Shown here in pieces: positions 1 to 64,000 of a stretch of DNA of 64,000 nucleotides. The number at the start of each line of letters is the position of its first letter. Within the stretch, counting starts at the first letter, position 1. This stretch comes from Chlorokybus atmophyticus (lineage: Eukaryota > Plantae > Mesostigma and Chlorokybus algae). The notes under the pieces were generated by a model. The model was not told where the DNA came from. It made no database searches and saw only the letters and a list, made by a program, of their open reading frames with translations. The DNA is taken from contig RHPI01002368.1 in NCBI GenBank assembly GCA_009103225.1, positions 525,397-589,396 of the forward strand, written 5' to 3'. The position numbers were made by a program, and so were the translations under genes.

Positions 1-1941
1 AGCCACCGGCTCGAGAGGTAGGTATCCTTGAACCTCTCCATCCGCCTCATCCCAATGGGGACGCAACCATGCCTTCTCTGTCTAGTAGTCCAGCCCCATG
101 CCAACAGAAAAGTTGAAGTCCTGTCTCAGGGTCGAAAAATCCCGCGTCGGTGACCACACACTACTATATAAACTCGGTGCTGTGGGAAGGGTCCAACCCT
201 GTCAAACATATGCAAAGGGCCTGCTAAGTGATGCCAATCACCTTGTCACGGCTGCCGGTTGCTGTGTCGAGCACGTATGGGCAGGGCATCAGCTCAGCAC
301 TGACGATGTCGAGGTCGCGTGCGAGGTAACGTCCAATGATGACAGGCTGGGCTCTAGAGTCCAGCATCACGCGCTTGGGTGCTCAACCATTGATGGTAAC
401 ATGCTTGCCTTTGTTGGCGATCATGGCTGCATTGGCGTTGATGCGCAGAAGCTTGAACCATCGGTAGCGTGTGCGTGGGGTGACCGCTGCTGCAGTCTCC
501 TCCGTTAGTGTCAAGCGCAGTGCGGCAAGCGCCCTTCGACCGACTGGGTCTTGAGAATCTCCTTGTTCGTAGCCCGAACCGTCCGTCTTGGCTGTTGGTA
601 TACTCGATGCGGCCTGGATGCTGGCGGTGCTGCCTGTGGCTGCCCTGGTTGTGGCGCAGGGGGATTGCGCCTCTGTGTGGCCGGGGTCATACCTAACGGC
701 GTAGCCAATGGCTGTGGGGGAAACCCAAAAAGACCGGTTGTTTGTGGGCCCGCCTCCCGTGCAGTCTGTTCTTCCACATAAGTCCAGCATACAGCATGAG
801 CCGCCTCTCTGACCAATGTACCTTCCCATGTGCTGTTGATTCGTTGACCACGTCACTCCAGTGATGGTTTCGAGGCATGGGCTGGAGATACACTGCGCAG
901 GAGCCGCGCTTTTATGTCGTGGGTGATGGTGGGAACCCTTAGGATCCCAGCTATGTAGGCATCCCATCTGCCATTGACCACCCCTACTACTAGCACCGCT
1001 GTTGCTGGTGCACGCACAGTGAGGTAGGTCTTTGGCTGTTGGACATGCTGCTCATAAGCAGCCGATGCGTCTGCGTTGTCGCGCTGCTTCTACTCCTGGC
1101 AACCTTAGTATGGCCTCTTAACCTCTTTTGAAAGTGTCAGCGGCTGCCGAGGCAACCTCGTCATAGGCTTGCCAAAGCGAGCGAAAGAAGGCGTCCAACC
1201 ATAACAATCTGGTGCCAAATGCGAATTGAGGGACTGCGGGTGATTAGTATCTAGCCAAGTCACTGCTGTTGCTCGCGCTGCATTGCCACCTCTCGCATCC
1301 CCATCATCCGTCTTAGGCCGATGCCTTCTTGTCGATGTACCATGGTTGCTTGGCGCAACCGGGCAATGCAAATTTGCTATTCTCCAATTGAGCCTGCTCC
1401 ATCCCGTTCTGTACACCTCGTGGTGTAAGGTAGCCTCTCCCTGGGTCTCGTTGATTGTTAGGAAATCTTCCACCAAGGGTAGCAGCGGGGCGATCACCCC
1501 CCAGGTTTGTTGGGCCAGCGCCCTCACCTGGTCAATGTCGGGCGCAACGGCGAGAGGTGTCGTGGACGATTGGCCAGCGATTGTTGGTTGAGGAACGGAA
1601 GCGCGAGCAGTAGCAAGGGCTTGCGTTCTTGCGTATACGGCCGCAGCTTGGTCCTGCTGCCAGTTGAACGCTTGCTCCAGAGCGGTGTAGCGCTCGTGAA
1701 GCCCAACAGTACCGAGGGGTCTCAATGCTTCGTCGTTACCCAAAAGCATGTCGGCTGCATCACTAATGTGCTGCTGCACGTTGGGTTCCCGGTCTTGATA
1801 CGTGTCCAGCGGACTTAGCTCGAGACGGACTTGTGCGGGCTGGCGTGGCGCGGTGTGCATGTTGTTATGCAGAGTCCATAACAGCTGTAGGGCTAACTCA
1901 CGCACAACATGTGTCCTGACCACAAAGACGCGTTCTCGCAT
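1..1941 (-). mobile_element. Decayed LTR-retrotransposon gag plus aspartic protease remnant
   Basis: 278-aa gag-like ORF at 1105-1941. Downstream on the minus strand is KRVMLDSRAQPVIIGRYLARDL (about 320-380), a degenerate retropepsin LDSGA motif. Stops and frameshifts lie between them. Confidence 0.6.
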
Positions 1942-2359
1942 GGGAGGCGCCGTGCCGGTGAGGATTTCATCCTCCAGTTGCCGCTGAGTCTGCTCTGGCA
2001 GGGTGTGCTATCCAGGCAGTGGGAAGACGCGATCAAGGGTGTTGCACGATCAGAGGGGACAGATTGTGGATGGGTGTGTTGGCTCCAGCATGTAGGACAT
2101 GAGCAAAATTGCAAACAAGTGCTACTTACTTGTTGGCTGACAACTTTGGATTTTTTATGGGGGCTGTTGTCAACACTTTGCCAACACAAGACCTATACGA
2201 TTTCAAATCAGCTCTTGATATGCATATGGCGCAACAACATGCAACGCCTCAATTGTTAAACTGTTTCCAACAAGCACGAGTTGGTGTATCTCAACATTGC
2301 AATCTATTGTATTGTAGAAACGACTGCTATGTTGGCGTGTGTCACCTATTACGATGTTC

Positions 2360-5300
2360 AAGGCTTCCATAACACATTTGAACACATTTCGTAATACTCT
2401 TCTCGAATGACAAACACGGACTCCTTGATCTTCTTCCATGTGGTTCGTGATGACTCGCTTCGCTCCACTCGTTGTTCACGGCTCTCTCTTTCCATTGGAA
2501 ATCGTGCAACACACCTTAGCAAGTCTACTGATATTCTGGCAGCTTCACACGACCGCGGTGGCAAAAAGTAGAGATATCTTCTGGGACACTCTTGTGCTGT
2601 AACAATTGAGTCATCAACTCTGAAGTAGTAGGCGCCAGTTATATATGTTGTGTCTGCAGGTATGATGATGCCGTAAGCGTCTGGCGCCGATCACCGATCC
2701 CACGTTCCGTGTGACTTGTTTTGTACACCGAAGAACCCAGTATGGCGCAAAGTCTTCATATTCGGCCGAGGTCTTGTCCGCGGCGACAACAAAGGTTTCG
2801 CCAACGCAAATTGACAAAGCCAGCGCATCTTGATTTGATAGGAGAGAAGCTGCACAAGCACGCACTATTAGCCGACGCACCAAAGCTCAAGGTGTACGCT
2901 ATACTTACATCTTGTTCGACGTGTTCAGTGACCCCCTCAAATGCAATCAGCTGTTGCCATCTCCAACTGGGCACATGCAATGGATGAAGGCAGTGCGTGT
3001 AATCTTCATCAGGACAGTTGGAGCAAAAACATGATAACTTTTGAGACGTGATGCGATCGACTTCTCCTGTGCTTTTTACGCATTGAAACTATTGCGTGCC
3101 CGGCACTAAGCGATATGAGCGACCAACTTTACAATGCTCTACCTCTTCAAGCTTCACGAGGTGCACAAAATCCTTTTGAATTTAGCATGCTTTTTCGTAT
3201 GCATCTCGCGAGTAGCATGCTTTTCCATATGCATCTCGCGAAGAGCATGCTAAATTAAAAAGCATGCTCTTCGCGAGATGCATACGAAGACTTGGTACCA
3301 CTATTGTACATTACTCCCGCGAAGTGCCTACTGGTTGTTGCATCAAAGATCTCAACACCTTGTTTGCTGGCTCGATCTAGATGCCGCTTTAGTGTTCCTC
3401 CCTGCCCATCATGTTCACCCTTGCCGTGTTGAGGACATGGGTAATGGCACTCCATCTTGAAGGTGTGCAAATTGTCTTCACCCATGTCGTAAACATGCAC
3501 ACGTGCTGCTGGTGTGCTGTACTGCGCCACTTGAGCAAAGTGAATGGCGCATTTGTACTGCTCAGCACAATTATCGCTCCAACTGACCACCTTCTGCACA
3601 TTGATGTCGCATGGCTTATAATCACTGAGTACTCGCTTCATGCAATGTTGTACAAAGAAGCTATGCTTTTCAAGGTCATCGGAGATAAAAAAGTGCACCT
3701 GCGAGGGATTGAAAGTTAAGGACACGTTAACTAGTTGGCAAAATCTTGACAACAGAGGCGCTAAATTACCTCTTTGATACGTACGGGTTCAACTTCGCTC
3801 GACGTCACTCTGTCAATGTGTTGCTGAGCGTGACGCCAAATCATTTGCACTACGATCACCACCGATCCGCTGACAAAGTGCTGTTGCATCAACTCGTATT
3901 TAGGCTTAAATGCGTAGTTCTATGAAAAATCGCTAATACTAATGACCGTATCTTTTCGGAAATTTCGCAAACACTGCCTCTGCTGCTCTGCTTGCCACTG
4001 CGGCAAGAACGAGTGTAGCTTGAAGTCCTTAAGCTGTCATTGAAGTTTGGTGAATTGGACAAAGGTCATGGTCTGCTTGACAAAGTCCACCCTTGCATAC
4101 TTACGAACTTCGCCGTTCTCTCCCTTGCCTGGTTGCATGCTTTGAACATACAGCCCAGGCAGCATTTGATGTTTGTCTGCAATTTCTTTCGAACAGGTGA
4201 AACATTTGATCCAACCGCAATGAGGACAGTCTACTGTTATGCGAAGATGGTTGTTATACAGACTATCGCTTTATATATACATATATATATATTTGTCGCA
4301 AGATGTGAAATCTAGCAGCCTTGTAATCAAAGTGTCTGATGCAGGTGAGTTCAGTTGCTGACACCTGGTGTACACAGCTTGCATCTACATTTGTGTCAGC
4401 ATGTGCAGTCCTTCTTGATCTAAACAAAGAATAAGATAATACGTTCAATTAATGGACTAGGTCACATGGAGGCTTGCGGCGTACCTAACATACACTGCAT
4501 TTGCATCTGCAGTTGGCGTGCTTCTTGTTTCGACATTGAGACAGCGCCATGACAAGCTCTTTCATCTCTGTATGTTGCGAGCATACGCATACATGCCAAA
4601 CATCTCGTCCAACCACATAATAGGGCTTAATGTTTCAAATATACGCTGATGCACGACTATATCAGGATTCTCTGAGCAAAACTTTAGGTACAAAGCTGTT
4701 TATGTAGTGCCTGCCAAAAAGCGTTGGGTGACAACCTCTCCAGGATGCCGTTGTCCATTTGCGTCGCGGAGCAGTCTTTTGTCACGTTTGCATGCGGACT
4801 CTCTGGTGTTGCAAATCTACAAATCTATATGTTGCCTTATAGCTAGCGTCACGTGTCTCTGCGCGTGTCGCTTTCGGGTACTCCAATCATCTACGTAGGT
4901 AACTAGTTGATAAAACCGCCTATGATGAATGTTGGGTACGGATGCTATATCTGTTACGCGTCTTTTGTCTTTATTAGCTAGCGGCATTCTGGCTGCTTTC
5001 ATTAGAACGTTTCCAGCTGTCTTATGGGCGTTATAGTGAGCATTCTTGACGCTGCTGTAGGCTGACTTGAACATGGCAGCGATGGTCTTGTATGCAGACG
5101 CTTTGCTGACGATCCCCAAATCTTCATCTCGAGTGACTGCAACTGCATTATTGGGATCCTTGATAAATTGTCTCAAGCACATCAGCTTTGTATGTGTCAT
5201 CTTTATGAGAGTGTTTTGGGAGAATTGCCTGAATTGCAGCAACGGTATGCTTGACTCTGTTTCCTTTTGCTCTCTGACGTACGGCTTGAGACTGCGATTC
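2360..5300 (-). pseudogene. Sola2-like DDE transposase pseudogene with spliceosomal introns
   Basis: Ordered minus-strand motifs: KPYYV..CVCSQH (about 4575-4628), HSFLPQWQ..ISDF..NY (about 3925-4010), ISDD..H..FV, WSDNCAEQYK, HGKGEHDGQGGTLKR (ORF 3255-3752), VPGTQ..LSCFCSNC (about 3000-3110). A GT-AG intron at 3699-3769 joins IKE|VHFFISDD in frame. Multiple stops. Confidence 0.75.
3184..3284. repeat. 30-bp tandem duplication plus 24-bp perfect inverted repeat inside the transposase
   Basis: tatgcatctcgcgaagagcatgct (3228-3251), a 9-nt loop, then agcatgctcttcgcgagatgcata (3261-3284). The related unit agcatgc..tatgcatctcgcga also occurs at 3184-3211. Confidence 0.9.
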
Positions 5301-6460
5301 CTTATTCACTGACATGCGCATGGTTGTACGTGTTTATAAACTCTGTGATACATATTGACAAGTACACCACAATCAGAAGTACATCACAATGCCACAGCTA
5401 GACCTCAACCGTTGGCAAAACTTTGACAACACAACCTGAGTGTACAGGCACTATGCCGCAGCTAAACAAGTATAGTCTAGCTGCGGTATAGTGCCTGTAC
5501 ACTTGGGTTGTGTTGTCACACTTGTTGGTAGAATTTTGACAACACAACCCGCTTGTATACACTGCAACTCGTTTGCGTAACAGAATACTACTATTGTTGT
5601 CACATTTACCAACAATTTTTACCCTGCCACACCTCTGTCTGAGGCTATGCGAATGCAAGACACAAGTTTGTGCACACAAGATATCAACTGGAAAGTAAAG
5701 TAAACAAGCAGTCAGCACGCCTGTCACACACAATGTCAACATTGGACACAATGTTTCAAACACGGTGGCCTACACAACATGCTTTTGACTTTGGCTATGC
5801 ACCATGCGAAGCCGCCGTGAGGCGCCCTCTGGATACCACCACGTCGCTTGTCCACAGCTCACACCGGCACTGCTTGAGCAGCTGTATCCAACAAATGAGA
5901 CTGCTGCACGCAATCACATTGAGCCATAGCATGTACAAACGACAACGAGCATGGTTGGTGTGTCATGTGATTGCTGTGCTTCACACCGCAATCGTGCGTG
6001 ACAAGACAGACTAGAATGCCACAATGCTAACCATTGTCACCGCGCGCACCCCCCCCCCCCCCCCACACACACAATCTCAACTACTCTGCGTACACACAGG
6101 CGCGCGCGCGCGCGCGCACGCACATGTGCACGCACGCGGGAAGCATGCACAGCATATTTATGAACAGTCGTGCACACACATGCGTGCACTCGTAAGCTAC
6201 TGGCAGTTGTGACAAGCACAAAGGTGCACAATAATTGCAAGCTTGCACGCGTGCACAAGCACTGCAAGATGCAGAGATTTGCACACACTCAGACCTTGAG
6301 TGCCAGTTGGGTTCATCATGCAAGCTTATCACGGCTGCTTATCAGCTGTGCGCCCGCACCAAGACGACACTGCTGCCTTGCCCCACCACCGAATGCGACG
6401 CCCTCCATCAACTTCGCAGTGCAAGCTAGCATGCAGCCGCAAAGCTGCCTGCTGCAGGCA

Positions 6461-6695
6461 GCTGCGAAGCTAGTTGTGAGAGCGGCGCAGCACCAGCCAT
6501 GGCAGCAGCGCATGCTGACCTGCGCTGCCGCCGCTCCTGACCACGCCGCCCCTTCCACCATCGACCCCGCAATGCAAGCTAGTCGAACAAGTAAAGCTAT
6601 GCTGCCAATTGCGAAGCTAGTTGTGGGAGCGGCGTAGCACCAGCTGAGGCAGCAGCGCATGCTGACCTGCCTCGCCGCCGCTCCTGACCACGCCA
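6461..6695. repeat. About 85-bp GC-rich direct repeat, period 147 bp
   Basis: gcgaagctagttgtg.gagcggcg.agcaccagc...gcagcagcgcatgctgacctgc..gccgccgctcctgaccacgcc occurs at about 6464 and 6611. Confidence 0.8.
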
Positions 6696-9600
6696 ATCTT
6701 GACCACGCCGCTGCCTACGCCGCATGAGCACACCGACCCCGCCACCGTCACCCCTGCTGTGCAAGCAACATGCGAAGCACTGCTGCCTGCCAAGGATTAG
6801 CTTGCAAGCTGCAAAGTGAGTCTTCTACTTTGCAGCTTGCAAGCACTAGCTTGCAGACTTGCAAACTAGTGCCTGCAAGTCTCTTACTTTGCAGCACGCA
6901 AGCAAGCTTCAAAGTAAGTCTCTTACTTTGCATATTGCCGTCTCACTGCTGGTATTACTGAATGGTCTTTATGTTAAAATACAATGATAGTACAGGCTAT
7001 GAACAATCGCGCAAAATAATCATCATTGTTATTTGCATTGTTGCATTGTTGCAATATGTGTCGTGTGCGTATGCGTGATAATGCAAAGTTGTATGATTGC
7101 ATGCGAAGTGACTTGATTATGTAAAGCTTGATGTCATAAAATCAATTGGTCATTTGTGAATTGTTCGCATGCGTAATACAAGAATGACAATTGTGAGTTT
7201 ATACATGATATTGTGTTACGCATATGCAATGTCAATATGTGCGTATTAGTTGTGGTTGCGAGATGTAATGTTGTGACGGTGTGCCATTGTGTATTGGTGT
7301 ACATTGCGTGATCCTGTTGACACGCATGCGCGTGCATATGTAAGCAACACGCATAAGTTGTATTTTGGCACATCATGTAGCCTATGTGCAAGCCTGCTTC
7401 GTGAAGGTCACAAAAAAGTGGGTTAAATTCACGACGTGCGTAAGTTTGACACCTGAATGTGCACACACGAGCAAGCAATCGCGTACACTAGTTATGTAAG
7501 TAATTTAAGTAGGTAAGTAATTACCATTACTAATAATGGTATTGTCAATTGGAGAACCCGTGAGTGTGCCATGGGTCCAGATCCCCATATTAGTATATGG
7601 TATTCATAACAAGTTGTTACGCAAATGCATAAGTATGCGCATGCATACACGTATGCATCTGGATAAGCGTGCACGTAAACGTGCCAACACGTCCATGCGT
7701 AAGCATATGCGCATGCATGGATACACATCCATGCTTAGATACCACATGCACATCTATGCATGCTTGTTACATAATGTGTGAGAAAAACAATGTGAAATTG
7801 GTTTGCATGTCCACATGCATGCGCCAATTAGACAAGCGAATTGGGTTAGCGTTTGACCCGCTGACATCTAAGGCTTGACCCACTGACCAAGTTAGTGGGT
7901 TTGTGTTGGCGACTGCATTGGCAGGCAGAGGGGTATGGTTGGCGGGTAGGAGGGCGTGGGCGTTGGGAGGAGGGGCGGCAGAAGGGGCGTTGAGAGGCAG
8001 AGGGGCGTGGTTGGCAGGCGGCGAGGCTAGGAGGCGGGCACAGGGCAGAGGTAGGGGTGTGTGAGGCGGTTGTAGGCGAGGATTGGGCCGCAAGCGTACT
8101 AAGGACAGCCAAGCGCAGGACAGCTCGCCTCAGGACAGCTAGGCCATCGAGCAGCCCTCTGGAAAAAGGTTTGTGTACTGGTGCTGCCTCCAGCATCAGC
8201 AGCATGTGCAATGGTGCCTTGCTTCTGCTGGCACAGGTCAACAATTAGGTTTCGTGCCACTGCAAATGGTAGATTTGCGTGCAGGCAGCACCAGCACATG
8301 AAACACCTGCAGTTGCTGATGCTGCATGCAGCAGCAAATGCAATCTTGTTTGCTGCGTGCAATTGGCAACAACCGCAATTGGGTTTTCTGTTGCTGCAGC
8401 AGGCATCAAGTGCAATTGCATTTGCTGCTGGTGCTGCTGGTGCTGCATGCTGCTAGCGCAATTGCACTTGCTGCTGGTATTGCTTGCTTGTCACAGCTAT
8501 TGCCATGATATATGCAGAGACATGGTCAACTTATTGTGCGGTCTATCATTGTGCAAGAACAACAGGTCAAGCCAAGAGAACAAGCGCAAATGCAAAGTTG
8601 CTAGCGGCAACACCAAGGACATACAGAAGAAGAGAAATTTCGGTGCGTAGTTGCATTGCCAACTGGCTGCTTGTATGCTATGCTGCTAGTCTACCCTAGT
8701 TAATTTCCTTTACCTGCTGGTACAGTGTTGCTAACCAATTGTTGCACTTGTGCTTTGTGCAAGTTTATGTTGGCAGAATCTACCAACACACCCTCGCACA
8801 AGTGCTTGTCAAACACCAACTTGCTAGGTGCGCGCCTGTCTGTTGGTGATGTTTGCCAACAGGTTGAAGCTCTGCTGTTCATCTTCTCAGTGTTGACTGC
8901 TTGTGTTGGCAAGCTTTTGCCAACAGCTTGCAATGTATGACTTGTCTCACAGCAGTACTTGCAGGTATGTAGCTCGTACACTTCAACCAGATTCAATCCC
9001 GGAAGACAATGAACATGAACAGGCAAGCAGCAGATGCTTTTGAGGCACATCAAGAGACGGATGAGTCTGACAATGACCACAATGAAGACGATGATGACCA
9101 TAACCCACATATTGACAACCAAGGCGAGAACAAGTCTGGCGCAGAAAACCACGACTGTAAGCTTTCTCTGCTTGCTATTGTCATGCTTGCTCCACTCAAC
9201 TACATAAGCTTACAGCTGTGCTTGTTCCAGGGTTGACCATTGAAATAAAAATAGGGAAGGGATGGAAGAAAGCTGCTGGATGTGAAGATTTGCGCAACCT
9301 CTTAAAAGACTTTGTTGTAAAACCACAGCATGTAGCAAAATGGGAAGTCAAGATATCCAAGAAAGACAAAGATGACCTTCTGCGCTATATGCTGACAACT
9401 ACACAAGACAGTGCCAAACAAGCAAGTCAGATGGAGGTGGCTGCAACAGCAGTGCCACCTGAGTGGTTTATTTGTCTAGAAGTGAACGTGGTAATGCTCA
9501 ATAAGCAGTATTATGATGTAACAGCACTAACACTGCCTGTGTCGTAAGAAGACGTCAAGTATGACCATACCATTTGATTTATACTTGGGCCTTATCAAAG

Positions 9601-10138
9601 ACCTTAGAGTTTTAGTCATTCCTACAAGTAGCGTGGGCCCTGCCGACTAGCATCTACTCACCAAAAATGCATACCTGTTTGATCTGCCTGTTAACAGAGC
9701 GCATTGGACGCTTGCTTGAAGTAAAAGGCAGCAAATGGTCTGCTTGGACAAACCAGATGACCTTGTTGACATGCTGGTCAAAGATATCAGGAAGCCAAGC
9801 TATCCAGCAGCGCTTGTCAACTTTTACTATTTTTTGTAAGGTATGACTGTTACAGCATGTCCTTCTGTATGCATGCAAAATGCTAAACATATGTTTGTAT
9901 CAGCTCTTGGCGCCAAATGCGTTGGGAGCTATGCTGCCGCAGTATCTCCCAAAAAGTGAAGCAAGCAAGCCACAACAGCTTTGTCCATTCCAGCAAACAC
10001 AGCTGGCACCGCAGGTAAACATGCATGGTTACAGCCAATGGCAATTGCTCGACACAACACTGTTGGTAAAATCCTACTAACATTACGGGCGATGTGCTTC
10101 CACCACTCAGCCTTCCACCCGTTTTCAAGAAGGCCGAC

Positions 10139-10747
10139 ATGAAAACCTACAAGGTTTATCTGCACATGATGCGGCCTGCTTAGGGTTCACGACAAGCACG
10201 AAGAATCGGAAAGTCTAGACTAAAAGAGCTTGAGAAGTCAATGAGAGAGCACCATGGCGACCTCCAAGCGCACAAGCCTTGGCTCGTGCTTATTTGTAGA
10301 AAAGTCGATTGAAAAGAGGTGTCTGTATCACAAGAGTATTTCAATCAATGGCACATTGCTCGTGCGGACAAGATTATTCATGAGGTGCTTGGCGTAAACC
10401 ATTCGCTGTTGGCTAAGACCAAGTTAGCCAAAGAGGATTCCACTAATGAAGATTTGCAGAATGAATGGGTCGAGATGAGCGACCCAAGAGCAAGTACACA
10501 CCTGCTGTGTAATTATGCGCATCAGCAAGTGTGTTGACAAGTTTGTCAACATGAAATACGGGTGGTGTTAGGCATTTCCAATGAGCAAGCACTGCTGTGG
10601 GCCAAGCAACATAACCATCAAGACAACGAGACAAGACCATCAACCCTGTTGACGCTTCTTGCCACCTTCCGCGACAAGTACCTTCTGCGCGGCGAGCCCA
10701 AGATGCCTACGCAGGGAAAGAAGTCGAACAAGTATTTGGAGGGCTGA
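10139..10747 (+). pseudogene. ParB/Sulfiredoxin-like N-terminal domain (part of the fusion gene)
   Basis: A single frame with internal stops reads RQARRIGKSRLKELEKSMREHHG..PWLVL ... HEVLGVNHSLLA ... IRVVLGISNEQALLWAKQHNHQDNE. This aligns by eye with ParB QPR..FDEE.LEELA.SIKEHG..PIVV / IIAGERR / DLSDEEAL..A..EN. Confidence 0.7.
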
Positions 10748-11758
10748 AAAGCCTGCTTGGTTGATCTTGCCTTGCTTAAAACTACAAAGCGGCAATGTGA
10801 CAAAAAAGCTGTCCGGAAATAGCTAGAGAGTATTGCATTCACATCGGGTAAGGTTGTTTCCGTCTTAATACATTTCACATCGGGTAAGGTTGTTTCCGTC
10901 TTGACACATTTCATTTCGATCGACATATCTTATTGCTGTATCCTGCAGGCTTGCCACTAAGCTGAAGCTCAACAACAAGCAATATCAAGAGTTCTTCAAT
11001 GTGCTAAGCGAGCATGATGACATCATCGATGCTTGACCGTGCCACACGCTGGAACTGTTTCACTCCTTGTCCACAGAGCAGTTCATGTCTGTGCTCAAAG
11101 AAACTAAGAGCAACAAAGCCAATGTCAAGGTCAACCGCGCATTAAAGGATTATGTGCAAAAAGTTCAGCGCATAGGTCGCTTTGTGTCATTCTTAGCATG
11201 CAAGGCAATTGATGGCGCAGTCTTTGGCGATCCAAGGTGAGCACAGGCTTGTTACAATGCAGCTTGTCATAGTGTGCGTATGCACACAACATGTGTGCGT
11301 TTATACGTGCAATGCTTCAGGTTGGACAAACGACTGCGCATGAAGGTACCTGATCTCTACAATGCCAAAGACAAGCTGTTAAAAGCTGCTCCACGGAAAT
11401 CATGAAGATTGGTGGAAAAGGTTAGAGAATGTGATGAAAAGCCTTGAGTCTAACTTCCCTGTTAAATATCTATAGATCTCTTATGTCATTAAACGCGAGG
11501 TTCATGAACTTTGCAATATCCCTTTCCCAGAAGCGCGCAAGGCTGGCAAGCTGCCAGGCTCCATCACTATGCCCATATAAGCGCCGCTATGTTGTCACAA
11601 TTTTGCCACCACTGCATTGCTGTTAGGGTGTTAGCAGAATTTAGCCAACAGCATGTAAGCCGCATTTACTTTGTAGCAATGCATGCCGTGTTAACTAGCC
11701 GTGCGGTTGTCATAGAGTTGAACTTGCATATCCGTGCAAGAGATTTCCAACCGATGCT

Positions 11759-12779
11759 TTGAGCACACGCAAGCTGGAGTTCCACAACGTCAAGCAACGT
11801 CTGATGCCGCACTTTCAGCCTGTGCATCTGTTCATTGACAACCTGCCCGCATCTAAAGCATACCCCTCTTTTCCGCTTGTTTACTTTTACATGCCCTTTA
11901 ATGAGCCAGACAGCGAGCACCCTTTCACTATGGCACACTTCAAGGAATGGGTGGAGGTGCTGGCCCGCCACAACAGTGGCTTGAACTACTGAACGCTTTT
12001 AGCTTTTGTGAGAAAAAAAAAGCATTGCTGTATGCAAGACAGTATTGGAAAGCAACGCCTTTGTCGTGAAGTTCACCACGTATGTGCACGCCGCAACAAG
12101 TAAGTCAAAGTAAATGCAACAGATATGTACACTTTCGGTCAGTACACATAAAGCACTGTGTGTGCAGAGTTGATGACGTTCCCGGATCATCTTAATGGCC
12201 AAAGCAGAACCGAGCCTCTGCTTATAGCCCTGTACAAAAACGTGGATGACTCAATGAAAAAAGCCAACCTACATACCTGGTTTGAGTTGCGCTGTGAAGA
12301 TCTGATAGTGTGGCACGATTCCTCCCGCGGCACAAATTTTATCAGTTAGGGCCTTATGAAGAAGTCTCGCCGTCTCTTAAGACGTCCTTGACGCCGCAAA
12401 TGATATTGAAGACTCAGCTGGTGTAGATGTAGAACACAATCAGCTTGCTTACAATCAAGGTCAAGGCAGATGTGAAGCAGTACGCAAATGGCGGGCAACC
12501 AAATATCTGAGCAATGAGAGCAAGCAGCTAGTCTGCTGGCAGCAAAAGCTTTGCAGCAGTCTTGCACAAGACTTCTTGCCCATGCGAGCTTCCAACGAGA
12601 AAATCTGGATCCTCGACCTTGGCGCTGGTGCTGGAGGTCTGACTGAAGGAGCTCTCAAATCTGGCTACAACATCTTTGCTGTAGACGACAATGTTACGTA
12701 CATGACGAGGCTTGAAGACCATTATTACGCCTTCCGCAAGGAGCTCAAGGAAGCGGTAATGTACTATAGCAAAATTTGA
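11759..12779 (+). pseudogene. Beta-class amino-DNA methyltransferase domain, N6_N4_Mtase-like (part of the fusion gene)
   Basis: FPLVYFYMPFN (motif IV position, 11888-11899), RTEPLLIALYK (motif VIII-like), then an open stretch 12393-12779: ESKQLVCWQQKL..LAQDFLP..KIWILDLGAGAGGLTEGALKSGYNIFAVDDN (motifs X, I, II). Motif IV before motif I is the beta order. Confidence 0.75.
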
Positions 12780-13506
12780 ACATCATGAAAGTCTTTATCA
12801 ACTACTTAAGGCACCTTTCGTTTGTAAGCTTAATAATTGCAAGCTCATGTTTCGTGTTCGATGCTGCAGGAACGCCACACTATTCTGCATTCAGCAGCAC
12901 AAAAAGACACATCTATGTCTTTACCCAAAATCAAAACCAAGCAGCAGCTGGTGGAGGAGCGATTGCTCTTCTTGTTTCCCAAGCCGAGTTTCGGAGACAC
13001 TCTGCACATGGTCTTTCTTTTGCGCTGGGTTAATCTTCCAGGTTCACAGGCCATTTTATAGGAGCCCGAAATGTACAAGGACATATGAGACTACCTCATC
13101 AGTCGACACAATGCCATTTAAAATAGTAAGTTTGAGTTGCGCGATTGCAAGCTTCTCCAAGATTAAGCATAGCATAGCATAACCCACCTTGTGTTTAATA
13201 GTGGATGACCACGGTGAAGTTAGAGCTAGCTTGGCTAGCGAGTACGTCATATTGGAGCATCATCTGCAATGTCCCTCAGATTCAGCAGAGGGTCAGCTCA
13301 CCCAGGTTACAGCGCTCACACATGGACCATCAGCATCGCAAACAGCGTCGCATTCAATAGTAGAGAACCAGCCAGGAGGGGAGGCAGATAGCCAACAGCA
13401 CAAGCTAGAACTTAACAGAGAGCTGGTGAAAGACCCGTTCGAAAGCCAGCCAGACAGCTAGCTAGCCAGTCAGCTAGCAGAGCAGGGAAAACTCATCACA
13501 CGTACC

Positions 13507-13800
13507 CACTGCTGTGTTCCCCTCTGCAACATGCTCTTAAACCTGGAAAAGGAAAAGCCCACAGTGTGCGATGAAGAAGAGTGTTGCCGCCGTAATTACC
13601 ATCTGTGCTACACGCGATACTCAGGTGTTGAAGAGGCCATAGGAGCTCTCGGCCCAGACCACCTTGACAAGGCACACAAGGGAGGCTTGCAATCTCGGGT
13701 TCAATCCGTGCAGAAGGCAGGGAAAACGGTGGGATTGTTGAATGTTTTGGGCTACAACATGTGCAAGACTGCCAACAGTTGCTCAGAATGCGCGGGTCTA
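13507..13800 (+). pseudogene. Degenerate PHD-like zinc finger (part of the fusion gene)
   Basis: CVPLC-x14-CDEEEC-CRRNYHLC-...-CSEC in ORF 13531-13854 and its upstream in-frame extension. This is a C4-H-C3 ligand order with H-x-C shortened by one residue. Confidence 0.55.
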
Positions 13801-14299
13801 CTGAAGCCTTGGGCAGATCAGTCTCCTCTCAGGAATATGTTGCTTAGTCAGTGAAGCAAAGCTGCATACAAAACAGAACATGTATGCTAAGGTAGCTTCT
13901 TTGCAGCCTTGTACATAGCTACATTCTATGTGTGGATGCGCTGTCAACATGCATCATACATGCGATAGACCGTAGCTTTTGTGACCTTGTTGTACAGCAT
14001 GTTGCCACTGCCTTTCTCTCTGTGTTGTCTGAGCTCAACTAATACTCAACACATGATTTAATGATGCAAGAACAACATACAAAGATTGTTGTTCTTATAT
14101 TGATCTTTCGCAAGCATGATGCAAACTACAGTTGCATCTTCTATTGGCAAATTTCTGACGACTGATCAATGATAAATTTGACAAATGGATGGCCACAGTC
14201 ACATCTTATGTGAATGTAAACCCTTGCCCTGAATATGCTCAATTACTGCATGAGCGGTGTATATGTAAGTATTGTGCTTTGCGAGACACAGCAGGTCTC

Positions 14300-17200
14300 C
14301 TCTGTCTTGTTTGTGACATGACTATATACATGCATAATTCGAGCAATTCTGTCCACTATTTGTCCCCCTTGAGCGTGCGACAACCCATCACTGCGCTCAA
14401 CGCGCGTGGTGCGCTCTCCTCCTCGCCCAAAAGCAATGGTAGTGGGATCTGCTCCACGCATGATGGTCTCCCCTGTGCGCTCAGCTTGCTGACCTCGCGG
14501 GATAGCCTGAGTGACGTCAAGGACGCGCAACGTAGCTGCTGTGGCAGCGGACTCAACGATGGCACTGGCAGTAGTTGCAATAGTGCTGGTCAGTGGCGCG
14601 AAAGTGGTCTCAACGCTCGCTGACACAGGTGGTCCTGCAGCTGGAGCGGGACCGGTGCAATCTACTGCTGCAGAGTTGGTGATAGCAGTGGCTGTCGCCA
14701 TCGTGCTCACCTGTGTTGGCGTCACGGTGCCCACTGATGTACAACCTCCTGGTGCAACTGGAGTAGTTGCTGCTGACGTTGACGGAGTCAACGTCAGCGG
14801 AAACTACTCGTCGTAGCCGGTGTGGCTGTTGCTGCTGATGCAGCACCACTGATGGCTTCAAAGGAGGTAGCTACTAACGATGTTGCAGCTTCCCCTCGTG
14901 CTCGTTGGGATGTTTGAACGCGTGAGTGCTCGTGTCCCTCGTGCGCTTCGGAGCCATCAGTGCCCATTGGGCAGAGTAGCAGGCGCGGTAGTCCTGCTCC
15001 TTGTCTTCCTCCAAGCGTGCCATACGCGCCACGAGGGCAGCAATATGCTCATCAGCTGGCGGGTTGACTGAAGCCTTGGCGGCAACAGCAGCAGCGCGCG
15101 GACGTCCTTCCAATCCCTTGCGCTGAGGAGGACAATTCTTCCCCCTGTAGCCTTGCTCTTCCTTGCGAGTTGGCGTAGTTGTTGTTGTTGTTATAGTGTC
15201 CGGTGTGGTTGCTATTGTAGCCACCAGCGTTGTTGCCATTGTGGCCTCCAGTGTTATTGCTGTTGTAGCCACTAGGCTTGTTGCCGTTGTGGCCTATAAT
15301 GTTGCTGCTGTTGTAGCCACCCGAGTAGTTGTTGCTATAATTGTTGACAGGTTCCAACTCAGGGAACTTGAGCCAGCAGATTGACTCCAAGTGGCCCGTC
15401 TTGTGACATGGTCGCAGACAAGGACTGAGTATTCTTTGGTGCACTCCTTTTGGTAGTGACCATGCCGTCCACAGCGATGACACAGCACAGGGGCAGGCAA
15501 GTAAGCATGGGCTGACCGTTTCCCTTTATCGCGTGCTAGTGAAGCGTCATGGCCACGCTCGCGGCAAGGAGGCTCAGTAGTTGTGCCGGCTACAGGTCGA
15601 GAGAGTATGAGGCACTGCGATTGGTGTCCAGCACTGCCTTTTCATACACCAAGCGCTTGTGGATGGCTTGTGCGGTCTCGAAAGCTTCCTTGAGCTTGTA
15701 GCCAAGGGGCCTGCTGTAGTGCCAGGTTAGGCGTGTCGACTCGCTCAGAGTGGCATCCAACTAATTGACATGGACCACTGCAGCAGCCTCATCACTGACA
15801 ATCTTATAGTCAGTGTCCTTCAACAGCCCTTTTAGTCTGGAGTACAGGCGTAGAGGGTCCTCGTTGGGCTGCGTCGAAACCGTCTCAGCTCCTCCACTTT
15901 GCTGGTGGTCTGAAGTGGGAAGGTGCGACGAAGTGCAACATATAGGTCCTTGAGTGGATAGTCAAAGATGGCAGCACTTACGGTGATGGCTGGTGCGCGC
16001 AGTGCAAGTGACCGGAGGGTGAAAGCACTGCCTCCCGCACGAGAGCCAGGTGTTGCCAGAGGTAGAGGTGTGCCCACCTCAACGGCCCTCTTGGTCTCAA
16101 TCCCTACAGGGGTCAGGTTGACGATTACCAACTCAAGCTCCTCCACCTCTGCCCTGTTGATGGCTGCAGCGATGGACAAGCGTAACTGCAGCGGGAGTGG
16201 GGGCCAGGTGGAAAAATGGCTGCTGGACTGTGCAATGACGCAGATGCTATGGTGCTGGCGAGCTCATCGTAGCCATCAACTCGATGCAATTCAGCAACAG
16301 ACTTCCAAACATCGTGTGCTTCATGGTCAAGATACCGAGCAGTCATTCGAAAGAAATCCCATCTGACCAATCGTTGTTCTTCGGAGCTTGCTGTCGCATC
16401 TTGGATTAGAACTTGGTGATGAATTTGTTTAGCGAGGTAGTACCAGCACATCCGGAGAAGAGCAAGGATGTGGTTGAGCTTGAAGACTCCATCTCATAGT
16501 CGTCATTGTCGGGCGATAGTGGGGAGGCTAGATGGCTAGGTGTAGACTGGAACGGAGTGAAGCCGGAGACAGAACGCGAGCCTCTGCTGCTGCGATTGTT
16601 GCTCCCGCCGCTGGTCCGCTTGTAGGTGAGATTGAAGGTTGGGCTCTGTCACGCCCACAGGGCAGGCAAAAGTCATTCTCTGTCCCTTACTTATGTGGTA
16701 AGTAAGATGAGACCAAGTGGGGACCTACACTACGCAAGCGTGTGTAGTGCTTGTGGGTGTGCTCTCATGTAGGTCTGCTCTAGAGCCTGTGCGGCCTTGA
16801 GCATGATGAACTACACAAGGCATGATGGCAAGCACAGGGCTGATCATAGCCGATGAGACATCATGTAATGTACAGAGACATATGTGTGCATATGTCCGCA
16901 TGTGTATGCATGTGTTTGCATATGTGTGCACATGTACGCATATGAGTGCATATGCGTGTATGAGAGGTATGTACTAGATGTATGCATGTATGTGCATGCA
17001 TGCGCATATGTGTGCATATGTGCGCATATGTATGCATATGTATGCATGAGTATGATGTCCTAGGCTGATGTGACCAGCCAAGGACGTTCACAACGTCCAA
17101 GGATGATGTGTGTGATGTCCTAGGCTGATGTGACCAGCCTAGGGACGTTTACAATGTCCAAGGCTGATGTGTGATCAGTCTTGGGCGTTGAAAGAGGTCC

Positions 17201-17950
17201 AAGGGCTGATGTGGCAGCCCTAGAGATGAGGTGTGGTCAATGCAGCCATGACAAGGCATGTAGCCTTGGACTTGGATGTTCTAGGTCGGAGTGCAGCAAA
17301 GAGCGGGTATATGAACGGCCTCAACATGTGTTGAGGCAGCTCAACATGTGCATACTCAACTCTTGGGTGTGGGGTGGCTAGTTTAGTTGTTCAAGGGGCT
17401 CTCCCTCTCATCCCATGTGGGGTGTGATGTCCGTGGCAGCTTTGCACATGTGTGTGAGGTGTGCTTGAGTGTGTGAGTGTGTGGGAGCTGAGTAGAGGTT
17501 GATGTCATCCTCTCCTTCCTTGGTGCGGTGCTGTGACTTCCTCTGCAAGGTACTGCACCAGTGACGCTGGTAGGGCTTCCAGTAGTAAGTCCTTGTGCTT
17601 GTGCATAAGTTTGCCAAGCCGCCCAGCAAGTAAGTGAGTGGTATCGTTATAGGCTCGAGCTGCTGATGTCACCCTTGTCTATTGGAGAGAACGAGGTGGG
17701 CCTGCTCATACAGCTAGTCCACAGGTGAAAGTGTATGCAGGGTAGATTGCTTGTGCTATACCGTCTGTCTTGATGCTGCTACCAATCACCACACTAGTGC
17801 TTGTGTGCGCACTATGTGATGACAGTGATAACGAATGCACGGAGATGTATCCCAAGGTACAGACTGCACTATCCGACGCAGAGTTTGACGCACTCACTTG
17901 AGCAAAGAGGATGACACCGTGAGTAAACAAGCCACTACGATAGGTAGTGC
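14300..17950 (-). mobile_element. Retrotransposon gag remnant with two zinc knuckles, interrupted by a solo LTR
   Basis: CHRCGRHGHYQKEC (about 15440-15485) and PCHKTGHLESICW (about 15375-15410). Gag-like FDYPLKDLYVALRRTFPLQTTSKVEELRRF. Asn/Gly-rich and Thr/Ala-rich linkers. Broken frames. Confidence 0.65.
16647..17651 (+). mobile_element. Solo LTR with 5-bp target-site duplication GGCTC
   Basis: Starts TGTCACGCC and ends GGTATCGTTATA. GGCTC lies at 16642-16646 and 17652-17656. Homologous to 60767-61717 and (inverted) 22103-22915. Contains an internal 60-61 bp tandem repeat at about 17052-17172. Confidence 0.85.
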
Positions 17951-18499
17951 TGCATACATAGTTCTTTGCATGAGTGGATGATGTATTACTCTGTTAAGCG
18001 AGGTGAATGAACAAGCAACTCAGAGATAATATGTTCTCACTGATGCAGCAAACACACCACCGCCAAGCTCATAGTAATAATAAGCACAGTGCACAAGAGC
18101 ATACATAATGACTCACGTGGTAAGGCAATCGTTAGCAATCGGGACAGTGTGCTTCAAGTTTAAGTCGCTTCACAAGCTCTTAACGTCAGAGTCTCTTCTC
18201 TTAGTATTGACTCGCAGTAGTCATCAGCGAGTCTAGTGACATGACTTCCTACTTATACATGTCAAACCGTGACTGTGCAGTGCCACGCGGGCACAAAGCC
18301 AACGGTCACATCGAGACGCCGTATGTTACTATGGAAATGTCCTAAGACTCGATATAGCACATGAGCTGATAATAGATTCCTAACTGATCAGCTACCCGCT
18401 GTTCCTACAAAGTGGTCTATTGAGTAGCTCTAGCTACATGGAGTACGAAGTAGCTAGCAGTAGATTGGGGCGCGCGCGGTCTCCACGCTGGTAGCCCGG

Positions 18500-21400
18500 G
18501 CTTGGGGCTGAATGTAGGCATGCTTAAGGAGGACTGGCATGCGAGGGTAGTTGGCATGACAGTAGCAACTTGCGTACCCCACTTGTTTAAAATCGAGTGT
18601 TTTTACTCGATCACTTGGTCCCCAGCTTGGAGATCATTATCAAGTCGATATTGCCAGTCGGCATACGTTTTTCCTGTCTTGTGCTGCTCTTTGGCAGTCT
18701 TTTGCACTTGCCAATGTGGCATGCATGTTCTCTGTAAACTCTGTAGCCGTCGGCACTTTGCTGAACGACTTTACTTGTAAAAACATAGGTGTCAACACAT
18801 GACGGCCGTAGTTCAAGTACAACGGAGTGCTACGTAGCGACTCATGCCAAAATTGTTCATTGAAACACAGCCAGCGGCAAGTACACATCCTAGTCATCCA
18901 ACCTGGGTGACGTGTAGTGGCGCAGCACATCTTCTGGTACTTGATTGGCGCGCTCAATTCGGCCATCACTCTGCTGGTGCGGTTGGCACGATCGACTTGC
19001 CCTCACGATACCATAACCCTTTCTGACAAGTGATCTTTTTAGAAAGGGTTATATGCCTGCTTGAGCATCCCAACAAACCATGTGTCAAGTGCATAAGCAT
19101 TAGGCAAACGCCCGGCAATATCTTTCACATCAGTTGCCATAGGGTCCTCCCCACTTGGCGTGTAACTTGCCACTGGTGCTCCACTAGCATGCTTATAAGC
19201 GTTTTTGGCAAACCGCTGATCTCAGGCTCACGGTTTGCCATAAGTGTCTCATTGACAGCGCTTTCAAGCTCAGTTGGCAACTCGCAAGTACTGGCACTAG
19301 GCTCACTTGACTGTGCCCACCCTTGGCTTCGTGCACGTGTTGTCATTGCCAACAGCAATGGTGAACGGCTCAAAGAGTCTGCACGGCCACTCGCCCTGGT
19401 CTGTAGACCCAGGTATTGTTGAATCGCGACAAGTACTCAGCCCACCTCGCTTGTCTTCTCGACAAGGTTGGTTGGGTCTAAAAGAAGGCAAGGGGGTTGT
19501 AGTCGGCGATCACACTGAACCCGCTTTCCACCCCCTCTAAATAGCAATGCCACACTTGTAGCGCGTGAACCACCCCCATACAACAACTCTTGCTCAGTTG
19601 TTGTATGGTTTCTCTCAGCTGTAGAAAACTTCTTGCTGACATAAGCAAGGGGGTGCCCACTCTGGAGCAACACAGCACCAGTGCCTTTAATATGTCATCG
19701 CAAATTACCTCAAATGGCTTGGTAAAATCCGGCAACTGCCATACCCTATTTGCTTGCAATATGGCCTAGGCACTCAAGTTTCATCTTGCCAAATTCGCAC
19801 TTGAGCATGTAAGCATGTAAATAATGCGAACGCAACGTTTCCAACACCTCGCGCACATGCGCGCAGTGCATGTTAATGTCCTTGCTGAACACGAGTATAT
19901 CATCAAAATATACAAGCATTGCCTTGCCAACCAGCTTGTGAAAGACACAGTTCATTATAGCTTGAAAGGTGGCTGGCGCATTTGTCTGCCCCAAAGGCAG
20001 CACTTTGGACTGAATGTGGCCAAGCGGCGTACGAAACAATGTCTTTGGCACATCTTCTGAGGTGATACGTATCTGATGGTACCCACTGAGCAGGTCCAAA
20101 GAGCTGAACACCGAGGCTTCGCTCAATTGTTCAAGCAAATTATCTATCCTTAGCAGCGGATACCTATTCTTAATGGTCGTCTTATCTGAGGCCTAGTAGT
20201 CTACGCGCATGCGTAGCCGGCCATCCTTACTTTGGCACTCAAAGGATGGGTGCCCAAAAGGGAGAGCTACTTGGCTCAATCGATCTCTTTGCAAGCAAGG
20301 TCTTCATCTGCCCACCCATGTCCGCATACTTAGCTGGACTCAATCTATACACATGTATGAACGGAGGTTGCGCATCCGATTCAAGAGGGATTGTATGCCA
20401 TGTGTCCCTCTTCAATGGTAATTTAGGCAATTCAGCTTGAAACACATCAGCATACGCCGAGAGCAGACCTTATAAAGCTACGTCTTGCGGTTTGCCATGG
20501 GTGTCATCAGTTGCAGTGGTAGGGATGTCTGTGGCAAATGGCCGGACTAGCACCAGAAGGGGTTTTGCTCCATGGCGAACTGCCCTCTTCACCTGTAAAG
20601 CACTCAACAAACAATTTGAGACATCCGTTTCATATTTGTCATCACCTGCAGTGGGTACACCTTCGTGCCCATCTGCGCGCAAGGTCACACGACCTCGCCC
20701 TTTTCGTACACAGCAAAGTTTGGTGTCTGCGTCCGTGCGCAAGCCATATGCTTGCTTCAGATGGTTGCCAACACTAACATCCACGCCTGGCACCTCAACT
20801 AGGATGACCAGAACCTTGAGCTAAGCATAGTAACTCTGCACATGCACGGACAAGCGCACGACTCCTTGCACGGGGATTTCAAGCTTGTTCAAGGCGACAA
20901 CCGTGTTATCGCACTTGGTGACACAAATGTCTAAGCGCCGCACAAGAGACTCACTCATAAAGTTCTCTGGCGTGCCCGTGTCTATCATCAAGACGCACAG
21001 TACATGTGCTACTCATGCCTTGAACAGCCATGTCAAGTCCAAAGATCTTACTTAATGGATGGCAGGAGGGTTATAAATCACACGAGCAACCACCTTACCG
21101 CTTGACTTCACCAAAGAGCTGCATGCCCTTAACGATGCGAGTTCATAACCCGCTGCTGATGCTTAGGTACTATGATGCATGCACTCGTTTTGTGCTTGCT
21201 CTTGCTCTTGCAATCAACATAGTGCTTGAGCATGTTGAGCATCTCGCCAACAGGTGCCTCGATTGCATATAGCAAAACACATTTGCCCACACAATCGTGC
21301 TGCAAGATTTGAATGTCCACATGTATACCCAACACATTCTCCATCATAGAAACATTGCATGATTGGGGAAGGCGTGACAACAAGTCACTATAAGCACCCT

Positions 21401-21800
21401 GCTTATTAATGTCCATCGAGCAACGAGCCATTAGCAACCCCTGTTGCATGCATGGCTTCTTGCTCTCTTCATGCCCTTCGTACATGAGAACATGGCCCCG
21501 AGCACCATCCCCTTGAGCTTCACTGAGCTGAGCTTCGCGTCTACGCTTTCGGTCTCAAGTTGCATTAACCAATGCACCAACATGTCCCTCCCATGGAATC
21601 GGGCGGTCAACTCTGTCACTTGACACTTGCCGAGCTAAGTTGGCCTCATGTTGTCGCTGCAACCCTGTCAATTGCTCACACCATGTGGCAACCAAAGTGG
21701 ACAGCTGTTGAGTAGTCTTGGCAACGTCATCGTTCCAAGTTACTTCCTCACATGTTGCATGCTCTTGCTCAGCCGTTCCCACAATGGGTTGATCCAACAC
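18500..21800 (-). mobile_element. Ty3/gypsy retrotransposon remnant (gag end, insert domain, protease, RT, RNase H, integrase)
   Basis: LMIDTGT protease (about 20975-20995). RT motifs SSSPFWAPIL, LLSGYHQIRI, TNAPATFQ, VYFDDILVFS (19746-20445). RNase H PDFTKPFEVICD, AERNHTTTEQELL. Integrase STPLYLNYGRH. Order PR-RT-RH-INT. Confidence 0.92.
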
Positions 21801-22102
21801 CACACGGTGTGGTCACCGTAATAGATGCGCTCTCACGCACAAGCGCGCGTATGCGCAGCAACAAACAATGTGTTTGCAAGGCTATGCACGTGCAGCAAAT
21901 GCACACCATCAACGCATAAATCAGCGTGCAAACGGCCCACACCCAGCATGCAAGTGTGCATGCAGCTGCAACAATCAACTAGCACGCACAATCAGCATGA
22001 AAACACTGCCATGCATGCAAAGAATGCAACGCACACACCGTTCAGCAAGTGCACAAGCTGATGGGCAAGCATGCAAGGCTTGAAAACAAGCTCACAGTCA
22101 AA

Positions 22103-22915
22103 TGTAACGATACCACTATTCACTTGCTGGTCGGGGCTTGGCAAACTTATGCACAAGCACAAACGACTTATAGGGAAAGTCCAGCCAGCATCATGGTGCG
22201 GGGAACTGTTGCAGCAGCGCACCAAGGGAGGGAAGAGGATGACCATCAACCTCTCCACACGGTTTCAGCCCCAGACACACCCACGCCCAACACACCCAAA
22301 CTCACACCCCACCCCACACCCCACAAGGGATGAGGTGGAGAGCCCCTTAAACAGCTACTAGCCAGGCACCCCATACACAGATGGCCCTCAAGTGGTGAGC
22401 ACACTTTAATCCCTACTAAAGGTGGCTACCAAGCCTTTATACCACTTGCTGCTCTCCCAACCTGGCACATAGAATGTCCAAGGCCCTCAAAGCCTTGTCA
22501 CTGCGTGCTGATTTATCAGCACAAGCTAACCTTGTCAAAGACAGGACGTCAACCTCGGGAACATCAAACTCGCTCGCTTTTTCATATGAGTAACAACCCT
22601 ACCTTGATATTACAAACTTATGCTCACCTAGTATAGCAGTACTTGCGGATTGCCCACAGGCATCATTTAGCCTTGTGACTGCCACATATGTGGCATCGCA
22701 CTATTACAGTACAAACCCTGTGGTTTGCCAATTTGGCTCATGTTCTTGAAGCTGTCACCAAGCTGTCACCAAAACTTCCAAGAAGACATGGACTAACCGC
22801 ATGAACACAGTTGCCAAGTACTACACAACTTGACAACTGGAATCTTCATTTGGTTCTTCTCACTTACATAAATAAGGAACAGAAAATGACTTTGAGCAGC
22901 CTTATAGGCGTGACA
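22103..22915 (-). mobile_element. Third LTR copy, inverted, no TSD
   Basis: TGTAACGATACCACT at 22103 and GGCGTGACA ending at 22915. Aligns in reverse to 60767-61717. The flanks tcaaa and caggg differ. Confidence 0.8.
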
Positions 22916-22929
22916 CAGGGGAATGCCTA

Positions 22930-24300
22930 GTGTCTTCTCCATGTTCAGCTATGAGTCTGAGGCTTTGCAGAATGTGGTGGTGGATTCTTGAAGATCAGCA
23001 TAGGAGGGGGCGGTCAGACCAATATATGCCTCAGCATCATCAACATAACCGTATAGCGAAGCTCTTGATTCTGCTCCGGGCCACCTGGAGGGTTTGGGAG
23101 ACGCAGGCCGCAAATAGAAGGAGAAGAACGACTGATTGCACCTAAACATTCCATATTGAGGGTGAAGAGTGACAGTGCCTAGCGGATACCCTTGGTTGAC
23201 GCGTTGAAGGGCAAAAGATCTTGACAAGAAGCTGTTGATGCTGACTCTGCTCCTGCCTCCTCCAAGGTATGAATCCACGAACATAGACGAGCCGAAAACC
23301 TTAACCGAAGCAGCACTTTTTGCAAGAATCCCCAATGCAACCTATTGAAAGCTTTTACAACATCCAGGACAAGGAAAGCTGCTTGCTGTTCTGAGGTAGT
23401 GGCGTAGGTCATAGTGTCCATAGCAATGCGAAAATAATCCAGGATGTACCTGTGCGGTACAAAGCCAACCTGTGCCGGGTGGACACATTAACGGAGAAGA
23501 GGGCTATGCGGCTGGCGATGGCTTTGGCAAGAATTTTGCAGGAGCGGGAATAGGGTAATTAGCCTCCAATTCTTAAGAAAGCCCCTGTCACTCTTCTTGT
23601 AGAACAGGACAATCACACCTTCTTCCTGAGACATCCCCAATTTTTCAGAGTTCAAGACGTGCTCAGTAAGTGAGATAGGAGTCCGCGAGCATGGCCCAAA
23701 AGTGAAGCCAAAAGAGGAATGTGAGACCGTCTTTATCATCAGGAGCCTTGTCCGGGGACATAGCAGCAAGTGCCTCCTGCAGCTTTTTGCTGAAGAGGAA
23801 GTTTCAAGTCGGCTGCTTGCTGTGAACTGACGCGAGGGGAGAGTGCAGCTAGGCATCTAGCTGTTTCTGCCACCTTGTCTGCAGAGGATTTGAGTGTGGA
23901 TGTTTAAAGATGGTTGTAGTCAGCCTCAAACATGCTCTTGGGGTCCGTGATGGGGGTCGCAAACTTGAAGTGGTGGATTCATTCCAAGATCACGTGCATA
24001 TGATTTGAATAGCGTAGCAGACGTCCCCGTAAAAATACGTAAGTTGTCATGTGTTCCCCTTCAAGCCTCCATTTGCTAGCCATGCGAATGGATGCTTGCT
24101 CCATGGTGTGACAATGTACCTCCTTGACAGACACAAGGTGTTGGTGAGATGGTGGGTCGAGTTTAAAGGTGATGAGGCTAAGGCAAGCTCTGTGTGTGCA
24201 AGGTCTGCTTGAAGCTGTTGAAGCTTTGTAGTCCGCTGGCTGCTACATCTGTGGGTGTGTTGTCTGAAGATAGTTGCTGCCCTCTCCAGGAATTCCTTAG
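22930..24300 (-). mobile_element. L1/Tx1-like LINE ORF2 reverse transcriptase remnant
   Basis: KWRLEGEHMTTY, EGVIVLFYKKSDRGFLKNWRLITL, QVGFVP, LVLDVVKAFNRLHWGFL and YGYVDD motifs in order on the minus strand; frameshifted. Confidence 0.88.
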
Positions 24301-24467
24301 ACCGATAATGTAGGCGTGGGGGAGGAGGGAGTCATTGCGGAGTAGAGTTCCCACGCTGCACGCCTCAACAATGTTGATTTTCGTGTTTGTGTCTATATGG
24401 CCGCGAGGACTCCTCGGACTGAGAACACGCGCGCGGAAAAGGGGAAGGGGGGGTCGATATAGCACAT

Positions 24468-24555
24468 NNNNNNNNNNNNNNNNNNNNNNNNNNNNNNNNN
24501 NNNNNNNNNNNNNNNNNNNNNNNNNNNNNNNNNNNNNNNNNNNNNNNNNNNNNNN
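24468..24555. other. Assembly gap (N run)
   Basis: Run of N. Further gaps lie at 35805-35941, 46146-46711 and 53725-53734, with single Ns at 40827 and 58514. Confidence 1.
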
Positions 24556-25199
24556 GGGGATGTATTAATGCTAGTACAGCACATACACGCGCATGTGTTA
24601 AGTGTATACACGTGTGTACATGTTTTCGTTGGTATTCTGTGTGTACGCGCATGCATGTGCATGCATTGCTATGTAAAACCTACATTGTGTCAACGTCACT
24701 GTCTCAACCCACCCAGCTGAAAATGACGTTCCACAGCAGCCCACCGGGTTGATTCAGAGCTGGCAGCCCTGAACCAATGTGCATAACTTACAGCAGGCCT
24801 TGAAGGCGGCCGTGCGCAATGTTTAACGGGTTGCAGGGATGGCGCATATCCACTGACTAAGGGCATGCAGCTTCATCCTCATCCACTCACAATAAGTTGG
24901 GCTGCATGTGTGACTGTGTGCACAATCCTGTTTCAACTGCACTTGCGCACGCACATGCGCACCCACTGGCTGTGGCACACGCATGGGCGTGCATACACTC
25001 ACCCAGACACGCGCTTACATGTGATTGCACTCGCACTGGCACGCGCGCACGCACATGCGCGCAATTTCAGCTGAGCGCTCATGCTGTGGAGTTCGTACGA
25101 CAGAACAGTACAAGCTACGGTCTGTTGTTTGCTCACACGAACAGTGATATGCATTGTTTCGACACATTTCGCATGCTCCGTCTGAGCACGCTCAACAGC

Positions 25200-27650
25200 G
25201 CTGTCGGTGAGTTTGGTGAAGGTTGATCTCAATGGTTGTTCACCCGGGGTGAACAACCATTCAGACCTGTGTCCGCAAGCAGGTTGTGAGTACTTTTGTA
25301 ACGATGCATCCACACTGGGGCCACGCGCGTGTGTACAACTGCACCAACGTCACGCACAACTCCACGTGTACATCATCAGGGATCCCTGCAGATATCGTCC
25401 TCACCATGGCTGTCAAGATGTTTCGAGTAGTGTGGAGTTGCTTGTCACAGCGGGGGAAGCACAACTGAACGGACTCTCTAACACATGTACTTTACAGGTA
25501 CGGAATTGATCACCACACGGGTGCGGGTGTGACAGATACACACTGGCATGCGCGTATGCACGTAACGCACACACATGCACACGCGTGTGCCTGTTTGTGT
25601 AGAATTGTACGCACGCACGCAAGCACTTGAAGTGAAGGGGGAGACATGTGACATGCTACCTCACTTCACGGTATTCTGTCATACTCGACTTCGCCAAATA
25701 CGCCTCCACAGGCACACATACTGACTGCTATATGTATATGTGTATCTGTGAATGTGTGTCTCCAAGCTAGGGCAGATCTTGTAAGCTTGCATGAGCAGGG
25801 CGTGCGTGTGTCGTGAAAAATGCAACTTCGAGAAATATGCGGCTATGCAGAAAGATGTCTTCATAAATCTGCGCGATAACGCGCTCAATGTTCCGGGCCA
25901 CTTTGGTTCCCGCTTCCAAGACTGCAATGAGATCAAGTGAGTGCAGGTAGTGCAATGGAGTTTGTGTGTATGTGTACATATACACGTACATGTATGTGAG
26001 TGCATGTGCGTGCATGCGAGCGTGCATTTGTTTACATGGATGTGTGTATATGTGTGCATGTGGAGGCCTGCGCGTTCGTGCGGTGAGTATTGATGCTGGT
26101 GACAACGACAAGTTGAATGCAGTACTCAGCATCCGTGATGAATTGCCAAGCTCCCAGGCCTTCTACTGCAACTTTACATGCGTGTTCAACTGCGGCTGGC
26201 TTGCTCCCGTCACTGATGCACAGCACAAGTACACGGCACAACCACAGTAACACTCTCCACCACGATATCACACACACGGACGCGCGCATGTTCGTGCGCC
26301 ACACATTCACTTGCACACTGATGACAATATGTGCGTGTGCGTCTGCGTCTGCGCCTGCCGTCCTGCGTGTGCGTGTGTATATATCACACAGTGTCTTACA
26401 ACACTCAGCATTCTCGGAGTGAATGCGTGTGTCCCCTTGTTGGCTCTCGTCTACAACTGCACTCTTGCCTGTGGTGACCTTCACCACTTCTGGGACATGT
26501 TCGTTTACTCACCTCTTAAACTCACACTACTCCCCGTTGCGTGGGTTCGCGCGCATGTTGAACAAGATCGAGCACGCCGTTGTGAGGGTGAAAGTGAAGG
26601 ACAGAGCCAAACGTCACGCATTCTTCGTCACACCGGAGAGTGGAGAGGTAGATAACACACATGGAGTAGTAGCCCGTCGATCTTGCTATGTCGGTTGGTT
26701 GCCAGGAGGGGCAATAGCCACAAGTGAGTCAACCTCTCACCTGCATGCTACGCAGGTGAAAGCGACGCAGAGTGGTGTATGGTGGGGAGTTGTATGCTCG
26801 CGAGGGACACGAGCAGCGATGCTTGCATGGTGTATGTATGTATCTGTGACTTGCTGCATTCCGCGTGCGCGCATACCCGTGCGCGCGTGCGTATGTGTAT
26901 TGACATCAGTCAAGGTTGTGTGTGTGCGTGTGCGCGTGTGTGTGCACGTGTGTGCCGACCACATGTACCCCCACAGCAGTAAATTGATGGGGTCTTGCAT
27001 GCGCCTTCCTCGGCATCATCCTCGCCCTCCGTCATCCTTCTTATCCTCTTGAGCTTCCCGTACAAGCCCATCAAGGAGGACTAGCACGCATTTCTACCTT
27101 TTAAATGGGTTCAGGGCACGATCTACGCCCCGTCGCCATGTTGGCATGTGCATGTCCCGTCCCTGTGTGGCATGCTGGGCAGTCCAGTCCTCCTCTACGC
27201 GCACGGCGTTAAGCAGAGAAGAAACGACGATGGCCTGAAGGGTGTGGCAGCTTAAAAGGACGAGGAGATGGATGTGCAGGGCACGGCCTAGCGGCGCTTG
27301 GTGGGGTAAAGAGCCGCACTCCGGGGGAGTGTTTTATGCAGGGAGGCCCCCCGACCTCAATGGTAAGCCCCTCGTCGTGTGTAGGCGTGCATGCATGTGT
27401 AGGCCCTACACGGTGTCCTAGCTGTAGACTCCATAGTGGCATGGTCCCGCCGTGTCTGCTCATATTGGCTTTATTGCATATAGGCACGCACACGCACACT
27501 ATAGCAACCAACTCGGCCATGGTAGCAAAGTTGCTACCATGAGGCGAGGCGTCACGGTTGTATGAACTATCATTACGCGCGGCGTGACACACCTGCGCAC
27601 ATATATGGGTCAACAACACGGAGGGTTCATAAGAAAATAGTAACTGAAAC
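25200..27650 (+). pseudogene. FRO: Ferric reductase oxidase 3-prime-half remnant, copy A
   Basis: Exon remnants LALVYNCTLACGDLHHFWDM, KRHAFFVTPESGE, SESTSHL, AFLGII..FPYKPIKED..VQGTIYA and the PDL exon (27340-27362). All are homologous to the minus-strand FRO exons at 30.1-31.0 kb. Confidence 0.65.
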
Positions 27651-28430
27651 TCAGGTGTTGCAACCTGCTGAGCATGTGATGACTCTTGCAATTGTGCAAC
27701 CACTATCAACATTGGTAAATGTTTAAGTGACAGAATGAAAGGTGTGTGTTTGCGTTCATTTAAACTGGTTGGCTTCGCGCACCGAGTACTGCACGTGACT
27801 CATGTGGGAGCCTGTTGCGATTGAGAAACAACGCCAGGAAACGTGCGTCCAAGAGGCGTGCAAACTTGAATGATGTAGCGGTTGCGGCTGGCACTGGCAT
27901 GGACGGTGCAATCAATCAGCCACAAAACGTACAATATTTATCCGTATAATGCCTCAGTTTCAATATGTTGCCCCCCAAGAATAATTGATGAGTAGCTATA
28001 TTCATGACGAAAAGGCTTCAGTAGCGGGGGAATTGTATCATATAATGATTACCCTTATCGACCATATCTAAGAACATTTAATATTGCGCCTTGCCCGTAA
28101 TTTAAATGCAACTTATGATAATCCACATGAAATGTAACATAAGTGTAAGTTATCGTAATTTATATGAACGCTCACACTAGTGGGGCACTGTATGCGAAAG
28201 GGGGCACAGCACTGCCTAATAATGTGCCCCTCTAATAAATACGGGGGCGAAACTTTATGATAGAAGGTTTGGGAGGGGAATGAATGTGTAAATTCGGTAG
28301 CACCCCTAGACCACTGCGTAGGTTCAACGTATCACCAGGCGTCTATCTACCGTAGTGGCCCTTGTATTACTTATTGTTGCAATAATATGTCGGCAAGCTG
28401 ACGATTACGCCGCGTCCCAGCAGCAGCAGT

Positions 28431-28480
28431 CCAGGTGATTGCTATGCTTCATGAGTCATACGCGGCCGCGCCCTGCAGCA
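28431..28480 (+). promoter_or_regulatory. Conserved block upstream of each RING-CH gene
   Basis: CCAGGTG.TTGCTAAGCT.CAGTT..(T/C)GAGTCATACG.GGCC recurs at 28431, 41232, 46988 and inverted at 57275-57329. Each lies about 220-410 bp upstream of the ATG. Confidence 0.5.
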
Positions 28481-28698
28481 GCACTAACCTCAATTACTAG
28501 CCTGACTGTGGCTGGTGCCGCAAGCAAGCAAACCGCCCAGGCGTTCTGGCAACAAAACAATTAGCTTGCTGCAACAACAAGCGCAGCGGTCTCGTGGAGG
28601 GAGGCGACGGAGACGGCGGTGTTGGTGTCGGTGTTAGTGGCGTGGTGCGCCTTGGTGTGAGGGGCGGCCGTGCCTTTTGCGAAACGCTGTTGTGGTTG

Positions 28699-29866
28699 AT
28701 GATGCTGAACACCATGTCCAAACTGGATGATGGCTTTGAGGGAGAGCCAGTCTGCCGCATATGCCAGGTAGGATGCTGCATGCAGGACACGCAAGAGGCT
28801 GACAGACGGCTGCAGCATGGCGGACATGTCGTACTACAACAGCTGTACTAGTACTGTGTGCTGACTCACAGAGTTGTGTGTGCAGTTGGGCAAGTCTGTT
28901 TGGGAGCTGGTGTCCCTCGGTTGCGTATGTAACGGAGATTTGGGGTTGGTTCATGCACAGTGTGCACAAGCAAGGTTTGGAGCTGTCAAGAAGTCGAAGC
29001 AGTGCGAGCTATGCAACAAAGGAATAAGCAAGGAATTGCTGGTAAGACAATGACAGTTACAGCGTAATGTATAGGCTATTGACATTGTATCTGTGTGCCC
29101 AGCCCACAGATGGGCATCAAGTAGTGATGCAAGTGGATGAAAGAGGTGTCGTCTGCACGCATGTTGTTGTGAAAGAAGCTACCCTTCCGCAACCAGTCAG
29201 GTAGTGAAGATTTACTTCGTGTGTACTCCATGGACACGGCTCGTGATCAGTAACAATGGCCTTTTTGCCCTGCAGGGAAGTTCTCATGATCAATATCGAT
29301 TCAGGGTCCGATCACAGCAGTCTCAGACTACCTCCTTGGCATAGGACCGTCCTACATATATCGCAACACGTGACGTGCTGCGATATGGTCCTGGTTGTTA
29401 TCGCTCTGGCCACCTTCAGTATTTGTTTGTTCGCGGTAAGTACACATTGTTTTGAACAACATGTAAATATATAGACGCACCGCTGATCTTCTCAATGCTT
29501 TTGTGTATGTACAGGTGATACCCGTGCCACTGGGACCCCTTCTTCCACTTGCATTTCTGTTGGGTATTGAGTACGCACTCTTTATGTTGTTGCAATGGCA
29601 TCACATTTACAATCGCATCTCTCGTCCTTGTTAAGTATACGATGCCCAGCTGGCTCTTATGCGTTTCGCTGAGACATTCTGTCAATGTGTGTTGGTGTGC
29701 AGCTGTCATTGCGATCTATGCAGGGTGGAGGACAGATGCTGCTCTTGGTGCAACCACAAACAACATGACAACCACTTCATGGCTGGAGCAAAAGGGGAGC
29801 AGTGGGGAAGCGCCAGCATCATCATCGAATCCAAACTTGAGCAATGTTGATGCATTGCCGGTCTGA
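28699..29866 (+). CDS. RING-CH (MARCH-type) E3 ubiquitin ligase with two TM helices, copy 1, six exons, apparently intact
   Basis: Manual splice at GT-AG sites gives MMLNTMSKLDDGFEGEPVCRICQ|LGKSVWELVSLGCVCNGDLGLVHAQCAQARFGAVKKSKQCELC...|PTDGHQVV..|..DMVLVVIALATFSICLFA|VIPVPLGPLLPLAFLL|AVIAIYAG..DALPV*. C4HC3 pattern; the conserved W is replaced by R. The start could be 28714. Confidence 0.8.
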
Positions 29867-30159
29867 GTGGCTGTGCCATAGCTTGCATGGTGTATCAATG
29901 ACCGTGTTGTGGTGGCACATGTATCTTTGTGTGATACATTTATTTCAACAACGTGCTGCTATGTACAAGCATCCTGAGTAAATCCATTGTATTGTCAATG
30001 CGGTTCAGGGATATCCCAGGAACATCTGCGTGTGCACAACAAAACATTGTCAAGAGAATGAGTCTCTGACCATACCGCTTGCTTGGTGTAAACGAGGGAA
30101 ATCAATAATTACATCCAGTCCTCGTATGCGCCCCTCGAGACACACATACACAATGACAC

Positions 30160-32390
30160 ATTCCATCCCCTTCACATGTTGAAGCTTGCGTGGTTGAAGT
30201 ACACCGCCACGTTGTCCAGCCCGCTCGACACCATCGTCAGAGAGCGCTTGCGGGGAGAGGAGGAGGAGGTGTTCAACAAGTTGTTGTCGGTGATGTTCGT
30301 CATGCGGACGTCCTTGGCGAGGGGGGAGTCGAGGTCCGTCGCCAAAACATCCTTCAAGAATGAGAACTTTGTGTGCGTGTGCGTGTGCGTACATGCGTGC
30401 GTGCGTGCCTGCATGTGTGCACGTGTGCGCGTACGTGTGCATCTGCATGCGCACGCATGTGTGCATGCCTGTGCATGCAGCGATGACAGCAGACACAGTG
30501 GGACCGTGTCAAAGACACAGATGCATGCACGCATACACGCTTCGTTGTCACCATCGAGGTCGGGCCTCCTTGCCTCCACCAACCCTTCTACCCTCATCCA
30601 TCTCGTCTTCCTCCTCATCAAGCTCCACACCCTTCTTCTTGTTCAACAAGTTGTTCTCGCGGCCGTGCGTGTAGAGGAGGAGTGCCCTTCCAACAAGCAC
30701 CAGGGTCCCGCCAACATGGCGAGGGCGTAGATGGTGCCCTGGACCCCAGGGTAGAAACGCTTCTCATCCTCGGTGTGCTCGTATGGGTAGTTGATCAAAC
30801 GGACGAAGAGGGTGAGAATGCCAAGCAAGGCGACGTAACTCTCTATCAAGGCAACTGTTGGGATGAGACAAATGGTGAGAACACACGCACGACATATGGT
30901 GCAACACACGCACGCACGCACACACACACACACACACACACACAGTGTGTCAGTTACTTGCGTAGGGAGCAGGTGAGAGGTTGACTCGCTGCGCACGCTC
31001 GCGGTAAGGCGTCCTCAAGAATGCACTCACTTTACCAATATTGATAGCAAATTCCACACAGGCACACTGTCATGATCCTCTCCACTCTCTCTTGTACCAA
31101 ATATGTGGGCTTTGGCTCTGATACCGTATGTTCGCTTTGAGTCTCATACACATCGCAGCGTTCGCATGATTGTACACGTGTGTGGGAGTGAGTGGGAGAA
31201 GTGAGCAAACTAACATGCAGCAGTGTTTGTTGAATTACCACAGACGGCAGTGCAGTAGTAGCCAGACGGAGCAACAGGCAAAGAAGCACACGCACGCACA
31301 GACAGATGGACAGATACACACACGCACGCACGCACGCACAAACAGACACGCGCACATGTGCATACACACGCACGGACCCACACACGCACACGCAGCAGTT
31401 CTTGCCTGGACTAGGAGCTGATATCATCCAGGCCGTATAGGCCAGCGACGCGTACGCAGATATCTCTCCCTTTGGCGTCTGCTGCAGGCCAAGAGTGTGA
31501 GAGTGTTGGCTTGACTCCCACTCTTCACGTCACTCACAGTAAATGTGAGTGACTGCATCTACGATATCGCTGGGACGCAGTTATCTACAACCTGGAGCGG
31601 GCGATATCGCACTCGCACTTCCGGATCGATCACCAGCTGGGTGATATCCGCCCCTGACTGCGAAGTCCGCGCAGACACTATCTCCTTGGATTGCAGATAT
31701 TGGATGATATCTACAATAGGGGGGAAAGGTTGTAGTGCTGTGTGATGTTGTGGAACGAATCACCCTCTCTGATCCAGAGCCCAAAAACCAAAGGTGTGGA
31801 TGGTCGTGAGCCAGAAGAACACGATTTTCAGCCACCTGCAAAAACACACAGTACAGTACAATTCAGCGCAGGGATTGGTCTTGCATTGAATAGGAGCATA
31901 TTGTGCATGTGAGCGTGTGTGCACATGCCCGAGCATGCGCGCGCGCATGGAGGAACCGCGCGCGAGGGGGACGAAGAAGAAGGTGAGTGTGTAAGGGCAG
32001 GCAGAGAGTCCGAAGTAGATCAACATCCTCTCCCACATGTAGTCCACCCTAGAACCTGCCCTCTCCTTCTGCTTGTCGTCGTAGGCCTAGTACCTCTGAG
32101 CGCTCTTGACATCTTGACAGATGGGATAGTAGACCACGAAACACCTAGGGAGGAGGAACACGAGGACCATCTCAGCCATGGCCACGAGGCCAAGCATGGG
32201 CACCTTGATGTGGTGTTGCTCTCACCGTGTTTGTCAATTAGGGTGGAGTCTAAGGCATCAGATATCTTGCCTCGTTTGGCTCTGTACCAGTTGGGGGGAC
32301 GAGCTCAGATGGAGAAGAAGATCTCCCGCATGGAGTTGGCTGCAAACGGTGCCCACAGCAACGCCCTCAGCCACGGCATGTCCATCGCCG
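30160..32390 (-). pseudogene. FRO: Ferric reductase oxidase pseudogene, copy B, most complete
   Basis: Exons in FRO order: PMLGLVAMAEMVLVF; FFFVPLARGSS (plant FRO FLFFPVARGSS); WLKIVFFWLTTIH; QYLQSKEIVSA..VPAIS*MQ; VRVAGLYG (VEGPYG); LLGILTLFVRLINYPYEH; RRPDLDG; MVSSGLDNVAVYFNHASFNM*. In-frame stops and missing central exons. Confidence 0.85.
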
Positions 32391-33461
32391 CCTGTGCATG
32401 TGAACCGCAAAAGTATTTGCAGTGACAGGGGACTGGGTATCATCGCATCAACGGGCGACTCTTTCAGTGCTATCCACGGTGAGAAATCCAACCAGATGAC
32501 TCATTGAGTTGTTGATCAAGGCCTTACCATGCTGCTGCAGGTCGTGTGCTCTGGCTTGATAGGGCTCAGGTGGTTCAGCAGTCTCTCTCTCCATCAGCTG
32601 TGGGCTGTCGTCCTCCAACCACCGGTAGGTCCGAAGCTTTGTTTTGCCCTGCCCTGCCCTGCCCAGCGCACTAAAGCAGTCAAGTGGTGTGATTTCTGCA
32701 AGCATGCCGCATGGTGCACTCAATGCAGTGAGTGCGGTCCTGTCCTCATGCATGCAGCAGCGGCTTGCTGCAAGCATGCCAGGCATTGCATGGCAAGCTG
32801 GCAGTCGTTGACAGCGTGTGGCTGGCTGATGCATGCAACGGCATCATCATCATCTTCTGTACAAAGCTGCGCAGCAAGTACCAACTACCGTCACCCCAGC
32901 CAAATACCGCTTATAAGCTACTTGGGCCACACATCATAACACAGTGGGCAGCGTACTTTTTACGTTGCCCACTGTGTCAGCGTATGTTGTACGCTATCAG
33001 CTTGAGGTGTGGATGGATTGCTGTGGTTAAAAGCAGCATTGGTAGCGATGCTACCGTAACAGCCTGCCGTATCATAGTGGTATGGAGGAGTGTTTCTTGC
33101 AAGTCGACCTAGGGCAATCATACCTCTCTATCAATCTCACAGACACCGCACACCTAAAGTTATACCTCAAGTCCCGAAGCCAGTCTTGCAATGCCTGCAC
33201 TAAACCAAGACAGACTTCTGTGCTGAAGTGTCTGAGGCACAAGACCAACAGGTCACGTTACATGCAGTGCACGCGCTGCACCAGGCCTTATAGTCTATAA
33301 GTCATAGTCATTGACAGGTTTGCGCTTGGACCAACCGCGTAGTGCGGTCACCACATCATGTGTTGGTTGATTACAGAAAATCTGTCGTGATTGTTCAAGG
33401 GGTTGACGTCACAATTGGCTCTTCGTCCTGATGCCCGTCTGCAATTGCAGTCAAGCAGCTT

Positions 33462-33493
33462 GTTGCTTCCCAGCAAGCTTGCTGGGAAGCAAC
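33462..33493. repeat. Perfect 32-bp palindrome
   Basis: gttgcttcccagcaagcttgctgggaagcaac equals its own reverse complement. Confidence 0.95.
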
Positions 33494-34179
33494 TTGTAAT
33501 TACAAGTTATAAGTTGCTCCTTATAGCAACATCATGTTCAACAGTGTAAGTTGCTCCTCATAAGTTGCAATTGCGCTTCACTGCTTAGCAGCGATCTGGT
33601 TAGATATTATGCTGCTATACTTTTCTGGGCAAGAAAGGCTTGACATGGTACCAAACATCAACATATTTGCACATATATTGTCATGTTATGATGCGTACTC
33701 ATAGCCGTTTGTTGCACGCACGCTTGACAGCACGTGCTGTTTCACAGACGTGTGCATGTGTTGTTTATGTATGTGCGTGTGCGCAGACAGAGGCTGCAGA
33801 TTGATGCAAAGCACAAGGCTCACGCTATGCGGTGGTTGCTTGTACATAGCAGCATTGTGTGTATTGCAGCATGATTATGCATGCGTGTGCGTGTGTGTGT
33901 TGGTCATTGAAGATGAACAGTCCGAACACGTTAAGATGTTGCTGAAGCACGACAAGCAAGGGGGGGGCTTGCAACGCTGCGTTTGAAGTCGTCTTGCACA
34001 CGAAACTCAAGCAGATACATAAAAATACTGACTGTGCTATAGAACACACCACACACATCTTGCCACAAGGTGTTTACAAAAGAAAGAGAATACACGCCAA
34101 CAAGGAGCGGCTATTGTGGTTTGCACGCTCACGCTACCTAGACCAAATCACTGCCATCAAAACGGTTTACTCACCCACA

Positions 34180-35170
34180 TCATTTGGGCGGCACCACTGG
34201 CACCACAACAATGGTCATGGCTGGGCGCACGTCCTCCTCATCTCCGTTGCATCTGCTGGCGAGCTTGGCCACTTCTTACGCTTGCGAGACGCTCACACTC
34301 ACCAGCCTCGAACAGGTAGGGATCAAGCACACCTCTCTGAACGCCTCCATTCCTTCCGCCACCTTGGCTGCTACCTGCAACACAACAACATGGGATCGAC
34401 AACGCATCCAACAGAGGTAAAGAGGTTTACAAACAATCATGATCAAGTGGAAGATACACCTCACGAGCACGAGCCCAAAGTCCGTCACCTGTTGTTGGTT
34501 GACTGTTGGTCACACCTGCAGGCACACATGGCTACACCAACGACAGCCAACCAAGCTTAAGCATCACACCACACCTTAGCATCAGGAGTGCTGGTCAGAA
34601 GTATGTTTGTCGGCTTGATGTCCCTATCAACGAGTGGTTTGGGCAGATGATGCAGGTAATGCAAGCCTCTAGCAGCGTGCCCAACGCATAGCGTGAAGCG
34701 CAGCATCAACGGGAACATGTGCCCTGCATCAGCATGTGCCACATGAGTTAGCGTCCTCAGAAAGAGGCTCTTCCAGTGTAGTACTTGTGTTCAACTTGAA
34801 TGGAGGCCAAGACACAAGAAGCAACAATAGCACCAGCTCGACTAACAAGTGTTTGCTTCTGGTGACAAGAGGGTGCTTGGTGATGAAGGGAGGGAGCGAA
34901 GGAGGGGGAGAGAGACATACCTCGGTCATGAATGTGTACAGCCAAGGAGGAGTCTGAAGGAGCTCTAAGACCAGCATGAACTGGTTTGGCTCCGCGCAGT
35001 ATCCAAACATGTTGACCAGGTTGGGATGCTTCACCCTGGCCAACATGGCGACCTCTGTGGCTAGCTCCTTGCTCGAAACTGCCGCTGACATCTCCATCCT
35101 CTTCACAGCCACCCAAGTACCATTGCGCAAGACTCCTCTGTTTTGAGGAGCAACACCCATCAACACTGGC
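34180..35170 (-). pseudogene. RLK/Pelle (receptor-like cytoplasmic) protein kinase pseudogene
   Basis: GVLRNGTWVAVKRM..ELATEVAMLARVKHPNLVNMFGYC, AARGLHYLH..PLVDRDIKPTNILL (HRD changed to DRD), VTDFGL, EVAKLASRC..RPAMTIVV. The Gly loop is degenerate, subdomains VIII-X appear missing, and there are frameshifts. Confidence 0.85.
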
Positions 35171-35292
35171 CCCAACATCAGAACTTGCACCATGCAAATG
35201 TGGTTCTATCACTTGTAGACGCTTCCAATAGGCCCCTCCCCTATACGGTGCAAAGCGCTGAACCACTCCGTGGCTTCGCGAAGTTCTTGAAA

Positions 35293-35384
35293 AGCGTGTT
35301 GTTTGCAAACGGCTGGCACGCTAAATGATGAACTGGTAAGCGTGTTGTTTGCAAACGGCTGGCACGCTAAATGATGAACTGGTA
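35293..35384. repeat. 46-bp perfect tandem duplication
   Basis: aagcgtgttgtttgcaaacggctggcacgctaaatgatgaactggt occurs twice in succession. Confidence 0.95.
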
Positions 35385-37049
35385 ACCTTTATGTCGACAC
35401 TGTCCGCGTCAACTTGAACAGGCATATTTACCCCTGAGAGGAAACCATGAGCTCTGCGCACTAGCTCACAGCTGTGAAGGCAGGTTTCGCTAATGCGTGC
35501 TCATGTGTTTGCAATGCAGTGTGTATGCATGCAGCAGACGAAACTCAATAAGCAAGGTTTGCTTATTAATACAGCTGCGGGGCTGATGCGCGAACGCTAG
35601 TGCATCGCCAGTTCACCTTGTTTAGGAAAATTGATGTCGTATGGTCTGTTGTTTCCCACATCTGTCGTCGACGGGGCAGACAGAAGCTGATCCTTGCGTT
35701 GACGACGTGGCTTCCCACAAAGAAGCAGAGTGCGGCAGCCAGTGCTTGCACGACAAGGCAGTGGACGACATGTGGACATGTGGTAGTCGTACTCCCCCCC
35801 CCCCNNNNNNNNNNNNNNNNNNNNNNNNNNNNNNNNNNNNNNNNNNNNNNNNNNNNNNNNNNNNNNNNNNNNNNNNNNNNNNNNNNNNNNNNNNNNNNNN
35901 NNNNNNNNNNNNNNNNNNNNNNNNNNNNNNNNNNNNNNNNNACCCCCACACACAAACCACCGCCACTCAACCCATTTTCCACATGGGTATGCCCACCTGC
36001 AGCGACTGGTGTCATGTCACTGGCTGTTGACAGCAAGCAGTCGGCACCATTCTCTACCATGGGAAAATGAACACAACCATAGCTTGGCAGTTGACAAACA
36101 CGTAAGAGCGAACATACTCCAACCAATAACGTATGAGATGACGAAGAAAGACGCTAGTGCCCCCCATTGCTGCTTGCATGTGGTGTGCTCATTGTCACGA
36201 GAGGTGGCCCTACACTGCAAACTGCCAAGTGGGGTTTAGACACGCTAACTATTGGACTTTGATGTCCAAGATGGATGAGCATGCTGCCCATGCGTGCCAT
36301 GCGTGGCACGCATGGGCAGCATGCTCATCCATAGCGGTGTCGACATCAAAGTCTATTTACAGGATATTTACGTCCCATAAATTAGTACACACATTTACTT
36401 TATAGCTGAAAAGTCGAGCATTTACGGGCAGCACGCATCCAAATATTAAACATCCAAAGATTAGACATCCAAGCTGGATATCCAATTATTGGACATGCAT
36501 GATCTGCACTGAGGGGTTCGTGCTTGTCCATAAATTAGACATTGTCATTTACTCTATGGTCATATATGAGGGTATTATGGATGTAATGTTCAAAACATAG
36601 TCACCAACATTTGGACAACCGTGTCCTACAAATGAACGTTAATGTACGATATATGGATTCATGTGTACTGAGAGTACCTGGCATCCGCACTCTGATAGGT
36701 GGACAAGCAGTGTGTGTTGGACAAACAGCACAAGGCCGTAGTATATACAGGGTGTACACTCAAGGACTACAGTCTACTGTACAACTCATGCTCACGATGG
36801 TGTCTGCCTTCGCGGGCGGCCTATTGTACCTAGCGCGCAGCCTCTCACATCGATGCGCGGCAGGTGCTTTACTCCACGCGCTCTACAAAATGGACCAAGG
36901 CCGTCAAGCACAGCAAATGACAACACACTGTATGATCGAAACCACAGCACAAGTCAAATGCACCTATGCATCACAGCACTTACCCAACAAGCTCTTGAGC
37001 CAAGGCACACGCTGCGGGAGTTCATTTGCAAACTCTACAAGCAGCATTA

Positions 37050-37740
37050 CCTTGCCCATCTTCGTTTGCACCTCAGCCGATGCGTCCTCAATCGTGTCCA
37101 CCTCAACAGCTATATACTCTGCAACCAAACAGCAATTTCGCGAACCTTATACAATGCCAAGTCAAGCATCTACATTGAACCAACCTTCTGCCAACTCCCA
37201 AAAATGCACAGTGCGCTGCTGGTTCTCTTTAGGCATCCGGCCGCGGGCCGCAGGCTTGGCGTCGTCGCGCCTCAGCAATAGGAGTGTCTCTGGTGGGTAG
37301 TTGCCTGAAGACTTTGTTGTTGCTGTCCTGTCAATCCTTCAGGTGCTGACGCCAACCTGCACACACATGTTAACCAGCCACTCAGTGACTTGACTGCGTG
37401 AAGTGACTAGACACAGATGTGTGTGGTCACTCAAAGTATGAATCACGCATAAGCTGCTGCATTTGAAACTTATACAGCCTTGTTATTAACCTTGTCATGT
37501 TGTCTCTTTGGAGGCCTGCTTTCTTGCGCCTGATCTCCGTTGCTTGCTTCGCCTTGGCCTCCTTCTCATGGATGAGCAGGAGAGTCTCTTGGGCCTCCGT
37601 GTCCTTGGCAGCCTTCTCCTTGGCTTCAGTCTCTTGAACCTCCTTCTCCTTGGCCTTCTGCTCCTTCAGCTTGGCACGACGGTCGCTCCTTGCGCGCCTT
37701 CTTCGCCTTCTTCTCTTTCTCCTTCAGCGCCTTCAACTCC
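37050..37740 (-). pseudogene. Unidentified decayed coding fragments with a Lys/Glu coiled coil
   Basis: AKLKEQKAKEKEVQETEAKEKAAKDTEAQETLLLIHEKEAKAKQATEIRRKK (37510-37680), then QRTVHFWELAEGWFNVDA*..IEDASAEVQTKMG ending at a GT donor near 37050. Confidence 0.35.
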
Positions 37741-49830: not shown

Positions 49831-51536
49831 CACACACACACGCACATTCAATAAATTATTATCCAACAGGTTGAGAACAGCCCTGTGCGCGGGCCGTTGT
49901 CAGTATTGCTCTCGACGCACACACATGCACATGTACGCATAGTCGGTACACTACAGTTTTCTGGCTGGATTCAGACGTTGCAATATCAGTTGTATGCAGC
50001 TTGAAAACAGTTACAAAGTGTTGACACAAGAACGTCTTAAAATGTCAGTCTCGGTGTCAGACATTAACGACTTAAACGCATGCTCTTCGCTAGCTCTCCT
50101 ACCGTTAGCAGTGGTGCTAACTTTCAGTCGTAACGAACTGAAACTGCACTGCGTGCACGTTGAGGCTTACAATCACACTTTGGTTAATGAGCAATTCCAT
50201 GAATTTCAATTCACAGGCAATGTCTTATACACATATCTATTATCAAATTGCTGCTAATCAGCGCTGACTAAGAGATTGTATTACTACACAAGCCTGCCGC
50301 ATTGCCCAATACACGAGTAAAGCAGCTTGGCTCGTCTGAAGAATGCCGAAGTATACCAAACTCCCACGCTTCTGCAGTCAGACACAGCCATATACACAGC
50401 TGGATTAACATGCACACATAACACACATGTACTCACCATCTGCGCGCGCGTGCGTGCGTGCGTATGCATGTGCGCGTGCGCGTGCGCGTGGGCATGTGTG
50501 TGTGCCTTCTCTTGCATTGATAACGATGTTGCAGCAGCATAGCGGTGCCTTGCAGCACTCACGTCCAGAACCTTGCAACGAAAACCGGGATGCTCAAAGC
50601 CGCAAGCAACCACGCATGCATATGTATACTGCTGCTCCGCTCATGCGCTCACCTGCTTTGCAGCACGTTCGGCCCGTTGTTTGCCATGTAACTGTCGTGA
50701 AACCCATCGCCATAGCACAGTAGTGATGTACGATCCACCTGAAATGCGACCTTGTCATCATCGAGACAAACGCCTACCCTCTGGCATGGACCTGCCCGTA
50801 GCTTTGCAACTATACCTGGGGATATTGCTGCCGTTCGCTGCAAGCTCAGTCTCTCACAGCGCCAACGCCGTGTAGTACACGGTGTTGGCGATCTGAGAAA
50901 TACAGCACTGCAATGTATGGCGAGCAAGGGTGTGCTCGGCAGCAATGAAAGGGCGTGTTTCACAATAACTTAAATCCAGCGCTCTGAATAGCTCTTACGC
51001 AGCGAGCTCACCTGGCACAGACTGACTGGAAGGGATGCACTCCTTGTGGTTCACATCCAATCCAACTATAAAATGGGAGATTTAAGAAACGTAACTTATG
51101 TTGAACAGCACTTTCAAAAATTGTCATGCAAGCTTGTACACCGTGTAGTGGCTGCTTTGTTCAAGGCTTCAAGAGCAGAGAAAACAGCAGTCGGTGCCAC
51201 ACATTGTCTCTATTAATGTTACAGCTACAGTTACAATAGCTTACAATATCTTTGACGACCTAGGTGCAAAGGCCTTTGAATTGTTCATAGCACAATGTCT
51301 ACTGGTGCGCATAGACACTGGGGAAAGCAAGACGGAATTGCTGCCATTGACAGAATAAGCATGCATGCAACTAACACCAAGCTTGCTGGCATAACACCTA
51401 TGCACGTGCTGAAGCATGCTGCAGTGCCGCGAGTACATAATTTTAATAACTGCAAAACGCAGCAAGCAAAGATGTCACGCAGGAAGCAGAGCGTCACCAA
51501 CACAAAGCCAGCAAGCACTCCAACAAAAAAGTTAGC

Positions 51537-51574
51537 GTGCTACAGCTAGTGAGTATACTCACTAGCTGTAGCAC
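51537..51574. repeat. Perfect 38-bp palindrome
   Basis: gtgctacagctagtgagtatactcactagctgtagcac, overlapped by a 12-bp palindrome cactacgtagtg. Confidence 0.95.
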
Positions 51575-51680
51575 TACGTAGTGAGCAAGCAAATTCCAAC
51601 TGCAGCGGCAAGCTTACAGTTGTCACCAACAGAAACAAAACTATCGCTCCATCAGTATATGACATGATGGTCATGTGCTG

Positions 51681-51747
51681 CAGCTAGCTGAGCAGCAAGC
51701 AACTCTCAATCAACTTGGTTGACAGTTGCTTGCTGCTCAGCTAGCTG
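51681..51747. repeat. 67-nt near-perfect hairpin
   Basis: 24-bp perfect arms cagctagctgagcagcaagcaact / agttgcttgctgctcagctagctg. Pairing continues inward with few mismatches. Confidence 0.9.
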
Positions 51748-52319
51748 TATGCTTCCAGCTGTCGTAGAGCTGGAACTACAGGCACCAATGAAACAAACCT
51801 AGCAAGCACTTGGTTCAGGAACATGAGCTGCGTGCTACAGCTAGCTAGCTGAACATAAAAGCGTTCAGTAGGGTGCTTTCACGGTAAGCTGCAATCAATG
51901 TCACACTGACGGTCATGTGTTTTCACCTTCAAGGTTTTGATGTGTGACTGGAGCACGCTCTTCAAGCCATACGGTGTGAGGAGACTGCAGCTGCAGACTG
52001 CCGCTCGGTGCTTGTCGGCGCTTAGCTAGCCGTGCGTCCAGCTGAAGCAAGCGCAGTTTGCTTTCTCCTTCTCCTCCGCCTCTGCTACTACTACTGCTAC
52101 TACTTGTCTAGCATCCTCCATTGTCATGGGATGATTGCATGAAACACTGGCAGATTGTTTGATACAAACCTGGCTGCGCTTTCAACAGCTCCTGCCCAAG
52201 CTATGCCCCCCTGCCTGAACGTCGCCTTTGCCTGCTACTGCTTACAATTTGCCGCCTGCTTGCAATTGCTACCTACTGCTGTAACTGCCGCCTACTACCA
52301 CCGCCTGCTGAAAGCAATT

Positions 52320-55128
52320 ACCTGGTATGCTGCTCAGGCTCTGGGCCCTTCCCATGCATGCGGCCATGCAATGCTTGTACACTAACGGGAATAACGATGG
52401 GCATTACCGCTAGATGTACATGCAAAAGAATGAAGTCACATCATTGGCACCCGAATCTATGAAAGCAACAGGCGTAATTAGGGTTTGCCACGTGCATGCG
52501 GCAGCGTGCATGTGGTGCAGGGTTGTCGCCGTGCCGGAGGGGGAGGGGCTGCAAGAGCATGGGGACGAGGAAGGAGGTAGAAGAGACGTAGAGCAAGGAG
52601 AGAGCAGGAACGCTGGAAGCGAGCAGGCCCCACTCATTATTGCCATGATGGCCACGGTATGTTTGATTGCTTTTTGCCTTGGCCGATGTTATAGTCTGGT
52701 GCAACGAGCATGATTGACATCAGGAGTATGCTACACAGTGCATTGACAGATCTGATTAAAGCGTAGTACCAGAATGACACATGCGCATCATGCGCTTGCA
52801 TAAACGCAGTCAGCAGCCGCCAAGAACGGCGATGTGCACTGCGATGCTCGTTGTGCCGGAGCCCACCTCTTGGCCTGAATCACTGCCATGCACGTAATGC
52901 AAGTCATGCATGGCATGCGGTGGTAGTCACTAGCAGCGTTTCGTCCACACTTGTGCAACATACCTGTGTCCCATGTACACAGTATGCATACTAGTATGGT
53001 TTTCAATCGCCGCACACAATGCGTTCACGTGGACAATCACACCGTGTGATGGGCCACAGCTACAGACGCACACATCAGGATCCGTGCGTGCTCATACCAC
53101 GCATGCGCCATGCAACTGTCATTGCACCCGAGCACGCATGTGCATGCCCGCGCGCGCACAAGCCCACACACATGCGTGCACACAAGCGCACCCACATATA
53201 GGTGCTGATGAACAGTTTCTGCTATTTCGGGAGCAGTCTCAGCAACTGTAGAAATGGTAGAGCACGTGGTGATTGTTATCCGTGAGGTCGCGTAATGTGT
53301 GTGTGTGTGTGTGTGAAGAAAGGGAGAAGCAAACATTTGCGGGATTGAAGGACTCCTTCAATGGCGGCCATCAGCGTGCAACAACAATAAAGACAGTTCT
53401 ATCAGCAGGGGCGTTGGCAGGTTTGTGTCTTGTGTTGGTTTGTGTGTGTGCGCGCGTGCGGGTGCGCGCGTGGGTGAGAGATAGTTAACACAGACGGGCA
53501 GCCTTTGTCAACAGCAGCTTCATTCAATACTGCGCACATTGGAGGCTCACCAGCCGCAGCAGTTGAAGGTGAGCCTGCAATGGCGGAACCGGCATCAGCG
53601 TACTGCCAGCAGTGTGCTCGCAATGCTGGTCGTCAGTTTGTGGTCGGCTGCTATCAACACTACTTGCATTGCCCCTGCTGCTCCCGCCAGGCTGGGATGG
53701 CTGCAGAAGGGCGTCAAACTGTCGNNNNNNNNNNACCTGGTATGCTGCTCAGGCTCTGGGCCCTTCCCATGCATGCGGCCATGCAATGCTTGTACACTAA
53801 CGGGAATAACGATGGGCATTACCGCTAGATGTACATGCAAAAGAATGAAGTCACATCATTGGCACCCGAATCTATGAAAGCAACAGGCGTAATTAGGGTT
53901 TGCCACGTGCATGCGGCAGCGTGCATGTGGTGCAGGGTTGTCGCCGTGCCGGAGGGGGAGGGGCTGCAAGAGCATGGGGACGAGGAAGGAGGTAGAAGAG
54001 ACGTAGAGCAGGAACGCTGGAAGCGAGCAGGCCCCACTCATTATTGCCATGATGGCCACGGTATGTTTGATTGCTTTTTGCCTTGGCCGATGTTATAGTC
54101 TGGTGCAACGAGCATGATTGACATCAGGAGTATGCTACACAGTGCATTGACAGATCTGATTAAAGCGTAGTACCAGAATGACACATGCGCATCATGCGCT
54201 TGCATAAACGCAGTCAGCAGCCGCCAAGAACGGCGATGTGCACTGCGATGCTCGTTGTGCCGGAGCCCACCTCTTGGCCTGAATCACTGCCATGCACGTA
54301 ATGCAAGTCATGCATGGCATGCGGTGGTAGTCACTAGCAGCGTTTCGTCCACACTTGTGCAACATACCTGTGTCCCATGTACACAGTATGCATACTAGTA
54401 TGGTTTTCAATCGCCGCACACAATGCGTTCACGTGGACAATCACACCGTGTGATGGGCCACAGCTACAGACGCACACATCAGGATCCGTGCGTGCTCATA
54501 CCACGCATGCGCCATGCAACTGTCATTGCACCCGAGCACGCATGTGCATGCCCGCGCGCGCACAAGCCCACACACATGCGTGCACACAAGCGCACCCACA
54601 TATAGGTGCTGATGAACAGTTTCTGCTATTTCGGGAGCAGTCTCAGCAACTGTAGAAATGGTAGAGCACGTGGTGATTGTTATCCGTGAGGTCGCGTAAT
54701 GTGTGTGTGTGTGTGTGTGAAGAAAGGGAGAAGCAAACATTTGCGGGATTGAAGGACTCCTTCAATGGCGGCCATCAGCGTGCAACAACAATAAAGACAG
54801 TTCTATCAGCAGGGGCGTTGGCAGGTTTGTGTCTTGTGTTGGTTTGTGTGTGTGCGCGCGTGCGGGTGCGCGCGTGGGTGAGAGATAGTTAACACAGACG
54901 GGCAGCCTTTGTCAACAGCAGCTTCATTCAATACTGCGCACATTGGAGGCTCACCAGCCGCAGCAGTTGAAGGTGAGCCTGCAATGGCGGAACCGGCATC
55001 AGCGTACTGCCAGCAGTGTGCTCGCAATGCTGGTCGTCAGTTTGTGGTCGGCTGCTATCAACACTACTTGCATTGCCCCTGCTGCTCCCGCCAGGCTGGG
55101 ATGGCTGCAGAAGGGCGTCAAACTGTCG
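52320..55128. repeat. About 1.4-kb near-identical tandem duplication joined by a 10-N gap
   Basis: 52320-53724 matches 53735-55128. The only difference I noticed is an 11-bp indel (gtagagcaaggagagagcagg vs gtagagcagg). Confidence 0.92.
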
Positions 55129-55655
55129 ACAAGACAGAAGGGCAAGGCAAAGGCGAAATCAGTAAGCGCTACCCTCACCTGCCTTCAACGCACAAGTAAC
55201 GCACATCACGAGTGATGGTGTGTTGTGGGGCTGTTGTGGGCTCGCAAGGGACTGAGCAGCGATGCTTGCATGTGCATTTGCGACTTGCTGTACTCTGTAT
55301 ATGAGGACTGCATGTGAGGGGTTGCAGCTGCTACACCAAGCAAGTACAGGTACAGACAGAGCTTGTCAGCACTCTGCTCTTGTTGGCGCCTTGGTCACAC
55401 TCATACCCTGTAGCATATACTCACCACAAACTTGCATCAACAACCCCTGCAACAAGCAATAGAATCGAAAGTAGAGCATTCAGCGAGTGGCTCGTGCAGC
55501 AATATGCTGATATGTTTACTACACAGAGCTCAGCTTATATATAGGGTATATGTGGCACACAGCTACTGGTGCCCACACAACACCGTTGATACGTGTACCA
55601 TGAGGCTATTCATCATAATAAGCTTCATATGTTCATGAGTTATGAACATACCCAC

Positions 55656-56913
55656 TCAGACAGGAAGTGCACTCGAGTCAGGGTTCAATGATGGTTGTGG
55701 CGCTTCCCCTCTGCTCCCTCCCCCTTGCTCTGACCTTGTTGATGTGGTTGTGGTTGTCATACTGGCTGAAGTGGTTGCAGCAGGAGCAGCATATTCTACA
55801 CCTGAATCTTCCTTCCCACGATGACACCTCCACCCTGTATAGACCGCAATGACAGCTGCACACCAACCAGACAAACCAATTGAGTATAATGTCTCAGCAA
55901 CATGCATAAGAGCCAGCTGCGTGTCATACAAGAAGGATGAGATGTGATGTTGTGAATTTGACCAATGTAACAACAACAAAGAGTGTGTACTCCATACCTA
56001 ACAGCAATGCCACCGGAAGTAGGGGTCCCAGTGGCACAGGTAGCACCTGTACATTCAGAAAAGCATTGAGAGGATGATGCAGTACGTGTATGCACTTACG
56101 TACATATTGCCCAAATACAACGTGTACTTACCGCAAATAAACAGATAATGAAGGCAGCCACAGAGAATACGGCAAGGAGTATATCGCAGCAGGATCTATA
56201 CCAAGGAGGCAATATGAAAGTGCTGCTTTGGTTGGACCCTGGACTAGAAAAAGCCAAAAGCCATTGTCAGTGAAGAGAGTTTGCTGCGAAATCACATGAC
56301 AGAGTGGTTCTGTTCATCAAGGCAACCTTCACCTACCTGACTGGTGGTTGCGGAGGGATACCATCCACAATTACATGTGTGGACACCACACCGCTTTCAT
56401 CAACTTGCATCACTACTTGAAGCCCATCTGTGGGCTGAGCGCACAGAGACATTGTCAATACGCTATTTTCACTCCTCACAAAGTGTGTGCGTGCGTGCAT
56501 GCGCGCGTGCGTGTGCGTGTGCGTGTGCGTGTGTGTCTTGCCAGCAACTCGTTGTTGATCTCTGTGTCGCACAGCTCGCACTGCTTCGATTGCTTGACGG
56601 CTCCAAACCACGCTTGTGCGCACTGCGCATGAGCCAAACCCAAGTCTCCCTTACAGGCGCAACCCAGGGACACCAGCTCCCAAACAGGCTTGCCCAACTG
56701 CACACACAACTCTTTGAGTCAGCCATTGGCAGCACACACACACAGTACTACTAACAGTTGCAACATGTTCACATGCTGCAGCAGTGTCACAGACACTGAC
56801 ACTGACATTGTGTCAGCCTCTTGGGTGTGGTGTGCATGCAGAATGCACTGTACCTGGCATATGCGGCAGACTGGCTCTCCGCCAGTACCATCATATGCAT
56901 CGTCTATGAACAT
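55656..56913 (-). CDS. RING-CH E3 ligase with two TM helices, copy 4, six exons, intact if intron 2 uses a GC donor
   Basis: MFIDDAYDGTGGEPVCRICQ|LGKPVWELVSLGCACKGDLGLAHAQCAQAWF..CELCDTEINNELL|PTDGLQVV..|PGSNQSS..DILLAVFSVAAFIICLFA|VLPVPLGPLLPVALLL|AVIAVYTG..SSALPV*. The intron 2 donor reads GCAAGA where the paralogues have GTAAGA. Confidence 0.78.
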
Positions 56914-57445
56914 GGCTGGCGCCGCCGCCGCTGTGTGCCAGCAGCTTGAGAGGGGCTTTCGTCTGTCTGTCTCGCGGCGACTAGACCACACCAGCGCTGG
57001 CACTGGGACAAGCGCCAACTTGCAAGGGCCACCACAACACGGCCAGTTGGCCGCTTGCGAGTGGAAGCCTAGAAGCGAGTGAGGCTGCCGCCCCTCACAC
57101 CAACACGCACCACGCCACCACCACTACCAACAATAGCAACAACAACGCCGTCGCCGTCGCCGTCGCCGCGCGTTGTCTTGTCTTCTCTGGCAAGCTGCTT
57201 TGCTGCTTTTTTGCCAGAACACGCCTGGGCGGTTGCTCGCGGCACCAGTCAGCTAGCACTTTACTAGATGGCAGCTGCAGGCGCGCCGGCCTCGTATGAC
57301 TCAGCAACTGAAGCTTAGCAATCGCCTGAAAAAGCTGCCGCGGGGAGGCGTCAGCTTGTGCCAACATTTCTTGATATCAGGACAGGGGAGGCCTCGTAGG
57401 ACGTTCAACCGACGCAGTGGTACAAGGGTGCTCAGCTACCACACG

Positions 57446-60331
<2,886 letters not shown>

Positions 60332-60766
60332 ACCACAAGGAACCACTTGTTTCGATAGATTAATGCTTTCAAGGCTCTTTACAGTGTACAATTGCATAAC
60401 TATCATAGCAAGGAAGGGTAAGTAGCTTGGCACTGTCCATGAACCACTTCACATGATGACATCAAACCCGACAACAAACATGCACGCATTCCTTCATATA
60501 TACATTATTGTTGATGAAAGACGACAACACCAATTGGTGTAAGAGAGAAAACACTTTTTTCACCATTTCTTGGTTTCATGCCATAGAATAAGCACAATCA
60601 ATGTAAGGTGTTAAAATGAGGACATAATTTTTACTATATTGTCGGCACTGATTGTACAAGTATGCATTGCCAATCACGCGTATTGGCAATGCACTCACGT
60701 AAGTGCATTGCCAATATGCCTGATTGGCAGTGCGTTTACGAACCCCCCAATATTCAACGCATGCAG

Positions 60767-61717
60767 TGTCACGCCTATAAGGCTGGCACGAGTCATTCTC
60801 TGTTCGTTACTTCTGTTGTAAGATGAGACTTAGTGGGGACTCCGTGGGGACTCACGGAATTCTATATAAGCAAGTGTAGTGCTTATGGGGTATCCCCTCA
60901 TGTGGGACTATTCATGCTCATATTGCCTTGAGTATGATGAACCACACAAGGCATTGATGAGGGTTGGCACAGAGCGGGTCAGTGCCTAAGGCTCTGTGAG
61001 TCTTAACCTACGAGTTGCCACAGTAAGTGACAGCTCTAATTGAAAGAGCCAAGTTGGCAAATTACAGTATCTGTACGGTATAGACTGTACCGTGATAGTG
61101 CGATTTGCCACAGATGTGACAACTGCAAGGCTAAGTGATGCCTGTGGGCAATCTGCAAGTACTGCTGGATTAAGAGAGCATAAGTTTGTAATTCTAAGGT
61201 AGAATTGTTACTCATACGAAACACCGATGGCGTTTACTATTCTCGAGGTTGATGTCCCGTGTTGGACAAGGTTAGCTTGTGCTGATAGGTCAGCACACGG
61301 TGACAAGGCCTTGAGGGCCTTGGACATCCTGTGTGCCAGGTCAAGAGAGCAGCAAGTGGTATAAATGCTTGATAGCAACCTTAAGTAGGGATCCGATCTG
61401 AGTCAAAGTGTCAAGTGGTGAACGGTTCACCACTTGAGGGCCACTTGTGTGTGGGGTGCCTGGCTGTCAGCTGTTGAAGGGGCTCTCAAGAGGGGGGGAC
61501 CCCTCATCCCTTGTGGGGTGGGGTGGGGTGGGTGTGAGTGTGTTGGGCGTAGGTGTGGCTGGGGCTGGAGCTGTAGGAAGAGGTTGGTGGTCATCCTCTC
61601 CTCCCTTGTTGCGCTGTTGCAACTTCTCCACACGATGCTGGCTGGGCTGCCGCTCCTTGCTGCTTTTGCATAAATTTGTGAAGCCCCGACCAGCAAGTAA
61701 ATAGTGGTATCGTTACA
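60767..61717 (+). mobile_element. Solo LTR with 5-bp TSD TGCAG
   Basis: TGTCACGCC...GGTATCGTTACA. TGCAG lies at 60762-60766 and 61718-61722. A TATA-like gtataaat is near 61360. Confidence 0.9.
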
Positions 61718-61833
61718 TGCAGTGCACGCAATTGTCATTATCACACCGCTTAATGTCCACATATCATAATGATGAGCAAGCGTATGTGCGTGCATGCATG
61801 CGCGTGCATTTAAGTGTGTGTGTGCACGTGCAC

Positions 61834-62040
61834 ACATGCACTCACAGGCCGTGTGGCACTGTGCGCATACAGGCCCCTTGTGCAGGTGTGTACGCATGTG
61901 TGCGTGTGTGCATGTGTATGTCATATGCTTGCCCTTTGACATGCACTCACAGGCCGTGTGGCATTGTGCGCATACAGGCCCCTTGTGCATGTGTGTACGC
62001 ATGTGTGCGTGTGTGCACGTGTATGTCATATGCTTGCCCT
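61834..62040. repeat. 105-bp tandem repeat, two copies
   Basis: acatgcactcacaggccgtgtggca.tgtgcgcatacaggccccttgtgca... starts at 61834 and again at 61939. Confidence 0.9.
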
Positions 62041-64000
62041 GTAACTCGTGAGCTTCCACGAAATTGGCCACCGTGGTGAACCCTTGAAAAAACGGGAGCC
62101 TCCGACGTTATGAATACTTGTTTTCAATACCGGGTATTGATAACAAGTACCATCGTGATAGTTGTTGGCAATCGTGTTGCTACCAACAATACGGTGCTGC
62201 CGTAGCACTACTACAACAAAACGCTGAACTTATACAAAGTAAGCTATCCGATACACGCCGATGTGTTTTTAGGCTTGTGCACTGCACCGTTAGTGCTGGT
62301 GCCAGCAACTTCTGCGAAATCGTTAAAAACTGCACGCCTCGTGACCTTGCGCGCTTTTGCAGCTGTAGAGGGTTCCATCAGGTAACATATAAGCTACTTA
62401 TGCGTCACGCGGCGTGCAACACTCGGTGTGCCAAGCCAACCACCCCAAACTTTTGCTCCAACGCGCGCAGGTGCAGACGTTCACTCTATTTTTTAAATAC
62501 TCACCAATGTTAGAATGGTACCTTATACAAGAGTCATTGCAGTACTCAAGCTTAAGCTAATACTTTTTGCTGGATTGCACGGTTTCACTTCTGCTTTACT
62601 AATGTTGGCTGAGGCACCTTTGATTGCTAGTTTGCATACTCCTCTTGTATTGGTAATGTGCCACGCCGGCGGTGGGTGAGTGTAACATCCGCGCCTTACT
62701 AATAGGCCATGGCAGCAAAAGTCGTTACCAAAGGTGGAGATACAGCCATTTATGTGACACGAAAAGTGTGATGGGTGGTGGTGCATGTGGTGGCAGTGAC
62801 ATGATCCCTATGGTGGCACTTCGGCACCACGCGGTGTGCTCGATGCAGGCATGCACATGGGATTTATGAATTCTTATTTGCAGGTTATCATTGTGTGAAC
62901 ATATGCATGCATATGTATGCGAAGGTGCTTTGCACGCATGCATATGTGCACACGCACATGCATTATGACATGTGCACACAAGTGAGCTTATTAGTATTAA
63001 CACATGTGTGGATAGTTATGCCACCAACAACTTGTAAAATTGTATCTCACAAAACTTTGTATATGCACAGAACTTTCCAAACAAGTGGCAAAGTTGCTAG
63101 CCAAGCAAACTCACCGGATTACCTAACAGACTCTGCCAAGTAATTTTAGTTATGTTCATGAAGTTGATAAAAGTTTAAATGGTTTGCATAGCAGCTTGCA
63201 AAGCAGCTGTGCAGTATATCATATATGCAATATATGTTGAATACATTGAATGGCAACAATTTATGACTTTTATGTTGACGTTTAACGTACCATTATAAAA
63301 CGGCTCCTGTGGTTTGCACATCGTTTCCTCATGACATATGCACATTCATGAATGCAATACGCGATGATAAAAATCATATTCAACAACTACTTTCCGTATA
63401 TATTATATGTATGATATGGGTACGTAGACAAGCTTCATGTCCGCACGTACAATCATATGCGTTTTATTGTCAATAACGTATGATGCGCACTGACACATGG
63501 CATGTTGGTATATATCGGTACGTGGACAAGCTTCCCATTCGCACATACACATACATGCGTTTGATGTTATTAATATATGCTGCGCATTTAATGCCACGTT
63601 GGCACATGCATGCCGTGCACTGCATAGGTTGGCAGCCTAAGTGCGCCTACACACATTTACGCACACCCACAAGTATCACATTACATGTAAACGACACGCT
63701 CACATGGAAGATGCAATTGAACATGTGCGCGCATTGCATCTTTTCGTTCGTATGTTTTTTATGCTGTTCATAAAGCTGGGCTGAAGCTGTCACGAGGCAG
63801 TTGTTCACGCAAGGCGAAATGTATGTCGCTATATCACATGTGGTTTAACAACGTCAAAGTGATCATGAGTCATTAATGATAGTAAATAAACACACGTGAT
63901 ACTGGCATCACAAATAGAGTGCATGACTCATTGAATGCTATAGACATGCTGCAATACAATGAATTATTGTTATGGCAAGTAGAGGCATGGAGATATTGTT

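Follow-up and report, generated by a model that had tools for sequence, protein, structure and literature searches.

Two decayed genes lying head to head in a green alga, one for a transposase and the other for a methyltransferase-like protein, raise the question whether they are the two genes of one transposon that carries its own DNA-modifying enzyme. Few eukaryotic transposons have a DNA- or chromatin-modifying enzyme of their own together with the sites that it binds, and those that do are informative on the ways in which mobile elements escape host silencing or turn it to their use. The analysis covered the whole 64-kb stretch of DNA around the two genes (the window), and the coordinates of the features are collected in the table.

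Boundaries and composition of the element

The terminal inverted repeats (TIRs), which had not been found at first, are 35-nt arms that pair at 27 of 35 positions in an ungapped register, and no inverted local alignment of the two ends was better. The termini read AGGGTGTTGCACG at the start and CGTGCGACAACCC at the finish, and the arms disagree at their first base (A versus G). A perfect duplication of ATCA, the target site duplication (TSD), directly abuts this register on the outer side, and inspection of the flanking sequence gave no 8-bp duplication at the termini. The TIRs and the TSD place the element at 2036-14386, a span of 12,351 bp (12.35 kb), and not at 2100-14200 as was first proposed. 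When the 64 kb were scanned with a degenerate TIR pattern there were two matches, which are the two arms, where none was expected, and the interval separating the two genes gave no TIR-like sequence. With 300-bp windows paired at random, 7 of 978 pairs reached an inverted match of the same score, and with search windows of 1 kb 28 of 372 pairs did; taken alone, the TIR match is modestly above chance. The ends of the element rest on a single copy because the window holds one copy only (n=1).

The composition of the DNA changes at the same places. At each end of the element the GC content goes stepwise from 0.58 to about 0.40, and it is 0.468 in the interior of the element compared to 0.545-0.568 in the flanks. 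Retroelement debris had been described on both sides; pieces of a Gypsy reverse transcriptase and RNase H were identified on the right, at 19.5-20.2 kb. From the open reading frames across the excised site the two flanks could not be shown to be continuous, as one retroelement with an empty site would be.

A 20-bp palindrome, GTTGNCAA-N4-TTGNCAAC, occurs in four perfect copies, every one of them within the element, which makes up 19% of the window. When up to two mismatches were allowed there were two further copies within the element and one outside it, whereas 0.49 copies would be expected by chance over the window as a whole. The palindrome is found by both ends, where there are two sites 130-250 bp from each end, as well as ahead of both genes and within both genes. 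In the cluster upstream of the transposase gene, hairpin arms of 49 nt lie at 5419-5467 and 5475-5523, and the array upstream of the cargo gene has degenerate copies near 8768 and 8843. This palindrome is most likely bound by a protein that the element encodes. The region between the genes, put at about 3 kb in the original prediction, is about 3.6 kb long; that it is repeat-rich was borne out, part of it being low-complexity sequence and part short duplicated stretches, of which 6402-6547 and 6555-6694 are 80% identical.

Table. Features of the element and their coordinates in the window
Feature	Position	Strand	Basis or remark
Left TSD copy ATCA, 4 bp	2032-2035		read from sequence; same as 14387-14390
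Left TIR, 35 nt	2036-2070	+	inverted local alignment and degenerate pattern
Palindrome sites near left end	2166-2185 (perfect); 2252-2271 (3 mismatches)		site scan
DDE transposase gene, several open blocks	5305-2361	-	ORF translations, motifs
Transposase open blocks	4820-5305, 3770-4270, 3258-3788, 2759-3088, 2617-2886, 2361-2690	-	
30-bp tandem and inverted repeat (GCATGC..TCGCGA)	3183-3288		directly 3' of catalytic block
Palindrome-bearing units, clustered and alternating in orientation, upstream of transposase gene	5411-5565		sites 5411, 5524
Spacer separating the divergent genes	5566-8760		GC-richer (0.50-0.56)
Palindrome array 80-240 bp upstream of cargo ATG	8768-8927		perfect site 8905-8924
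Cargo gene, many open blocks	9009-13854 (ATG 9009; stop follows 13851)	+	ORF translations
Cargo blocks, 5' part	9009-9233, 9161-9544, 10184-10831, 11699-11989, 12152-12346	+	
Palindrome-like sites within cargo gene	11591 (2 mismatches), 11630 (3 mismatches); span 11591-11649		
Cargo blocks, 3' part	12381-12757 (motif I; ILDLGAGAGG...FAVDD in 12381-12776), 12837-13058, 13183-13458, 13462-13851 (Cys/His-rich tail)	+	
Loose C4HC3 zinc-finger-like pattern, last block	13510-13791	+	regex only
Palindrome-like sites near right end	14143 and 14177 (3 mismatches each); span 14143-14196		site scan
Right TIR, 35 nt	14352-14386	-	inverted local alignment and degenerate pattern
Right TSD copy ATCA, 4 bp	14387-14390		read from sequence; same as 2032-2035

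The cargo gene and its methyltransferase-like core

The description of the pair as two head-to-head genes holds; both are in several pieces, on the minus and the plus strand, respectively, and both are broken by stop codons. As to their being spliced, the reading frame switches between open blocks and there is a GTAATG donor directly after the motif I block of the cargo gene, which is consistent with introns. All searches with both genes were run by single exon block and not with a joined spliced protein. Pfam scans of every open block, with E thresholds up to 1-10, yielded generic methyltransferase matches only, and PDB sequence searches with six blocks gave one generic class I match. Two metagenome scans and one viral-contig scan retrieved no relatives, those of the transposase included, and exact look-ups of two ORFs of the window returned no record.

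The cargo gene has at least four in-frame stops (10310, 10535, 10745, and 10820, in block 10184-10831). Its motif I block contains the SAM-binding motif I, ILDLGAGAGG, followed by FAVDD, where strand 2 ends in an acidic residue. Motif I occurs throughout the class I methyltransferases and does not single out any one of them. This block matched Pfam Methyltransf_25/11 with an E of about 0.05-0.1, and its best PDB match was 3ccf, a generic class I enzyme (E 0.0017). An exhaustive HMMER search through 1.84 billion representatives with the motif I block gave 0 matches, and tblastn of the block against phages gave nothing meaningful. When the motif I block and the transposase catalytic block were modeled by AlphaFold2 from the single sequence, pLDDT was 35 and 38, respectively, which is too poor for a fold search.

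The cargo protein had been labeled a fusion of ParB, an amino-methylase, and a PHD finger. None of these three labels was confirmed in the present copy. Every open frame was blank for ParB in Pfam and PDB; in the open blocks of the cargo gene no ParBc was found by Pfam at E up to 10, the pieces 10313-10534 and 10538-10744 had no PDB matches, and no DGxHR-type motif was found in the gene. A remote ParB domain could escape detection here because the blocks of the cargo gene are short and broken by stops. In the tail there is a loose C4HC3 pattern that departs from PHD in having H-x1-C and a 48-residue loop, no Pfam match to PHD (PF00628) or to another zinc-finger family was obtained for the cargo gene, and no zinc-finger family was among the PDB matches to its tail. 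As to the amino-methylase label, the SAM motif I was the only feature seen, with a weak resemblance to N6/N4 DNA methylases, and the catalytic motif IV, (D/N/S)PP(Y/F/W), was absent, one-substitution variants included, from the three plus-strand frames over 8900-14400.

A reading that goes further than this, in line with the function first proposed, is that the cargo of intact members is a self-targeting N6-adenine/N4-cytosine methylase, a ParB-like part of which binds the palindromes, and that it marks the element's own DNA and thereby escapes silencing or regulates transposition. We regard this as possible, though less likely than not. What points to it is that the motif I block aligned best, and weakly, with the motif I region of YhdJ, a PF01555 enzyme (residues 209-249, E 0.029), and that it ranked first of 1,721 open frames when searched, with filters off, by our own PF01555 profile built from 14 verified members. 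Moreover, the nearest named ESM Atlas clusters of the block were PF01555 (0.85) and Dam-type methylases, at 0.82-0.85, a palindrome array lies directly upstream of the gene, and the same hypothesis of self-marking or shielding has been published for related elements, Sola1-1_Ec32 and the red-algal Plavaka (PMC12477816; bioRxiv 10.1101/2025.02.11.637652). However, all the supporting scores are below significance: the profile match has only 3.4 bits (E 3.5), and the Atlas likeness is below 0.9 with few shared features. Pfam favors the generic Methyltransf_25/11 with PF01555 unmatched in any cargo block, the blocks upstream of motif I did not score with our PF01555 profile, and the top match in PDB is likewise to an enzyme of generic class I type. 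The lack of a (D/N)PP(Y/F/W) motif and of a ParB signal in Pfam or PDB also argues against this reading, and the gene is broken by stops in the present copy. A plasmid search for ParB-fused PF01555 enzymes gave only short YubD-like methylases. One locus, L006, was taken for its methylase gene alone; it has Shiga toxin genes in its flank as well, and these played no part in the analysis. That the palindrome in intact members is parS-like and that the cargo protein loads there through a highly diverged ParB-like module and puts 6mA, 4mC, or some other methyl mark along the transposon is decidedly unlikely; if true, a Sola-type transposon of the streptophyte algae, near the root of the land plants, would carry an epigenetic tag that it addresses to itself.

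The transposase gene and its superfamily

The open blocks of the transposase gene contain the DDE-type transposase motifs DFS*NY, WSDNCAEQYK, and HGKGEHDG, and they are interrupted by two in-frame stops, TGA at 4037-4039 and TAG at 3920-3922, the latter within DFS*NY. The 30-bp repeat at 3183-3288 is probably intronic. Pfam gave no match on the open blocks, DUF7869 itself included, and neither the PDB sequence search with the transposase nor the length-filtered homologue search with its catalytic block gave a match. In the ESM Atlas, block 3258-3788 was nearest to DUF7869 clusters with a score of 0.96 and 213 of 256 features in common.

The original prediction called the element Sola-like, which a 4-bp TSD fits. 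The element has both a 4-bp TSD (ATCA) and short TIRs (35 nt), and from these it probably belongs to the Sola superfamily. That the transposase is of some other superfamily, for example Zisupton/KDZ-like or an unclassified DUF7869-type DDE group, is rather unlikely. In favor of another superfamily, the language-model likeness to DUF7869 clusters is the sole family-level signal for this transposase, and we found no published connection between DUF7869 and Sola, but the 4-bp TSD with short TIRs suits Sola, as such TSDs and TIRs are known from Sola2 (PMC3627910), and the termini have no 8-bp duplication.

A probable single decayed transposon

The interval 2036-14386 is thus very probably a single decayed cut-and-paste transposon that bears divergent transposase and cargo genes; the two genes are assigned to one element because of the TIRs, the TSD, the palindrome family, and the GC step, and this agrees with the proposal of one DNA transposon of roughly 12 kb. 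It is highly improbable that a short transposase-only transposon came by chance to lie beside a decayed host gene that has nothing to do with it, or beside some other element, as might be argued from the single copy in the window, the heterogeneous and GC-richer spacer of about 3.6 kb between the genes, and the lack of external relatives retrieved. The TIRs and the TSD enclose both genes, the same palindrome recurs at each end and within or close to each gene but scarcely elsewhere, and the interval between the genes is without TIR-like sequence.

The probable explanation for the single transposon is that a large DDE transposon, which probably belongs to the Sola superfamily, went into repeat DNA rich in GC, upon which ATCA was duplicated. 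Within its 35-nt inverted ends it would have carried two divergently transcribed, intron-containing genes, the transposase and an accessory cargo, and the predicted product of the latter would combine a core like that of SAM-dependent methyltransferases with a tail rich in Cys and His. The palindrome may be bound by the transposase or, if one goes by the ParB-type cargo of other algae, by a DNA-binding part of the cargo protein. Any DNA-modifying activity of that protein is something that we infer. The present copy is dead, as the in-frame stops break both genes, and neither autonomous transposition nor a cargo protein is possible from it.

Comparison with known systems

The layout is real, and publications on brown, red, and green algae already contain the concept. 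What the locus offers is a fully delimited example from the green lineage, in which the TIRs and the TSD are defined together with a palindrome that may be a binding site; with the copy dead and the enzyme assignment weak, its value is that of one added data point and a defined candidate binding site, GTTGNCAA-N4-TTGNCAAC.

A second captured gene is also known from the Sola2-Fanzor chimeras of dictyostelids, which have 4-bp TSDs and imperfect TIRs of 12-21 bp (Bao and Jurka 2013, PMC3627910). The gene carried there is Fanzor (TnpB-like) whereas the present cargo is methyltransferase-like, and their TSDs are AT-only (AWWT) while that of the present element is ATCA. In the green lineage, 'chlorophyte-type Dam' methylases are fused to a ParB-type HTH and a sister family has PWWP and ZfCW/PHD-X as its fusion partners (Iyer et al., BioEssays 2016, PMC4738411). 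Such a combination of ParB-type binding, DNA adenine methylase, and PHD-like fingers is the architecture proposed originally for the present cargo; however, the chlorophyte-type enzymes are Dam/DpnM-like, whereas the motif I of the present block did not align with E. coli Dam and did slightly better with YhdJ.

The Plavaka elements (EnSpm/CACTA) of red algae (Bostrychia) carry the accessory genes PAG2 and PAG3 (bioRxiv 10.1101/2025.02.11.637652, Curr Biol 2025), PAG2 being a PF01555 methylase with SET and PAG3 a ParB-like protein with a 2OG oxygenase (bioRxiv 10.1101/2025.02.11.637652). They resemble the present element in being giant DNA transposons with DNA- or chromatin-modifying cargo, and in them inverted-repeat arrays adjoin the ParB-type gene. 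They differ in having a transposase of another superfamily and a cargo divided among separate genes that have SET and 2OG domains, whereas the present element has one cargo gene with no SET or 2OG signal and its palindromes, which are scattered as single sites or small clusters, do not form long tandem arrays. Also among the closest known systems is Sola1-1_Ec32 of the brown alga Ectocarpus, in which a gene for ParB and an N4/N6-methylase lies opposite a Sola-1 transposase (Genome Biol 2025, PMC12477816). Compared by description, that element is 21.5 kb long, of Sola-1, and from a stramenopile, and the present one is 12.35 kb long and from a green alga; unlike it, the present copy is without a detectable ParB or catalytic motif and has a Cys/His-rich tail. 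What the two have in common is that both are giant transposons, the present one probably also of the Sola superfamily, with an accessory gene on the strand opposite the transposase.

The two genes lie in one delimited element

As originally predicted, the transposase gene and the divergent cargo gene belong, with good confidence, to one element of about 12 kb, on which four lines of evidence agree: terminal inverted repeats (TIRs), a target site duplication (TSD), a shared palindrome and base composition (Table). The best inverted alignment of the two 1-kb end regions paired two TIR arms without gaps at 27 of 35 positions, and a degenerate pattern made from both arms matched at the two arm sites only in 64 kb and not at all in shuffles. 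Random window pairs reached this inverted score 7 times in 978 when the windows were 300 bp long, but 28 times in 372 when they were 1 kb long, and therefore the TIR on its own is only moderately convincing. Directly outside the TIR register ATCA is found on both sides, a 1-in-256 coincidence for four bases at a fixed register. The 20-bp palindrome GTTGNCAA-N4-TTGNCAAC is present within the element in four perfect copies and in two with two mismatches, compared to one match, with two mismatches, in the other 52 kb of the window and 0.49 matches expected from shuffles for the whole window. The GC content is 0.468 in 2037-14386 compared to 0.568 in the left flank and 0.545 in the right flank, and within 100-200 bp of both ends it drops from about 0.58 to about 0.40, in steps that coincide with the TIRs. 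Because the TIR register, the TSD, the palindrome and the GC steps agree, the structure is delimited to the base as 2036-14386 (12,351 bp). A second copy was not found within the 64-kb window.

Features of the element and of the DNA around it
Feature	Position	Strand	Remarks
TSD	2032-2035; 14387-14390		ATCA
TIR arms	2036-2070; 14386-14352
Transposase, Cys/His-rich and C-terminal blocks	down to 2361	minus	translation
Transposase, 177-codon block	3788-3258	minus	translation; ...WSDNCAEQYK... and ...HGKGEHDGQGG...
Transposase, block with Cys-rich stretch	4270-3770	minus	translation; stretch followed by ...DTVISISDFS*NYAF...
In-frame stops, catalytic part of transposase	4037-4039; 3920-3922	minus	TGA; TAG
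Palindrome, perfect	2166; 3734; 5411; 8905
Palindrome, two mismatches	5524; 11591
Palindrome, weaker	2252; 11630; 14143; 14177
Palindrome cluster before transposase gene	5411-5565		with 49-nt hairpin
Palindrome cluster before cargo ATG	8768-8927
In-frame stops, cargo gene	10310; 10535; 10745; 10820	plus	TGA; TGA; TGA; TAG
36-bp tandem repeat	10838-10913		2.1 copies, 95% identical
Motif I block of cargo gene	12381-12776	plus	ILDLGAGAGGLTEGALKSGYNIFAVDD
C4HC3-like pattern in last cargo block	13510-13791	plus	loose
24/48-bp tandem repeats	14877-15321		GC-rich
Ty3/gypsy frames	19481-20192	minus	YPLLRIDNLL...SGYHQIRI; LPDFTKPFEVICDD
Non-LTR-type frame	23182-23487	minus	FVPHRYILD...LVLDVVKAFNRL
Identical 20-mers	52432/53847; 53493/54897		offsets 1,415 and 1,404 bp

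To the right of the element there are open frames with motifs of a Ty3/gypsy reverse transcriptase and RNase H, and since these and the longest open frame of the left flank (1-2036) are all on the minus strand, the transposon may have landed inside one long retroelement. Another open frame has the look of a non-LTR-type reverse transcriptase, and recurring 20-mers suggest an approximately 1.4-kb repeat or LTR pair. Tandem repeats that encode Thr/Ala-rich low-complexity frames lie to the right of the element, at a distance of about 0.5-0.9 kb.

The transposase gene

In translation, the minus-strand open blocks from 5305 to 2361 resemble a DDE transposase. None of them had a match in Pfam, PDB or the homologue search, and the only family-level signal came from protein-language-model features, by which the 177-codon block was nearest to eukaryotic DUF7869 clusters (score 0.96, 213 of 256 features shared). 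The 4-bp TSD and short TIRs of the element are consistent with a putative Sola transposon (PMC3627910).

Most likely, intact relatives would be autonomous cut-and-paste transposons whose transposase would bind the element ends, cut at the TIRs and generate 4-bp duplications. As a binding site, of the transposase or of the cargo protein, the palindrome is the obvious candidate. When the weaker copies at 2252, 14143 and 14177 are counted with the perfect copy at 2166, there are two subterminal sites per end, 130-250 bp from the terminus, and this pairing suggests putative transposase binding.

The cargo gene

The cargo gene is a series of plus-strand open blocks that begins with an ATG at 9009 and ends with the stop codon that follows 13851. 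Introns would account for the frame changes between blocks and for the GTAATG donor that immediately follows the motif I block. The stretch 10184-10831 is a single frame broken by four stops, and because there are in-frame stops in each gene, both genes are dead in this copy. Of the six stops in the two genes four are TGA, as might be expected from CGA-to-TGA decay at methylated CpG. The 36-bp tandem repeat within the gene is probably intronic.

The only solid feature of the cargo protein is the SAM-binding motif I with the strand that follows it, by which the product is classed as methyltransferase-like. All protein searches were done with single open blocks. The motif I block gave generic Pfam matches (Methyltransf_25/11, DREV and FtsJ, E 0.05-0.14) and in PDB the class I enzyme 3ccf (E 0.0017) and TFB2M (E about 0.5). 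The possibility of an amino-methylase was examined with a profile built from E. coli YhdJ and 13 phage enzymes, six of them confirmed PF01555 members, which was run with filters off against the complete set of 1,721 open frames in the window. The motif I block ranked first, but at only 3.4 bits and E 3.5, aligned to the motif X-I part, and the cargo blocks upstream of it, which by eye look like the N-terminal half, gave no score. In pairwise BLASTP the block aligned with YhdJ 209-249 over 41 residues around motif I (E 0.029) and with the generic enzyme PrmA over only 11 residues (E 0.35), and with E. coli Dam motif I was not aligned. Its nearest named language-model clusters were PF01555 and Dam-type methylases (0.82-0.85), with few shared features and as a lead only. 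The (D/N)PP(Y/F/W) motif and its near variants were absent from all plus-strand frames of the cargo region. A DNA amino-methylase is a possible origin of the cargo gene.

The cargo had been described as a ParB-methyltransferase-PHD fusion, of which the methyltransferase likeness stands on motif I and the ParB, PHD and catalytic labels find no support in this decayed copy. ParB gave no motif and no Pfam or PDB signal in the cargo gene. The Cys and His residues of the last block form a loose C4HC3-like pattern, which is spaced non-canonically and was not matched by PHD in Pfam. External protein and contig searches returned no relatives, and single-sequence structure models were too poor in quality for use.

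Comparison with known systems

A cargo-carrying transposon as conceived in the original prediction is of a kind already published, since such genes are described in Sola1-1_Ec32, in Bostrychia Plavaka elements and among chlorophyte Dam-type fusions. Sola1-1_Ec32, of a 21.5-kb family in Ectocarpus, carries on the strand opposite its transposase a gene for a 1,104-aa protein with ParB-like and N4C/N6A DNA methylase domains (PMC12477816). The accessory genes of Bostrychia Plavaka combine PF01555 with SET (PAG2) and a ParB-like domain with a 2OG oxygenase (PAG3), and the red-algal ParB-type cargo gene is adjoined by inverted-repeat arrays, which led its authors to propose binding and modification of the transposon by the cargo protein that it encodes (bioRxiv 10.1101/2025.02.11.637652). 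Chlorophyte Dam-type methylases are fused to a ParB-type HTH and those of a sister family to PWWP and ZfCW/PHD-X (Iyer et al., PMC4738411). A function of the Chlorokybus cargo protein in modifying its own transposon is plausible by analogy only. The palindrome cluster directly in front of the Chlorokybus cargo gene matches the arrangement reported for the red-algal ParB-type cargo.
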